This document shows positions 1 to 64,000 of a DNA stretch of 64,000 nucleotides, one piece after another (positions within the stretch are counted from its first letter, which is position 1; each line of letters begins with the position of its first letter). The DNA lies in contig OZ244048.1 of the NCBI GenBank assembly GCA_965215265.1, positions 4,704,001-4,768,000 of the forward strand. The letters are read 5' to 3'. Both the position numbers and the translations under genes were made by a program. The stretch comes from Candidatus Poribacteria bacterium (GTDB lineage: Bacteria; Poribacteria; WGA-4E; WGA-3G). A model generated the notes under the pieces. The model did no database searches. It saw only the letters and a list, made by a program, of their open reading frames with translations, and was not told where the DNA came from.

Positions 1-1644
1 TTCACCGCCGGTTTCGTACCACTTGCCCACCTTCGGGTGCCAATATTTCGGTAAAGTCGGAAACACCCAATCCGGATAAGTAAATAGATCCATTTCTGCT
101 TCACCGTGCATGCTAATTGTGAATTTGCCCAATGTCCGGCGCAGACTCAATTCTGCCCCAGGGGGTGTATAAAGCAGGGTACGTAAACCGAGTTGTTCCC
201 AGCCTTCCTGAATGATAAGCCCGATGTCATTTTCCTGACTGTTTAGATTAGAACTAGGCACGTCCATAAGCATCTCAATTCGTTTCCCATCTGGCCGTAA
301 CCGATATCCCTCCTTATCGCGTTCGGTTAATCCCATGTCATCAAGGAGAGCGTTCCCTTTAGCAATATTAAAATCGGCATCGGCTCTTTTCCATTCTTCA
401 AACAAGGCTTGTCCCGCATCATCCGCGAAGTGCCAGCCTTCCTGGCTCACCGTTGCAGCTTGTGGCTGCAGTAAACCGCGCCAGGCAATTTCGTTACATT
501 TTACTCTGTCAATACCGTAGGCGAGTGCCTTCCGAAACCGCTGGTCGCGGATGAGTTGCCGTAAAACCGGGTCGGGCGCGGTCCAATTAATCAGAATAGC
601 CGGTTGTGCCCCTGCGGTGCTTTTCCATTGTCGTACCTGATAGTTCCCCTTTTCTTGGCCTTTGAGGTAGAGTGCCAGGTCGCGGAGTTCCATGCCGCGA
701 TACTGACAATCTATTTCACCTGCCAAGATTTTGAGCACGCGCACCTGCGGTTCCGGCACAAGGCTGGTTTTTACCTTGTCAATATACGGGAGTTGCCGTC
801 CCAGTTTGTCCACAACGTAGTAATACGGATTCCGTTCCAGTTCAACCCGAAATCCGCCTTTTTCGTATTTTGTGAGCCGCCATGGCCACAGTGTCGGACG
901 TTGTGGGTTTTGGTACGGTCTGTCTTGTCGTTCAAATTCAATAAAGTCGGTATATTCGGGGTTGTAATCTGGGTGAAACCGGGTCATGTAGTGTTTGGGG
1001 ATGTTATATTGGTTGCACCACCAAAAGCCTGTTGCTAACCAGAGTGGGACCAACCAGTTCGGGCCAGCGAATTTCATCACGATGGTATAATCGTCTGGCG
1101 TTTCAACGCGCATAGGAATCCCGTTTACCTTACACCAGACCGGTTCTCCGTATTTGTGTCTTTTATCTTGGCAGAGCTGATAGTAGAACGCGAAAGATTG
1201 AGAGGTATAAGGATGCCCATCTGACCATTTCACCCCTTTGCGGAGACGGAGGGTTAGCACGCTGCCATCTCCGTTAAATTCCCAAGATTCTGCTAGGCCC
1301 GGTTCCAACCCGGATGCGTCAAATTTCCAGCGTATCAGAGGGGCGTAACCGGCGGTCATTTTGTAGGTTCCTAATTCGGGATGGGTATGGAATCGGTGCC
1401 ATGTCCCACCATAAGGGCCAGGGGCTTCATAGCCGTCAAAATTAGTTTTGGCGACCAATGGGTTTTGGGGGAGTCGCTCTTCAACCGGTGGCAGTTTTCC
1501 GGCATCCACCCATTTTGCCAAGATGGGTGCCTCTTTGGCATTTAGTCCGTTAGGGTATTCAGCTACATTTTCTATCCGGTTGTCTGAGCATCCGGCAATC
1601 AGTATGATGAGTATTAAAGATAGTATCTGTTTTACGTTTTTCAT
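1..1644 (-). CDS. Peptide/nickel-type ABC transporter substrate-binding lipoprotein (family 5), 3' end runs off the window
   Basis: Hand translation from ATG at 1644: MKNVKQILSLILIILIAGC (lipobox), then GKLPPVEERLPQNP...GPYGGTW and later LRKGVKWSDGHP. Follows two Opp-type ATPases. Confidence 0.9.
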   Translation of the reverse strand, partial: MKNVKQILSLILIILIAGCSDNRIENVAEYPNGLNAKEAPILAKWVDAGKLPPVEERLPQNPLVAKTNFDGYEAPGPYGGTWHRFHTHPELGTYKMTAGYAPLIRWKFDASGLEPGLAESWEFNGDGSVLTLRLRKGVKWSDGHPYTSQSFAFYYQLCQDKRHKYGEPVWCKVNGIPMRVETPDDYTIVMKFAGPNWLVPLWLATGFWWCNQYNIPKHYMTRFHPDYNPEYTDFIEFERQDRPYQNPQRPTLWPWRLTKYEKGGFRVELERNPYYYVVDKLGRQLPYIDKVKTSLVPEPQVRVLKILAGEIDCQYRGMELRDLALYLKGQEKGNYQVRQWKSTAGAQPAILINWTAPDPVLRQLIRDQRFRKALAYGIDRVKCNEIAWRGLLQPQAATVSQEGWHFADDAGQALFEEWKRADADFNIAKGNALLDDMGLTERDKEGYRLRPDGKRIEMLMDVPSSNLNSQENDIGLIIQEGWEQLGLRTLLYTPPGAELSLRRTLGKFTISMHGEAEMDLFTYPDWVFPTLPKYWHPKVGKWYETGGE

Positions 1645-1665
1645 ATATTCTGACACGTGTTTGTA

Positions 1666-2664
1666 TTAAACGCCTTGTAACTCTATTGTCTCACTCAGAT
1701 GGCAAGCCACCTGAACCCCCGGTGCTACCTCTTGGAGTTGTGGCGTTTGCTGTTTGCAGAGATCGGTTGCGTAACGGCAGCGGGGGTGGAAATGGCATCC
1801 TGTCGGGGGTTGAGACGGATCTGGTACATCACCTTCAAGCCGGATCCGTTCACGTTTCCGTTGGACACTCGGATCTGGAAGGGGCACTGCAGAGATTAAC
1901 GCTTCCGTGTAAGGGTGCCTCGGCGATTGATAGAGCGTTTCAGCGTCGCTAATTTCTACAATTTTGCCGAGATACATCACCGCGACCCGGTCGCTGATAT
2001 GCTCAACAACACTTAGATCGTGTGCAATAAAGATATATGAAAGTTGAAAGGTTTCCCGCAGCTCGGCCAGCAAGTTGAGAATTTGGGCTTGAACAGAGAC
2101 ATCGAGCGCTGACACGGGCTCATCAGCGACGATAAGTTCCGGTTTCAGTGCTAATGCCCGCGCAATCCCGATACGTTGACGCTGCCCACCGCTGAATGCG
2201 TGCGGGTAACGGCGCATATCCTGTGGTTTCAGACCGACAGATTCCAGTAACTCAGCGATCTGTTCTTGAAGTAGGTGCCCTTTCGCTATGCGATTGACGC
2301 GCAACGGTTCGCCGACAATATCTGCGACAGTCATGCGTGGATTGAGTGATGCGTGCGGATCTTGGAAAATCATTTGGATGCGCCGGCGGAACGGACGCAT
2401 CTCGTTTGCTGTGAGTTGCGCGAGATCTATCTGCTCTTCACCGAAGGTGAAACTCCCTTCAGTAGGCGGAATTAATCTGAGCAAGCACCGTCCTGCTGTG
2501 GTTTTGCCACAGCCGCTTTCTCCTACGAGTCCGAGCGTCTCGCCGCGTTCAACATCAAAACTGATACCGTCCACGGCTTTAACATAGCCAACCGTACGTT
2601 GCAGGATTCCTTTTTGTATGGGGAAATATTTCCGGAGGTTTCGCACCTCAAGGAGTCTGTTCAT
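1666..2664 (-). CDS. Oligopeptide ABC transporter ATP-binding protein (OppF/DppF-like)
   Basis: [26 protein letters not shown] and C-terminal GCHFHPRC. Start refined to MNRLLEV (ATG 2664). Confidence 0.93.
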
Positions 2665-3724
2665 GGGTTCCTTTATCGTGCAACCAGCACCTGACGGCAT
2701 GCCTTTCATTTTGTTTAGTCTGTTTCCTTGTATTTTCAGCATGAATTTCAATGAGTGCTGGCATCTGTTCGCATTCTGGCATCCGCTCGGCGCATCTGGG
2801 TGCGAAGGAGCATCCTTTGGGAAGTGCTAACGGATGGGGTACTGTTCCGGGAATAGAAGGCAAATTTTCTTGTGCTGTTCCACCGAGCACAGGGATGGAC
2901 TTGAGTAAGCCGCGGGTATACGGATGCAACGGATGATAAAAAATATCATCAACGTTTCCCTTTTCAACCACGCGCCCGGAATACATGACGACCACCTCAT
3001 CTGCAAGCTCTGCGATAACCCCGAGATCGTGCGTGATCAGCATAATCGCCATGCCCAGCTCTGCTTGAAGTTCTTGCATGAGGGCGAGGACTTGTGCTTG
3101 AATTGTAACATCCAACGCAGTTGTGGGTTCATCTGCAATGAGTAATGCCGGGGAGCAACAGAGAGCCATGGCAATCATAACGCGTTGACGCATTCCCCCG
3201 GACAGTTGGTGGGGATACTCATCAACCCGTTGCGCTGGGGCAGGGATTCCGACACGGACGAGCATCTCGATCGCGCGTTTGCGCGCCGTCGTTTTGTTAA
3301 CGCCCTCGTGTAAAATAATCGCCTCGGCAATCTGATTTCCAACCGTATACACAGGATTGAGCGAGGTCATCGGTTCTTGAAAGATGATGGCGATCTCATT
3401 ACCACGGATTTGACGCATCAATTCGCTTCTGGGGGACACTTGGGCAATATCGATTGCGCTGTTGCTCACGTCACGGTAAAATTTAATTTCACCGGCTTCA
3501 ATACGCCCCGGCGATGGGATGAGCTGGAGTAACGAGAGCCCTGTAATACTCTTTCCACAGCCGCTTTCGCCAACAACCCCAACGGTTTGTCCACGTGCAA
3601 TTGTGAAACTGACATCATTAACGGCATTTACAGTGCCATCATCTGTCGGGAAGACCGTCTTTAAACCAGATATCTCCAGCAGCGGTGTTTCATTTTGTTT
3701 GTTGTTATGTTCTGTGGTTTTCAT
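2648..3724 (-). CDS. Oligopeptide ABC transporter ATP-binding protein (OppD/DppD-like)
   Basis: [34 protein letters not shown]. Confidence 0.93.
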
Positions 3725-3838
3725 CTATACCGTTTAACAGACCCAATCCTGTTCATCCAAAATTGAGGTAATTCTACACGAAAAACAGTTTTTCGTCAAT
3801 TTTTTTATTTTTTACGGATTTATGATGTATCAGATGGT

Positions 3839-4225
3839 CTCACTTACCCCCATTTTTTTTGAGAATCGTCTGTGTGTGATATTGTTAGGTTTGTGTGTGA
3901 GAAAAGTGGCAAGAATACCGAACTTGCCAACACACTGGGCGGAGCAACCTTTTCTGTTTCAACTTCTCTCATTTTACCGAAAGCGGCAAACGCAACGCGA
4001 GCGCATTGACCCCAAACGTTTGCGACACACTCACCGCTATCAGCACAAAGAGCAAGTGACGCAACGCAGGTTTTTTAGAGCAATAGACTTGAAGATGTCT
4101 TGAAAACGGGTTATCAGAGATGTGGGATTTACCCGGTTCGGGTATCTCTAACCCACGGCTTTTCTCACATGTTTCTAAACAAAAACCCTTCACCACAAAC
4201 CTTCAAAAAAATGGGGGTAAATGAG
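3839..4225. mobile_element. MITE-like element (387 bp) with ~23-bp terminal inverted repeats
   Basis: Left end ctcacttacccccattttttttga (3839-3862). Right end tcaaaaaaatgggggtaaatgag (4203-4225) is its near-perfect reverse complement. No convincing ORF inside and no clear target-site duplication. Confidence 0.6.
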
Positions 4226-4323
4226 CACGCAAATTCTATTGACAATTTCGCAATTCCCTGATATGCTATCAGAAAAACACGGATTATCCGATAACTTCAA
4301 AGTGGACAACTGACTACCCTCTC

Positions 4324-5133
4324 ATGATTGAAAAAGGAAATATTGCTGTCATCACAGGTGCAGCAAGCGGGCTCGGACGAGCCATAGCTGAACGGTTCGC
4401 AGCGGAAGGCATGAAAATTGTACTTGCCGATATTGAAGAAAAAGCCTTGGCAGATACTGAGTCTGGACTGACATCCGCAGGTGCCACAGCGATCTCTGTC
4501 AGAACAGATGTCTCGGATGCCTCGGATGTGGAAACCCTTGCTAATCGGACACTGACTGCCTTCGGCGCAGTGCACATTCTGTGCAACAATGCCGGTGTCG
4601 TCTGCAGCCGTCACATTTGGGAACATAGCATTGCCGATTGGGAATGGATGTTAGGCGTTAACTTGTGGGGTGTCATTCACGGCATCCGGACATTTGTACC
4701 GCTCATGCTTGCACAAGAAACGGAATGTCATATCGTCAACACGGCATCTATTTTAGGCTTGGTAGGCGGGGCAGGGACAGGCATCTATAAGGTCAGCAAG
4801 CACGGCGTGGTGGTTCTCTCTGAAACCCTGGCCGATGAATTGAAACAGAGCGGAGCTCAAATTCAGGTGCATGTCCTTTGTCCGGGTTGGGTGCGCACAC
4901 GCCTTTTGGACGCAGATCGAAACCGGCCAGCCCACTTGCAGGAGCAGCCGAAGCCGCACGAAATAGAAAATTCGCAACGTGCCAGAACGGAGATGGCGAA
5001 CGGTATCCACCCATCTGAGGTCGCAGAACACGTCTACAACGCTATTCAGAACGGTACGTTCTATATTCTTACGCATCCTGAACTGAAAACCCAAGTTCGG
5101 GCCCGCCTGGAGCACATTTTAGCATCATCATAA
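4324..5133 (+). CDS. Short-chain dehydrogenase/reductase (SDR)
   Basis: TGAASGLG, NNAG, YKVSK catalytic motif. Confidence 0.93.
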   Translation: MIEKGNIAVITGAASGLGRAIAERFAAEGMKIVLADIEEKALADTESGLTSAGATAISVRTDVSDASDVETLANRTLTAFGAVHILCNNAGVVCSRHIWEHSIADWEWMLGVNLWGVIHGIRTFVPLMLAQETECHIVNTASILGLVGGAGTGIYKVSKHGVVVLSETLADELKQSGAQIQVHVLCPGWVRTRLLDADRNRPAHLQEQPKPHEIENSQRARTEMANGIHPSEVAEHVYNAIQNGTFYILTHPELKTQVRARLEHILASS

Positions 5134-5144
5134 TATGAGGCTGC

Positions 5145-6506
5145 CTAACCAGACAGACGTTGTAGCACATTGTGCGTAATCCGTTCCACAACAGCATCGC
5201 CGCCCCCTAATCCATGCGACCAGTCGGTTGTCGCAGCAGTGAACACGGTGCCACCGCGCGTATAGAGGCCCATCGTTGCAGCACAGGTCCGTCCTTTCTC
5301 CCAACCGCCATACCACTCCGAATCGTCCGGATGCCATCGGACAGGGGCAGTCGCGAGGACGGTGAAACCTTCCGGCGTGCCGTCGCGATGCGTCGGCACA
5401 GGCAGCCCCGCCTCAAAAATTAACTCGCAGCCATCACATTCATAGCCGACAACTGTATGTTCACCACCGAAAGCATCTGCTTTCACGAGGTTTGTGCCTT
5501 CAAATACCCAATGCTCAGGCCGATGCACGGTATAGGCCCCAGAACCGTCCATGAATTGCCCATGGCTGCGGTGATACCCCCCGTAGAGGAACCCGACACC
5601 GGTCAACTGGTTCTCCGGACGATCGACGAGGTGGTGGCTCCACAAGGTACTCAGCGTGCGATAATCGCCTGTTTTGTAAACCGGATCTTGATGGTAATTC
5701 TGCTTCCAACAGACGAGCGCCCTGCCCTTATCTTCAGAACGGACTTGCCAGCAGACAGAATTCCCACTAAAGAACGCCGCGTTCCCCCCATTAGCGATAA
5801 ATGCCTCAAGATTATCGCGCATCGGGGCAGACCAGTACTCGTCGTGTCCAACGCTCAACACAAGTTGGTAACGCTCCAAGAGTTCCGGATGGAATTCCAG
5901 ATCAGAATTCACGGCATAATCAAGCGTATACCCGTTCTGCTCTGCCCACACAATAAATGGCAGCTCCCACTGTTTGAAAATGCCCACTGTCGGCCGATCG
6001 AAGGAGACGCGACTCCCTTGTAATCCGCTTTGTCCATGAAATCCGTAGAGACTAAAGCCGCCCCAATTGTTATACGCGTTGTAAGTATTGGTCGAGAGTT
6101 GAAGCAAAATAGACGTGTTAGTCCCCGGTTCCGCAGGACGTACAATAAAGAATAGGGTGCTTTCAGCGGTGCGGCGGTTCCTGTAGACGTAGCGTCCGCC
6201 GCTATCTGTCACGCGGAGCGTGCCTTCATAATACCCGCTCTGCCACGTCTCCGGTACATTGAGCGTGAAGGAAGGCACCCAGCCGCAACCGTGCGATGAG
6301 GCATTTTCCGGGATCGGATATGTCTTACCGGGGAGCTCTTTTTCACAGAATACCACCTCACGCGTTGCACCCAGACGAGCAATCTCGAGGGAGTAGTGCA
6401 GCGCACTCGTTGAGATATGGAATTCAACAGTCTCACCGGGGGCGTAACTGAGTTGGTGCGTGTACCCATCGATATAGAGCGGTCTGACCGGCCTTAAGAT
6501 TTCCAT
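5145..6506 (-). CDS. N,N-dimethylformamidase beta-subunit-like protein
   Basis: TYNAYNNWGG, VSFDRP, SVGHDEYWS, FFSGN and GYECD motifs. Confidence 0.82.
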   Translation of the reverse strand: MEILRPVRPLYIDGYTHQLSYAPGETVEFHISTSALHYSLEIARLGATREVVFCEKELPGKTYPIPENASSHGCGWVPSFTLNVPETWQSGYYEGTLRVTDSGGRYVYRNRRTAESTLFFIVRPAEPGTNTSILLQLSTNTYNAYNNWGGFSLYGFHGQSGLQGSRVSFDRPTVGIFKQWELPFIVWAEQNGYTLDYAVNSDLEFHPELLERYQLVLSVGHDEYWSAPMRDNLEAFIANGGNAAFFSGNSVCWQVRSEDKGRALVCWKQNYHQDPVYKTGDYRTLSTLWSHHLVDRPENQLTGVGFLYGGYHRSHGQFMDGSGAYTVHRPEHWVFEGTNLVKADAFGGEHTVVGYECDGCELIFEAGLPVPTHRDGTPEGFTVLATAPVRWHPDDSEWYGGWEKGRTCAATMGLYTRGGTVFTAATTDWSHGLGGGDAVVERITHNVLQRLSG

Positions 6507-6840
6507 GCGTGTTTCCTTTCCAGTTACAGTGGCTCTGATAAATGCAAATTGTCATAATTTCACACCAAAGAGCCATCTCTAAGCCGGATACAAAACTTTG
6601 ATGGATAGCGTATCATTTTGTGACTAAGATGTCAAGTCTAACGAAATATCTTGCATTTTTCTCAGAAATCATGCATAATGATATGTGTCTTTTGTATCCA
6701 GATTTGATTAAATATGTATCGCTTGGCTACGCTATGGCGTTACACGGCAATGTCTTTTTTAGAAAAAATCAGAGTTGGCTGAGCAGTCTCTGTGGACAGT
6801 TCAAACCAACACAAAAGCGTTTGAGAATAGATGGAAAAAT

Positions 6841-7866
6841 ATGAAACGGGTACCTTTCCAAACTTTGCATGATGAATTTTATCGCGTACTGACCACGGTC
6901 GGGTTTACCGATGAACGCGCTGTGTTATGTGCGCGGCTATTCGCAGAGAACCAACGAGACGGGGTATACTCGCACGGCTTAAATAGATTCATTGGGTTCG
7001 TTGAGGGGCTGCGGAGCAAACAGATCGATTTTCACGCGCGGCCTGAGAAGATTGCGAGTTTTGGCGCGTTGGAACGGTGGGATGGCAAACTGGGGGTCGG
7101 CCTCGTTAACGCGCATCTCTCCATGAAACGGGCAATGGAACTTGCAGAAAGCCATGCCATAGGCTGCGTCGGACTGTCAAACACCAACCATTGGATGCGC
7201 GGCGGTGCTTATGCCCTACAAGCAGCAGAAGCCGGATACATCGGAATCTGCTGGACGAATACAACTGCGCTGATGCCGCCGTGGGGCTCAGCAGAAAAAA
7301 AGATTGGGAATAACCCGATGGCGATTGCTGTCCCGCGGTCAGATGGACATATTCTACTCGATATCGCGATGAGCCAATATTCAAACGGAAAATTAGAGGT
7401 GCTGAAACGACAAGGCAAACAGTTACCCCTACCCGGTGGATATGATGACACAGGAAACCTAACCGTCGAACCGGGCGAGATTCTTGATTCCCAAAGAGCA
7501 CTGCCGATCGGCTACTGGAAAGGATCCGGGCTTGCACTGGTACTGGATGTGATGGCCACCGTCGTCACAGGCGGGCAAGCCACGCATAACATCGTGCAGC
7601 AAGGTTCAGAATACGCTGTTTCTCAAGTTTACATTGCGATTAACGCCACAGAATTGATGGGGCAGATGGAATTGAATGAGACTGTAGATGCGATTATTGA
7701 GGATTTCCATAGGGCCATCCCCTTAGATGCAAATGAAGCTGTGAGGTATCCAGGGGAAGGAATGTTACGTACACGGCAAGAGAGCCTTGAAAAAGGTGTC
7801 TTGGTAGATGAAGGACAATGGAAGGAATTGCTTTCAGTTCCACGTCGTATCGGAGAGGAATTATGA
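6841..7866 (+). CDS. yiaK: 3-dehydro-L-gulonate 2-dehydrogenase (Ldh_2 family)
   Basis: DGVYSHGLNRF, NTNHWMRGG, CWTNT, LPIGYWKGSGL. Start refined to ATG 6841. Confidence 0.9.
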   Translation: MKRVPFQTLHDEFYRVLTTVGFTDERAVLCARLFAENQRDGVYSHGLNRFIGFVEGLRSKQIDFHARPEKIASFGALERWDGKLGVGLVNAHLSMKRAMELAESHAIGCVGLSNTNHWMRGGAYALQAAEAGYIGICWTNTTALMPPWGSAEKKIGNNPMAIAVPRSDGHILLDIAMSQYSNGKLEVLKRQGKQLPLPGGYDDTGNLTVEPGEILDSQRALPIGYWKGSGLALVLDVMATVVTGGQATHNIVQQGSEYAVSQVYIAINATELMGQMELNETVDAIIEDFHRAIPLDANEAVRYPGEGMLRTRQESLEKGVLVDEGQWKELLSVPRRIGEEL

Positions 7867-8981
7867 CATTACGTGCCGGAATTGTCGGGTGCGGTGGAAT
7901 TAGCCGGAGCCATGCGGCCGCACACGCGAATTTGGAAGAGGTCCAGCTCGTTGCTCTTTGCGACATTAATCGTGAAGCACTTAAGGCTCGTGCAGATGAG
8001 CACGGTGTGGCAAAACGATATATAGACTACGAGGAGATGTTCGCTCTAGAAGATTTAGATGTGGTAAGCATCTGTACACATGCCCCACTGCATGCGCCGA
8101 TTGCAATTGCTGCCGCAAACGCCGGCATCCATGTGCTCTGCGAAAAGCCATTGTCGGTTGACTTAGAGACTGCAGACCGGATGCTGGCGGCGAGTCGCGA
8201 AGCCGGGACTCATCTGGTCGTCAGCCATCAATTCCGCTTCACCCCGCTATTTCGGCACGCAAAAACGTGGATTGATGAAGGTAGAATCGGCGAACTCCGT
8301 TCTATTCGCGAGGTAGGCAAAGGGCGCGAGGCCGGATTTGAATTGATGGAGATGGGCGTTCACTACTTCGACGAAATGGATTTCTTCTTGGATGGGATCC
8401 AGTGGATTCAGGCACATATTACCTACCAAGGCCATGATGTGACAGCAGCAGATATTATGCACAGCAGCGAACTCTGCAAAACCGACCGTCGCGACAACGG
8501 CATGGTTGCTGGAGATACAATGCTCGTGCATATCGGAGGCACCTACGGAACTTACGGGATTATGGAACTCTACTGCCGCCAACGTAGACACAATTGGATG
8601 ATGGGTCCCCATATCCTTGGTTCGGAAGGACAACTGAGCATAAAACCGCATCCCGAAACCGGAATCGATGAAATGTGGTACTGCCCGTTTGATGTGTCGT
8701 TTGCAGCACATACCCCGGCTTGGGAACAGATAGCATTGGAACCAGAGCAATTTATTATCGCCGGAAAAACCTGGCCGACGCGCCACACTATCTGGAGTGC
8801 TAAAAATATACGAGACGCAATTCTCACGGGCAATCAACCGGAACTCGGAGGACAGAACGCGCTTGTATCCCTTGAATGTGTGAGCGCTACCTACGTCTCG
8901 CACTTCAGCGGCACAAAGGTGCAGCTCCCAGTTACCGAACGGAAACATCCACTCGTCTCTTTTGGTAAAGAGAACAAGTAA
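7863..8981 (+). CDS. Gfo/Idh/MocA family oxidoreductase
   Basis: GIVGCGGI, HVLCEKP. ATG 7863 overlaps the yiaK stop (ATGA). Confidence 0.9.
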   Translation: MTLRAGIVGCGGISRSHAAAHANLEEVQLVALCDINREALKARADEHGVAKRYIDYEEMFALEDLDVVSICTHAPLHAPIAIAAANAGIHVLCEKPLSVDLETADRMLAASREAGTHLVVSHQFRFTPLFRHAKTWIDEGRIGELRSIREVGKGREAGFELMEMGVHYFDEMDFFLDGIQWIQAHITYQGHDVTAADIMHSSELCKTDRRDNGMVAGDTMLVHIGGTYGTYGIMELYCRQRRHNWMMGPHILGSEGQLSIKPHPETGIDEMWYCPFDVSFAAHTPAWEQIALEPEQFIIAGKTWPTRHTIWSAKNIRDAILTGNQPELGGQNALVSLECVSATYVSHFSGTKVQLPVTERKHPLVSFGKENK

Positions 8982-9072
8982 AATCCTTTTTCGGTATAGG
9001 GAGACGATAAAGTGGTACGCTCTCATGAACACGGAGCCTTTTTAGCCTTTTTTTATATAAAGGAGGAAACGC

Positions 9073-9921
9073 ATGAAACTTACTTTCTTTAATGATTACC
9101 AACTCGGCGTAATAAAAGAAAACCACGTTGTTGACATTGCCGAGGCACTCAGCGAAATTTCCTATCACACACCGCAAGAACTGATTAAAACGGTAATTGA
9201 AAAATTTGATGAGCTGCATCCAGCAATCGTTGATGCTGCCGAAAATGGTAACGCAATTGCACTTGACGATGTCTTGCTGAGATCTCCGCTGCCGCGTCCC
9301 GGGCAGCTCGTCTGTTTGGCAGGTAATTACATTGAGCCGGACAGTCCATCACGTGGTGACTTCAACGCCTTTCTCAAATCGCCAACCGGTATCATTGCTA
9401 CAAAGGAAACGGTTGAATTGCCGGAGGCAGATGTCACCGTTTTCCACTTCGAGCCGGAATTAGCGATTGTGATTGGTAAAACGGCGAAAAATTTATCTGA
9501 ATCGGATGCGCTGGACTGTGTGTTCGGTTACACGCAATTTATTGATGTCTCTGCGCGCGGCCTGCCCGGTGGCTTCTTTTTAGGCAAAAGTTGGCATACC
9601 TTTGCCCCAATGGGGCCGGCTGTCGTCACCGCAGACGAAGTGGCTGATGGCAACGCGCTCGGGGTAAAACTCTGGATTAACGATAATTTGCAACACGATT
9701 TTTCAACGAATTCCATGGCACGTTTCATTCCGGAATTGCTAGTAGAAGTAACCAACGTCCTCACGCTGGAACCGGGCGATGTTGTGTCTACTGGTACACA
9801 CCATGAAGCACTTACCGCTATCAAAGATGGCGATACGGTAACTTTGTCCATAAACGGTTTCGGGCCGGAACTGACAGTTGCCGTACGCGATCCGCTGAAA
9901 CGAACAACCTGGCGCGGTTAG
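9073..9921 (+). CDS. Fumarylacetoacetate hydrolase family protein
   Basis: FHFEPELAIVIGK, DVSAR, GKSWHTFAPMGP, LEPGDVVSTGT. AGGAGG RBS. Confidence 0.92.
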   Translation: MKLTFFNDYQLGVIKENHVVDIAEALSEISYHTPQELIKTVIEKFDELHPAIVDAAENGNAIALDDVLLRSPLPRPGQLVCLAGNYIEPDSPSRGDFNAFLKSPTGIIATKETVELPEADVTVFHFEPELAIVIGKTAKNLSESDALDCVFGYTQFIDVSARGLPGGFFLGKSWHTFAPMGPAVVTADEVADGNALGVKLWINDNLQHDFSTNSMARFIPELLVEVTNVLTLEPGDVVSTGTHHEALTAIKDGDTVTLSINGFGPELTVAVRDPLKRTTWRG

Positions 9922-9928
9922 AAAAACG

Positions 9929-9958
9929 TTGACAATCATATCCGTTTGCGTGTATAAT
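9929..9958 (+). promoter_or_regulatory. Sigma70-type promoter
   Basis: TTGACA (9929-9934), 18 nt, TATAAT (9953-9958), upstream of the lipoprotein gene. Confidence 0.7.
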
Positions 9959-10090
9959 AATTGAAAAATCTCAGACGTTTTTAGGTATCAATATGGGTAC
10001 TACACATCTGATGCCCTTGAGAGAACGAATCATTTTCTTTTAAAATTGGATAAGAACAAGCCTATTCCTGACGATAAGGAGAATTAATTA

Positions 10091-11017
10091 ATGAAGAACC
10101 CCAAAAGTATAGCTAGCTTTGCTGTCCTCACAATTGTTTGTGCGTGGATGGTAGGATGCGGCGGCTGTAATCCTGAACCCATCCCCAGCGGGATAACTCC
10201 GACTGAAGGTCCCGAGACCGGTGGGACGACTGTGCGAATTACCGGCGAGAAATTTGATATGAAAAATGGCGTTACCGTGACATTTGGCGGGCAAAATGCA
10301 CAAAGCGTGACAGTGCCGAGCAAAATGGAAATTACTGCTGTAACCCCCTCTGGCATGGCAGGACAATCCGTCCCGGTCGTCGTCACAAACAAAGGGAAAC
10401 CTGAAGTACCTGTCACACTGTCACAACAGTTTACTTACACAGATGCAACACCACCAACTGTCACAATGACAGAACCTACTGATGGCACAGTATTCTCTGA
10501 TTATCAGAACTCATTGGATGTCCGGAATAGTTTAAGTGTTACCTTCAGCGAACCTGTTGACAGCGCTAGCATCTCAATTAACGTCGATGTTGCGAAAACT
10601 GAGGATTCAATGAGCGAACCGATGAACGCGACGCTGCAAGGGACAGTCAGTGGAAGTGGAGATACTGTGACTTTCACCTCGGATATGCCGATGCGGGCAG
10701 GACGGATGTATACCGTCACCGTTTCTGGAGCTACCGATATGGCTGGCAATTCTCTTGCAGCAGCTCATACATTCAGCTTTAGCGTGACGAGCCCCGAAAC
10801 TGTCTCTAAATATTACGTGCAAGAAGAGGATATTCAGGAACAGAATGGTGAAGCTGCACTCAAACGTATCGCAGCCCGCCCTGAGATATTCGACAATCCG
10901 GATATGTGGGAACGGTTGGTTGCTGCCAATCAAGATTATTATATCTTTAATCGGACAAAACTGAACGTCGGGCAATTACTATTGATTCCACGGGGACGCG
11001 TTTGGGGCGATAAGTAA
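10091..11017 (+). CDS. Lipoprotein with IPT/TIG, Ig-like (Big_5) and C-terminal LysM-like domains
   Basis: Lipobox VGC; ITPTEGPETGGTTVRITG (IPT); DATPPTV...VTFSEPVD...DMAGN (Big_5); LKRIAA...WERLVAAN...LNVGQLLLIP (LysM-like). Confidence 0.8.
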   Translation: MKNPKSIASFAVLTIVCAWMVGCGGCNPEPIPSGITPTEGPETGGTTVRITGEKFDMKNGVTVTFGGQNAQSVTVPSKMEITAVTPSGMAGQSVPVVVTNKGKPEVPVTLSQQFTYTDATPPTVTMTEPTDGTVFSDYQNSLDVRNSLSVTFSEPVDSASISINVDVAKTEDSMSEPMNATLQGTVSGSGDTVTFTSDMPMRAGRMYTVTVSGATDMAGNSLAAAHTFSFSVTSPETVSKYYVQEEDIQEQNGEAALKRIAARPEIFDNPDMWERLVAANQDYYIFNRTKLNVGQLLLIPRGRVWGDK

Positions 11018-11037
11018 CCAAATTCATAGAAAACCTA

Positions 11038-11073
11038 AAAAAAGCCGTGTATCATCTGTTATACGGCTTTTTT
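11038..11073 (+). terminator. Rho-independent terminator (probably bidirectional)
   Basis: aaaaagccgtgta-loop-tatacggcttttt. Confidence 0.75.
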
Positions 11074-11096
11074 ATTTTACGAGAGACCCAAAAAAC

Positions 11097-12839
11097 ATGT
11101 TTGGCACACAAAGAGAACCCCATAAACGTCTTGATGAATACCGCGGCAATTTGGTAGGTATCAAACACCTCCACCGATTAACACCGAGGCGGCCCGTCCC
11201 AAATCAACCGTTTACGTTGCATGTAACAACGTCTGGTGGGCTCCCTTACGATACCGTCCGATGTTGGGTCCATTCAGGTGAACGGAGTTCAGAAACTGAA
11301 TTTGACTTGGCACCGTGTCAGTCTCCAATGTGGAATACTTTGGAATGGCGGTATGTTTGCGAGTGGCAAGGGGACATCCCACCCCATCCCAGCGGCACAA
11401 TCCTCCATTATCAGATTGGGGGGCGCGTCACTGGCTCAGATACCTGGGTCTTTGCGGATAATCAAGCCCGAACCCAATCCAATGCAACTGAATTCGCTCT
11501 CACAATAGACAATTACGAAACGCCAGAATGGGCGCGGACTGCAGTTATTTACCACATCTTTTTAGATAGATTTTATCCAGGGGATGGAGTGCCGTGGAAA
11601 AAACCGGCTAACCTCTCGGGGTTTTTCGGTGGGACATTGCGCGGCGCAATCCAAAAGTTAGACTACATTCAATCGCTTGGATGCAACACCTTGTGGCTCT
11701 CACCAGTCTTTAAAAGCCCGACACACCACGGGTATGATGCAACAGATTACTATACAGTTGAACAACGTCTCGGAACGAATGAAGAACTACAAGAATTGAT
11801 TGACGAGTCACATAGACGTGGACTGCGCGTTATTATGGATTTCGTCGCCAATCACTGTTCCAATCACCATCCGACCTTCCAAGAAGCCCAACGTGAAGCA
11901 GATAGCGAGTATCGTAACTGGTACACCTGGCATAGATGGCCGAACGAATATGCCAGTTTCTTTGGAGTGAAGGGGATGCCGCAATTCAACTTCAAACATA
12001 AACCTGCCTGCGATGAACTACTTGCGTGTGCCCAGCATTGGCTACGGCGAGGCATTGATGGATACCGGCTTGATTATGCCCCAGGCCCCCCACACGCTTT
12101 TTGGGCAGCATTCCGAAACACCTGCAAAGCCGTGAACCCTGACGTTTTTCTGTTCGGTGAGGTCGTCCGCCATTCAGCAGGAATAGCCTCATATATCCCG
12201 CATTTTGATGGATGTCTTGATTTCATCCTCGCTGATACACTCAGGCGAACTTTCGCTCTTGAAACCTCGACACTCCGTGAATTCGAATCTTTTCTGACTG
12301 CACATGAAAACTACTTTCCGACTGACTTTTTGCTGCCTGCCTTTTTGGACAATCACGATATGACGCGTATTCTCTACTTAGCAGGAGAAGACAAGGCGAA
12401 GGTTAAATTGGCAGCCTTAGTCCTTTTTACACTCCCCGGCCCACCGGTCATTTATAACGGCACCGAAGGCGGACTCTCACAACAGAACCCTCTCGGCCGT
12501 TTCGAGGAAGCAAGACTCCCGACTCCATGGGGAGATGAACAAGATAAAGACTTGTTAGATTATTTTCGACGGTTGGGAACCTTACGTATGCAATTCCCGG
12601 GGCTCCTTTCTGAAAAACGGAGAACTGTGCATCTCAACATGAGTACCCGAACTTATGCTTACCTTCTAGGACATCAACTCATCGTACTGAACACCAGCCG
12701 CGTTCCTTGTACAATTAACCTGGCGATTTCAAAGTTTTCCCACGATGCGAAAGACCTGCTCAATGGACAGCCAGTGAAAGTGACAAAAGATGCAGTGCAA
12801 ATTTCACTCCAAGCACAGAGCGGTGCATTTATCTCTTAG
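11097..12839 (+). CDS. GH13 alpha-amylase family (neopullulanase/cyclomaltodextrinase-like)
   Basis: HGYDATDY, MDFVANH, IDGYRLDYA, FGEV, FLDNHD. Confidence 0.92.
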   Translation: MFGTQREPHKRLDEYRGNLVGIKHLHRLTPRRPVPNQPFTLHVTTSGGLPYDTVRCWVHSGERSSETEFDLAPCQSPMWNTLEWRYVCEWQGDIPPHPSGTILHYQIGGRVTGSDTWVFADNQARTQSNATEFALTIDNYETPEWARTAVIYHIFLDRFYPGDGVPWKKPANLSGFFGGTLRGAIQKLDYIQSLGCNTLWLSPVFKSPTHHGYDATDYYTVEQRLGTNEELQELIDESHRRGLRVIMDFVANHCSNHHPTFQEAQREADSEYRNWYTWHRWPNEYASFFGVKGMPQFNFKHKPACDELLACAQHWLRRGIDGYRLDYAPGPPHAFWAAFRNTCKAVNPDVFLFGEVVRHSAGIASYIPHFDGCLDFILADTLRRTFALETSTLREFESFLTAHENYFPTDFLLPAFLDNHDMTRILYLAGEDKAKVKLAALVLFTLPGPPVIYNGTEGGLSQQNPLGRFEEARLPTPWGDEQDKDLLDYFRRLGTLRMQFPGLLSEKRRTVHLNMSTRTYAYLLGHQLIVLNTSRVPCTINLAISKFSHDAKDLLNGQPVKVTKDAVQISLQAQSGAFIS

Positions 12840-12866
12840 CAGACAGAAGATTACAATATAGACGCG

Positions 12867-12909
12867 AGAAGGGCTGCATAACGACAGAATGTTGTTATGC
12901 AGCCCTTCT
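12867..12909. terminator. Long hairpin between convergent genes
   Basis: agaagggctgcataacgaca-gaa-tgttgttatgcagcccttct. Confidence 0.75.
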
Positions 12910-12964
12910 GATTAATCGTAAGCTTTATGCGAACGATCGTTGGAAATGTTTATTGGCCATCAGC

Positions 12965-13354
12965 CTATTCAACGACAGCGTTGTCAGTGGTTGCTGTGTC
13001 AGCGGCGGCTGTGTCAGCGGCGGCTGTGTCAGCGGCGGCTGTGTCAGCGGCGGCTGTGTCAGCGGCGGCTGTGTCAGCGGCGGCTGTGTCAGCGGCGGCT
13101 GTGTCAGCGGCGGCTGTATCAGCGGCGGCTGTGTCAGCAGTTGTTGTGTCAGCGGTTGCTGTGTCAGCAGTTGCTGTGTCAGCAGTTGCTGTGTCGACAG
13201 TTGCTGTGTCGGCGGTTGCTGTGTCAGCAGCTTCAGCCATAGCATCTTCAGCAGGCGTAACAGGTTCCAATACCTTCTGCGCGCGTTCGCAGGACACGAA
13301 AGAAACCACACATCCGATCAAAATTGCAATTAGGACAATTCGTAGTGTTAACAT
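12965..13354 (-). CDS. Small lipoprotein made almost entirely of ADTA(A/T) pentapeptide repeats
   Basis: AGGAG RBS, hydrophobic signal, lipobox FVSC, then about 17 pentapeptide repeats. Confidence 0.75.
   Translation of the reverse strand: MLTLRIVLIAILIGCVVSFVSCERAQKVLEPVTPAEDAMAEAADTATADTATVDTATADTATADTATADTTTADTAAADTAAADTAAADTAAADTAAADTAAADTAAADTAAADTAAADTATTDNAVVE
12981..13235. repeat. 15-bp coding tandem repeat, about 17 units (consensus gtgtcagcggcggct)
   Basis: Nine near-identical units at 12996-13130, flanked by variant units. Confidence 0.95.
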
Positions 13355-13922
13355 AACGACTCATACTCCTTCTTATTAATGAGCAGTTTACTTGAAAACT
13401 TTGGTGTTGTTAATAGATCCTTGAGATTCTGGGCACTTCTCCGTTCGTCTCTCGGATTAACCTTACTTTACACTTTACTAATACGATGAAGAAACCGTCA
13501 AATATAACATCTTTCTCCAAACGGACTTATTAATATGATAATATAATTTGTATTAAATGTCAAATTTTTCGCATATATTCCACGTCAGAGCAAATATACT
13601 TGATAGTCCATAGTGACAAAATTTATTTTTCGCCAATTTAAAACTCATCAATTACCATCAATAGGCTCGCTAAGCTCTTTATCAAGATTCGTCCACTGTC
13701 CGTAGCGGATTCACTAAGTTTCGAACTGAACCTATCATCCAACGGTAAAGTAGACTTTCGTGTTTATGTATTGACAACTTCATCATACACGTCTGTGTAT
13801 TTCACGACTTCATAATAAATGATACTACACTTTATTTAAATTGTCAACAAAAAATCGTAGGCGGCATCTTCAAGCAAACCAATATCTTATACACTTTGCA
13901 GTCAAATGTGGCTGTCCAAAAA

Positions 13923-15524
13923 TCATTTTTGATTGATTTTTAGAATTTCCGAATGAATTTTTAAGATATGTGGATGCTCTGGAGCTTGCATAAAAGCGGC
14001 TTCAATTTCTCGCTGTGCATCAGAGACGCGAGCAAGACGATAATAGACGAAGGCGAGCGTCGCCCGGTGTGCTGGATGTCCATCCTGTTTGACAGCCGCC
14101 TCGGCAAGTCTAAGCGCCTCCCCAAGGTTCCTGCCGGCATCTGCTAGTAAAAACGCAAGCGCATGTTTCGGAAATGGAATCTCTGGAGCAAGTTCAATTG
14201 CACGGCGGAAATCCTTTTCTGCTGCTGCGGCATCCCCCTGTTTCTGGCGGATTTGTCCACGCCACCAATACCCCGGTGCCCATGTCGGTTCGTGTTGAAT
14301 GCCCCATGTAAACGCATCCGCCGCACCATCCAGTTCACCTACGAATTCACGGAGTTGTGCAAGCCGAACGTAAGTCTCCATGAAGTCTGGTTCATGCTGT
14401 AGAAGTGTGAGGAAGTGCCGCTCTGCCTTACGGTTGTTCCCTAATTTTGCCTCTATGATGCCGAGATGCAGCAGTGCTTGCCGCGAGCTAGATTCTATAG
14501 CCAGGACGTGTTGATATGTCTGCTTCGCAGCTATCAATTTCCCTAATTGCATTTGAATGTAAGCGTAATCCTTCAAAGCAGGTGTAAACATTTCATCTGC
14601 GTCAATAGCTTTTTGAAGTAGGCGTAAGGCTTGCCGCGTCTGCTCTCGTGTGCTGATTTCAGTCGTGTCTTCCGAGGTTTTAAGCAGTTGATGCGCTTGT
14701 CGGAGATAGCTTTTTGCAAGCGTTCGACGGTATCGCGTGTGCGCTGCTTCGGCACCGGTAGTGTCACCAAGTTCGGAGAGGACATCCGCGAGTGCTTTAT
14801 GGAGTGCCGGTGTAGACGGTGCGTGTTGAATAGCGCGTTGATAAAAACTGCGTGCAGCTGCTAGTTGCCCACGTTTGACGGCTATCTTACCGCGCCCGAA
14901 GGCAGCACTGGCAAGCGTGCTCTCTTGCGCGAGTGCCTCTCGAAAAACGGCATCAGATTCGTCAAGGCGGTTCAGTTTGAGGAGGACGTGCCCAAGGTTA
15001 TTATAAGCTGCAGTTGCATCCGGATACAACTGCACCGCGACGAGATAGTATCTGCGGGCACGCTCAAAATTATTACGCTCCGTTTCAATCTGTCCTAAGG
15101 CAATGTACCATTGTACCGGTGCCCGTTCTGCTGCGGTTTTGATAGCTTTTTGGAAGCATGTATCTGCTTTGTCAAGTTGCTTATTGCGATGGTAGGCCGC
15201 CCCCAATTTCGCTTGCAAGGTAGGCTCATAAGTAGAACGTTCGGCTTGTGGCGTGCCTGGTAGCAAGTTTAATGCACGTTGAAAAGCGGTAATCGCACGC
15301 GGATAATTCCGTAGTTTCACGGCAGCGTCACCTATACGAACATGTGCAAGCAGCATCTCTGGGTTCTCTTTAGCGACGGATTCGTACAATTGGAGCGCCT
15401 CGTTCCACTTTTCTGCTTGGAAGGCACGGTGGGCAGCTGCTAATTGCTCCTGCAAGACATCCCCGGATGCTGAGAAGAGGACTCCGAGAAAAAAAAGAAA
15501 ACATGCAGCTCTTAGGTTTAACAC
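13923..15524 (-). CDS. Tetratricopeptide repeat protein with signal peptide
   Basis: Multiple TPR-like units (AYNNLGHVLLKL, ALLHLGIIEAKLG). Confidence 0.88.
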   Translation of the reverse strand: MLNLRAACFLFFLGVLFSASGDVLQEQLAAAHRAFQAEKWNEALQLYESVAKENPEMLLAHVRIGDAAVKLRNYPRAITAFQRALNLLPGTPQAERSTYEPTLQAKLGAAYHRNKQLDKADTCFQKAIKTAAERAPVQWYIALGQIETERNNFERARRYYLVAVQLYPDATAAYNNLGHVLLKLNRLDESDAVFREALAQESTLASAAFGRGKIAVKRGQLAAARSFYQRAIQHAPSTPALHKALADVLSELGDTTGAEAAHTRYRRTLAKSYLRQAHQLLKTSEDTTEISTREQTRQALRLLQKAIDADEMFTPALKDYAYIQMQLGKLIAAKQTYQHVLAIESSSRQALLHLGIIEAKLGNNRKAERHFLTLLQHEPDFMETYVRLAQLREFVGELDGAADAFTWGIQHEPTWAPGYWWRGQIRQKQGDAAAAEKDFRRAIELAPEIPFPKHALAFLLADAGRNLGEALRLAEAAVKQDGHPAHRATLAFVYYRLARVSDAQREIEAAFMQAPEHPHILKIHSEILKINQK

Positions 15525-15560
15525 TGTAATTTCCTTACGAATTCAGACGTTCTACACGCT

Positions 15561-16328
15561 TTAAAACTTGTTTACCGTTGTCTTCTCTATTGACGGATTT
15601 AAGCGCAGCTCAGCGAACTCAGGGTCTAAAATGTACCAATCCCCGCCGGCTTTTTGTTGAGCGAGCCAGGCATCAAACTCCGATTTTGCTATCTGTTGGC
15701 GGAACCGGCCGCTAAGTTCTTCACTAACCTCTGCGTACGTTTTTTGACGACCGGCGGCACCCTTAAATTCAGAACGGTGTTCTTCAAAGTATTCCCGGGC
15801 TGACTTTGAGCTCTCTTCAGGCGTAACACGGTTGTGGAATTTGCGACGAAAGAAATCCTCATAAATTAGCGACGCGTGTATCCATTCCTTGACTATTTCA
15901 ATTTCTAATCCATGCTGCTGTAAAGCGCGGTGAAATTCGATTTCTGTCGAATATTTTGAGATGAGCTCGCCCATCCGTGCTGCAAGTTGTGGGGCATCAT
16001 CAGGCAGGGTAATGCCGAATGCCTCCGCCTCCAGCAATACAAATTTACGGGCGATAATCGCATCCAAAATCCCCTGTTTTTCTATTTTTTTATCCAACGT
16101 AGCAGGAAGAACCTCTTCTCCTCTCTCTGCAGGTTCTACAATAGTTGGCTCCCGCGAATTTAAAAGGGGAAACGGGCCGTCAATAAGTACCTTGATGCGG
16201 AGTTCATTTTCTAATTCACTTCGGGTAATAGCGTGCCCTTTGACATCAGCAATCACTGAATCAATTAAAGTTTGGGAGACTGCTGTTCCGAGAGAGAGCA
16301 AAATCAAAAAAGCAATAACGTATTTCAT
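15561..16328 (-). CDS. SurA N-terminal-like periplasmic chaperone domain protein
   Basis: Signal peptide, then IDSVIADVKGHAITRSEL; helical; no PPIase domain evident. Confidence 0.65.
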   Translation of the reverse strand: MKYVIAFLILLSLGTAVSQTLIDSVIADVKGHAITRSELENELRIKVLIDGPFPLLNSREPTIVEPAERGEEVLPATLDKKIEKQGILDAIIARKFVLLEAEAFGITLPDDAPQLAARMGELISKYSTEIEFHRALQQHGLEIEIVKEWIHASLIYEDFFRRKFHNRVTPEESSKSAREYFEEHRSEFKGAAGRQKTYAEVSEELSGRFRQQIAKSEFDAWLAQQKAGGDWYILDPEFAELRLNPSIEKTTVNKF

Positions 16329-16385
16329 ATTTATCCTGAAGTTTAGATTAAGAAAAATACGGATGCCTTGCCTCTGATGCTAAAT

Positions 16386-17555
16386 CTACCGTGGGTTCCG
16401 TGGGGTGAGCCACTCTTCTTCAATTTTCAGACCCAGCCCGGGACCGTTATTTGGTGCGATATAACTCTCTTTGGGCACGGATTCTCCATCAAACCTTTTC
16501 GTCTCTTCCAAAGGCACGCCCGGGGGAGTAGCGAGATAGTATTCAACCCACGGCGTATTCGGCATAGCGGCAGAGAGATGCAACCCGGATTGCCGGACCC
16601 CACCCCCATGAAAGATGACCGTGAGTCCTGCAGCATCTGCTAGGTGGCAGATTTTGACGCATTCGGTGATGCCACCAACCCAAAATGTATCCGGCTGAAG
16701 GATATCCAAACACCGTTTTTCGATAATTTGCTGGAATGGGAATCGGGTGTAGTGATGCTCACCGCTGGCTAAGCTAACCCAATCCACAGCTTCCCTCACT
16801 TTCACCAGTCCATCAACATCTTCAGGGATAAGGAATTCCTCGATCCATTTGAGGCGGTAGGGACGCAGCCTTTGTGCTAAACGAATGGTGTAATCCACAT
16901 CAAACGCCATATAGCAATCTAGCATGATTTCCACATCGTCGCCGACTGTTTCTCTCGTTTTCGCGACAAGTTTTTCGTTCTCTTTTAAACCCCATGCGCC
17001 ATCTACGGGTCCGTAAGGACATGCCAATTTAACTGCTTTGAAGCCGAGTTCCAATTGCCAATCTGTATCGTTACCCGTTGCATAAGCAAATAGCTTGTCC
17101 CGCACCGGCCCTCCGAGCAGTTCATAAACAGGCTGATTTTTGATTCTCCCATTCAGATCCCACAAAGCGATATCAATTCCGCTCATGGCACAACTTGTCA
17201 ACCCTTGTGAACCGTAAGGTTTAGACATACGAAACATCATGTCCCAAATTTTTTCGACAGCGAAGCAGTTTTCGCCTATCAGCATGGGACCGAAATGTTC
17301 GTCAATAATGGCGGAGACCGGTGTACCGAAGGCTGTCTCACCTATGCCCCAGGTGCCGTCTTCTGCTGTAACCTTCACGTACACTGTATCCCATTTCGGC
17401 ATCCAGCTAGCGCGATGCCTTTTGTATTTCGGGTATCTTGACATCGGGTTAGCGACTTCGGCGTGGACGTTCCACGGCTCGCGCCGAGGCGGTGTGTGCT
17501 GTATGTCGCGAGTCGGAACGTTAATTCGGACTGTCTGTATGTCTCTAATTTTCAT
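16386..17555 (-). CDS. L-rhamnonate dehydratase-like enolase-superfamily enzyme
   Basis: ANPMSRYP, IDIALWDL, AYATG, IMLDCYM, WIEE, GEHHYT, LQPD. Confidence 0.85.
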   Translation of the reverse strand: MKIRDIQTVRINVPTRDIQHTPPRREPWNVHAEVANPMSRYPKYKRHRASWMPKWDTVYVKVTAEDGTWGIGETAFGTPVSAIIDEHFGPMLIGENCFAVEKIWDMMFRMSKPYGSQGLTSCAMSGIDIALWDLNGRIKNQPVYELLGGPVRDKLFAYATGNDTDWQLELGFKAVKLACPYGPVDGAWGLKENEKLVAKTRETVGDDVEIMLDCYMAFDVDYTIRLAQRLRPYRLKWIEEFLIPEDVDGLVKVREAVDWVSLASGEHHYTRFPFQQIIEKRCLDILQPDTFWVGGITECVKICHLADAAGLTVIFHGGGVRQSGLHLSAAMPNTPWVEYYLATPPGVPLEETKRFDGESVPKESYIAPNNGPGLGLKIEEEWLTPRNPR

Positions 17556-17768
17556 TGCCTACTCTCCGATGGTGTGTCTCTGTTATTACGTCAAACTTAT
17601 AGTTCGCCTTTGAATATGAGCTACGATTTCCCTTCTGCGAAAATCGGTACCTGGAGTAACTTCTTCAGTTATTCTTCAGTTTCCATCTCAAGCCATCCTA
17701 AATTCAGACCCGGACGCAGAGCTTCGGGGCAAAGCATTATCGGAATGTCTATACTTAGATTGAGTGAA

Positions 17769-18491
17769 TTATTCTACCAATTCTATTAACCCACACCCGA
17801 TTTTCGCGCCGCCTCCCGGCTGCTTATCCGGCATCTCCATGCCTTGTGCAGATAAAGGCATCTCATCATGTGAGTGCGGCGGTGTCCCCGCATCGTGATG
17901 ATGATGTTCGGTTGCCCCCATTTCCACCATGGATGTATTATCTGGCAGGTGTTGCCCATGGGGCATAGTTTCAAAGGTATCACCCGCTTCGTGGACAAGA
18001 ATCAATTTGCCGAGAATATCGGTATCCGGACTGCCTCCAAGGGACCAGAGCGGCGTTGTGAATTCCAATCTACCAGTACCAGTTTCACCTACCAGAACAT
18101 TTCCTATTTCTCCCCGGCCGATAGGAGGGTTGGCTTGTGTAGCCTCTGCAACAGGGACACCGACTGTCCCGGCTGGAATACCCACAGGATGCCAATGCAA
18201 TCCTACATCGAGGCAACTTGTACCTGTATGAAGATGCATCGCGTGCAAGCCCGGACTGGCATTCTGAACCTCAATCACCGCATGAATTGCTCCCTCCATT
18301 TCCATAAAGGTTGCTGTTCCGGTGATACTGTTTTCATCTAAACCAGAGATAGTGGCGACAGCTGTTTTGACTGAGACACCGTCCATAGGTAAGGTCGTTT
18401 GAATCATTTCACAACCATAGGTAAAGGTTGTTCCAATCAGTAGAAGCATGAAAGCCCAATATGTTTGATATTTTTTTCCTTTTGCTAACAT
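17769..18491 (-). CDS. Cu/Zn superoxide dismutase family lipoprotein with His/Met-rich insertion
   Basis: Lipobox YGC, GLHAMHLH, GEIGNV, LVHEAGD, GGAKIGCGLI. Confidence 0.8.
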   Translation of the reverse strand: MLAKGKKYQTYWAFMLLLIGTTFTYGCEMIQTTLPMDGVSVKTAVATISGLDENSITGTATFMEMEGAIHAVIEVQNASPGLHAMHLHTGTSCLDVGLHWHPVGIPAGTVGVPVAEATQANPPIGRGEIGNVLVGETGTGRLEFTTPLWSLGGSPDTDILGKLILVHEAGDTFETMPHGQHLPDNTSMVEMGATEHHHHDAGTPPHSHDEMPLSAQGMEMPDKQPGGGAKIGCGLIELVE

Positions 18492-18521
18492 TTTTTAGAA
18501 ACTCCTTTTAAAATTTTGTCT

Positions 18522-19469
18522 TTAAATGAGTTTATCAGCGAGTATGAAGTTTAGTCCTACCAATAAACTGCCGCGCGCACCTCCTTGAAGGTTTGCATCC
18601 ATCGTGGGGGCGAGGTAACTGGGAGCAGTTACTAATTCTGCTGTATCCAACGGTGCAGCGTGCTCGTTGTGCGTAGCTGATTCATGAGCATGTTCTTGCA
18701 AACTTTCTGTTGCGCCGTTTGCCGGTTCAAAAGCCGCCTCGCGACCAGCAATGTTGCCCCGATTCTCAAACAAGCCTCGCGCCGAAACGCTCAGCCAATG
18801 GTTGAATCTGTGTGCAACCCAGAACGTTGAACTCGTAGCAGGTCCCGGACGATAGCCCCGATTATTTTCGTTGAGGCGAATTGCGACACGTGTCTGTCCG
18901 CCAAACGACCAGCTGCCTCGTGTTGTGAAAAAGGTCAACCCAGGCATAAATTCCAAAGAACCCGAGCCTAATTGCATAGGATCGGGTAGGATAGTTTCAG
19001 TACTGCCACCATGTATACCTTCTACCGCAATTGAACCGGTGGGAACGGAAATCCCAGCATTGAGGATGAAGTCTGCATTTTGTGTATTCAGCAGGGCATC
19101 AGCGCGGACAGTTTGAGGTCGCCGAGTCCAGCACTTTCCATTTCATGATGTCCTACCGGATGGTCGTGAGCACCGGTATGCAGGTGTGCTCCTTCCATTT
19201 CCATAAAATTTCTTCTGTAACTCATCATTGCCATGAGAGTGATGCTGTCGTAGAGGGCGAACATCACACCTAACATGTGCATCTGCATCTGCATCGTGGT
19301 AGGCACCATCGCAAACTCATGAAGTGCTTCTTCAGTTGAAACAGACTCGGTACCATCTCCCAACGATGTCTCCATTTGCCAAAACTGGTGACACATTCAC
19401 TAAGATGAGTAGTGCAAGAATGCAGGCAAAAGTGTTCACCTGCGAGACTTCAGACGGTAATTGGTTCAT
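18522..19469 (-). pseudogene. Frameshifted His/Met-rich outer-membrane 'transporter' (MetA-pathway/phenol-degradation-like beta-barrel)
   Basis: Three consecutive frames: signal peptide from ATG 19469; MVPTTMQMQMHMLGVMFA...GLGDLKLSAL (19088-19396); SVPTGSI...PMQLGSGS (ending 18522). Confidence 0.7.
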
Positions 19470-19644
19470 TAAGTTTAACCTCTCAAACAATTTAACGCTT
19501 GCTCTAATTATACTATAAGTCAAGCGCAAAATCAAAACAAAATCAGAGGAGAGGCACGAATGCCCGTTGGACAGAGACGCACAAACCAATTCATAAAATA
19601 ATCGTAGTCGTGCTGAAATCTAAAACCGGAATTCTCCTTTTATA

Positions 19645-19672
19645 TTGACATATCTTGAGTGAGTTGTATAAT
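19645..19672 (+). promoter_or_regulatory. Sigma70-type promoter of the sulfatase gene
   Basis: TTGACA (19645-19650), 16 nt, TATAAT (19667-19672). Confidence 0.65.
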
Positions 19673-19679
19673 GTTACGT

Positions 19680-21128
19680 ATGAATAAAACGCAACCTAAT
19701 ATTCTCTGGATATGCACCGACCAGCAGCGTTTTGATACGCTCAACTGCTATGGCAATCCGTTTGTGCAAACGCCAAATTTGGATAAATTGGCGCAGACAG
19801 GCGTGCTTTTTGAACACGCTTACTCGCAGAGCCCAGTATGCACGCCAAGCCGGGCGAGTTTCCTAACCGGAAGATACCCGCGGACAACGCGATGCAGACA
19901 GAACGGACAGGCTATCCCCCCAGATGAAATCCTCGTAACCAAAATCCTTCACGATGCAGGATATGTGTGTGGTTTAGCTGGCAAACTCCACCTCGCCCCT
20001 TGCAACCCAGATGTCTGGAAGGGGACAGAACAACGGATTGATGACGGTTATGACCAGTTCTTTTGGTCGCACGACCCGAATGATGGATGGTTTGCACACG
20101 GATATACGCAGTGGCTGCAGGATAGAGGCCTGAATCGCAGCACAAAACCTTTTCCTGACTCACAGTACGTTCAAGTTATTCCGTCAGAGGAACACAGCCA
20201 AACGACGTGGGGTGTCGAAAAGGCGATGTCGTTCATCAGAAGCGCTGAACGTTTCGAGCAACCCTGGCTCTTCTCGTTAAATCTGTTTGACCCGCACCAC
20301 GCCTTCGATCCCCCTATAGCAGCCCTTGAAAGATACCGCGACATCCTTGACGAGATACCCTTACCAAATTATGCTGAAGGAGAATTAGAAGATAAACCGG
20401 TTTGGCAAAAAATTGACCACGGTGGGGCCTATGGCAAACAGTCCGGATATCCTTACCGTGAGATGACAGATACAGACCATCGGTGGATACGCGCCGCATA
20501 TTGGGCAATGATTGACGTAATTGACGCGCAAGTTGGACGGTTATTCGATTTCTTGGAAGAGACTGGGCAGTGCGAGAAGACGATCGTTATTTTCACTTCC
20601 GACCACGGGGAGATGCTCGGAGACCACGGAATCTACTTGAAGGGACCTTATTTCTATGAGCCAGCGATCCGCGTACCGCTGATTATTTCAGGACCTGGAA
20701 TCTTGAATAACGGGGCACGTTCCAACGCACTCGTGGAATTAGTGGATATAGCACCCACGCTGCTGCAAGTATCAGGTACGGAACAACAGCCCGGTATGCA
20801 GGGGCAGAGCCTCTTACCCCTCCTCACAGGTGATGGCCCGTTGGATACGCACCGCCAGGATGTCTATTGTGAGTATTATAACGCCATGCCGTGGCATCAA
20901 CAACCGCAAGCACACGCGACCATGGTGCGCAGCAAAAAGTATAAGATTGTTGCAGTGCACGGGGCAAATGGCGGTGAGCTCTACGATTTAGAGAGAGAGC
21001 CGGATGAAACCAACAATCTCTGGAATCATCCGGAGGCAAGAGAGGTTCAACTTCAGATGATGGAGCGGCTCATCAACCGGATGGCCTGGACGGTGGATCC
21101 GCTGCCCGAACGCCAGGCACCGTGGTAA
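19680..21128 (+). CDS. Sulfatase (formylglycine-dependent, choline-sulfatase-like)
   Basis: PNILWICTDQQR, CTPSRASFLTG, GKLHL, TSDHG. Confidence 0.93.
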   Translation: MNKTQPNILWICTDQQRFDTLNCYGNPFVQTPNLDKLAQTGVLFEHAYSQSPVCTPSRASFLTGRYPRTTRCRQNGQAIPPDEILVTKILHDAGYVCGLAGKLHLAPCNPDVWKGTEQRIDDGYDQFFWSHDPNDGWFAHGYTQWLQDRGLNRSTKPFPDSQYVQVIPSEEHSQTTWGVEKAMSFIRSAERFEQPWLFSLNLFDPHHAFDPPIAALERYRDILDEIPLPNYAEGELEDKPVWQKIDHGGAYGKQSGYPYREMTDTDHRWIRAAYWAMIDVIDAQVGRLFDFLEETGQCEKTIVIFTSDHGEMLGDHGIYLKGPYFYEPAIRVPLIISGPGILNNGARSNALVELVDIAPTLLQVSGTEQQPGMQGQSLLPLLTGDGPLDTHRQDVYCEYYNAMPWHQQPQAHATMVRSKKYKIVAVHGANGGELYDLEREPDETNNLWNHPEAREVQLQMMERLINRMAWTVDPLPERQAPW

Positions 21129-21348
21129 CTTCAGCAGGCAGAGAGGCATCGAGGTAGCCTTTTTGCGTAAGTAACTCCTGATTCGTCCGGAGACTTGCCT
21201 CATGAAACTGATAATTGTTTTTACCGAGCCGGTAGTAACACCGGAGATGTCCTGTGTCAACTGCCCGCTTGAGCACAACCGAGGAGAGGCCAAGCATGCG
21301 CGCGGCCTCAACGAGGTTATATTCAACAGTATATCCACGTATACGCAT
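21073..21348 (-). CDS. Small helix-turn-helix protein (excisionase/HTH_17-like)
   Basis: AGGAGA RBS. YNLVEAARMLGLSSVVLKRAVDTGHL fits a MerR-like/excisionase HTH. 3' end overlaps the sulfatase 3' end. Confidence 0.6.
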   Translation of the reverse strand: MRIRGYTVEYNLVEAARMLGLSSVVLKRAVDTGHLRCYYRLGKNNYQFHEASLRTNQELLTQKGYLDASLPAEVTTVPGVRAADPPSRPSG

Positions 21349-21391
21349 TCGTGTCTCCTTTTAGAGTTCGCCTAAATTAATTTCCCATGAC

Positions 21392-22078
21392 TTGTCTTAT
21401 ACTAAAAACGCAAAAAGGAGAGGAGGGTTTCAAATTAACCATCTACGATTCGCAATGAGTGTCTCTGAAATGCTGATTATGCGGGGGCATGCGTTTCAAA
21501 TTAACCATCTACGATTCGCAATTTTCATGCTCTGCTGTCTGCCAATCTCCCTTAACGCAGAGGCTGAAAATGTTTTTACGCGATGGGATCAAGCTATCTT
21601 TAAAAACGTCTACGATGCCCCGCCGCATCAAGAACCGATCTGGACAATCATGGAGACGGTTACGGAGTTCGGGCATTACCGTGCTGTGATGGGGCTCTCC
21701 ATCCTCCTTATGGCGTACGGTGATGAATCGCACCGTGAAACCGGACAACTTTTATCCAGTGCGTTTTTGGGGACGGGAGTCGTTACGTACGGAATGAAGC
21801 GGCTCATTGGACGAAAGCGGCCGCTTGATGAGACGTTGGGGAATCCCGCTTTCCCGTCGGGGCACACGTCTCTGGCATTTAGTTCCGCAACAATTTTAGG
21901 CTATCGGTATCCGAAGTGGCGAATACCGCTCTATATTGGCGCGGGGCTTGTCGGATTCTCGCGCATCTATTTAGGACGGCATTACGCCTCAGATGTGGTA
22001 GCCGGTGCCGCACTCGGCACCGCGATGGGAATGCTCGTTTGGCATAAGCGCGCAACAGTGTTGCACTGGGAATTTTAG
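21392..22078 (+). CDS. PAP2 family phosphatase (start uncertain)
   Basis: KRLIGRKRP, FPSGH and SRIYLGRHYASD motifs. Confidence 0.9.
   Translation: MSYTKNAKRRGGFQINHLRFAMSVSEMLIMRGHAFQINHLRFAIFMLCCLPISLNAEAENVFTRWDQAIFKNVYDAPPHQEPIWTIMETVTEFGHYRAVMGLSILLMAYGDESHRETGQLLSSAFLGTGVVTYGMKRLIGRKRPLDETLGNPAFPSGHTSLAFSSATILGYRYPKWRIPLYIGAGLVGFSRIYLGRHYASDVVAGAALGTAMGMLVWHKRATVLHWEF
21427..21522 (-). CRISPR. Minimal CRISPR-like unit: two identical 30-bp repeats and one 36-bp spacer
   Basis: GTTTCAAATTAACCATCTACGATTCGCAAT at 21427-21456 and 21493-21522. Reverse complement ends ATTTGAAAC. No cas genes nearby. Confidence 0.5.
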
Positions 22079-22127
22079 GGATGGATGTAGCGTAGAAACA
22101 GAGAGAAGAGAAGAACGATACGGAAAA

Positions 22128-23612
22128 TTACTGAACAAAGGATAGAATTTTTTTCATCTTGCCCGGCTGTGCCCAATTGCATTTTCCTGCACCATTGAGC
22201 TGCCGCAATAAGACTTGAATTTCTGGATCTTCAAGGGCAGTTTTAAGCCGCTGCGCATCCTGTTTGCTCCAGCACGGAATAAAGGCGTGCATTGACTGAT
22301 TGCCTTGCCAAACTTGTCCATCTATATCAGTGAGCACAATCGGACTGAATTCGCTTCTGCCATACGCCTCCCAGATAACTTTGAAAGGCGCAAATGAATA
22401 GGGACCAACCCCGAGCAATGCCCACCAATGCCCCCTATTAATAGCTGCACGGAGGAGTGTTCCTTTCCTTTCTTGAAGCACATCTCGGGTGTTCAAGAGG
22501 TAGTTTTTTAGGTGTTCTTGCATCTGATACCACTCGAGCGGCTTTCCGCTTTCTCGGTGATACGGAAGTAGTACCCACTTGAGCGGTGTTGACACGCTTT
22601 GACGCCAGAGTTCCTTTGTCGCCAACGGGTACAGGAATTCTTCGGGTAGATGCAGCGGTTTCCGCTCAAAAACGAAGACCTTCTTCGCACCACACGGATT
22701 TACCCCTTGCCGCGGTGTTTGCGTTGGTGAAAGTCTAATGTTAATTGCTGCATCTGTCTGCATCTCATCGAGGGTGTCTACTATCCGCCACGGGTCGTCC
22801 TGCGCTTTGAAGGGCAGTGCTTTGTGTTCAAGCCATTTTCCGTGCTGCTCCCGAAAATAACGGACAGGGAAACTCTGGTGCGTATCTAGATGAAACCTTG
22901 CACAGCCATAAGAGGTGCTGACACCTTCAAAAACCCTTGTCTCTGTCCATTCATAGACAGTATCTATAACAAAATTGCGATGATTCGCACGATAATTTCT
23001 AAACCCACGATGTGCACCGTCACCGAAAAAGAGAGACAACGGTAGATAGAAACAGCCAAAACCGTTCTTTTTGAGCAATTTTCCCAGTACAACCTTTAAC
23101 ACAAGTGCGGCGACATCAACACGGGAAGAACCCAAAAGCATCTTCTGTCTATCAGGCACAAGTCCTTCGGCAACAAAAAGCGGTTTAACGCGAGTTTTGT
23201 AATCCGCTGGCAGATCTGTGAAATTTGCCCACGGCGGGTTTCCAATCAGAATATCATAGTGTCTCTCGTGAGTTTCCATGAGTACATCTTGGCAAAACAT
23301 TTGAGAGGTAGGAAAATCTATCCGGAATTCTGTTTTGAGCTGCTCTCGAAACCGCTTAAGATGCGTAGGAACGAGCTCAATGAGAGTCAGACGTGAAAGC
23401 CGTTCGGAAGTGATAGGGATGCCTCTGCTCCGCGCGAGTTGAAGTATCGCGAGGATGAACGCGCCTTGTCCTGCCGTCGGATCGCAGATATACGCGCCAT
23501 CAACCCATGCTTCAAAAACGCGCCATCTATTAATGAGCCATTCTGCCCACTTTAGTGGTGTGAAGACCTGACCGATGGGAAAATCTACTAAATGAGAGAG
23601 TCTGACATTCAT
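22128..23612 (-). CDS. Solitary amino (N6A/N4C) DNA methyltransferase, gamma-class/TaqI-Eco57I-like
   Basis: GQVFTP, DPTAGQGAF (motif I), IGNPPW (motif IV), C-terminal TRD-like region with GPYSFAPFKVIW. Confidence 0.85.
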   Translation of the reverse strand: MNVRLSHLVDFPIGQVFTPLKWAEWLINRWRVFEAWVDGAYICDPTAGQGAFILAILQLARSRGIPITSERLSRLTLIELVPTHLKRFREQLKTEFRIDFPTSQMFCQDVLMETHERHYDILIGNPPWANFTDLPADYKTRVKPLFVAEGLVPDRQKMLLGSSRVDVAALVLKVVLGKLLKKNGFGCFYLPLSLFFGDGAHRGFRNYRANHRNFVIDTVYEWTETRVFEGVSTSYGCARFHLDTHQSFPVRYFREQHGKWLEHKALPFKAQDDPWRIVDTLDEMQTDAAINIRLSPTQTPRQGVNPCGAKKVFVFERKPLHLPEEFLYPLATKELWRQSVSTPLKWVLLPYHRESGKPLEWYQMQEHLKNYLLNTRDVLQERKGTLLRAAINRGHWWALLGVGPYSFAPFKVIWEAYGRSEFSPIVLTDIDGQVWQGNQSMHAFIPCWSKQDAQRLKTALEDPEIQVLLRQLNGAGKCNWAQPGKMKKILSFVQ

Positions 23613-23660
23613 AGCAAAGAGACTATTGAAATCACAAATCTAAAAAACCTATCCACTGCA

Positions 23661-24644
23661 TTAAATTTCATAATGCACCAATTTTCGTGCCGCCTCAGTA
23701 ATCTGTTCTGGGCCGGGAATAACAAAATTTTCCATAACCGGTGCAAATGGCACCGGCACAGGTGCAGCAGCGACGCGCTCAATCGGGGCATCAAGGTAAT
23801 CAAACACTTCGCGTACGACCAGGGCGGCGATCTCGGCACCGAAGCCGGCTCTCCCGACAGCTTCGTGTGCAATGAGCAGCCGGTTGGTTTTCTTCACTGA
23901 ATTGAAAATCGTCTCTTTGTCCAGCGGCATTAACGTCCTTGGGTCAACCACTTCTGCAGAGATGCCCGCTCCGGCCAGTTCATCTGCCGCGGTGAGCGCG
24001 TTCAGAACCATGCGGGAGGTGGCTAGGATTGTGACATCTTCGCCCTCTCGTTTCACATCTGCCACACCGAACGGAATTGTGTATTCTTCTTCCGGAATCT
24101 CTCCTTGTTCGGTGTAGAGCAGTTTGTGTTCAATAAACATAATCGGATTATCGTCGCGAATTGCAGTCTTCAATAATCCTTTTGCATCATAGGGCGTTGA
24201 AGGCATCACAACGAGCAGACCGGGAATATGCACAAACCATGCCTCCAGGCTCTGGGCATGCTGTGCAGCAGAGGAGCGCCCAGCCCCGCCTTGGGTGCGA
24301 ATCACGAGTGGTACATCCAGCTGCCCGCCTACCATATAGCGAATTTTGGCGACCTGGTTAACAATCTGATCCATGCCGACAGCGGTAAAGTCAATATACA
24401 TTAACTCTGCGACCGGGCGCATCCCTGTGACAGCAGCCCCTAATGCAGTCCCTATGATCGCCGCCTCTGAGATTGGCGTGTTTCGGATGCGTTCCTTACT
24501 GAACTCTTGGAGGAGCCCATCAGTGACTTTATAGGCACCGCCATACTCAGCGATATCTTCACCCATGATAAACACAGTCTCGTCACGTTGCATTTCCTCT
24601 CGCAATGCTTCTTTCAACGCATCGCGATAGGTAATTGTTTTCAT
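23661..24644 (-). CDS. 2-oxoacid/acetoin dehydrogenase E1 beta subunit
   Basis: MGEDIAEYGG, NTPISE, AQHAQSLEAW, DAKGLLK, LDAPIERV. Confidence 0.93.
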   Translation of the reverse strand: MKTITYRDALKEALREEMQRDETVFIMGEDIAEYGGAYKVTDGLLQEFSKERIRNTPISEAAIIGTALGAAVTGMRPVAELMYIDFTAVGMDQIVNQVAKIRYMVGGQLDVPLVIRTQGGAGRSSAAQHAQSLEAWFVHIPGLLVVMPSTPYDAKGLLKTAIRDDNPIMFIEHKLLYTEQGEIPEEEYTIPFGVADVKREGEDVTILATSRMVLNALTAADELAGAGISAEVVDPRTLMPLDKETIFNSVKKTNRLLIAHEAVGRAGFGAEIAALVVREVFDYLDAPIERVAAAPVPVPFAPVMENFVIPGPEQITEAARKLVHYEI

Positions 24645-24772
24645 ATTTCGCCTCCTAATTTAATCGGTTTTTAGCCTTTCGTTTGTCTTAGCTCTTTTAG
24701 TCGCTTAAAGCGCTCAACCGAGCGTCGCGTGAAGGTACTTGTAGATTTCGCCAGAGTCTCCTTGGCTATTTC

Positions 24773-26059
24773 CTACCTAACGCTACGGCAGACGTTATCT
24801 GTAAAGCGCACATTTGTAGATGATTCGCCACGGACCAGCGGACACTCACCATGAGCCACGAAGAGATTGTTGCAGAAACTAATATTACAAATCCCGGCAC
24901 TCCGACAGTCCACAGCGGTAGGGTTTCCTATAGTAGATTCTACGATTACCACTTTATTATTATGGAAAACTGTGTCTCTGATACCGCCATTAGCACCACA
25001 GGACCACAAGTGGATGCCCCCGTAACTATTTTTTCTTGCATCGTTGACGCTGAGGTTATAGCGGAGGACGTTATCGTGGAACGTTCGCGCCCCCTCAAAT
25101 TGTGCCAACTGATACCCCGGCCCGTCGTTGTCATGTGAATAGTTATACTGCACAATTGAATTCCGCACACCGCCATCCAGATCGAACCCACCCCCGTCTT
25201 TACTACTTCCGGTGCGGTTGTGATGAGACTCATTCAATTGAATTACAACTTGATTCGCATCCCATGCCCAAATTCCAACGGGGCCACCGCCTTCGTAATC
25301 ATTTAAGCCGCCATTTTCATAGGCATGGCAATGCTCAATCATCGCATCCTCTACTTGTGACAGAACAATACCATTTCCTGAATGGCTCCCCTTGCCTGGG
25401 ATACCCGTATTCCGGTAAACCTCGCAGTGGGCGACATAAACCTTAGTATGCGCATATCCAAGTCGTTCAGGGTTCCAAGCACCGAAGCAGCAGATGCCTG
25501 CATCGCCATTGTCATGGACATTAGCGTGTGTAATCCGGACATCCTCAAATCCACTCCAACTCCCATCTATCGGTTGTGCCATGATGCAAATTCCGGACTG
25601 CTTGAAACCGCACACACTAACTTGATGAACTCGGATATGTGCGAGTTTGATACCTCCGGGCAAGTCAGTGACGAACGAAATGCCAGAACTCGTATTGCTT
25701 GCTTCGCCGGCTCCGACAAAATTGAGTCCTTGGACGTTTATGCCACCGATGTTTTTGGCAAGCAACCCCGGCCCTATACCCGCTTTGAGTGTTGCTCGTC
25801 CATTCCCATAGGAACCAATAGTTATCGGTTTACAGCCACCGGTCGTGTCGGTTTCTGAAAGGATCAGATTTCCGGTGAATGTTTGGTTCGCGTGAAACCG
25901 GACCGAATCACCGGGACGCAACTGGGCAGCATTAACCCGCGCGATGCTTCGCCAGGGATGCGTTTTAGACGAGCCTACGTATGAATCATCTCCAAATTGA
26001 TTGATGTAGTAATCCATATTTTCGTAGGCAGAAACGGTAATACCGCCCTGGTCTGACAC
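24773..26059 (-). CDS. Right-handed parallel beta-helix repeat protein (start may be 26017)
   Basis: PWRSIARVN, PGDSVRF, GPVGIWAWD, DGGGFDLDGG...QYNYSHDNDG. Confidence 0.82.
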   Translation of the reverse strand: MSDQGGITVSAYENMDYYINQFGDDSYVGSSKTHPWRSIARVNAAQLRPGDSVRFHANQTFTGNLILSETDTTGGCKPITIGSYGNGRATLKAGIGPGLLAKNIGGINVQGLNFVGAGEASNTSSGISFVTDLPGGIKLAHIRVHQVSVCGFKQSGICIMAQPIDGSWSGFEDVRITHANVHDNGDAGICCFGAWNPERLGYAHTKVYVAHCEVYRNTGIPGKGSHSGNGIVLSQVEDAMIEHCHAYENGGLNDYEGGGPVGIWAWDANQVVIQLNESHHNRTGSSKDGGGFDLDGGVRNSIVQYNYSHDNDGPGYQLAQFEGARTFHDNVLRYNLSVNDARKNSYGGIHLWSCGANGGIRDTVFHNNKVVIVESTIGNPTAVDCRSAGICNISFCNNLFVAHGECPLVRGESSTNVRFTDNVCRSVR

Positions 26060-26172
26060 TGTATGCCTATCTCGTCATCCAAATATTGAAAATTGGGTTA
26101 GGCAGATTCAATCACTAAATCGCGATGAGATGCTTGAATCCACAAAGATTTTTAGCCAATCCGTTTTTTCTG

Positions 26173-27531
26173 CTAATTTGATGTAACGATTAACCCTTCT
26201 GTTTTCATCCATTCAATTGTCTGTGCAAAGGCTTGTACGGTATGTTCTACATCCGCTTCAGTATGCGCTGCGGTTGTCATGCCGCCGTTGCTGGCAAGAT
26301 CGACTCCGTTAAGCAGTAAGCCACATCGAAGCGGTGTCAGGAGCCGTTCATCGTTGCCACCTTTGAGTTTCCGATAATCCCAATCGTAGGCGTTAAAATC
26401 ACGTGCACGGACATCTTTTTCCCCATGCCCGATAAGCAGTTTGATGCCTGAAAATTCCCCGTAAACTGTCCAATCCAAAAGGTAGGAATCAATCAAAGCG
26501 TTAAGCGCATCCCGTAGTTGCTGTGCAATGCGGTTTGCCTGTTTGTGCGGTTCACCGGTTTTAACAGTGTTGAGCATAGCGATTCCAGCAGCTGCAGAGA
26601 GCGGATTCGCGTTAAAAGTACCCGGGTGAGGCATTTTTAACCCACGTTCCTCTGCTTTCATTGAAATCAATTCCATAACAGCTTTTTTTCCGACGAGTGC
26701 ACCGCCGGGGAGTCCACCCGCTAAAATCTTAGCGAGTGTTGTCATATCAGGGGTGACACCGTAATAAGCTTGGGCACCCCCCGGCGAGACGCGAAATCCT
26801 GTAATCACTTCATCGAAAATCAGGAGAACACCGTAGTCCTGCGTCAGTTCGCGCAGCCGCCGTAAAAACGTACCATCGGTCGGAACAATTCCGAAAGATG
26901 CACCGGTCGGTTCAAGGATTGCACAAGCGACATCGCTGTCATTTTCCAATAGCTGTTCGAGCGCATCAATATCGTTTGGTGGACAAAGGAGTGTTGTATC
27001 CCTTACTTCTTGCGGGATGCCCGGCACTGGCATATCAAAAGGTGGATAGGCACCTAGAATAAGACTATCGTGCCAACCGTGAAAGTGCCCGATAAATTTC
27101 AACACCTTTTTTTTTCCAGTGTAGGTGCGCGCGAGGCGCATCGCCATCAGTGTTGCCTCGGTGCCCGAACTCACAAACCGAATGCGTTCAGCCGACGGGA
27201 TGAGGTGCTTTATCAATTGGCCCCATTCCAATTCCAACGCATGGCACGCGCCATAGTGCGTACCGCGCTCCATTTGTTCCGCCACGGCTCCAACGACTTC
27301 AGATGGACCGTGCCCGAGCAGCAAGGCACCATGGCCAGCCCAATAGTCAATGAATTCTTTTCCATTAATTCCCCACTTCTTCGCACCAGATGCTCTTGAG
27401 ACATAGATGGGAAAGGGATCCATATAACGGCTGTCGTGTGTCACACCATCCGGAAAAAGTTGATTCGCTGCTTGTGAGAGTTCACTGTCTTTTGAAAAGG
27501 TTTTTTGATACCGCTCCACAATTGTTTTCAT
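26173..27531 (-). CDS. Class III aminotransferase (glutamate-1-semialdehyde aminomutase-like)
   Basis: SSGTEAT, GHFHG, FDEVITGFR, AKILAGG, GTFNANP. Confidence 0.9.
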   Translation of the reverse strand: MKTIVERYQKTFSKDSELSQAANQLFPDGVTHDSRYMDPFPIYVSRASGAKKWGINGKEFIDYWAGHGALLLGHGPSEVVGAVAEQMERGTHYGACHALELEWGQLIKHLIPSAERIRFVSSGTEATLMAMRLARTYTGKKKVLKFIGHFHGWHDSLILGAYPPFDMPVPGIPQEVRDTTLLCPPNDIDALEQLLENDSDVACAILEPTGASFGIVPTDGTFLRRLRELTQDYGVLLIFDEVITGFRVSPGGAQAYYGVTPDMTTLAKILAGGLPGGALVGKKAVMELISMKAEERGLKMPHPGTFNANPLSAAAGIAMLNTVKTGEPHKQANRIAQQLRDALNALIDSYLLDWTVYGEFSGIKLLIGHGEKDVRARDFNAYDWDYRKLKGGNDERLLTPLRCGLLLNGVDLASNGGMTTAAHTEADVEHTVQAFAQTIEWMKTEGLIVTSN

Positions 27532-28127
27532 GGTTTTTCCTCAATCGATTTCTTCTGATTCCCATCTGTTTCAGCAGTTTGACGTTGTTTCAGACGTGCT
27601 GCAAGCCGTTGTGCTCGCGTGAGTTTCGGCTCGGCAGGTGTTAATGAATAGTAGTCACACACAATGTCGTAATCGTGTTTAAAGGCAAACGGTGGGAATT
27701 CTTCCTTCGCAAAGAGGCACGCGTCTAAAGCCTCTGCCCCAGCCCTCGGAACACCAGCCACAATGTTGCCGACATACATGATGAGGACAACCGTCCGATC
27801 TGTATTCGGATAAACTCCCAATAATCGTTCTAAGGCAACCTCCACATTGGCTTCCTCTTGGACTTCGCGAACAGCAGCCTCTTCAGGGGTATCACCTATG
27901 TCAATATAGCCCGTTGGGAAACTCCAGAAGCCATGCCGCGGGCTATTTCCACGGCGAATTAGTAGCAGTTTTTCTCCTTGGAATGCAAGTACACCGGCAA
28001 CAGGTTTCGGGTCGCGGTAGAATACGAACCCGCAGCTTGTACAGCCTTGGCGGAGCCTGCCTTCAATATGTTGTTCTATTAGAATCGCTTTACATTTTGG
28101 GCAAAACTTAAATTCTTGATGCCCCAT
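27528..28127 (-). CDS. NUDIX hydrolase with N-terminal zinc ribbon
   Basis: FCPKC...CTSC and Nudix box GYIDIGDTPEEAAVREVQEEAN. Start refined to ATG 28127. Confidence 0.9.
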   Translation of the reverse strand: MGHQEFKFCPKCKAILIEQHIEGRLRQGCTSCGFVFYRDPKPVAGVLAFQGEKLLLIRRGNSPRHGFWSFPTGYIDIGDTPEEAAVREVQEEANVEVALERLLGVYPNTDRTVVLIMYVGNIVAGVPRAGAEALDACLFAKEEFPPFAFKHDYDIVCDYYSLTPAEPKLTRAQRLAARLKQRQTAETDGNQKKSIEEKP

Positions 28128-28418
28128 GGGATGCCTCACCCCAAAATATTTGATAGTATCATACACAAAAAATCGAAGAAAGTCAATAGATTTTATTGCA
28201 GACGCGCCGTTTTCTACCGAAAATCGAGGCAGTGAAAGTAGACAAAATCTAGGAGCTTGAAACTGAAACCGAAACCGATACGGTTTTATCTCGACTTTCA
28301 ATACTCAGAACGGCCGGTTACGTGCGTGCAAAAGTAAAGGCAGATATAGAAATCTGCCCTTACATAAAAAAAGTGGTGTTAAAATGTTATCGGGTTTTAC
28401 AGTCCCGCTTGAGTCTAG

Positions 28419-28512
28419 TGTCGTGCATGCGCGTTCCATCATATCAAATTAACACTTCCGTGCTGTGACATCAATGTCGTGCATGCACGTTCCATCATAT
28501 CAAATTAACACT
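28419..28512. repeat. 38-bp direct repeat pair (1 mismatch) separated by 18 bp
   Basis: tgtcgtgcatgc(g/a)cgttccatcatatcaaattaacact at 28419-28456 and 28475-28512. Confidence 0.9.
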
Positions 28513-28640
28513 CAGTTATGTTTTTGTTAAATGCTGACTTAAGTCCTCTCGTAAAAGAGAAATTTATTCACGCCATTTAGGATAAGCTCTGTTTTATTTT
28601 TTTTGTGATATGCCAAGTTTTTTGGTGTCAATTTGTCGAG

Positions 28641-28668
28641 GCAGAGGCATATTTAAACATGCCTCTGC
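28641..28668 (-). terminator. Terminator-like hairpin after the LamG gene
   Basis: gcagaggcat-atttaaac-atgcctctgc. Confidence 0.6.
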
Positions 28669-28674
28669 ATAAAA

Positions 28675-29469
28675 TTACTGTTGGGAACTCTTAAGCCGTC
28701 CCCATGTGATTGCCAATTTATCGCGTGCTTCGACGCTTAAGAAAGTCCTCATACCATGTTCCATGATGATGTTGACCTCTTCTTCGGATAAGCCGCGCTT
28801 CCAGATGTTTAAATCATCCATCAAGCCGGCGAAGGGGCGATTATTATCTATGTTATATCCCACGCGTGCCCCGTTGTCCCAATCTGGAGCAATAGGGGTT
28901 CCGACGCGTGCCTTCTCTTCACCTGCAGCAACTCCGTTAATGTAGAGGACTGCCAACCCTTCAGCACGGCTGAACGTTCCTGCGTAATGGATCCATTCAT
29001 TGGCTTTATTCTTTCCTGCGCGGATATCGAAAATGGTGGCCCCGCCAGGGCTCCGGTTTAGCCAACGGTAATTGCCATCTCCGCGAGCCTCCGGATGTAC
29101 CAGCCACGTATTATCGCCAGCACGCGCATTGAAAATCGCCATATCCGTAACTGCCTCAACGTGAATCCACGCGACTACGCTCATCCCTTCTGTTGGTATG
29201 TCATCCGGGTTAATATTGGGGCCGTCCAAGTCGAGGAAACTGCCCGAAGCAAAATGGGCGGCTTTCCCAAATTTTCCATCGTTAGACTGCGTTACCTTTC
29301 CATTAATCGCCCCATCATAACCGCGTCCAGATTTTTCAACCACGGTATCCCCATCAAAGTCCTCATAATCAAAGTACAGCACCAAATCTGGATCTAATAC
29401 ATCGGCAGACAAGCTGCCAATGCCAAATACCAAGAAGAGGTACGTTAAAATTACCAAGCTGCATTTCAT
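28675..29469 (-). CDS. Secreted LamG/concanavalin-like domain protein
   Basis: Signal peptide, DLVLYFDY, GKFGKA, WIHYAGTF, LYING, GLMDDL; tail SVEARDKLAITWGRLK. Confidence 0.88.
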   Translation of the reverse strand: MKCSLVILTYLFLVFGIGSLSADVLDPDLVLYFDYEDFDGDTVVEKSGRGYDGAINGKVTQSNDGKFGKAAHFASGSFLDLDGPNINPDDIPTEGMSVVAWIHVEAVTDMAIFNARAGDNTWLVHPEARGDGNYRWLNRSPGGATIFDIRAGKNKANEWIHYAGTFSRAEGLAVLYINGVAAGEEKARVGTPIAPDWDNGARVGYNIDNNRPFAGLMDDLNIWKRGLSEEEVNIIMEHGMRTFLSVEARDKLAITWGRLKSSQQ

Positions 29470-29975
29470 TGTGAAAATCTCCTTTACAAAAATCGTTATC
29501 CTAAATTAAGTTAGTCGATTTCTCTTTATAAGACTGAATGCCTGAGATTCAGGCTTCTGTCAGTCGAGTCCTTGAGAGCGAGCTTGCTTCTCAAAAACAA
29601 CACCAATTTAGTTCATTTGATACTGTCTGTTTAATTTTAACGTATTAAGAATTGAGTTTGCAACCATATATTTCATTTTTTTTGAATCGTCCTTCAGATT
29701 TTTATTCGGTATATTGATATGGCCGGGTCTATGTAATTGTTTTCTGTACGTGCTGTCACAGCCTACTGAGTCTGTCCTATTACACTGTATGTTCCGGAGT
29801 TTTCTCTTGATTTTAATTTTCCTATCTGGTAAATTAACTAATATATCAAATCGGTTAAATTTCGCCTTTATGTCAGTTAAACATGATTAAATTTTTTAGT
29901 ACAAACTAAAATGATTGTGGCAACAAGATTTATGCCAATCTCGCTAACTGAATCAGTAGACAAAACAGTGGTGGT

Positions 29976-31775
29976 ATGAACATTTCACCCATTGATTGGG
30001 CAATTATCATCGGCTATATCTGTTTCGCTTTAGGGCTTGGCATTTATTTTTCTAAGCGCGCTGGGCGAAGTATCACCGAATTTTTCGTCTCCGGACGCAA
30101 TTTACCGTGGTGGTTGGCAGGCACGTCTATGGTAGCGACAACGTTCGCTGCGGATACGCCATTAGCGGTTACCGGACTCGTTGTCAATGATGGTATTGCC
30201 GGCAATTGGCTCTGGTGGAACGCTGTATTGAGCGGGATGTTAGCAACGTTTCTATTCTCCCAACTCTGGCGCCGCGCCGACATCATAACAGACGTTGAGT
30301 TAACCGAACTCCGTTATTCAGGACCTTCCGCAAGCTTTCTTCGGGGTTTCCGGGCACTTTACATCGGCCTCCCTATTAACTGCATCACGATGGGTTGGGT
30401 CATCCTTGCCATGCAGAAAATAGTTGTACTCACCTTTGGGCTACCGGATACCGCCAACACAAAGTCGTTAGTGGTATTAGGCTGTCTATTGATTGCTGGC
30501 ATCTACTGTGCGCTCTCCGGCTTCTGGGGCGTTGTCATGACAGATCTTGTCCAGTTTGCGATGGCAATGGTGGGCTCGGTTGCTTTAGCAGGCATCGCTG
30601 TTAATAAGATTGGCGGGATTGGTGCACTAAAGGAGAAGCTGAGCGGTCTTTACGGTGCGGAGCATACTATCCTCAACTTCACGCCTAACTTCAACGCTGG
30701 TGAAATGGCAATTTTAACGTTTGGTGTCTATCTCGGTGTGCAGTGGTGGGCATCAAACGGTGTGGATGGAAGCGGCTATATTGCACAACGGATGTTCGCA
30801 GCAAAAAATGAACGACACACACTCCTCGCGACTTTATGGTTCAACATTGCCCATTATACGCTCCGTCCATGGCCGTGGATACTTGTCGCGTTAGTCGCAA
30901 TGGTTGTTTACCCTGGGCTTGGTAACCCTGAACACCTGAACCCTGCCTTGCGCGATGCTGAAGCCGGTTATCCGATGTTGATGCTTGCCTATCTTCCGAC
31001 AGGCCTGCTCGGCTTAATGCTAACAGCATTCTTGGCGGCGTTCATGTCAACAATTGACACGCATCTAAACTGGGGTGCATCTTACCTCGTCAATGACTTC
31101 TACAAACGCTTTTTCAAGCCAGCGGCACCAGCGAAGCATTATGTCGTGGCCTCGCGAATTGCTGTCGTACTCATCATGGTAGCAGCAGGCGGTGCCAGCC
31201 TGCTAATGGATTCTATCGCGGCCGCATGGAAATTCCTCATCGCTCTTAATGCTGGGATCGGGCTCGTGCAAATTCTACGGTGGTACTGGTGGCGTATTAA
31301 CGCCTGGTCTGAAATTTCAGCGATGGTGGCAGCCTTAGTCATTTCTATCGTTGTGTTTACGCTGCCCGCGACGAAAGGCGACGATAAATTCGCTATCCAG
31401 ATGCTAATTATCGTGCCTTCTTCCACAGTGACGTGGATAGTCGTGACGTTCTTGACTGCACCCGTTTCAAAAGAAACGTTGATCGGCTTCTACAAGCGAG
31501 TCAGACCCCGCTCTGGGCTCGCAATAGATGGATGGAAGCCGATTGTTAATGCGATAACGGCATCGACTGATAATACACACTTGCAACCTCCTATCAAACA
31601 AGGGGCACCGCCGTTACTCAATTGGGTTATCGGGGTGTTCTTTATCTATTCAACTCTATTCGGGTTTGGCAAACTTCTTTTAGGCTTTATTAGCACTGGA
31701 CTTATTTTTCTCACTATCGCAATCGTAACTGGAGCCATCATGTATAAAAATTTACCGAACCGGCAGGAGGGTTAA
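29976..31775 (+). CDS. Sodium:solute symporter family protein
   Basis: FFVSGRNLPWW, TTFAADTPL, QRMFAAKNE, AAFMST; many TM helices. Confidence 0.92.
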   Translation: MNISPIDWAIIIGYICFALGLGIYFSKRAGRSITEFFVSGRNLPWWLAGTSMVATTFAADTPLAVTGLVVNDGIAGNWLWWNAVLSGMLATFLFSQLWRRADIITDVELTELRYSGPSASFLRGFRALYIGLPINCITMGWVILAMQKIVVLTFGLPDTANTKSLVVLGCLLIAGIYCALSGFWGVVMTDLVQFAMAMVGSVALAGIAVNKIGGIGALKEKLSGLYGAEHTILNFTPNFNAGEMAILTFGVYLGVQWWASNGVDGSGYIAQRMFAAKNERHTLLATLWFNIAHYTLRPWPWILVALVAMVVYPGLGNPEHLNPALRDAEAGYPMLMLAYLPTGLLGLMLTAFLAAFMSTIDTHLNWGASYLVNDFYKRFFKPAAPAKHYVVASRIAVVLIMVAAGGASLLMDSIAAAWKFLIALNAGIGLVQILRWYWWRINAWSEISAMVAALVISIVVFTLPATKGDDKFAIQMLIIVPSSTVTWIVVTFLTAPVSKETLIGFYKRVRPRSGLAIDGWKPIVNAITASTDNTHLQPPIKQGAPPLLNWVIGVFFIYSTLFGFGKLLLGFISTGLIFLTIAIVTGAIMYKNLPNRQEG

Positions 31776-31778
31776 GAA

Positions 31779-32567
31779 TTGCACAATGATCCTTGCTTGC
31801 CAAGAACAAGTTTTCACGCTGTAGGGATTATTCCAGCCCGCTATGCCTCAAGTCGATTTGAAGGAAAACCTTTGGTCGAGCTCCTTGGGAAACCGATGGT
31901 TCAACATGTCTATGAACGTGCAGCACAGGCGAAAATGCTTGGCCGTGTCATCATTGCTACCGATGACCGTCGCATTTACGATGCTGTTAACGAATTCGGT
32001 GGAGATGTCTTTATGACTGGCGAATGCACAACTGGGACAGAACGCGTTGCTGTCGTCGCCAAACAACTTTCATGTGATATTGTCGCAAACATCCAAGGCG
32101 ATGAACCGCTGCTTGAACCAGCACAAATTGACCTGATGCTGCAACCGTTCATCGATAATCCGGCTGTACAGGTGTGTACCTTAAAACAGAAAGTTGATAC
32201 TGCAGCCGATTATTCGGACGTTAACGTCGTTAAAGTCGTCACGAATCTTGAAGGAGATGCGCTCTATTTTTCGCGTGCAGCCATACCCGGCAAGGTCACC
32301 GAGGCGACACTCCGTGCATCTCCGGTGTACCGGCATGTCGGACTGTACGCTTATCGCAAAAAACAACTTGAGGCCTTCGTACAGTGGGAACGGACGCCTT
32401 ATGAGAAGGCGGAAGGATTAGAGCAGCTGCGCTTTTTAGAAAACGGCACCCCGATTCATGTTGTTGAAACTGATGTACCACTTATCGGTGTCGATGTTCC
32501 TGCTGACCTGGAACGCGTGAAACAGATTTTAGAAAGGAGACGCGCCCGCTCTGACAGAGGGCAGTAA
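31779..32567 (+). CDS. kdsB: 3-deoxy-manno-octulosonate cytidylyltransferase
   Basis: IIPARYASSRFEGKPL, NIQGDEP, LYFSR, LEQLRFLE. Confidence 0.95.
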   Translation: MHNDPCLPRTSFHAVGIIPARYASSRFEGKPLVELLGKPMVQHVYERAAQAKMLGRVIIATDDRRIYDAVNEFGGDVFMTGECTTGTERVAVVAKQLSCDIVANIQGDEPLLEPAQIDLMLQPFIDNPAVQVCTLKQKVDTAADYSDVNVVKVVTNLEGDALYFSRAAIPGKVTEATLRASPVYRHVGLYAYRKKQLEAFVQWERTPYEKAEGLEQLRFLENGTPIHVVETDVPLIGVDVPADLERVKQILERRRARSDRGQ

Positions 32568-34196
<1,629 letters not shown>

Positions 34197-34326
34197 ATAA
34201 AAGGGTTGGCATCTCCCTGCCTGGACAAGAGATACGCACACGAGCCTTTGAAACGGGCAAACAAGTGCTAACGTTGCATGACGTAAACTTACAGAACATG
34301 CCAAAAACTGAAAATGGAGAATCATC

Positions 34327-35589
34327 ATGAAAAATATCACAACCGTCCATTCACGCGCGTGGTACGGCGATAAAGAACTCACCCTGCATTTCCCAGAAGG
34401 CTGGGAAATAGAGATGCTCGGACCGAAGGATGCGCCTGCACTTTCTGATGCGCAAATTGAACGTGCATTCGCGCAGCCCATTGGCACACCGCGTATCGCT
34501 GCGATGGCAAAAGGGAAAAGCAGGGCTGCTATTATCGTTGATGATTTGAGCCGGCCAACCCCGGCAGCGCGGGTTATTCCGTTTCTCATACGAGAACTAA
34601 CCGCTGCAGGCATTCCAAAGGCAGAAATTCGATTCGTTGTCGGAGGCGGCTCACACCGGCCACTCACCGACGAAGAAGTAGCGAAGAAAGTTGGAACGGA
34701 TATCGCTGCTGACTACGAGGTAACCAGCCACAACTTTATGAGCGGAGACCTTCGCGCATTGGGTAGCTTGGATAACGGCATGCCTATCTACATCAATCGC
34801 GTGGTGGCAGATGCTGACTTCAAAATCTGTTTGGGTGGCATCTATCCGCACGGCTCTGTCGGCTTTGGCGGGGGCGCGAAACTGATTGTACCAGGCGTTG
34901 CTGGTTTCGCTACCATGTTCTATTTCCATAGCTTCTCCCCAAGCCGTGGGCATGCCGTCATTGAAAGACGGAGTAGCGAACCGGATCATCGCGACTTCGC
35001 TGAAGCCGTCGCAACACGCCTGGGGCTTGATGTCATCGCCAACGTCGTACTCAACAGCCGGCGTGAAATCTGCGGACTGTTTGCCGGCGATTTTGTGCAG
35101 GCGCATCGCACAGGCGCACGGTTCGCCTTAGAGACTTACGGCACAGAAATTCCCGAAGCCTGCCGAAAAGAGACAGATTTGGTTGTGTTAAACTGCTACC
35201 CGCTTGATAGCGACCCGATTCAAACAGGGAAGGCACTCTGGGCACGTGCATACTTTGAGAAGGCCTACTCATTGGCGCTTAACCCTGCTACTGACGGCAT
35301 CTGCTACCACGGCCTGTTTGACCAGGTTGACTACGCACGTTTTCTACAGCAGCGGGAAGCGAAAACGGAGGCTGAACTTCCGGCACCACAACTCGGAACG
35401 CCACAGCAGCTGCACGTCTGGTCGGAGAACTTTTTAGTCGATGATTTCTACAAGAAGCATCAGGGTGCGCTACTCTTCCGTGACCTGCACGAACTGATTC
35501 AGTTATTTGCTGAGAAATTACCGTCAAACGCAAAAGTGGCTGTCTTACCTGCTGCAGGAATTCAGGTACTCGCCAAGGAAAACGATTAA
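34327..35589 (+). CDS. LarA-family (lactate racemase/DUF2088) nickel-pincer-dependent isomerase
   Basis: IVDDLSRPTP, GGGSHRP, YPHGSVGFGGGAK. Confidence 0.85.
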   Translation: MKNITTVHSRAWYGDKELTLHFPEGWEIEMLGPKDAPALSDAQIERAFAQPIGTPRIAAMAKGKSRAAIIVDDLSRPTPAARVIPFLIRELTAAGIPKAEIRFVVGGGSHRPLTDEEVAKKVGTDIAADYEVTSHNFMSGDLRALGSLDNGMPIYINRVVADADFKICLGGIYPHGSVGFGGGAKLIVPGVAGFATMFYFHSFSPSRGHAVIERRSSEPDHRDFAEAVATRLGLDVIANVVLNSRREICGLFAGDFVQAHRTGARFALETYGTEIPEACRKETDLVVLNCYPLDSDPIQTGKALWARAYFEKAYSLALNPATDGICYHGLFDQVDYARFLQQREAKTEAELPAPQLGTPQQLHVWSENFLVDDFYKKHQGALLFRDLHELIQLFAEKLPSNAKVAVLPAAGIQVLAKEND

Positions 35590-35624
35590 CGGAATCACCA
35601 CACCGGAGCAGCTGATATTTTGAA

Positions 35625-36056
35625 ATGTTTTCTAACACTCAGGTTTCTTCAGAGAACGGACATGAAGCTGTGAAGACAGTAAGCTCCGCCAACAAAAATC
35701 AGGAACGGCAACATGAGGCAAATCCTGCCCTTTTCGATGTGCTTGAACTTGATGCACCATTGACACAAAGTCTCAAGTATACTGGATCCAAACTCAAGCT
35801 CATCCCGCAGATCCTGCGGCTCGTAAAGAGAGTTGACGCGCAAACCGTTTTAGACGGCTTTTCAGGGACAACGCGCGTCTCGCAGGCACTCGCTAAATGT
35901 GGCTATACTGTTCTCTTACATAATACGCGTAAACTGGATGCGATTCGGGAGGGAATTGAGGTACTTAAACTGAATACAGTTGAGAAAGCTGTGGTCCTGA
36001 CGAGTCTGATGCTGGCCCTTAACCGGGTGGACACACGACTAGTTAAAAGAGACTGA
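35625..36056 (+). pseudogene. Truncated, internally deleted adenine-specific DNA methylase (D12 class)
   Basis: KYTGSKLKL and VLDGFSGTTRVS (motif I) run straight into NTRKLDAIRE...LTSLMLAL. Ends at 143 aa with no DPPY. Confidence 0.75.
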
Positions 36057-36164
36057 ACAACCTAACAAGGAATTCTTGTTCTTACTTGACAAAACAACAA
36101 ACCTTTAAATTATGTCGCATCCAAATTGTAGGCCGCGCTGACGGTGTGGCATCATAAATGCTAT

Positions 36165-36764
36165 ATGAAAATGCTTAAACGACTTAATGCGTACCTCGGT
36201 CAGATTGAAACAGGCTTGCTGTGCCTCATCGTCGCAATGATGATAGCACTCGCAATGCTCAAAATTGTCTTGCGCTATGTTTTCCAGACCAGCCTTTTGT
36301 GGAGCGACGTGATGCTCCAGCATTTGACGTTGTGGCTCTGCTTTCTCGGTGCTGCACGTGCTACTTGTGAAAAACGGCACATCAGCATAGACATCCTTAG
36401 CCGGCTCATGCCCGCCAGAATCACGCGTTGGAGCACCCTCATTGTGGAGAGTCTCAGTCTCATCGTTGTCGGCATCTTAGCCTACTACGGCTTTGTATTT
36501 CTTGCAGACGAACGGTTAAGCCCGGCAGTGCTAATTGGCAGCATCCCCTTGTGGTGGGCGAAAACGATTATTCCGTTCGGGTTTGTCCTAATCGGAATTC
36601 ATCTAATACTCCATTTAGGTTTAGGGTTTACAGGAAGAACTCACATGACAGAAACAGCGCCTGCTAAGACGTTGACAGACGAAGCCCCCGATGGTGAAAA
36701 TCCGGACTTACAGCAGATAGATGAAACATCTAAAAAAGGAGAAAAGCAGACATGGGATTGTTAA
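36165..36764 (+). CDS. TRAP transporter small permease (DctQ)
   Basis: 4 TM, IVLRY, LWLCFLGA, HISIDIL. Confidence 0.88.
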   Translation: MKMLKRLNAYLGQIETGLLCLIVAMMIALAMLKIVLRYVFQTSLLWSDVMLQHLTLWLCFLGAARATCEKRHISIDILSRLMPARITRWSTLIVESLSLIVVGILAYYGFVFLADERLSPAVLIGSIPLWWAKTIIPFGFVLIGIHLILHLGLGFTGRTHMTETAPAKTLTDEAPDGENPDLQQIDETSKKGEKQTWDC

Positions 36765-38038
36765 TTGGAGTCGGGTTGGTACTTTTTGCGCTCCTCGGCG
36801 GTGCGCTGTTTGTCTTACTCGGTGCAGCAACGATTATCGGCTACGCGACAGCAGGCGAACCGATTTCCACAGTGCTCATCGATCTAAACCGCCTCACCAA
36901 GAATCCGACGATTCTGATCATTCCGCTTTTTACCTTTGCAGGGTATATCATCGCAGCAGGCAATGCCCCGCAGCGACTGATTGCCTTTGCACGCGCCACT
37001 GTCGGATGGCTACCCGGTGGAATAGCCGTTGTTGTTCTCGGTACCTGCGCGTTTTTTACAACCTTCACCGGTGCATCCGGCATCACCATCATCGCACTCG
37101 GCGGCTTGCTCTACCCTATCCTCCGGCAAAATTATAGTGAACGATTCTCGCTCGGCTTAGTGACAGCGTCCGGGAGCATCGGCCTGCTATTCTTTCCGAG
37201 TATTCCGCTCATCCTTTACGCGATTATCGCGCAGGTGAACATCAACCGGATGTTCCTCGCTGGCATCATACCCGGCCTCCTCATCTTGGGAATTCTCAGC
37301 ATTTACTGCTGTGCTTGGAGTCTTATCAAACGTTCTGAAACCACCCAGCTTAACCTCTCCGAAATCTCCCGAACCTTATGGGCAGCAAAATGGGAACTAC
37401 TTCTACCTCTTCTATTGCTAAGCGGAATTATCTCCGGCACCGTTACCCTCGACGAAGCCGCCGCTCTCACAGTCATCTACGCACTCATCGTAGAAATCGG
37501 CATACACCGCTCCATTTCACTCAGAGACTTCCCACATATTGTCAAAGAGAGCATGTTATTAGTCGGTGCAATCCTGATTATCCTCGGCATCGCTTTAGGA
37601 TTGACAAACTATCTCATCACACTTGACGTACCCACAAGCGTGCTCGAGTGGATGCAAGCGAAAACGGACAGCCGCTTGATGATGCTGATCGGACTCAACA
37701 TCTTCCTGCTCGTTGTCGGCTGTTTGATGGACATTTTTTCTGCTATCATCATCGTTGTACCATTGTTGCTGCCACTCGCTGAGGAATTCGGGATTGACAA
37801 AGCCCACCTCGGCATCATCGTTTTGACAAATCTTGAGATTGGATACTTAACACCACCAGTCGGAATGAACCTATTTATCTCAAGTCTGAAATTTGAGCGG
37901 CCGGTTGTAATACTCTACCGTTCGGTGCTGCTGTTCATCGGATTGCTGCTGATAGCGCTCATCCTCGTAACCTACCTACCACAGTTAAGCCTCTGGCTCC
38001 CTCAGCTATTCGGTGAGACCCCGGCACCCTTGCTGTGA
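36752..38038 (+). CDS. TRAP transporter large permease (DctM)
   Basis: IPLFTFAG, FPSIPLILY, GYLTPPVGMNLF. Confidence 0.92.
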   Translation: MGLLIGVGLVLFALLGGALFVLLGAATIIGYATAGEPISTVLIDLNRLTKNPTILIIPLFTFAGYIIAAGNAPQRLIAFARATVGWLPGGIAVVVLGTCAFFTTFTGASGITIIALGGLLYPILRQNYSERFSLGLVTASGSIGLLFFPSIPLILYAIIAQVNINRMFLAGIIPGLLILGILSIYCCAWSLIKRSETTQLNLSEISRTLWAAKWELLLPLLLLSGIISGTVTLDEAAALTVIYALIVEIGIHRSISLRDFPHIVKESMLLVGAILIILGIALGLTNYLITLDVPTSVLEWMQAKTDSRLMMLIGLNIFLLVVGCLMDIFSAIIIVVPLLLPLAEEFGIDKAHLGIIVLTNLEIGYLTPPVGMNLFISSLKFERPVVILYRSVLLFIGLLLIALILVTYLPQLSLWLPQLFGETPAPLL

Positions 38039-38150
38039 ACTAGAGTGCCAGCATCTTCTGCTCTTAATAGGCAAACTTTCTAGCGCTGTGCCAGTGATAC
38101 TGCTGTTTATTTGGAGTGCTGATAGATAGATAGGAATAAGACGGACAAAT

Positions 38151-38170
38151 GGGCGACGGCAGTGTCGCCC
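38151..38170. terminator. Hairpin between convergent genes
   Basis: gggcgac-ggcagt-gtcgccc. Confidence 0.55.
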
Positions 38171-38196
38171 AACGTTTTATGTTATGAAAATTGATA

Positions 38197-38991
38197 TTAC
38201 TTGATAGATTTCAATTCACCCCACATAACGCTTAATTTTTCCGTGGGTTCAACTGCCAAACTGATATCCATCATCTCCCGAATCTCTTTTACGTCTAATG
38301 CGCGTTGCCAAAACGAAATTTCGTCAATGATACCTTCTGCACCGTTTGTCAGCGCAATGTACTGGATGGTTTCCCACCCGAACCGCGGTTTTTCGTGCAA
38401 TGCGGGGAAACCGCCCGTGATTTTCCGGCTCGTCGCCTGCTCTTTGCCATCAATATATACGAAGGGTGCCTCACCTGCAAAATCCCACGTCGCAGCGCAA
38501 TGAAACCACTCTTCCTCCTTAATAATGCCTGTCGGATCGAATTCCACATCTTGCCAATCGCCATCGTCGGCTGCTTCAAAATAGAATCCGAATTCTGCGG
38601 GCGTGATATCCGCATGCGCACTACCTTTGCCGATAAAGAAATAGATAGGACCGAAACTTGCATCAAAAAGTCGGTAATCTTCGTCACTTTTACCGTCCCA
38701 ATCCGGTCTGAACCAGAACAGCACGCTTCCGGCTTCCGTGATAACGTTCGGTACTTCAAGGAAACTTTCTTTCCCACGCAACGCGATGCCGGACGCGTAT
38801 TTACCCGCGCCAGCAACCCATTTTGCGTTACCACCAAAGGTACCATCATTGCCATTTCCGGTACCGTCAACCGCTGTAGCGCCACGCCCTTCGCCAATCC
38901 ATAAGAGCAGATCTTTATCATTCGGAACTTGAGATAATGCCGGCGCGATGCACATCAGGCTAATCAGTAAAATCAAAGAGAGATATTTCAC
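38197..38991 (-). CDS. Secreted LamG/concanavalin-like domain protein
   Basis: Signal peptide, DGTGNGNDG, WFHCAATWD, VYIDG, GIIDEI; tail AVEPTEKLSVMWGELK. Confidence 0.88.
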   Translation of the reverse strand: MKYLSLILLISLMCIAPALSQVPNDKDLLLWIGEGRGATAVDGTGNGNDGTFGGNAKWVAGAGKYASGIALRGKESFLEVPNVITEAGSVLFWFRPDWDGKSDEDYRLFDASFGPIYFFIGKGSAHADITPAEFGFYFEAADDGDWQDVEFDPTGIIKEEEWFHCAATWDFAGEAPFVYIDGKEQATSRKITGGFPALHEKPRFGWETIQYIALTNGAEGIIDEISFWQRALDVKEIREMMDISLAVEPTEKLSVMWGELKSIK

Positions 38992-39174
38992 AAGTTTTAC
39001 CTCCTCAAAGTTTTAAGTTACGGATATTTTAACAGAATTTGGAAATTAGGTCAACTTTCGGGCGGGGCATCTGCACAATTTTTCGCGGAGGTACACTTGA
39101 ATCGCACAATATAGGATGAGACATCTGATGGTGGAGAACGCGATTAATGGGGTACCCGCATCTGCTCGCTATCT

Positions 39175-39384
39175 CTATTCTGTCGCCGGCAATGCATCTT
39201 CGGCGGGTTTCACGTTTTGTAAAGGGTACAAACGTCTCCGTGTAGAAACGGATGTATGGCGGAGTTTCGGCCGTCTGCGGAATTGCGGCAGCGGTTCCGG
39301 TGGTTCGTAACTCACATGGATGGGCCGCTGACCCACGGATTGTTCAATAACTTCTGACTGGATTTCCGTTTGCTGTTCTTTCAT
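39175..39384 (-). CDS. Small hypothetical protein (69 aa, acidic N-terminus, Pro/Arg-rich)
   Basis: GGAG RBS 6 nt before ATG; starts 21 bp after the 2TM gene on the same strand. Confidence 0.45.
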   Translation of the reverse strand: MKEQQTEIQSEVIEQSVGQRPIHVSYEPPEPLPQFRRRPKLRHTSVSTRRRLYPLQNVKPAEDALPATE

Positions 39385-39405
39385 AGCAACTCCAAAATTT
39401 GACCT

Positions 39406-39984
39406 TTATAAAATCATATCTCCCATTTGCTGATTCAGTTTTTTCTGAACCTTCGTTCGCCGCTTCCGCGTCAAAAGTATATCATCCTTCAACATTTGCG
39501 AACCAACCAGTAACCACTCTCTATACAACTCAAACGTGGTTTTGAACTGTTCCAGCGAAAAATCCGGATCAATTTCCATCTCATAAATGAACCGTTCCAA
39601 ATTGAGCCTTAAACTTTTGAAGTACTGTAAATTGTGACTTAAATCCGTTAACCGGTCGGAAATTTTGAGGATGACGTGCAAAAGCGCTAAGAAAGCAGCA
39701 GTCCCAGCAACGGCGAGCCATATTAATTTCTCTATATTGAGATTATACGGTGATGCCGTGTTCAAGCCAGCTACCTCACCTATGGGAACATCCCATGCCG
39801 CCCAACCCAGTATAACAGAGGCAATGGTGGTGAGCGTTACCATGCTTTTGATAAACCCATCAACCGGGCGCCACGCTTGCACTACTGAGGTGAGTAGGCT
39901 CTCTGCATAGGCCACACGATAGAAGGTTTCAGCAGCTGTCCGCCAGAGGAGTTCTTTTTGGTACTCTTCAACATTTTTATCCAT
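39406..39984 (-). CDS. Two-TM membrane protein, SLATT-like architecture
   Basis: N-terminal helix, two hydrophobic segments (VTLTTIASVILGWAAW; LIWLAVAGTAAFLALLHVIL), helical charged C-terminus. Confidence 0.6.
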   Translation of the reverse strand: MDKNVEEYQKELLWRTAAETFYRVAYAESLLTSVVQAWRPVDGFIKSMVTLTTIASVILGWAAWDVPIGEVAGLNTASPYNLNIEKLIWLAVAGTAAFLALLHVILKISDRLTDLSHNLQYFKSLRLNLERFIYEMEIDPDFSLEQFKTTFELYREWLLVGSQMLKDDILLTRKRRTKVQKKLNQQMGDMIL

Positions 39985-40219
39985 AGTCGACCCAGTGGGT
40001 GGCAGGTAAAAGGTTATCTTATCTCTCCTGAAAGGAGAGATAAAGAATACCTATCCTGCCACTTTTCAATCCTTGCTAGGAGTCTACTCTTGTCTAATTT
40101 AACGAAAGAATCTGATATCGGTAACAAATTATTTGAAGAGTATGCCCATAAAGAGAGGTAAGGTGAACCCAAAGGTGCATACCATCGGTTTTCTGTCTCA
40201 GGCTGTCGGAGTAAATTCC

Positions 40220-40870
40220 TTAGCGCGATGCTCCTTGCACAAAACTTGAATCGTGCTGCCTATCATCCTGTACCCTCAGGCATCCCTGCACAACATCCCG
40301 GTAAACATCTAAACCTGGCACCGTCAATCCTTTGAGTTTCGCTAGGTCGTCCCATCGCCGCAACATTAGGGCATCCTCGAAGTATGGGAGCCGTTCAAAC
40401 CTTCGCTGCGCCTCAGTATCCATGATACCTCCTTGGAGCTGGAAACTCCTTTTTGAGGCATCGGATAAATCTTCATAATACGTGGCATCAGTTGTGCAAA
40501 GATACCTTTTTGCGGGTACATGCAACCGCATCGGCATTGTAACGGCTTCTGGAAAAAACGGCTCTAGATACGTCGCGCCGATCTCTTCGTGATTCTGATC
40601 TGTGTGCAAAAAGTCGTTATGGGCGTTGTGTTCCTCTAAAAGAAAATGCCCAATATCGTGCAGCAATGCACTCGTAATCTGCGTTGGACCTGCGCGATTT
40701 ATTTGGGCTTGGTTCGCGCACTGGAGCGCATGTTCCAACTGTGTGACGACCTCGTCGTAAAACGACTGCCCTTTCCGTTCCATATACTCGAAAAGTATGC
40801 GAACCTGCTCTTCTGCCTTTGCTCCTGACATCTCTGCGGCGAGGCTCGCCTCAACGTTATGCTTGATCAT
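40220..40870 (-). CDS. phnZ: PhnZ-like HD-domain di-iron oxygenase (oxidative C-P cleavage)
   Basis: VTQLEHALQ, LLHDIGH, HEEIGA, LHVPAKRYL, LSDASKRSFQLQGG, LRRWDDLAK. Confidence 0.8.
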   Translation of the reverse strand: MIKHNVEASLAAEMSGAKAEEQVRILFEYMERKGQSFYDEVVTQLEHALQCANQAQINRAGPTQITSALLHDIGHFLLEEHNAHNDFLHTDQNHEEIGATYLEPFFPEAVTMPMRLHVPAKRYLCTTDATYYEDLSDASKRSFQLQGGIMDTEAQRRFERLPYFEDALMLRRWDDLAKLKGLTVPGLDVYRDVVQGCLRVQDDRQHDSSFVQGASR

Positions 40871-41682
40871 TTTAAGACTGTTCTCCCTTGGAAGTGTGAA
40901 ATTTTACTGATTTGACCTGCTCTGTCAGAACCGTCGTTTAGCGCCGCTAAAAAAGCGCTTCGCTTCTCTTGGTAGTACTTCTCACGCCAATTCCCTTGTG
41001 AAAGCGCGTTGTAGGTGAGATAGATGATGCGCCTAGAACGGTTCGAACGGTTTGAACCGCTCTTGTGTGGTATGTAAGAACCGAAGAGCAGAATATCCCC
41101 AGGCTCTGTCGGTACAGCATGCCACTCCATTTCCGAGGCAGTCTCCGGTGCCACACAACCGTTTTCATCTAGCGCGATGAAACCTTCTTCATGTCGCCCC
41201 GGTGCAAAATAGAGACAACCATTCTCCGGCGTGGCAGCATCAACCGAAATCAGACAGGTAATATGGAAGGTGACGAATTCGTACGCGGATGCATCCTGGT
41301 GCGCAGCGTAACCACCGCCACCCGGATACTTGTAATTGATTTTCTCTTTGTACAGCACCGCCGGTTCGCCCATCAACGCCGATACAACTTTTAACGCCCT
41401 GCCTCGCGTCACGGTACGGTTCATACCGGCGTGATACGGAACAAAATTCTCTGAACGCGAAAGTCTTGGACCTTCCGGGGTCGATTCAAAATGGTGCATC
41501 CATTTATCTTCGGTTGGCGGCCACGCCGCAATTTGAGCCGTCCAATTCTGCAGTGCAGCTACCTCCTCATCTGAATAGAATCCCGAAATTTTCAGGTAGC
41601 CATTCGCTTTCCAATCTCTCTGATGCAGCGGGCTTATTGAAAACGCATTCGCGGACTCCAAATATTTCTCTTTAGACATCAT
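40867..41682 (-). CDS. PhnY-like Fe/2-oxoglutarate dioxygenase (PhyH family)
   Basis: ENFVPYH, LYKEKINYKYPGGGGYAAHQD, distal His (IPHKS). Overlaps the phnZ start by 4 bp. Confidence 0.82.
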   Translation of the reverse strand: MMSKEKYLESANAFSISPLHQRDWKANGYLKISGFYSDEEVAALQNWTAQIAAWPPTEDKWMHHFESTPEGPRLSRSENFVPYHAGMNRTVTRGRALKVVSALMGEPAVLYKEKINYKYPGGGGYAAHQDASAYEFVTFHITCLISVDAATPENGCLYFAPGRHEEGFIALDENGCVAPETASEMEWHAVPTEPGDILLFGSYIPHKSGSNRSNRSRRIIYLTYNALSQGNWREKYYQEKRSAFLAALNDGSDRAGQISKISHFQGRTVLK

Positions 41683-42116
41683 TCACATCCGTATCATCAA
41701 TCTGGTATTCGATGGGCAAAAACAAGCACATTCAAATGCTTTTTGATAGAAATTGATAAAGATTTAACAAATTTCCCTCTACTCCAGAGAATTGCCAAAC
41801 GATACTATCCGCTCGGTATTCGCAATTGGTTACTCGATAACGAGGACAGCCCTAATCCCACATCTGTGGCGTAAAACTCACATCTCCGGATACTGCACGA
41901 TGGACGGGTACCTACATGTCAATTCAATACAATGACTTACGATAAATTTACTGAACTCTGGGAAAGTACAGAAATTCTGAAACAGCGGGAAGGGGTAAAC
42001 AGATGCCCTGGCTGTTGGGCGGAATGCGAGGTCCTGCCCAGCGCAATTTACATTGGAGATTTGTTGATGAAAACGCTATTCCCCGGCAAGTAGGTTTAAA
42101 CGGAGAGAGGCGAGAG

Positions 42117-42152
42117 GTCTGTGGTTGTCCAATCCAGCGGGCAACCACAGAC
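42117..42152 (-). terminator. Hairpin after the DUF1326-like gene
   Basis: gtctgtggttgtcc-loop-gggcaaccacagac. Confidence 0.65.
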
Positions 42153-42157
42153 ATAAT

Positions 42158-42820
42158 TTAATCGATCCTGAAGTCGCCCACAAAGACGTTGTTCTCTGCA
42201 CCACCTTGGCTCCATGTCACCGGCAGTGCCCCTTTATCTCTGTAACTATAGACATCAGACTTGCCGACAATAGCGCCCTCAATCTCTGTCAGCGGTTTGT
42301 ACCAAATTTGATGAGGCTGTGTACAGCCGCTACACGGATAGCGATTCGCAGAGAGCGCGAGGACTTCGCCAACCTGTACATCATATTCGGTACCGTTCTT
42401 TTTGAACGTTATCGGCGCAACTTGGGTTGCAACAAGCTCCCCTAAAACAGCAGCGCGTTTCGTCTGCATCAGATGCGTTACTGCTTCACGCTGTTGCACC
42501 GTGGCTCTAATGTCCACATACAATACACTCTTACGGTTCGCAGTCTCAATCGCCAAATTAGCGTCACCACTTACCACTGCAACCACCGTTAAACCGTCTA
42601 GCGAAACATCGTTCCAGCTGCCACTCTGGATATTCCATATCAAGGTCGCCTCTTTACCGCCTTCGACAAACTCTGCACCGAAGTGGCACGCGCCGATGTA
42701 TACACTCGCGGAGCGGGCTTCAATATATTCGCCTCGCACGCTTGGCGCTTCCGTTGCAAATGCAATCATCCCTGCCGCGACCATAAGGGCGAGCATTGTG
42801 AAAACCAGAATCTTTTTCAT
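42158..42820 (-). CDS. Secreted DUF1326-like protein
   Basis: Signal peptide, GEYIEARSASVYIGACH, GSWNDVSLDGL, VDIRATVQQREA. Confidence 0.7.
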   Translation of the reverse strand: MKKILVFTMLALMVAAGMIAFATEAPSVRGEYIEARSASVYIGACHFGAEFVEGGKEATLIWNIQSGSWNDVSLDGLTVVAVVSGDANLAIETANRKSVLYVDIRATVQQREAVTHLMQTKRAAVLGELVATQVAPITFKKNGTEYDVQVGEVLALSANRYPCSGCTQPHQIWYKPLTEIEGAIVGKSDVYSYRDKGALPVTWSQGGAENNVFVGDFRID

Positions 42821-43023
42821 CAGTTTTTCCTCCTTGATGCATTACACGACGCAAAATTCTCATTTCAACTCTGCGTCCGTTGATTACCTATTATACACTT
42901 TTCTCTTTTTAATATGCAACCCAAAAGTTAATCCTCATTTACCCCCATTTTCTTCGCAAGTTGCCGGTAAATGTGAGAAAACCTGTCAGGCACCAGCAAA
43001 ATGGATACCTAAAATCGGGTTAA

Positions 43024-44232
43024 CTAACTGCTCTCTTCAGGAATCACGAGCCGCGTCCGCCCCGTCAGGAGCTCCTGCATCATCGCCTTTTTGATGTCGC
43101 GTATCTTCTCAACCTGTTTCTCCAGTGCAGCTAGCTCCCCATCCATATCGGAGAGGATAGTAACAATAGCTTTTTGTTCCAATACACTCGGGGCAATGAA
43201 GTAAAAGTTTGCCATGTCACGACCATACAAATGAAACACTGTTGTACCTGCCACCAGTTTCATCACCTGATTACGGTTCATTTTTATCGAGTATGCGAGA
43301 AAGGTGCCATTGAGAATCTGCTCCGGGACACGTATAACCAGAATGTCCCCGCCAAGGATAACATCAGGCACGGAGATACAACTTGCTGTCGCAAGCCCAT
43401 TAGGCGTAACATCGGATGCTGGCATAAGGACATCATTAGAGCAAGAAAGCAAAAAGACATCTTCTCTATTCGTGCGATGTAGGACTTCAGTGATACATTC
43501 CTTGTATGTTGTAAACAACTCCCCATAGTGAATACATGGTCTTTTGCCATCAAGAGATAGATCTGTTTTCAACAAACTGCTCGTCCCTTTAAAAAATGAT
43601 GCGATATCCCCTAATCGCTTCGTCTGCCACTCGTCTGTGAACCCCGGCAGTCGCGTTTTACCCGTCAGCAGTTGCTGCATCGCCGCGAGTTTTATCGCCT
43701 GCTTCTTTGCAATCAGCGCCTCCAACGAGTTGATGAGTCCATCCACATCCGATAAGACTTCCGCGATGGCAGCTTGTTCTTTTATATTTTCAGGAAAACG
43801 AACAACCATCCCACGGAATTTTGGCAGGCTTATGACATACCGCGTTCCACTCCCATCACACTCTCTGCTGGCTTGATCGAGGAATCCCTTCGTGTCAAAA
43901 ACATAAGCACGAAAGCGAAGGTCCCAATTCGTTTTCAAACGCAACCGGATAACGTGATAACTATAAACACCATCCGGAATATCCTCCATTGCTACCGCAC
44001 AGCGACCTATATCTTCACGTATCTCCGAGGAGGGCGTGAAGAAAATATCACCCTTTTCAACTGCAAAGCGCCGAACCTGATCCGGTTTCGCTGTAACATA
44101 GTGCGTCAAATCTTTTGAATACAAAAAGGTCTTGTTGTAGACATCAAGATAGTTCACAAGCCGGACAGGCAACTCATCACGACTCACTTTTTTGTTAACT
44201 CCAGTTCCTGTTATGTCACCAATTTCCCCCAA
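43024..44232 (-). CDS. hsdS: Type I R-M specificity subunit (5' end anomalous; coupled ATG at 44329 is out of frame)
   Basis: Two TRDs, each followed by the conserved EQxAI...D...MQxLLTG region. Confidence 0.92.
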   Translation of the reverse strand: MGEIGDITGTGVNKKVSRDELPVRLVNYLDVYNKTFLYSKDLTHYVTAKPDQVRRFAVEKGDIFFTPSSEIREDIGRCAVAMEDIPDGVYSYHVIRLRLKTNWDLRFRAYVFDTKGFLDQASRECDGSGTRYVISLPKFRGMVVRFPENIKEQAAIAEVLSDVDGLINSLEALIAKKQAIKLAAMQQLLTGKTRLPGFTDEWQTKRLGDIASFFKGTSSLLKTDLSLDGKRPCIHYGELFTTYKECITEVLHRTNREDVFLLSCSNDVLMPASDVTPNGLATASCISVPDVILGGDILVIRVPEQILNGTFLAYSIKMNRNQVMKLVAGTTVFHLYGRDMANFYFIAPSVLEQKAIVTILSDMDGELAALEKQVEKIRDIKKAMMQELLTGRTRLVIPEESS

Positions 44233-44325
44233 TCGCTTCGTCTGCCACGCCCCGCTGAACCGCTTTGGGGAGGGCTTGAAATCACGCGAACTGTCCGACT
44301 CACACGGAGCTTGGGTTGTGTTTGC

Positions 44326-46875
44326 TCATATCCCTGTCCACTCTATCCCCATATTTTTCAGATGCACTTCCAGCTGCGCGCTGAACGCTGACACTTTGAC
44401 GGCTAATTCTCGCAACGGCATCGCATAACGCCCCGCCAACCCCTGCACACTCCCCGTCAACGCTTGCGTCACCCCTTCTATTTCCGCCTCAATCGCCCCA
44501 TGGATACTGGCTAACCACTTCCCTTCCACTACCAACGTCTTAATCTCTATTTCGCGCAGCTCCGCATACTTCCCAAGCACCGAAACCGCCAGCGCCTCTG
44601 ATGTCTCTTTCTGCAGCCGCTGCAGGCGCGTCTCCTCCCCTATCAGCTGCAGATACTCATAAAGAACGTCCAATTCCGCAAACAGACACCCGGCATCCTT
44701 CACGCCCTTCGTCCAGGCGCAAGCACCGAAACTCGCTTTCTTAATCGCTTTCGCCTGTTCAGACTCAGCAGTGCCTTCAGCAAACTCCCTCAAAATAATG
44801 TCCCTATACTCCATCACGCGCTGTAGCACATTCCCCTTGCTTATGCCTCGCGCCCCTTCAAGCCCAGCCAGCGCACCACCCTCTGCGGCGTGTTCCTCAA
44901 CGAACGCCTCAACTTCCTGCGCTGCCCTTTCATGCGACGCTTGGAGGCACTCTATAGCCGCCTGCTCATCCGAAAAGTAGCGTGCAACAATCAGACCCGG
45001 CGGTATCAGATCCAGCTTATATTTCTTGCGCTTGACGACGAGGTCCGGTGCCTCCTTGATCCGCTTATCCTGAATCAGCGCGCGCGGTTTCACCCCTTCA
45101 CGCCACCCCTCGGCAGCGATAAGATACACATCGTCCTGCATCACCGCTTCCCAATAATCCATCAATCCTTGGTAGACATCATACGCATCCAGCAGCGGCG
45201 CGTCTGCAAAGTACGTCAGTAAATCCGCAGACAACGCATCAATTACCGCTTTAGGCGATGTCCCTACCTCAATGCCAAACAGACGCCGCGTGTGAACCTC
45301 ACGCCAAGCGTGAAAACACCTCTCAACCCCCCGCCGGTAAACTTCTAACTCATGATGTCCTACTATCGTGCTTTTCACTTCTTCTGCTTCCACGCGCACA
45401 TCGCTATAGCCCGGCCGGATGCCACTCTCAAACAACTCCTCACGTAATGTCGGGAATACCTTCCAATACCCCTCCAAGCTGGCAAGCTCACTCTCAGGAA
45501 TCCCACCGTTCAGGTGGGCATCCAAGTCATGCAAATCTTCCGCCTCGCTCGCATCTAGATAGCGCGGGATGTTCAGATTGTAGGCGTTCGCGGCACTCGC
45601 AATCTCAGACACGGGCACCAGCCGCGCATAACCCGCCATCTCCCGCTGTTCGGTGAACACCCTCACTATTTTATCAATATCTCGCGCACGCAGCCTATTC
45701 TTGTTACCCGCCTTCAGGAACCCCCGGCTCGCATCTATCAGGAAGATGCCACGGCGCGCAGGCGCCTTCTCCTTGTCAATAACCAGAATACACGCGGGAA
45801 TGCCGGTACCGTAGAACAGATTCGCAGGCAACCCGATTATCCCCTTGATGAACCCACGCTTGACCAACGCTTTCCGAATCTCCCCTTCTCTATTCCCTCT
45901 AAACAACACGCCATGCGGCAAGATTATCGCCCCCTTCCCGTTGCTCTTCAACGAGGCGAGGAAATGGAGCAGAAAAGCATAATCTCCATTCTTCGCAGGC
46001 GGCACTCCATACGCAAAACGGCCATAAGCGTCATGCACAGGATTCAGCCCGTTTGACCACGCTTTGTCCGAGAACGGCGGATTCGCAACCGCAAAATCGA
46101 ACGTCTTCAAACCATGCTCCGCGTTCAGAAAGTAGGGCGCGGAGAGCGTGTTACCATGCCAGAGCTCCGCCGTCGCCGTATCGTGCAAAATCATGTTCAT
46201 CCTGGCCAGCGCGTAAGTCGCATGATCCTTCTCTTGTCCGTAAACCGACAACCCCCGCGGCGCCTCCGCATTTGCCCTCAGCAACAGAGACCCGGAGCCA
46301 CACGCTGGATCATAGACAGTCCTATATTGGGGCGTGTCTGGGCCGATGCCGATAACTTTTGCCACTACGCGCGACACTTCCGCAGGGGTGTAGAATTGTC
46401 CCTTACTCTTCCCTGACTCCGTCGCGAAATGCCGCATCAAATACTCATACGCGTCACCCAGCAGATCCTCAGCCGATGCCCTATGCCCCCGTAAATCAAG
46501 CCCCTCAAAAATAGAAACCAGTTTCGAGAGCCGGTCCTGCATCTCTTTCCCTCTGCCCAGTTTGCTCTCATCGTTAAAATCCGCCTGATCTATCACACCT
46601 TTCAGTTCATTGGCGTCTGCCAGTCTTCCGATGATTTTATTGATTTTGTCACCGATGTCTTTGTTCCCCTTCAACTTCACCATATCGGAGAACCCCCCGC
46701 CAGGGGGAACCACAATCAGCGTCGCATCCCCAGGCACTGCCGCCTTATCCGACACAGACTTCAGGAAAAGCAGTGTCAGCACATAGTCTTTGTATTGTGA
46801 TGCGTCCATCCCACCGCGCAGCTCATCGCAGCTCGCCCATAGAGACGCGTAAAGTTGTGATTTCTTTATTCCCAT
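44326..46875 (-). CDS. hsdM: Type I R-M methyltransferase subunit
   Basis: LWASCDELRG, GQFYTP, YDPACGSG, ANPPF, HGVLFRG, YNLNIPRY. Confidence 0.95.
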   Translation of the reverse strand: MGIKKSQLYASLWASCDELRGGMDASQYKDYVLTLLFLKSVSDKAAVPGDATLIVVPPGGGFSDMVKLKGNKDIGDKINKIIGRLADANELKGVIDQADFNDESKLGRGKEMQDRLSKLVSIFEGLDLRGHRASAEDLLGDAYEYLMRHFATESGKSKGQFYTPAEVSRVVAKVIGIGPDTPQYRTVYDPACGSGSLLLRANAEAPRGLSVYGQEKDHATYALARMNMILHDTATAELWHGNTLSAPYFLNAEHGLKTFDFAVANPPFSDKAWSNGLNPVHDAYGRFAYGVPPAKNGDYAFLLHFLASLKSNGKGAIILPHGVLFRGNREGEIRKALVKRGFIKGIIGLPANLFYGTGIPACILVIDKEKAPARRGIFLIDASRGFLKAGNKNRLRARDIDKIVRVFTEQREMAGYARLVPVSEIASAANAYNLNIPRYLDASEAEDLHDLDAHLNGGIPESELASLEGYWKVFPTLREELFESGIRPGYSDVRVEAEEVKSTIVGHHELEVYRRGVERCFHAWREVHTRRLFGIEVGTSPKAVIDALSADLLTYFADAPLLDAYDVYQGLMDYWEAVMQDDVYLIAAEGWREGVKPRALIQDKRIKEAPDLVVKRKKYKLDLIPPGLIVARYFSDEQAAIECLQASHERAAQEVEAFVEEHAAEGGALAGLEGARGISKGNVLQRVMEYRDIILREFAEGTAESEQAKAIKKASFGACAWTKGVKDAGCLFAELDVLYEYLQLIGEETRLQRLQKETSEALAVSVLGKYAELREIEIKTLVVEGKWLASIHGAIEAEIEGVTQALTGSVQGLAGRYAMPLRELAVKVSAFSAQLEVHLKNMGIEWTGI

Positions 46876-46920
46876 ATCTCAATGCCTATCCTTACTGGAT
46901 GCTTTGACCTGATTACAAGC

Positions 46921-47057
46921 AATTCTTCAATTGTTCGCCGGTTTTCGATGTCTGCCTTTCCTTGAATCAATGGCAGTCCCTCGGCGTGTTGGTTGGTGAC
47001 AGTCCCATCATAATAGCAGCAAGGTGACTAAGCGTTTTTTCAGTCCACTCGTCGCTG
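46921..47057 (-). pseudogene. Frameshifted remnant of the start of an extra HsdS target-recognition domain
   Basis: Hand translation gives SDEWTEKTLSHLAAIMMGLSP, then after a frameshift EGLPLIQGKADIENRRTI. This resembles TRD starts (compare DEWQTKRLGDIA in the intact hsdS). Confidence 0.7.
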
Positions 47058-47350
47058 GTTTCGATTTCAAATTGGTTCGATTAAAAGATTGAATGGAGAG
47101 AATTCTCAATCGTAGTGAACGGAGTTTTGATTCCAAATTGATTCGATTAAAAGTAGGTTAGCACCTTATACAACACAGAGGATTCTTTGTTTTAATTCCA
47201 AATTGGTTCGATTAAACGTCTAAAACTGATATATACAGTATACCACATCCTTATGCCGCTTGTCAAGGTAATTTTTATATTTTTTTTACATTTCCAAATT
47301 GGTTCGATTAAAAGCGGCCCACCCGCCCAAATCCTTGGTTTTGATTCCAA
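47058..47350 (-). CRISPR. Degenerate orphan CRISPR array, 30-bp repeat (transcribed consensus CTTTTAATCGAACCAATTTGGAATCAAAAC)
   Basis: Repeats at 47058-47087, 47124-47153 and 47189-47218 with 36- and 35-bp spacers. Further partial repeats end at 47314 and lie at 47338-47350. No cas genes in the window. Confidence 0.85.
47237..47266 (-). promoter_or_regulatory. Strong sigma70-type promoter inside the array, facing the repeats and hsdM
   Basis: Minus strand TTGACA (47266-47261), 18 nt ending TGG, TATACT (47242-47237). Confidence 0.7.
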
Positions 47351-47359
47351 GGAAGTAAC

Positions 47360-48202
47360 CTATGTATCCATCTTCCCAAGGCTTGCAGGTGCGCGCGATT
47401 TTCCGACAAGTCCGGCGAGTACGACCATGGTTAAAATATAAGGTAAACTCTCTAACAACTGTGTTGGGATCTGCCATCGGTTCGCCAGTTTTAACGCTGC
47501 AGCAAATCCAAAGAGAAAACACGCGGCGATGCCGCGGAGCGGGTGCCAATTCCCAAAAATTACAGCTGCAAGTGCGACATAACCGCGCCCAGCCGTCATA
47601 CCTTTTGTGAAGTAGTGAACCTCAGAAACGAGGAAACAGCCGCCGACTGCGGCAAAGATACCGCTGCAGATAACAGCAAAATATTGCCATCGAGCACGGC
47701 TCAGACTAAGCGTCGCGAGTGCCTCCGTCGATTCGCCTGCAGCTTGCAACCGCAACCCCCATGGCGTTTTAAAAAGCAGAACGTGACTTATAACCATCAA
47801 AACCGGCATCAAATAGACAAGAAAGTTGTACGAACCGATAAAAGGAAATTGCCAATAGGGAAGCCCACTGACGCGCCCGGAAGTAGGTAAGATAAACTCT
47901 GTAATACCCAACGCCAAAATGTTAATCGCAATCCCGCTAACGATCTGCTCCGCATGAAATGTAACAGAGGCGACAGCGTGTAACAACCCTAATGCCGCAC
48001 CGAAACAGAGGCCCACCATTAAACCACACCACGGTGAACCGAAGCCCTGGGTGCCGATAACGTAACCAAACGCACCGATGAGCATCATGCCTTCTAGGGC
48101 GATGTTAATCACGCCAGAACGTTCAGAGTAAATACCGCCAAGCGCAGCAAATCCCAGGGGTGTTGACATCCGCAGTGTCATTGGAATTAATTCAAGAATC
48201 AT
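47360..48202 (-). CDS. Nucleoside/simple-sugar ABC transporter permease
   Basis: SERSGVINIALEGMM, GLRLQAAGE, GRGYVALAAVIFG. Confidence 0.9.
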   Translation of the reverse strand: MILELIPMTLRMSTPLGFAALGGIYSERSGVINIALEGMMLIGAFGYVIGTQGFGSPWCGLMVGLCFGAALGLLHAVASVTFHAEQIVSGIAINILALGITEFILPTSGRVSGLPYWQFPFIGSYNFLVYLMPVLMVISHVLLFKTPWGLRLQAAGESTEALATLSLSRARWQYFAVICSGIFAAVGGCFLVSEVHYFTKGMTAGRGYVALAAVIFGNWHPLRGIAACFLFGFAAALKLANRWQIPTQLLESLPYILTMVVLAGLVGKSRAPASLGKMDT

Positions 48203-48325
48203 TTTCTACAAATCAGGTATACACACATGAGAATGTCCGTGCTTGGCAGCAACCCCTGCATGCACTCCTGCTTGATTCAGCCGTGCTGACAAGATAGACA
48301 CAAACACCTCATAAAAATTTGAGAG

Positions 48326-49522
48326 TCATCTCTCTGAGCTATGTAAAAAATCGGATTTGTGCGAAAACCCATCAATGCTGACCAAGCAGATAATGAGAAA
48401 CCCTTGTCCAACAAGAAACAGGCCTCGTGGAACCTCCAAAAATATCTCAATATCTAAGGCAACTTTACTGAGCAGGCCAAATAGGACTGCAGCTACCAAA
48501 ACGCCAAATGGCTGATTTCTGCCCAACAGGGCAACGGCTATTCCTGTAAAGCCCCACGCAGGCGAGAAACTATCTAAAAACCGGTAACGGTAACCGAGAA
48601 CCTCAGCAACTCCGGCTAAGCCTGCAGTCGCACCGCTGATTGCCATTGTCCATACCGTCACGATGCGTGGGTTTATCCCACCGTACGATGCTACCTCTGG
48701 CGCGTTCCCTACCAAACGGAGTTCGTACCCCCAACGTGTGTGCATTAAAAAGAGATAACAGAGCACGACACAACCACAAGCGAACAGAAAACTGACGTTT
48801 AGGGGATTACTCTCCGGAAGCAACCGGAAATACGGGGCCAACCGCGGAAGCCGTGCGGCTTCAGAAATCGGTGCGGTTTGCGGATTCATCTGATCCGGCT
48901 CTTGGTACACAACCGTAACGAGGTAATTCATGAGTGCGAACGCGATGAAGTTCATCATTATTGTGTTGATAACTTCATGCGTCCCGAATTTCGCTTTTAA
49001 GAACCCCGGAATTCCACCCCAAGCCGCCCCGGCAGTTACGGCACACCCTATACAGAGCGGTATCAGCACTACAGAGGGCATTGCTACATGCAGCCCTACC
49101 CATGTAGCAGCAAACGCCGCAACGTAAAGCTGCCCCTCACAGCCGATATTGAATAAGCCACCTCTATAACCGATTGCAACAGCGAGCCCGGTAAAAATAA
49201 GCGGTGTCGCGTTAAACAACACATAACCAAAATCGTCAAAACTGGCAAAACCGCTGACAAAGAGAACCCGATAGAATTCCCGCGGATGCCGGCCCCTCAC
49301 GATAAGCACAAGCCCACATAAAATGAAAAAGCCAAACGTCACAACCACCGGCGGCATGCAACTACGCAAGATTTGTTTGCCGTGCTTACGGATTTGGCTC
49401 GAACCTTGTTTTCTGGTAAAATTAAAATAGCGTAGGATATTCAAATTGCTTCTTTTATTTATGGATACATCCACAACTTGACAAAAAAAATAAAACATGC
49501 TAATATGGATGTCTATTAGCAA
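48326..49522 (-). CDS. Nucleoside/simple-sugar ABC transporter permease (true start probably further downstream, about 49357-49450)
   Basis: ATPLIFTGLAVA, GLFNIGCEGQ, EVINTIMMNF, GIAVALLGRN. Confidence 0.88.
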   Translation of the reverse strand: MLIDIHISMFYFFCQVVDVSINKRSNLNILRYFNFTRKQGSSQIRKHGKQILRSCMPPVVVTFGFFILCGLVLIVRGRHPREFYRVLFVSGFASFDDFGYVLFNATPLIFTGLAVAIGYRGGLFNIGCEGQLYVAAFAATWVGLHVAMPSVVLIPLCIGCAVTAGAAWGGIPGFLKAKFGTHEVINTIMMNFIAFALMNYLVTVVYQEPDQMNPQTAPISEAARLPRLAPYFRLLPESNPLNVSFLFACGCVVLCYLFLMHTRWGYELRLVGNAPEVASYGGINPRIVTVWTMAISGATAGLAGVAEVLGYRYRFLDSFSPAWGFTGIAVALLGRNQPFGVLVAAVLFGLLSKVALDIEIFLEVPRGLFLVGQGFLIICLVSIDGFSHKSDFLHSSER

Positions 49523-49621
49523 ACTAACTGGCAGCTATAACCTACAAGACTATTTTAATACAAATGCAGTATTAAAACAACCAGAAATACAAAACCGAGA
49601 CATGACAACCCTAAACGAAAA

Positions 49622-51061
49622 ATGAGCAAAACGGACAACAGAAAATCTAAGAAAAATCGCGATGTTGCATCCTGTTTACCGGCTGCGTTAGGCGGAAAAC
49701 CGATTTTTGAACGAACACGGGAGACACCGTATCCTAAACTAGAACAGTGGTGCCAAATGACTGAAGCAGAAGCACAAGTCGCTTATGAAATGACGTTCCG
49801 CAATGAACTCTCTGGCACGTCCCCCACCGTTCAGAAATTTGAGGAAATGTGGTCTGAACGACATCAGACACAATTTGCAATAAGCCTTGTTAACGGAACT
49901 GCGGCGATTCATAGTGCAATGTTTGGACTCGGCGTTGGTCCAGGGGATGAAGTTATCTGCCCCACTTACACCTGGATGGGTTCAATCACGCCAGCACTGA
50001 CGTTGATGGCAAAACCTGTCTTCTGCGAAATTAACCCGAGAACCTTGCTAATTGATGTGGAAGACGTTCGCCGGCGAATTACTGGCAAAACAAAAGCCAT
50101 CGTAGCTGTGCATCTATGGGGAAATGTCTGTGATATGGATGCACTGATGGCTTTAAGCGACGCAACCGGGGTCCCTATCATAGAAGACTGCTCTCACGCA
50201 CACGGTGCCTCCTATAAAGGGAGAGCGTGCGGAAGCATCGGGCATGCAGGTGCTTGGAGTTTACAAGGGAGCAAACCCGTTAGTGCAGGCGAAGGGGGCG
50301 TGCTGGCAACGAATGACGCAGCACTCTTTGAACGGGCTTGTCTACTCGGCCAAGTCAATCGCTCAATAGATATTCCGGAGGCGGGCCGGAAATACGTGGG
50401 TATTCCGTTCCTCGGGCTTGGTGTTAAATTTCGTGCACACCCCGTCGCTATCGGTATTGCCGGCGTGCAGATGCAGAAACTGGACGAACTCAACGCGAAA
50501 CGCCGGGCTTACATTCAAGAAATCTCAAATGGATTGCGTGACCTTCCCGGTATCAGGCCCGTTGAAACTCACCCTGGTGCGGAACCTGCTGGATTTTTCG
50601 GACTACCGATTCACTACAAGGCGGAGGAGCTACATGGCCTTCCAGCACCCGCGTTTGCCGAGGCACTTCGTCAGGAAGGCGTTTTGGCAAATAATAACCC
50701 TTACCCAGCGTTGGTAGGAGACGGAGTGCCCATTTTTTCAGGGAATTTTCCAACAAATAGGAATCCGTACCCACTCTTGCACACACTACCACCTTTCAGG
50801 CAGGGGGTAGACCTTTACACCGGCGGGCGCGGTTCTCTCTGCCCACCGGATATCGGCGGCACTTATCACGGATACACCGAGGGGGATTTCCCTGTCACTG
50901 AAGAAACCTGTTCGCGGCTGGTGTTTTTGCCGATGTTAACGCATCCGCGGCCACATGCAGTGGAAGGTATACTCGCCGCAATTCAAAAAATTGTCGCCCA
51001 TGCCGAACCCCTTGCACAACTTATCAAAAAAGGGGTAACCCTAAAAGAGTTCGCCAAGTAA
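49622..51061 (+). CDS. DegT/DnrJ/EryC1/StrS PLP-dependent aminotransferase
   Basis: NGTAAIH, GVGPGDEVI, EDCSHAHG, SLQGSKPVSAGEGG. Confidence 0.92.
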   Translation: MSKTDNRKSKKNRDVASCLPAALGGKPIFERTRETPYPKLEQWCQMTEAEAQVAYEMTFRNELSGTSPTVQKFEEMWSERHQTQFAISLVNGTAAIHSAMFGLGVGPGDEVICPTYTWMGSITPALTLMAKPVFCEINPRTLLIDVEDVRRRITGKTKAIVAVHLWGNVCDMDALMALSDATGVPIIEDCSHAHGASYKGRACGSIGHAGAWSLQGSKPVSAGEGGVLATNDAALFERACLLGQVNRSIDIPEAGRKYVGIPFLGLGVKFRAHPVAIGIAGVQMQKLDELNAKRRAYIQEISNGLRDLPGIRPVETHPGAEPAGFFGLPIHYKAEELHGLPAPAFAEALRQEGVLANNNPYPALVGDGVPIFSGNFPTNRNPYPLLHTLPPFRQGVDLYTGGRGSLCPPDIGGTYHGYTEGDFPVTEETCSRLVFLPMLTHPRPHAVEGILAAIQKIVAHAEPLAQLIKKGVTLKEFAK

Positions 51062-51083
51062 TGCTGAAGACAGTCATCACAAA

Positions 51084-52880
51084 TTGAACGAATCGAAAAT
51101 GAAAATAGAATTTTCTGCACGCACTCGAGCCGAGAATATAAAAAGATTACAGACAGAACCCCTGGATGTGCTAATCATCGGTGGTGGAATCGTTGGAGCA
51201 GGGGTTATCCGCGACCTTGCGCTAAACGGAGGCATCAAAGCCGGGTTAATTGAGCAATCCGATTTTGCAAGCGGCACAAGCAGTAACACCTCACAACTTG
51301 TGCATGGTGGGTTTCGTTATCTTTCCAAAGGCGATATTGCACTCGTTAAGGAGGCACGCCGCGAACGAGAAATACTTTCGCGCATTGCGCCGGTGCTTGT
51401 CAAACCGCTGCCTATTGCTATTCTCTGTTACGCCGGCGACCGGTATCCACTCATAGGCATACAGATAGCGGCAAGTTACTATAATTACCTATCTCAGGGA
51501 GATAGAGCCGAAAAATCTCAGATTATCCGCAATGTAATGGAAATTCAGCAGCGCATGGGTGCCATTGAAAAAACAGGCTTAAAGGGTGCCGTAATCATTT
51601 GGGATAGTACTGTAGATGATGCCAGGCTCTGCCTGCTAACCATCAAGGATGCCTACAAACATGGGGCAATAGTCACCAACTATGTCCGTTTCCTCAACTT
51701 TGTACAACAGACAAGTCTATCGAGTAGGGCGACGGCTGAGACGGCAGCTACGGTAAAGGTCGAGGATAGCATCACGGGTGAACAGTTTGAGATCCGCACA
51801 AAGCACATTGTGTCTGCGACAGGACCGTGGACAGATAAAATTTGGGAGAAGGAACCCGGTTATGACGGTGTGCCGAAATTGTCAACCCAAAAAGCGAAGG
51901 GCATCCATATCATCTTACCGCGTCTTCAAGCCAGTCATCACGGGATTGCAACTTTTACCCGGCCGGAGAAATCAACCCATGGAAAACCACGCATCATTTT
52001 TGTCTTACCTGCAGGCGAATTCAACGACCTAACGTTGATTGGTACCACCGAAACCCATCTGGAGGGTGCACCAGAATCTGTGCGTCCATCTATTGAAGAG
52101 GTGGAGTACCTACTCTCTGAAACGAGGCACATTTTCCCTAACGCCGCACTCAGCCGTTCCAACGTCCTTTCCGCTTATGCAGGTATCCGCCCGCTCATCG
52201 CCGCCACGAGCCAAACGCGAGGGAGCAGAGCAGTGAAACCCAACATATTCCGCCCCGACCGGCACATGTCGAATAGAAAGAGAAAAACAAGGGACAATTT
52301 TATCTCTCGGAAACACATTATCACTGAAAGCGACAGCGGTGTCATCTATATCTACGGTGGGAAACTGACCACCCATAGATTAATAGCCGAAGAAACAGTC
52401 AATAGGCTCGCCGAAAAACTCAGAGTAGCCCGCTACTGTAAAACCGCCACACAGCCGCTGCAAGATATGAGCCAGAAACCTAAAATAGATGGCGGAATCG
52501 CCGCCTTTAACGGCACCGTAGAAAAACTCATCCCGCATAATGCTGATAACACACGCCTCATTCAGCGATACGGTGCAGATGCAGAAGTCATACAACAGTG
52601 GATAACAGAAGAGAAAACACTCGCCGAACCGATTACAGAATCATTGCCGTTTTTGAAGGGAGAAGTGCTCTACGCTTTTTGGGGCGAAATGGCAATGAAC
52701 TTGGAGGATTTTCTTTGGCGGAGAACTAGAATTGGATGGACAGCAGGACAGGGAGTGGACTTAGCACCGAACATTGCTCGGTTGCTCTGTAAAAACTATA
52801 ACTGGGACGAGGCACGCGTAAATAGAGAAGTAGAAACATATTACCAACGTATCAATTGGTTAAACGCCAAAATCAAGTAG
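51084..52880 (+). CDS. glpD: FAD-dependent glycerol-3-phosphate dehydrogenase/oxidase
   Basis: IIGGGIVG, DFASGTSS...LVHGGFRYL, DDARL, AGIRPL, GGKLTTHR. Confidence 0.88.
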   Translation: MNESKMKIEFSARTRAENIKRLQTEPLDVLIIGGGIVGAGVIRDLALNGGIKAGLIEQSDFASGTSSNTSQLVHGGFRYLSKGDIALVKEARREREILSRIAPVLVKPLPIAILCYAGDRYPLIGIQIAASYYNYLSQGDRAEKSQIIRNVMEIQQRMGAIEKTGLKGAVIIWDSTVDDARLCLLTIKDAYKHGAIVTNYVRFLNFVQQTSLSSRATAETAATVKVEDSITGEQFEIRTKHIVSATGPWTDKIWEKEPGYDGVPKLSTQKAKGIHIILPRLQASHHGIATFTRPEKSTHGKPRIIFVLPAGEFNDLTLIGTTETHLEGAPESVRPSIEEVEYLLSETRHIFPNAALSRSNVLSAYAGIRPLIAATSQTRGSRAVKPNIFRPDRHMSNRKRKTRDNFISRKHIITESDSGVIYIYGGKLTTHRLIAEETVNRLAEKLRVARYCKTATQPLQDMSQKPKIDGGIAAFNGTVEKLIPHNADNTRLIQRYGADAEVIQQWITEEKTLAEPITESLPFLKGEVLYAFWGEMAMNLEDFLWRRTRIGWTAGQGVDLAPNIARLLCKNYNWDEARVNREVETYYQRINWLNAKIK

Positions 52881-53015
52881 AAACGCTTGCAAAAATGGAT
52901 TTGACGGCATCGCGTGTACGAAAGTTCACGTCAAAACAGAGACTAAAAAGAGGAGGCAGTGCCGATTAGTTTTCCTGAGTTGGCGAATTAAACAACTCTG
53001 GAAATCGAATAAGCA

Positions 53016-54008
53016 ATGGAAGTTTATCGCTGGGAAACTCGTAAATTTGGGAAGCTGCAACCCCTCCGCTTTGGTGCAGAACGAGACTTCGAGGATCTGC
53101 TAGAGCAAGATGCAACACTCGTACTCGGTGAACGTATTTGTGTTATCAGCCGCCAGCCGCCGTTAAGCACCTCAAAGCAAAAAATCGATCTGCTCGCCTT
53201 GGATCGGCAAGGCAACTGTGTCATAATAGAACTGAAACGTGGGAGGCCCTCGCGTACCGCAATCGCGCAGATATTAGAATACGCAGCCGGTGTCTCACAA
53301 CTCGCTTTCATTGAATTGGAACAACTCGCTTATCGATGGGCACAGCAGCAGGGCAAAGAATTTACCTCTCTGACAACGTTGCACAGTGAATTCTTTGACT
53401 ATCCGATCGGCGATATCCCCAAATCCGCTTTCAACCAACGGCAACGATTGGTGCTAATTTCCGAAGGCGTTGATCCGAGAGTGCTTGAAGTTGCCGAATA
53501 CTTGCGCAGCCTCAACATTGACATCAGCTATATCTCATACTTTTCCTACCACGCCCCTGATGAAATTTTAGTTGCCACCGAAACCATTCTCGGGGGTTCT
53601 GTGCTCAAAGATGAGGAACGGAAGTACCGAGGAGCCGCTCGGCAGTTTATGACGTACGATCTTTTTATAGAGACGCTACAGACGAACGCCAACTTGCAGA
53701 AGATTGCCGAGGAATTCTTTATGTATATCAATTCATGCGGTGCGACAATACGACCGCGCATTGCGAAACTACGTATGACTATCGGCGGGCGTTGGTGGTT
53801 AGATACTTACCCATCAAAACGCGCAACGCATTTTCGGGTTGATGTACATGGAGACTTCACCCCGATTCATATTGTCGAGTGCAGAGCGAATCTGCCTAAC
53901 GTAACCGTTAAGAATTTTGGCATCTCTTTTAACATTGCATCCCAAGCTCATTTGCACTATGCAGTTGAAATTTTTGAGCGCATCCGAAATACCATCTTAG
54001 AAAACTAA
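53016..54008 (+). CDS. NucS/DUF91-like PD-(D/E)xK endonuclease domain protein
   Basis: ERDFEDLL, IDLLALD...IIELKRG, AQILEYA. Confidence 0.8.
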   Translation: MEVYRWETRKFGKLQPLRFGAERDFEDLLEQDATLVLGERICVISRQPPLSTSKQKIDLLALDRQGNCVIIELKRGRPSRTAIAQILEYAAGVSQLAFIELEQLAYRWAQQQGKEFTSLTTLHSEFFDYPIGDIPKSAFNQRQRLVLISEGVDPRVLEVAEYLRSLNIDISYISYFSYHAPDEILVATETILGGSVLKDEERKYRGAARQFMTYDLFIETLQTNANLQKIAEEFFMYINSCGATIRPRIAKLRMTIGGRWWLDTYPSKRATHFRVDVHGDFTPIHIVECRANLPNVTVKNFGISFNIASQAHLHYAVEIFERIRNTILEN

Positions 54009-54055
54009 GTTCCATCAAGCATTCGTGCAATCTCACTGAATGTTGACTCAAAAAA

Positions 54056-55102
54056 ATGAATTGGATCCATTTTGCCTCTCCGGAATTCCTTTATTTTCTG
54101 TGGAGCGTGCCGCCATTACTGCTCGTTATCTGCTTCGGAACCTTGCAGAAACAGAAGGCGTACCTGCGGTTCTATTCGGATGTGAACCTTGTACGAACGC
54201 GACGACATAAAATTCAAGCGGCACTGCTGATAGCGAGTTATCTTTTCCTAACCATCGCTATCGCGCAACCACAGTTTGGCGAGAAACAGGTGTCAGTCCA
54301 ACAAAATTTGGACATCATGCTCGCCCTGGATATTTCAACCAGTATGCTCGCCGCAGATGTGAAACCTAACCGCTTGCTTCGTGCAAAACAGGCGATATTT
54401 TCTCTTCTTGAACGGTTACAAGGAAACCGCATCGGTTTACTCCTCTTCGCAGAATCCAATTTTGTAGTATGCCCTTTAACAACTGATACCACCACCCTAA
54501 AAGAATTCTTAACTGCTGTAACCCCAAACGCCCTCGTACACAGCGGCACCCGCATCGGCAATGCAATTGAGACAGCGACTGCTCATCTTAACAAGAAGCC
54601 AGATAATAATCAAATTGAAACCGGCCGCCCATTCTACGGAAAGGAAGGCAGCGGACATAAAGCAGTAATCTTGTGGACAGATGGGGAGGACCACGGTGAA
54701 ACCGGACTGGAAGCAGCAGAAACAGCAGCGAGGGCCGGGGTGCATATCTATTGCATCGCTATCGGTAATCCTGCACAGCCAGTCCCAATTCCGATTTCAG
54801 AGGCTGTCTTACAACAGAAAGAAAACGGCATAACTTATAAGCGCGATGCCAGCGGACAATTGGTACTAACAGAATTAAATGAGGAACTCTTGCGCAAACT
54901 CGCGAAACAAGGACGCGGAAATTATTATCATGAGACAGAAATTGAACCCCTTGTCAGAGACTTAGCACGACTGCAGAAACGCACAACTCAGGCCCGGGCA
55001 AATGGGCACTACGCAGACCGGTTTCAATTGTTTGCAGCAGCCGCCCTCATCCTGCTACTCTGTGAGATGTTGGTGCCGTACCAAAAAGAAAAACGCCACT
55101 AA
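54056..55102 (+). CDS. von Willebrand factor A domain membrane protein (BatB-like)
   Basis: FASPEFL, AQPQFG, LDISTSM (MIDAS), PLTTD, TDGEDH. Confidence 0.88.
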   Translation: MNWIHFASPEFLYFLWSVPPLLLVICFGTLQKQKAYLRFYSDVNLVRTRRHKIQAALLIASYLFLTIAIAQPQFGEKQVSVQQNLDIMLALDISTSMLAADVKPNRLLRAKQAIFSLLERLQGNRIGLLLFAESNFVVCPLTTDTTTLKEFLTAVTPNALVHSGTRIGNAIETATAHLNKKPDNNQIETGRPFYGKEGSGHKAVILWTDGEDHGETGLEAAETAARAGVHIYCIAIGNPAQPVPIPISEAVLQQKENGITYKRDASGQLVLTELNEELLRKLAKQGRGNYYHETEIEPLVRDLARLQKRTTQARANGHYADRFQLFAAAALILLLCEMLVPYQKEKRH

Positions 55103-55228
55103 CACTAAAAGAGCATGAACTCTAATTTGACACGGTTTAACAAATTTATACGGTAATAGCGGGTTCATGGACTTTCAACAATTTTTCAACGGATTAACTT
55201 CTCAAACTTCAGTGTTATTAGATGATGT

Positions 55229-56224
55229 CTACGTTTTTTTAGCGACCAACCCTTCAGGCCGGAAACGCATTAACGCGACTAAAATCAGCCCAAAAATGAG
55301 GATGCGTGCACCACTAAATTGGTAGGGGATAATAGGCGGACGCAAGATCTCACCTAAGGTAGCCAAGATTGCCGCGCCTATCATAGAGCCTTTCATATTC
55401 CCCATTCCGCCAAGCACTACCATACAGAGAATGAAAATTGATTCCCAGAATTCAAACGCCCCAGCACTGATGTTAACCTGAAACTGGGCAAAGAACGCCC
55501 CACCCAGGGCACCGATTGCCGCGCTCACTGCAAACGCAAGCGACTTATAGCGCGCCAAATTAATACCCATGCTCTCTGCCGCTTGTTCATCCTCGCGGAT
55601 GGCAACCCATGCCCTGCCTACACGGGAATTATGTAACCGATACGTCACTAAAACCACCAGAAGGAGTAAGATAAGAATATGGTAGTAGTTATGCCAATTG
55701 TGTTTTAACTCGAAACCGAAAATCGTAGGGACTGGAATGTTATGGACAAACCCATTGGGACCGCCAATCAGCCAGATTTCATTTTTCACAATACGGAAAA
55801 GGAGCTCCGCAAAACCGAACGTGACAATCGCGAAATAATCACCGGTCAGCCGCAGCGTCGGAATACCACGCAAGAGCCCCCATAGAACGCCATTCAGCAC
55901 CGCAATCGGCAGAACCATCCAGTAACTTAAGCCGAGACGCACCATCAAAAGCCCAGCCGTATAGCCACCAACGAGGTAAAACCCAACATACCCCAGATCC
56001 AACAAACCAGTATATCCGCAGACAATATTTAACCCAATAGCCAGCAGCATATAGAGGTACGCCCTAATTATAATCCGGAGAAGGTAATCGCCACTCGGAA
56101 TAGGTAAATAGACCCCGCGATCTGTTAGAAGACGGATGACAGAATCCATCCCGTACATAAGTACCGGTAGAAAAGCAATGAGGAGACAAAGAATGAGATT
56201 TTTTACTGTTAATTTATCTCGCAT
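55229..56224 (-). CDS. livM: Branched-chain amino acid ABC permease
   Basis: GLNIVCGYTGLLDLG, LRLTGDYFAIVT, GRAWVAIREDE. Confidence 0.92.
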   Translation of the reverse strand: MRDKLTVKNLILCLLIAFLPVLMYGMDSVIRLLTDRGVYLPIPSGDYLLRIIIRAYLYMLLAIGLNIVCGYTGLLDLGYVGFYLVGGYTAGLLMVRLGLSYWMVLPIAVLNGVLWGLLRGIPTLRLTGDYFAIVTFGFAELLFRIVKNEIWLIGGPNGFVHNIPVPTIFGFELKHNWHNYYHILILLLLVVLVTYRLHNSRVGRAWVAIREDEQAAESMGINLARYKSLAFAVSAAIGALGGAFFAQFQVNISAGAFEFWESIFILCMVVLGGMGNMKGSMIGAAILATLGEILRPPIIPYQFSGARILIFGLILVALMRFRPEGLVAKKT

Positions 56225-56240
56225 AATTCCTGACTATGGG

Positions 56241-57137
56241 CTAAGCACGGGTGCTCGTCGATTTTCCAAACAGCCCAGAAGGACGAATGAGAATCACTGC
56301 AATCATGATAATATAAGCAATTGCTAACCGGTAACCGGAGGCAATATAACCGGCACCTAGTACCTCTGCTATCCCTATTAAAAGCCCACCGAGCATTGCG
56401 CCCGTGATATTTCCAATGCCGCCAAGCACCGCCGCTGCAAATGCAGCCACCCCTTTATAATACCCCATCGTCGGTTCGATCGCCTCTCTTAGCCCTACCA
56501 TCACTCCTGCAACAGCTCCAAGTGCAGAACCGATGGCAAACGTTACAGCAATAACTTGGTTCGTTTTGATCCCCATCAAATTGGCAGCGACCGGGTTTTG
56601 CGCACACGCGCGCATCGCCTTCCCAATTTTGGTAAAATAAATCAGGAAGTTTAAGCCAGCCATTAAGGCAACAGCCAGCATAATGATGAAGAGGTCCCGG
56701 TAAGGTAACCCAGCCCCCCCGGGAAGTTGAATTGCATGTTCAGCTAAGAGGTAAGTTGGAAGTAATTCTTCCGGAAATGAACGCTGCCTCGCCCCCCAGA
56801 TAATCCGTGCGAGGTTTTGTAAAGCAAGAGACATCCCGATAGCAGTAATTAACGCCGATAACCGAGGTGCACCACGCAGCGGACGATAAGCAATCAGATC
56901 CAACAGCATACCCATCATTGCACAGAGCAGCATACTGACTGGTAAAGCAACCCAAAACGGGACGTTCAAAACCGTGATGAGGGCAAACGCGAAGTACGCA
57001 CCAAGCATGAAAATTTCACCGTGCGCGAAATTGATGAGCTGGATAATGCCGTAAACCATCGTGTAGCCTACTGCAATTAAGGCATAGATACCTCCAAGCA
57101 CAAGGCCGTTAATCAGTTGCTCTAAAAATTGTGCCAT
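56241..57137 (-). CDS. livH: Branched-chain amino acid ABC permease
   Basis: YALIAVGYTMVYGIIQLINFAHGE, AAVLGGIG. Confidence 0.93.
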   Translation of the reverse strand: MAQFLEQLINGLVLGGIYALIAVGYTMVYGIIQLINFAHGEIFMLGAYFAFALITVLNVPFWVALPVSMLLCAMMGMLLDLIAYRPLRGAPRLSALITAIGMSLALQNLARIIWGARQRSFPEELLPTYLLAEHAIQLPGGAGLPYRDLFIIMLAVALMAGLNFLIYFTKIGKAMRACAQNPVAANLMGIKTNQVIAVTFAIGSALGAVAGVMVGLREAIEPTMGYYKGVAAFAAAVLGGIGNITGAMLGGLLIGIAEVLGAGYIASGYRLAIAYIIMIAVILIRPSGLFGKSTSTRA

Positions 57138-57170
57138 AGTTTATTTATCAATTCAAGCTACTACACAGAA

Positions 57171-58382
57171 TCAGTCTGTCTCAAGCATTTGCTGCGGTGC
57201 AGTGATAAATTCTCCATTCTGAACCACTTTGACGTACGCAGGTTTAATACAGTCGCCATTTTCATCAAAGTAGGTAAGACCGGTAATCCCCTTGTACCCT
57301 TTTTCAGGCGTATTCAATCCGGCTAAATAGTCACGAATCGCTTTGCGATTTTCCTGACTTGATGCTTTAGCATTATAGGTATTGGCAATTGCATCTGCAA
57401 TCATACCCACTGCATCATAAGTGAGAGCTGCCCAGGTATCAGGGGCTACACCGTAATCTTTTTCAAATGCGATGGCCACTTGCTGAGCACTTTCCCCACC
57501 AAAATCAAAAATAAAAGGGGTACTGACGTACGTGCCTTCTGCAGCTGTGCCTGCGATTGAGAGGAAATCCGGCGAATCTACACCATCTGCAGCGAAAAAC
57601 TGCGCTGTGATACCCGCCTCGCGTGCTTGTTTTACAATTAAACCCGCTTGACTATAGAGCCCCGAGATGAAAATCAGATCCGGATTTTTCGATTTGATGC
57701 TGGTGAGCTGTGCCTTAAAATCTGTATTTTCCCGGTCGTACGCTTCCTCACCTACAATGGTGAGACCGATTTCTTCGGCAGCGACGGTGAACCCATCACG
57801 AAGACCACGGCCGTAATCATCGTTATCAAAGAAAATTGCTACAGATTCAAATTCTGGCAACACCTTCTTAATATATTTGGCCACGAATTGACCTTGGAAA
57901 TCGTCACGGTACAAATTTCTAAAAGTCCACTCACTTCCTACACAGACATTCACATTCGTTGAACCTGGGGATAATTCTACAATACCATTACGTTTATAGA
58001 TAGGCTTACCTGCTAATGTGCATGAGCTGTTAAAGTGCCCCACCACGGCAAGGTATTGTGGATTTGTCGCGATACGTTCTGCGACAAGCCCTGCCTCAGT
58101 ATCTTTGCCTATATCATCTTCAAACGTAGCGGACAACTTCATCCCGTTGATTCCCCCTGCTTCATTGATTTCTTTTACTTTGAACTCAGCACCGCGTCTG
58201 ATCGTTTCACCAAAGGCAGCGGCATTTCCAGTGAACGGACCAGCAACAGCTATCTTCACCTGTTTTTCAGCAGGTTGGCACCCGAAAAATAACGTGGTGC
58301 CGGCTAACAAGAGAAGGACGACAAACCATCTTAGCGAGTAGCTGACAACCCTCCTCGAAAATATTGAGACACATACCTTCAT
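57171..58382 (-). CDS. Branched-chain amino acid ABC substrate-binding lipoprotein (LivJ/LivK-like)
   Basis: Lipobox FGC, AGPFTG, INEAGGING, VGHFNSS, DDYGRGL, YDAV. Confidence 0.9.
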   Translation of the reverse strand: MKVCVSIFSRRVVSYSLRWFVVLLLLAGTTLFFGCQPAEKQVKIAVAGPFTGNAAAFGETIRRGAEFKVKEINEAGGINGMKLSATFEDDIGKDTEAGLVAERIATNPQYLAVVGHFNSSCTLAGKPIYKRNGIVELSPGSTNVNVCVGSEWTFRNLYRDDFQGQFVAKYIKKVLPEFESVAIFFDNDDYGRGLRDGFTVAAEEIGLTIVGEEAYDRENTDFKAQLTSIKSKNPDLIFISGLYSQAGLIVKQAREAGITAQFFAADGVDSPDFLSIAGTAAEGTYVSTPFIFDFGGESAQQVAIAFEKDYGVAPDTWAALTYDAVGMIADAIANTYNAKASSQENRKAIRDYLAGLNTPEKGYKGITGLTYFDENGDCIKPAYVKVVQNGEFITAPQQMLETD

Positions 58383-58472
58383 CTTTTTACTCCATTCTAT
58401 TCTATTATGTGAGTAGCGTGTTGTTTTGAGTTATGCCTTTTACACACCTCTAGTAACACGCTACTCAAATCT

Positions 58473-59285
58473 CTATTTTACATGAGAAATCTGTTTAAAA
58501 TCAAACTTAAATTCAAGTTTGTCCTGCTGACGATCTTCGCCAATTATCTGGAGCCCTGTCACGATAACCTGGACATCCGTTGCTTCATGCGTAAGCCGGT
58601 CGAAGATTAAAAGCCCACGCCGCTTCGCACCACGGAACAGTTTCCCGCCAGTGAAAATACTCTCTTCCATCACGGTGCGCCCGCCTTCCAGCGCGGCGTA
58701 ATCAACATAATTCTGGTAGTGCGGAAAATACCGATGCCGATAGTAGGGAGAGTACGAACGGGCGTAAGCCGGTGCAGCGAAAACGGTACCGTCTGAAACG
58801 TCTACCTCATCATAGAGGGACTCAAAGTACGCATAAGGCAGCGCGGCATACTGTGCACCGTTTACATCAATTAGCACAGCCCCCTCATCAGCGATAACCC
58901 GTGAGTTATCACGGTTGTGGACGGTGATTTCAAAAACTGTATAAAGCGGTTCAACAGCACCGCCTCTTCCAACAATGAGATAGGGGTTCAGTGCCGGGTC
59001 TTCTGTCAGTTCGAATAACTCTACTTCATTGAGAGGCTCAAGCGTCACAGCAACCCCTTTTTGTTCAACGGTCATCGCACCAATCTCGGAATCAATTTTC
59101 GTGCTTAACCGCCCCATAACAGGCTCTAAGGAAATTTCAACAGATGGTTGAGGGGCCACAGCACATCCGATGAACATAACGTTCACAAAAAAGAACGAGC
59201 TAACGCATAAGGTGTAGCACAAAACTCTTAAGCAGATAGAAAGAGAACGAACTGTTTGCCGGTGAGTAAAAATGGGATACGTCAT
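58473..59285 (-). CDS. Hypothetical lipoprotein
   Basis: 270-aa ORF with RBS and lipobox-like IGC; Tyr-rich segment; no family recognised. Confidence 0.65.
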   Translation of the reverse strand: MTYPIFTHRQTVRSLSICLRVLCYTLCVSSFFFVNVMFIGCAVAPQPSVEISLEPVMGRLSTKIDSEIGAMTVEQKGVAVTLEPLNEVELFELTEDPALNPYLIVGRGGAVEPLYTVFEITVHNRDNSRVIADEGAVLIDVNGAQYAALPYAYFESLYDEVDVSDGTVFAAPAYARSYSPYYRHRYFPHYQNYVDYAALEGGRTVMEESIFTGGKLFRGAKRRGLLIFDRLTHEATDVQVIVTGLQIIGEDRQQDKLEFKFDFKQISHVK

Positions 59286-59423
59286 GAGATTACCCCCTCC
59301 TTTTCAATAGTTTATTAAATTCTGGCCATGATATCTCTAACGAAATCAATAGGTGGTTCGTTCACCGGATAGCCATGTTTGATCAGCTGCAAAAAACATT
59401 TTAACACAATCCAATAGCGTGGT

Positions 59424-60650
59424 TCAACCTCTTTTTTCGAATTCCTGATATTGTCTCGTTAAATTTGAGACAATCCCTGTCCAAATTGCTGCCATTACCA
59501 TCGCAGAAATAGAGAACGCAGCCCCAGGAATTACCTTCACACCAAGCCGTACAAGTTCAATGGTACCGGCGCTGCCCCCCTTTCCGAAACGGTAACAGAA
59601 GGAGTCAATAATCTGTTTAGCGCGATACCGCTCGTCATACGATAGCGGCATATAGAACAATTCCTTTGCTGCACGAAAAAGCGAGTAGTCCAAAGTTTTA
59701 AACAGTAGATACGCCGCTGCACCAGTACGCATGGACGGGAAAACCGTAAGGAACAGCCCGCTAAGCAAATTCACTATCGGAATCGCACTATGGATAACGC
59801 GGATGCTGACAAACTGCAGTGCAAGCGGGACAAAGACTAATTGTAAAAAGGCAGCACTCGCACCAAGGGTTGCGTAAAAATTACCATAAAACGCAGTTCT
59901 ATCGTCCTTAATCGGATATTCAAGTCCAGCAAGTCCGTTAAACCGCAGATCTAGGACAGTGGAGACAAATTGTGTGATTAAGATGAGCACTGCGATGAAA
60001 ACCAAATATTTAGAACTGAAAAGTGTTTTTACACCCAAATGCCCGCGCTTCCCACCGACTTCTGCCACACTCGGTTTCGGTTCGCCTCCGAATTTGTAAG
60101 CGAGGGCACTTAGAATTGTTGTCGGAATCAACGAACCCACTGTAAATAAGAGTAAGGTTTCGGAGCCGAGCTGCACTGCCCACTGCCCTACAAGCAGGCC
60201 ACCTACAATCGAGCCGCCCGACGCAATCGCACAGAAGGGACCATTAATCCGCTTCGCTTGTGCCGGTGTCAATGTACTATTGACAAAAGACCAGTACTGC
60301 TCAATAACGATTACAATGTACGCTTCCCGAAAGACATAGATAATAGCCGCAGCAAAATGCACACCGTGGGACAGGGCAACGTAACAGCCGAAAATTAAGA
60401 CACCAGACAGCAACGACGTAATGATTAAGGTCCGTGTCGCGCCGAACCACGAAAGTAAACGTCCATAGCCGTAGAGCAGAAGCATCAGACTAGGGGGAAT
60501 CGCGATCATCGCGCGGGTTAGGTTCTCCGCACCGTAACTCTCAATAAATAAGGAGGTAGAAACCGCGCGGATAAATTCGTAGCCGCAGAGTAGAAAACTC
60601 GCTGCTGTGGCGATGCAAATTGCAGTCAAAAGCAGACGGCGTGGAAGCAT
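59424..60650 (-). CDS. Npt/NTT (TLC ATP/ADP translocase-like) MFS transporter
   Basis: QYWSFVN...AKR, LDYSLFRAAKELFYMPL...YRAKQIID...RFGK. Confidence 0.8.
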   Translation of the reverse strand: MLPRRLLLTAICIATAASFLLCGYEFIRAVSTSLFIESYGAENLTRAMIAIPPSLMLLLYGYGRLLSWFGATRTLIITSLLSGVLIFGCYVALSHGVHFAAAIIYVFREAYIVIVIEQYWSFVNSTLTPAQAKRINGPFCAIASGGSIVGGLLVGQWAVQLGSETLLLFTVGSLIPTTILSALAYKFGGEPKPSVAEVGGKRGHLGVKTLFSSKYLVFIAVLILITQFVSTVLDLRFNGLAGLEYPIKDDRTAFYGNFYATLGASAAFLQLVFVPLALQFVSIRVIHSAIPIVNLLSGLFLTVFPSMRTGAAAYLLFKTLDYSLFRAAKELFYMPLSYDERYRAKQIIDSFCYRFGKGGSAGTIELVRLGVKVIPGAAFSISAMVMAAIWTGIVSNLTRQYQEFEKRG

Positions 60651-60652
60651 TT

Positions 60653-61483
60653 TTACCGTCTCTCTGGTATTATGTCTTCAGTTGGCCTTGGCGCGTGCAG
60701 CCAATGCCCACTCGCATCGCTGCCTCTTGCGATAATAGCACGTTTGTTCCAACTGTTCGCTGCTCGCACATCCGGTGGGACGAACCGCATTGTTAAACCA
60801 CATCGCCGCCGGTTAGAAGTGTTCGGTTCAGAACCATGCAACAATAAATCCGAATGCAAAGAAATCTGTCCCGCTTTCATCTCAAATGGGAAAGGCACAT
60901 CACCGTATTTCTCCGGATGCAGGACCGTCTGGCCCAATACATTCTTTTCTTCAGCGGTGCTACGTTCAAATGCAATTTGGCCATGCAAATGCGAGCGAGG
61001 AATCACTGTCATGGCACCATTTTCAACGGATGCATCGTCAATCGCAAGCCAAACCGTCACCGTTTTACTCGGCGACAGCGGCCAGTAGGACGCATCTTGA
61101 TGCCAACTCACTTGTTGTTGTTCGCCAGGCAGCTTGCAAAAGTAGTGCGTTGCCCAACAGATAAGCGTTTCGCCCAGCAAATCTTGAACGTAATCCAAAA
61201 TCCGTCCTTCATTAATCAGGTCGTATATCCCGGTACAGTGTGTCTGCCAGCCGTTAATAGAGTAACTGTTCCATCCCAAAGCCATTGCTTTTTCCATCAG
61301 CCCATCAAAATAGGCACGGTGTTCGGCAATTTCGGGTTCCGAAAAAACACCTAACGGACAGATAAAACCTTTCTCGTTGAAGTGTTGGATTTGAGGACGT
61401 GTTAACGTTGACGGATTCGCGTTCTCAACACGAAAAAATTGAAGTGTCCGATTAAGTTCCGGCATTGCATCGGTTATTGCCAT
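60653..61483 (-). CDS. Phytanoyl-CoA dioxygenase (PhyH) family protein
   Basis: WHQDASYWP, VWLAIDD...ENG, LLHGSEPN. Confidence 0.9.
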   Translation of the reverse strand: MAITDAMPELNRTLQFFRVENANPSTLTRPQIQHFNEKGFICPLGVFSEPEIAEHRAYFDGLMEKAMALGWNSYSINGWQTHCTGIYDLINEGRILDYVQDLLGETLICWATHYFCKLPGEQQQVSWHQDASYWPLSPSKTVTVWLAIDDASVENGAMTVIPRSHLHGQIAFERSTAEEKNVLGQTVLHPEKYGDVPFPFEMKAGQISLHSDLLLHGSEPNTSNRRRCGLTMRFVPPDVRAANSWNKRAIIARGSDASGHWLHAPRPTEDIIPERR

Positions 61484-61973
61484 CGGATATCCTCCTTAGT
61501 TCCAGTTATGTTTTGATTACCGCAAATGACGCTAATAAATGCTGCGAGTTTCTTCCGTAAGTATTGCAATGTGTCGCTAATTTTTGCTACTCGGACGAAC
61601 TCCTGAGAGCAATGCAGCAAACAGGATCCAATCCTATTTATCTGGCATTATAGGCTACCTGCTTTTTTATGTCAAAGAATTTTTAGTCCATTCAAAAACA
61701 TCTATGACATCAGTGGTTACCGTCTATCTACCCGTCTCCTGTACTTTTGCCCATGTATTAGAATGTCCAGAAAGAACGTGAAAAACACCCCATATTTCCC
61801 TACCGCTTGCATAACGTGCCAATCCTCTCTGTACTCTTAGTGAACTCTCAAATGTGCCTAAAAAATTAAAAATTTGACAGAGAGCTTCAAATTGTGGTAT
61901 TTTAATATATTAGGAATGAAGATTGTAGCCGGCGATTGGAAATCATCGTTAATTTAAAGCAGCATAATTACTT

Positions 61974-63056
61974 ATGGAACCGCTCGATTTCAACTTCAAA
62001 GATATTTTCCGAGCGACTCGCTATGGATTCAGCGGGCGGAAAATCGCGGTCCATTTTATTGGGCTCGCGTTTGCATATCTGATTTACGAAATTTTGGTAT
62101 ATCTTAGTCTCTTTATCGTAGGTGGGTCAGCAGTGCAAGAGTTTTGGAGTACGCAGGGCCTTTTGCCTGTCACGCCTTTCTCCGCCGGAGACGGCCTAAA
62201 TAACTTAACTCGCTGGTTCATGTGGATAGGAGTCGCCAGTTTCGCTGGCATCTTTTTTCTTTCGAGCACTGTTGCCTCCAAAATCACCATTGAACAACTC
62301 CGAGGTGACTTTTTCTTTTCAATCGGAGATGCGGCAAAATTTCTGAAATCGCACTGGAAAACCGTTTTTGGCGCGTTCACCGGGCTGCTCCTCATTCTCT
62401 CTTTTTTCGCGTTAATCCCGCTGTCGATTGCGGGGCTCGGGCGGATACCGGAGATCGGCAAACCGATTCTGACGTTAGCCTCACTGTGTGCACCTATCGG
62501 CTTTTTCCTGGGCCTGCTAATCGCTTTCATAGCAGTCGTTTTCATCGTGAGTCTATTCTTCGTGCCAGCCGTTGTGGCAGTAACAGGGGCAGATGCGTTT
62601 GAAACCATCTACCAACAGTTCGCCATCGTCTGGAATCAACCGTGGCGGATGGTCGGTTATGAACTCCTGCTTTTCGCCACCAAACTTATATTCGTGCCAA
62701 TTTGGACGATATTCTGCCTCGGAGCCGTTTTCATTGCCATGCTCCCCTTAGGGTATCTGCATCCCCAAAAAATGGCACACCTCATGCACTACGCAAACAG
62801 GTGGCTCGGTGGTGAAGTACTACAACCCTTTTCGCAACTGCTACGCTCAGGCAGTGTAGATATATCCGTAAGCACCGCTGGTTTCTGGACACTCACGTCT
62901 GCTATCTTTTTTACAATTGCAGTCATTGGTACCGTGTTCCTAATTCTCGCTTACCTGCTCTCTATTGCTTCAGCAGGAAACACGGTGATTTATACCATTC
63001 TACGCAAACAGATTGATGGACAAAATCTCTTACATACGGAACAGGCACAAGTGTGA
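61974..63056 (+). CDS. Hypothetical multi-pass membrane protein
   Basis: 360-aa ORF with about 6-7 hydrophobic segments; upstream TTGACA promoter-like site. Confidence 0.75.
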   Translation: MEPLDFNFKDIFRATRYGFSGRKIAVHFIGLAFAYLIYEILVYLSLFIVGGSAVQEFWSTQGLLPVTPFSAGDGLNNLTRWFMWIGVASFAGIFFLSSTVASKITIEQLRGDFFFSIGDAAKFLKSHWKTVFGAFTGLLLILSFFALIPLSIAGLGRIPEIGKPILTLASLCAPIGFFLGLLIAFIAVVFIVSLFFVPAVVAVTGADAFETIYQQFAIVWNQPWRMVGYELLLFATKLIFVPIWTIFCLGAVFIAMLPLGYLHPQKMAHLMHYANRWLGGEVLQPFSQLLRSGSVDISVSTAGFWTLTSAIFFTIAVIGTVFLILAYLLSIASAGNTVIYTILRKQIDGQNLLHTEQAQV

Positions 63057-63168
63057 TTAAATCACCAAATCAAATTATACTCTACCCCTAAATCAGAAGT
63101 CTCTGACGCAGTAGATAACTTGAAATTTCACACCAGAGCAACCGTATTTGAGAACAAGGACGAAAAAC

Positions 63169-64000
63169 ATGATACAAAAAATGTTAACTAAGGTTTTTGG
63201 CAGCAAAGAAGACCGGGATGTTAAACGTTTTCGCTCACTGGTTGAAACAATAAACGCGCGCGAGCCGGAGATGCAAAGGCTTACAGATGCGCAACTTCAA
63301 TCCAAAACGTCAGAATTTCGCCGGCAGCTAGAAGTTGGAGCATCGCTTGATGAACTCCTACCGGATGCGTTCGCTGTAGTCCGGGAGGGCGCAGTCCGAA
63401 CTCTAAAACAGCGACACTATGATGTCCAACTTATGGGAGGCATAGCACTCCACCACGGCAATATTGCTGAAATGCGGACAGGGGAAGGCAAAACTTTAAC
63501 TTCAACCCTCGCTGTCTACTTGAACGCACTGACAGGCAAGGGTGTGCATCTTGCCACTGTCAATGATTATCTTGCTCGTCGAGATGCAGAATGGATGGGG
63601 AAAATTTACAACTTCCTGGGGCTTTCTGTCGGACTTACCTTGAGCATGATGCCACACGAACAGAAAAAACTCGGATATAAAGCTGACATCACCTACGGTG
63701 TCCACAGCGAATTCGGGTTTGATTATCTATGGGATAACAAAGCTTTATCATTAGATGCCAAGGTACAACGCGGGCACACATATTGTATACTTGACGAAGT
63801 CGATAGTATCCTGATTGATGAGGCACGAACACCCCTCATTATCTCTGAGCCCTCCGGGGAACCTCCTGAGCTCTATAAACAGATTAATAACGTTGTAGCC
63901 CCCTTAAAGCAGGATATCCACTTCCAAATCGACAAGAAGGGCAAGTCGCGCGGCAGTGCCACGCTCACAGATGAAGGGGTAGAAGAGGTACAACGCCGAC
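63169..64000 (+). CDS. secA: Preprotein translocase subunit SecA (5' part, runs off the window)
   Basis: Hand translation: [12 protein letters not shown]...[10 protein letters not shown]...[10 protein letters not shown]...[10 protein letters not shown]...[18 protein letters not shown]. Confidence 0.97.

Follow-up and report, generated by a model that had tools for sequence, protein, structure and literature searches.

An isolated type I-F array is known in Pseudomonas aeruginosa, as stated in the available part of PMC13142298. In Staphylococcus aureus, the Sau1 type I R-M system comprises one hsdR located at a distance from two hsdMS pairs, according to the accessible portion of PMC3753647. 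Moreover, the excerpt at hand of the Shmakov et al. preprint (10.1101/2023.03.03.530964) proposes that random repeat recombination makes mini-arrays, which are raw material for exaptation. The locus described here combines an orphan array with a multi-hsdMS/one-hsdR layout; both are already-known kinds, to which it adds a further case.

As in orphan arrays served in trans, the repeats are 26-28/30 identical to those of a cas-adjacent array and are preceded by their own leader and promoter without any adjacent cas gene. Unlike such arrays, the present one has only two spacers, mutated repeats and a truncated repeat upstream of the leader, shows no spacer variation among the strains examined and has no protospacer found. 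The R-M part resembles Sau1, as far as the accessible portion of PMC3753647 describes it, by a single cognate hsdR and dispersed hsdMS pairs with near-identical M subunits and S subunits differing in their target-recognition domains (TRDs). On the same basis it differs by the presence of three pairs, by the position of hsdR beside one of them, by variation of TRD2 only and by one pair devoid of its own promoter region. Short length and degenerate repeats are also common to the standalone mini-arrays and CreR-type cr-like regulators of the preprint (10.1101/2023.03.03.530964); in its excerpt, such arrays are situated within or close to cas loci, with spacers that match cas promoters in part, whereas the array studied here is far from cas and has no such match. 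The locus is a tidy case of defence-gene turnover, in which an orphan array, a Sau1-like hsdR/hsdMS arrangement and a probable promoter capture are brought together.

An orphan mini-array of the resident CRISPR system

Coordinates are those of the window, i.e. the whole 64-kb stretch of DNA that was analysed, except those preceded by G000, which are contig coordinates of its own genome; the features of the locus itself (43024-47350) lie on the minus strand. Repeat comparison delimited a mini-array at 47058..47218, which is in agreement with the first-pass annotation. It consists of three 30-nt repeats (47189-47218, 47124-47153 and 47058-47087) separated by two unique spacers of similar length, spacer 1 (47154-47188, 35 nt) and spacer 2 (47088-47123, 36 nt). 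A repeat in the same 30-nt frame is found 170 times in a main array (G000 524243-535573), where its core is identical throughout. Each mini-array repeat, by contrast, departs from the main-array consensus at 2-4/30 positions, C11A being common to all three. The CRISPR leader at 47219..47284, which carries a promoter, matches the leader of the main array (G000 524171-524236) at 61/66 positions and two further leader copies in the genome at 60/66 and 53/60.

The main array is neighboured by cas6, csm1-5, cas8b, cas7, cas5, cas3, cas4 and cas1, i.e. III-A and I-B genes, and the array next to the second cas locus, at 1.47 Mb, is built on a different repeat. When the whole genome was searched for cas6, cas1 and cas3, all matches fell at 0.51-0.52 Mb or 1.47 Mb; like the search for HSDR_N, these searches gave none inside the window. 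The earlier description of the array as Cas-less is thus correct for the window, as far as these three cas families are concerned, and wrong for the genome, since the search that it had itself called for found the cognate cas6 beside the 170-repeat array, together with the III-A/I-B genes. With no cas gene adjacent to it, the mini-array is an orphan, decaying member of the type I-B/III-A CRISPR system resident in this genome.

Upstream of the leader promoter lies a truncated repeat (47285..47314, 77% to the reference repeat), which resembles the repeat over its first 23 nt and continues as leader sequence, homology to the main leader resuming at ATGT(A/C)AAAAAAA. This fusion of a truncated repeat to the leader is a recombination scar. 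It is preceded by a 23-nt pseudo-spacer (47315..47337) and by a 13-nt CRISPR repeat tail, TTGGAATCAAAAC (47338..47350), which begins 9 nt past the stop codon of the gene for the ABC permease. None of these three elements was mentioned in the first-pass annotation. The pseudo-spacer was rejected as a short spacer because it is the core of a repeat dispersed over the genome, although it may have been acquired as a spacer in the past: when up to 3 mismatches are allowed, its 20-nt core occurs at 57 sites, and blastn-short gave matches as well. The repeat-23 nt-repeat unit, cut down here, stands complete at G000 3923456-3923530. In the 5' region, Rfam comparison revealed no known RNA family, with only weak CRISPR-DR2 matches below the gathering score, and the RNA fold was unremarkable (z = 0.76).

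Three hsdMS modules and their promoters

The last repeat directly abuts an hsdS remnant (46906..47057), which is followed by intact hsdM and hsdS, as had been described. Three-frame translation and tblastx identified the remnant as the N-terminal ~50 codons of a TRD, interrupted by a single frameshift and a premature stop; against hsdS of the relatives L016 and L018, tblastx gave E values of 4e-10 and 2e-9, respectively. The hsdM gene (44326..46905 with 30 nt of shared upstream sequence; ATG at 46875, 849 aa) encodes HsdM_N (PF12161) and N6_Mtase (PF02384) domains and scores 273.8 bits on TIGR00497 for a cut-off of 242.75. The hsdS product (43024..44232, 402 aa) contains two Methylase_S (PF01420) stretches, corresponding to two TRDs. 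The hsdS start codon, TTG, is unusual. Composition showed nothing distinctive.

Three hsdMS copies, 99.5-99.9% identical over about 3.3 kb, are present in the genome. The copy at the locus (copy A) is 99.9% identical to that at 827 kb (copy B) and 99.5% to that at 3825 kb (copy C), and its HsdM differs from theirs by 1 and 5 amino acids, respectively. The triplicated 3.3-kb segment begins at 46905, 30 nt upstream of the copy-A hsdM ATG. TRD1 is common to the three copies and TRD2 is different: HsdS of copies A and B are identical at 205/205 positions in the N-terminal half and at 74/199 in the C-terminal half. The part of the copy-A gene that is common to the paralogues comprises TRD1, the central region and, at 95-98%, the final ~145 nt, TRD2 (about 43153-43603) being peculiar to this copy. 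A mobile cassette with terminal repeats was rejected, as the aligned ends of the three copies have neither inverted nor direct terminal repeats. The genome possesses an HsdR (1054 aa; HSDR_N, SWI2_SNF2 and T1R_D3; 529.6 bits on TIGR00348), encoded beside copy B only. The locus is therefore hsdR-less, as previously stated, within the window; the statement does not extend to the genome, where hsdR accompanies a 99.9% identical hsdMS copy. We infer that all three modules work with this single HsdR.

The near-consensus promoter reported at 47266-47237 was recovered as TTGACA-18-TATACT with TG (11/12 match), the best of 3 sites in 42700-47500 (mean of shuffles, 5.0). Placed as it is in the 47219-47284 leader, it is a true promoter of a CRISPR leader. 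From 47237 to the start codon of hsdM at 46875, neither a terminator-like site nor a promoter of at least 9/12 was detected, which supports the earlier claim that both are lacking there; a looser scan gave a single 8/12 site, these scans being simple consensus searches that can overlook promoters that are weak or not of the sigma-70 type, as well as termination by Rho. C/G ratios in the untranslated stretch before hsdM are modest (0.8-2.25 per 78 nt). Copy B has a promoter TTGATT-17-TATAAT with TG (10/12), 156-184 nt upstream of its ATG, and copy C a promoter TTGACT-18-TATAAT (11/12) which ends 94 nt upstream of its ATG; only ~30-45 nt of upstream sequence are common to copy A and copies B and C. 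Since the paralogues have promoters of their own and copy A has none, the leader promoter is the sole strong candidate to drive copy-A hsdM.

Origin and expression of the array-hsdM junction

The junction was found in DNA contigs of four studies, 0-0.4% diverged, with unchanged spacers. The arrangement thus persists within the species, a stability that would likewise be compatible with usefulness. The sister species (G001) is without positions 42.9-49.5 kb of the window and has the two flanks 1.2 Mb apart. In relatives, the repeat was present at 0/8 hsdM loci and 0/11 MTase-HNH loci, and a k-mer screen for a CRISPR-like array within 3 kb of an hsdM homologue was negative at 80 of 80 loci across phyla, its positive control being missed at k = 12 and 14 and detected at k = 10. 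The screen gave three raw matches: L083 was rejected as a GC-rich tandem repeat and L102 as a 66-nt coding repeat, and L061 is a single 10-mer. The adjacency whose conservation the first-pass annotation had proposed to check is thus conserved only among strains 0-0.4% diverged.

These results are probably best explained by an accidental junction of defence remnants through turnover, with plausible promoter capture and no evolved regulatory design. Scars of truncation and rearrangement abound at the locus: a truncated repeat on the leader, a 13-nt repeat tail and a frameshifted hsdS remnant. The mundane alternative of the first-pass annotation, in which decaying defence loci were joined, fits best. 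A rearrangement would have set the decaying mini-array and its leader directly upstream of one of the three hsdMS modules, copy A presumably having lost the promoter region still present in copies B and C. Owing to this loss, copy A would most likely be transcribed by read-through from the leader promoter, across the three repeats and the hsdS remnant, and Cas6 made elsewhere could cut this transcript, provided that it still recognises the diverged repeats.

That copy A is silent or nearly so, as a young promoterless duplicate or gene-conversion product whose read-through dies, for example by Rho, in the untranslated 360 nt, seems rather unlikely. The absence of a promoter of its own and the about 360 nt of untranslated RNA ahead of hsdM are compatible with silence, and the intactness of copy A says nothing on selection, which is not discernible because hsdM is too similar between the copies, above all A and B. 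Against silence stand the 11/12 leader promoter with TG, which in the main array must traverse 11 kb, the modest C/G ratios, and the lack of an intrinsic terminator, unlike the mini-array at 24 kb, where a 9-bp hairpin and T-run follow the last repeat. If transcription does occur, it could be by design, crRNAs and hsdMS mRNA forming one transcript in which Cas6, or loading of the 5' handle into Cascade or Csm, would adjust the expression of the methylase to CRISPR activity. Such evolved CRISPR-methylome coupling, put forward by the first-pass annotation, could draw on the leader promoter as the only strong one upstream of hsdM with no terminator-like site after it, on the cognate cas6 in the genome, on the junction kept in contigs of four studies and on two more repeat loci upstream of or around R-M-like genes (see below). 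It is nevertheless unsupported and very improbable: the junction is absent from the sister species and from the 8, 11 and 80 loci examined, the paralogues use ordinary promoters, as the gene at 2273 kb may also do, the mini-array repeats are mutated in comparison with the main ones, and truncation and frameshift scars mark the junction itself.

Even less credible is a CreR/CreA-like guide locus, whose spacers would steer Cascade to chromosomal promoters by partial matches. One such candidate does exist in the genome, upstream of the I-B operon (15/17, positions 6 and 12 being the two mismatches), and spacer 1 has an imperfect intergenic match at G000 798981-799012 (30/32 with one indel). The latter was rejected as a working target, the first four positions (seed) being unmatched in addition to the indel, and spacer 2 has no match in the genome beyond 14-16 nt. 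Furthermore, spacers 1 and 2, compared over their initial 18 nt with seven regions (hsd promoters, cas intergenic regions and the locus), matched at 12/18 at best, so that a regulatory-guide reading on CreR/CreA-like promoter targets was discarded for both. Outside the genome, comparison with the phage collection yielded no significant match for either spacer (lowest E = 3), their exact 29-nt cores had 0 matches in viral contigs, and the whole array plus remnant had no match in plasmids.

If accidental joining did leave a read-through transcript, this methylase mRNA born as pre-crRNA would be a test case for Cas6 and crRNA-binding effectors acting on mRNAs, and would also probe a possible link between the outputs of CRISPR and R-M. 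In a very improbable further step, the captured leader would be the working promoter of the third hsdMS specificity, and one of the three type I methylation patterns of the cell would be made only as a pre-crRNA tail; a Cas6 cut in the last repeat would then give the hsdM mRNA a crRNA 5' handle, which Cascade or Csm could load with the hsdS remnant as pseudo-spacer, so that methylase output would depend on how much CRISPR effector is present. An internal control is provided by the three paralogues, in which the same methylase stands behind different promoters.

Other orphan repeat loci

The genome contains about seven orphan repeat loci, those other than the mini-array being located at 24, 935, 2273, 3923, 4319 and 4463 kb. 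The locus at 2273 kb adjoins an MTase-HNH gene, which has its own 10/12 promoter candidate, and that at 4319 kb adjoins an HSDR_N_2 gene, on the same strand in both cases. Their position beside R-M-like genes hints that the association may not be random; on the view of pure accident, only the clustering of defence genes would account for it. Under the very improbable reading of the leader as working promoter, and if these two loci are functional too, this lineage would be reusing CRISPR leader-repeat modules as cassettes to express its restriction genes.

The three-repeat array and its parent CRISPR-Cas system

The genome under study (G000) consists of a single 4.83-Mb contig in which the window occupies positions 4704001-4768000. 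On the minus strand of the window, the end of an ABC-permease gene (47360) is followed by a 13-nt repeat tail (47350-47338), a 23-nt stretch (47337-47315), a repeat whose last 7 nt are swapped for leader sequence (47314-47285), a 66-nt leader (47284-47219) and three 30-nt repeats with spacers of 35 and 36 nt (47218-47058). The promoter, TTGACA-18-TATACT with a TG, is located inside the leader (47266-47237). Directly 3' of the last repeat lies an hsdS fragment (∼47057-46920), and then hsdM (46875-44326) and hsdS (44232-43024). Translation of the fragment revealed the start of a target-recognition domain with one frameshift, and tblastx comparison with hsdS of two relatives gave E values of 4e-10 and 2e-9. 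The coordinates and the tblastx matches are in agreement with the first-pass annotation, which had described an array without cas genes leading into a type I operon without hsdR; the truncated repeats upstream of the promoter are an addition to it.

The repeat of this mini-array corresponds to that of the main array of G000, in which CTTTTAATCGCACCAATTTGGAATCGAAAC, framed as in the window repeats, occurs 170 times (524243-535573) directly behind cas6, csm1-5, a TM1812-family gene, cas8b, cas7, cas5, cas3, cas4 and cas1. A 22-nt core is identical in 170/170 main-array repeats; the three window repeats each show 2-4 differences from the main consensus, C11A being common to all three. As the window leader is identical to the main-array leader at 61 of 66 positions, the promoter noticed in the first-pass annotation belongs to a CRISPR leader and the minus strand is the one transcribed. 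Two more leader copies were found in G000, at 24 kb and 4319 kb. The annotation had also proposed a search for cas6 in the genome. A second cas locus (cas1, cas6, cas3) is present at 1.47 Mb (1463325-1484420), and since its 64-repeat array has an unrelated repeat, the cognate Cas6 is the one encoded at 506998-507597.

Repeats of a third type, 27 in number, form an array at 622351-624094. Spacer 1 of the mini-array matches an intergenic site, G000 798981-799012 (L034), at 30/32 positions with one indel; an ECF-sigma-like gene and a LamG-domain gene flank this site, and the crRNA would be antisense to the transcript of this operon.

Three hsdMS copies and the possible expression of the window copy

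A 3.3-kb segment of the window (46905-43604), containing 30 nt of upstream sequence, the whole hsdM and the 5' half of hsdS, recurs at 827216-830528 (99.9%) and 3824827-3828116 (99.5%). The window pair is called copy A hereafter, and the two others copies B and C, respectively. HsdM of copy A differs by one residue from that of copy B and by five from that of copy C, and over its N-terminal 205 residues HsdS agrees with the other copies at 205/205 and 202/205 positions. The identity of the C-terminal halves between copies is only 74/199 to 79/209, and hsdS ends in a ∼145-nt stretch that recurs at 95-98%. Upstream of copy B, at a distance of 2.3 kb, are a YgjP-like peptidase gene and a complete hsdR (1054 aa), and the two other HSDR_N genes of G000 adjoin unrelated hsdM genes. 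Because the M subunits are nearly identical, we infer that the HsdR of copy B would also serve copies A and C. Such dispersed hsdMS pairs with one hsdR resemble Sau1 of Staphylococcus aureus, described as two distant hsdMS pairs served by one hsdR (PMC3753647). An HsdM of 849 aa is nothing unusual: full-length relatives of 58-65% identity occur across many phyla.

At ∼1151.3-1151.8 kb (L023:5333-5755), an orphan half-hsdS encodes 140 aa with one Methylase_S stretch; its 3' end and that of the window hsdS share 94% identity. In the three copies, the ATG overlapping the hsdM TGA stop (window 44232-44334) opens 9 codons only. The long hsdS frame lies behind this TGA, in frame with hsdM, and the first canonical start codon in it, TTG, is situated ∼10 residues inside the conserved RFSGxW...LGE motif seen at the N-terminus of HsdS in a relative. 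A 5' frameshift common to all three copies, or an unusual start, may account for this arrangement.

Just beyond the shared segment, copies B and C each have a promoter candidate: TTGATT-17-TATAAT with a TG (10/12), 156-184 nt upstream of the ATG, in copy B, and TTGACT-18-TATAAT (11/12), ending 94 nt upstream of the ATG, in copy C. The homology of copy A to both ends 30-45 nt upstream of the ATG, at the start of the hsdS remnant, and the sole strong site of copy A is the CRISPR leader promoter (11/12), ∼360 nt upstream of the ATG. Between this promoter and the ATG, the promoter/terminator scan detected no site of at least 9/12 and no terminator-like hairpin, and a looser scan gave one 8/12 site; by contrast, a 9-bp hairpin and a T-run come after the mini-array at 24 kb. 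With neither a site of its own at this threshold nor such a hairpin, read-through from the leader would be the most economical route to copy A expression, a reading to which we give a slight preference. Rho may nevertheless terminate transcription within the ∼360 nt of untranslated RNA before hsdM. Folding of the 371-nt 5' region was no stronger than that of shuffled sequences. The promoter sharing proposed in the first-pass annotation is plausible, and the coupling of CRISPR activity to methylome control that it built on this sharing is unsupported.

Origin and conservation of the junction

The locus is pieced together from truncated elements: a repeat tail, a repeat-leader fusion and an hsdS fragment with one end on the exact repeat end and the other on the hsdM upstream region. 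A complete version of the repeat-23 nt-repeat unit preceding the leader is present at G000 3923456-3923530. The 23 nt at 47315-47337 are the core, AAGGATTTGGGYGGGYGGGC, of a dispersed repeat found at 57 sites (the window and 56 others), at two places between CRISPR repeats; this element looks MITE-like, with GACGAGATTT and the inverse of that sequence often on its flanks. Between the hsdMS copies, the conserved 3' end of hsdS diverges by 2-5% versus 0.1-0.5% for the 3.3-kb segment, which suggests older paralogues homogenised by gene conversion rather than a very recent triplication. Both orphan arrays and type I systems that are split belong to known kinds, and their junction here adds a testable twist.

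DNA contigs from four studies contain the junction: X1 record 5 (46876-48200) and X5 record 11 (46876-47279) with 0 differences, X6 record 20 (46847-48200) with 5 differences and 1 gap, and X8 record 26 (46848-47217) with 2 differences. All four are strain-level variants with unchanged spacers. The first-pass annotation had proposed to test whether the adjacency is conserved in related genomes; beyond these variants it was not recovered. In G001, the sole other species of the genus, synteny with the window covers 13.9-42.9 kb; it is taken up again from 49.5 kb, at a site 1.2 Mb away, and G001 lacks the hsdMS pair, the array and the two permease genes there. The repeat was present in 0/8 related hsdM loci, and a k-mer screen extending up to 3 kb from hsdM homologues across phyla detected a CRISPR-like array in 0/80 loci; its positive control passed at k = 10 and failed at k = 12 and 14. 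The raw matches of this screen were a GC-rich tandem repeat (L083), a 66-nt coding repeat (L102) and a single 10-mer (L061).

Other orphan repeat loci

Further orphan repeat loci are located at 24, 935, 2273, 3923, 4319 and 4463 kb of G000; two additional single matches (4 mismatches in 22) look spurious. R-M-like genes adjoin 3 of about seven orphan loci. At 4319 kb, a copy of the window leader is directly followed by six copies of a second-type repeat, CCTTCAAAGCCCCTCGCTTGGCAGGTTAG, with ∼36-nt spacers (4319418-4319777, L031), a 225-aa HSDR_N_2 gene and three type-1 repeats; within G000, CCTTCAAAGCCCCTCGCTTGGCAGGTTAG occurs at this locus only. The two-repeat locus at 2273 kb (2273093-2273200, L030) has upstream promoters and is separated by ∼185 nt from the N6_N4_Mtase-HNH fusion gene that follows it on the same strand (2271437-2272909). 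This methylase-HNH family has 18 matches in G000 and up to 26 in relatives, its member at 2273 kb has a 10/12 promoter candidate of its own, and the repeat was found in 0/11 orthologous loci of relatives. We attribute the orphan loci beside R-M-like genes to the clustering and turnover of defence genes and not to design.

Between the III-A and I-B cas genes (∼515.28-515.62 kb; L009:10780-11120), a promoter precedes degenerate repeats flanking a 30-nt pseudo-spacer. The first 17 nt of the latter match at 15/17 positions, with mismatches at positions 6 and 12 only, a sequence just past the -10 of the promoter preceding a 140-aa ORF and cas8b. This element resembles a CreR-type autoregulatory mini-array.
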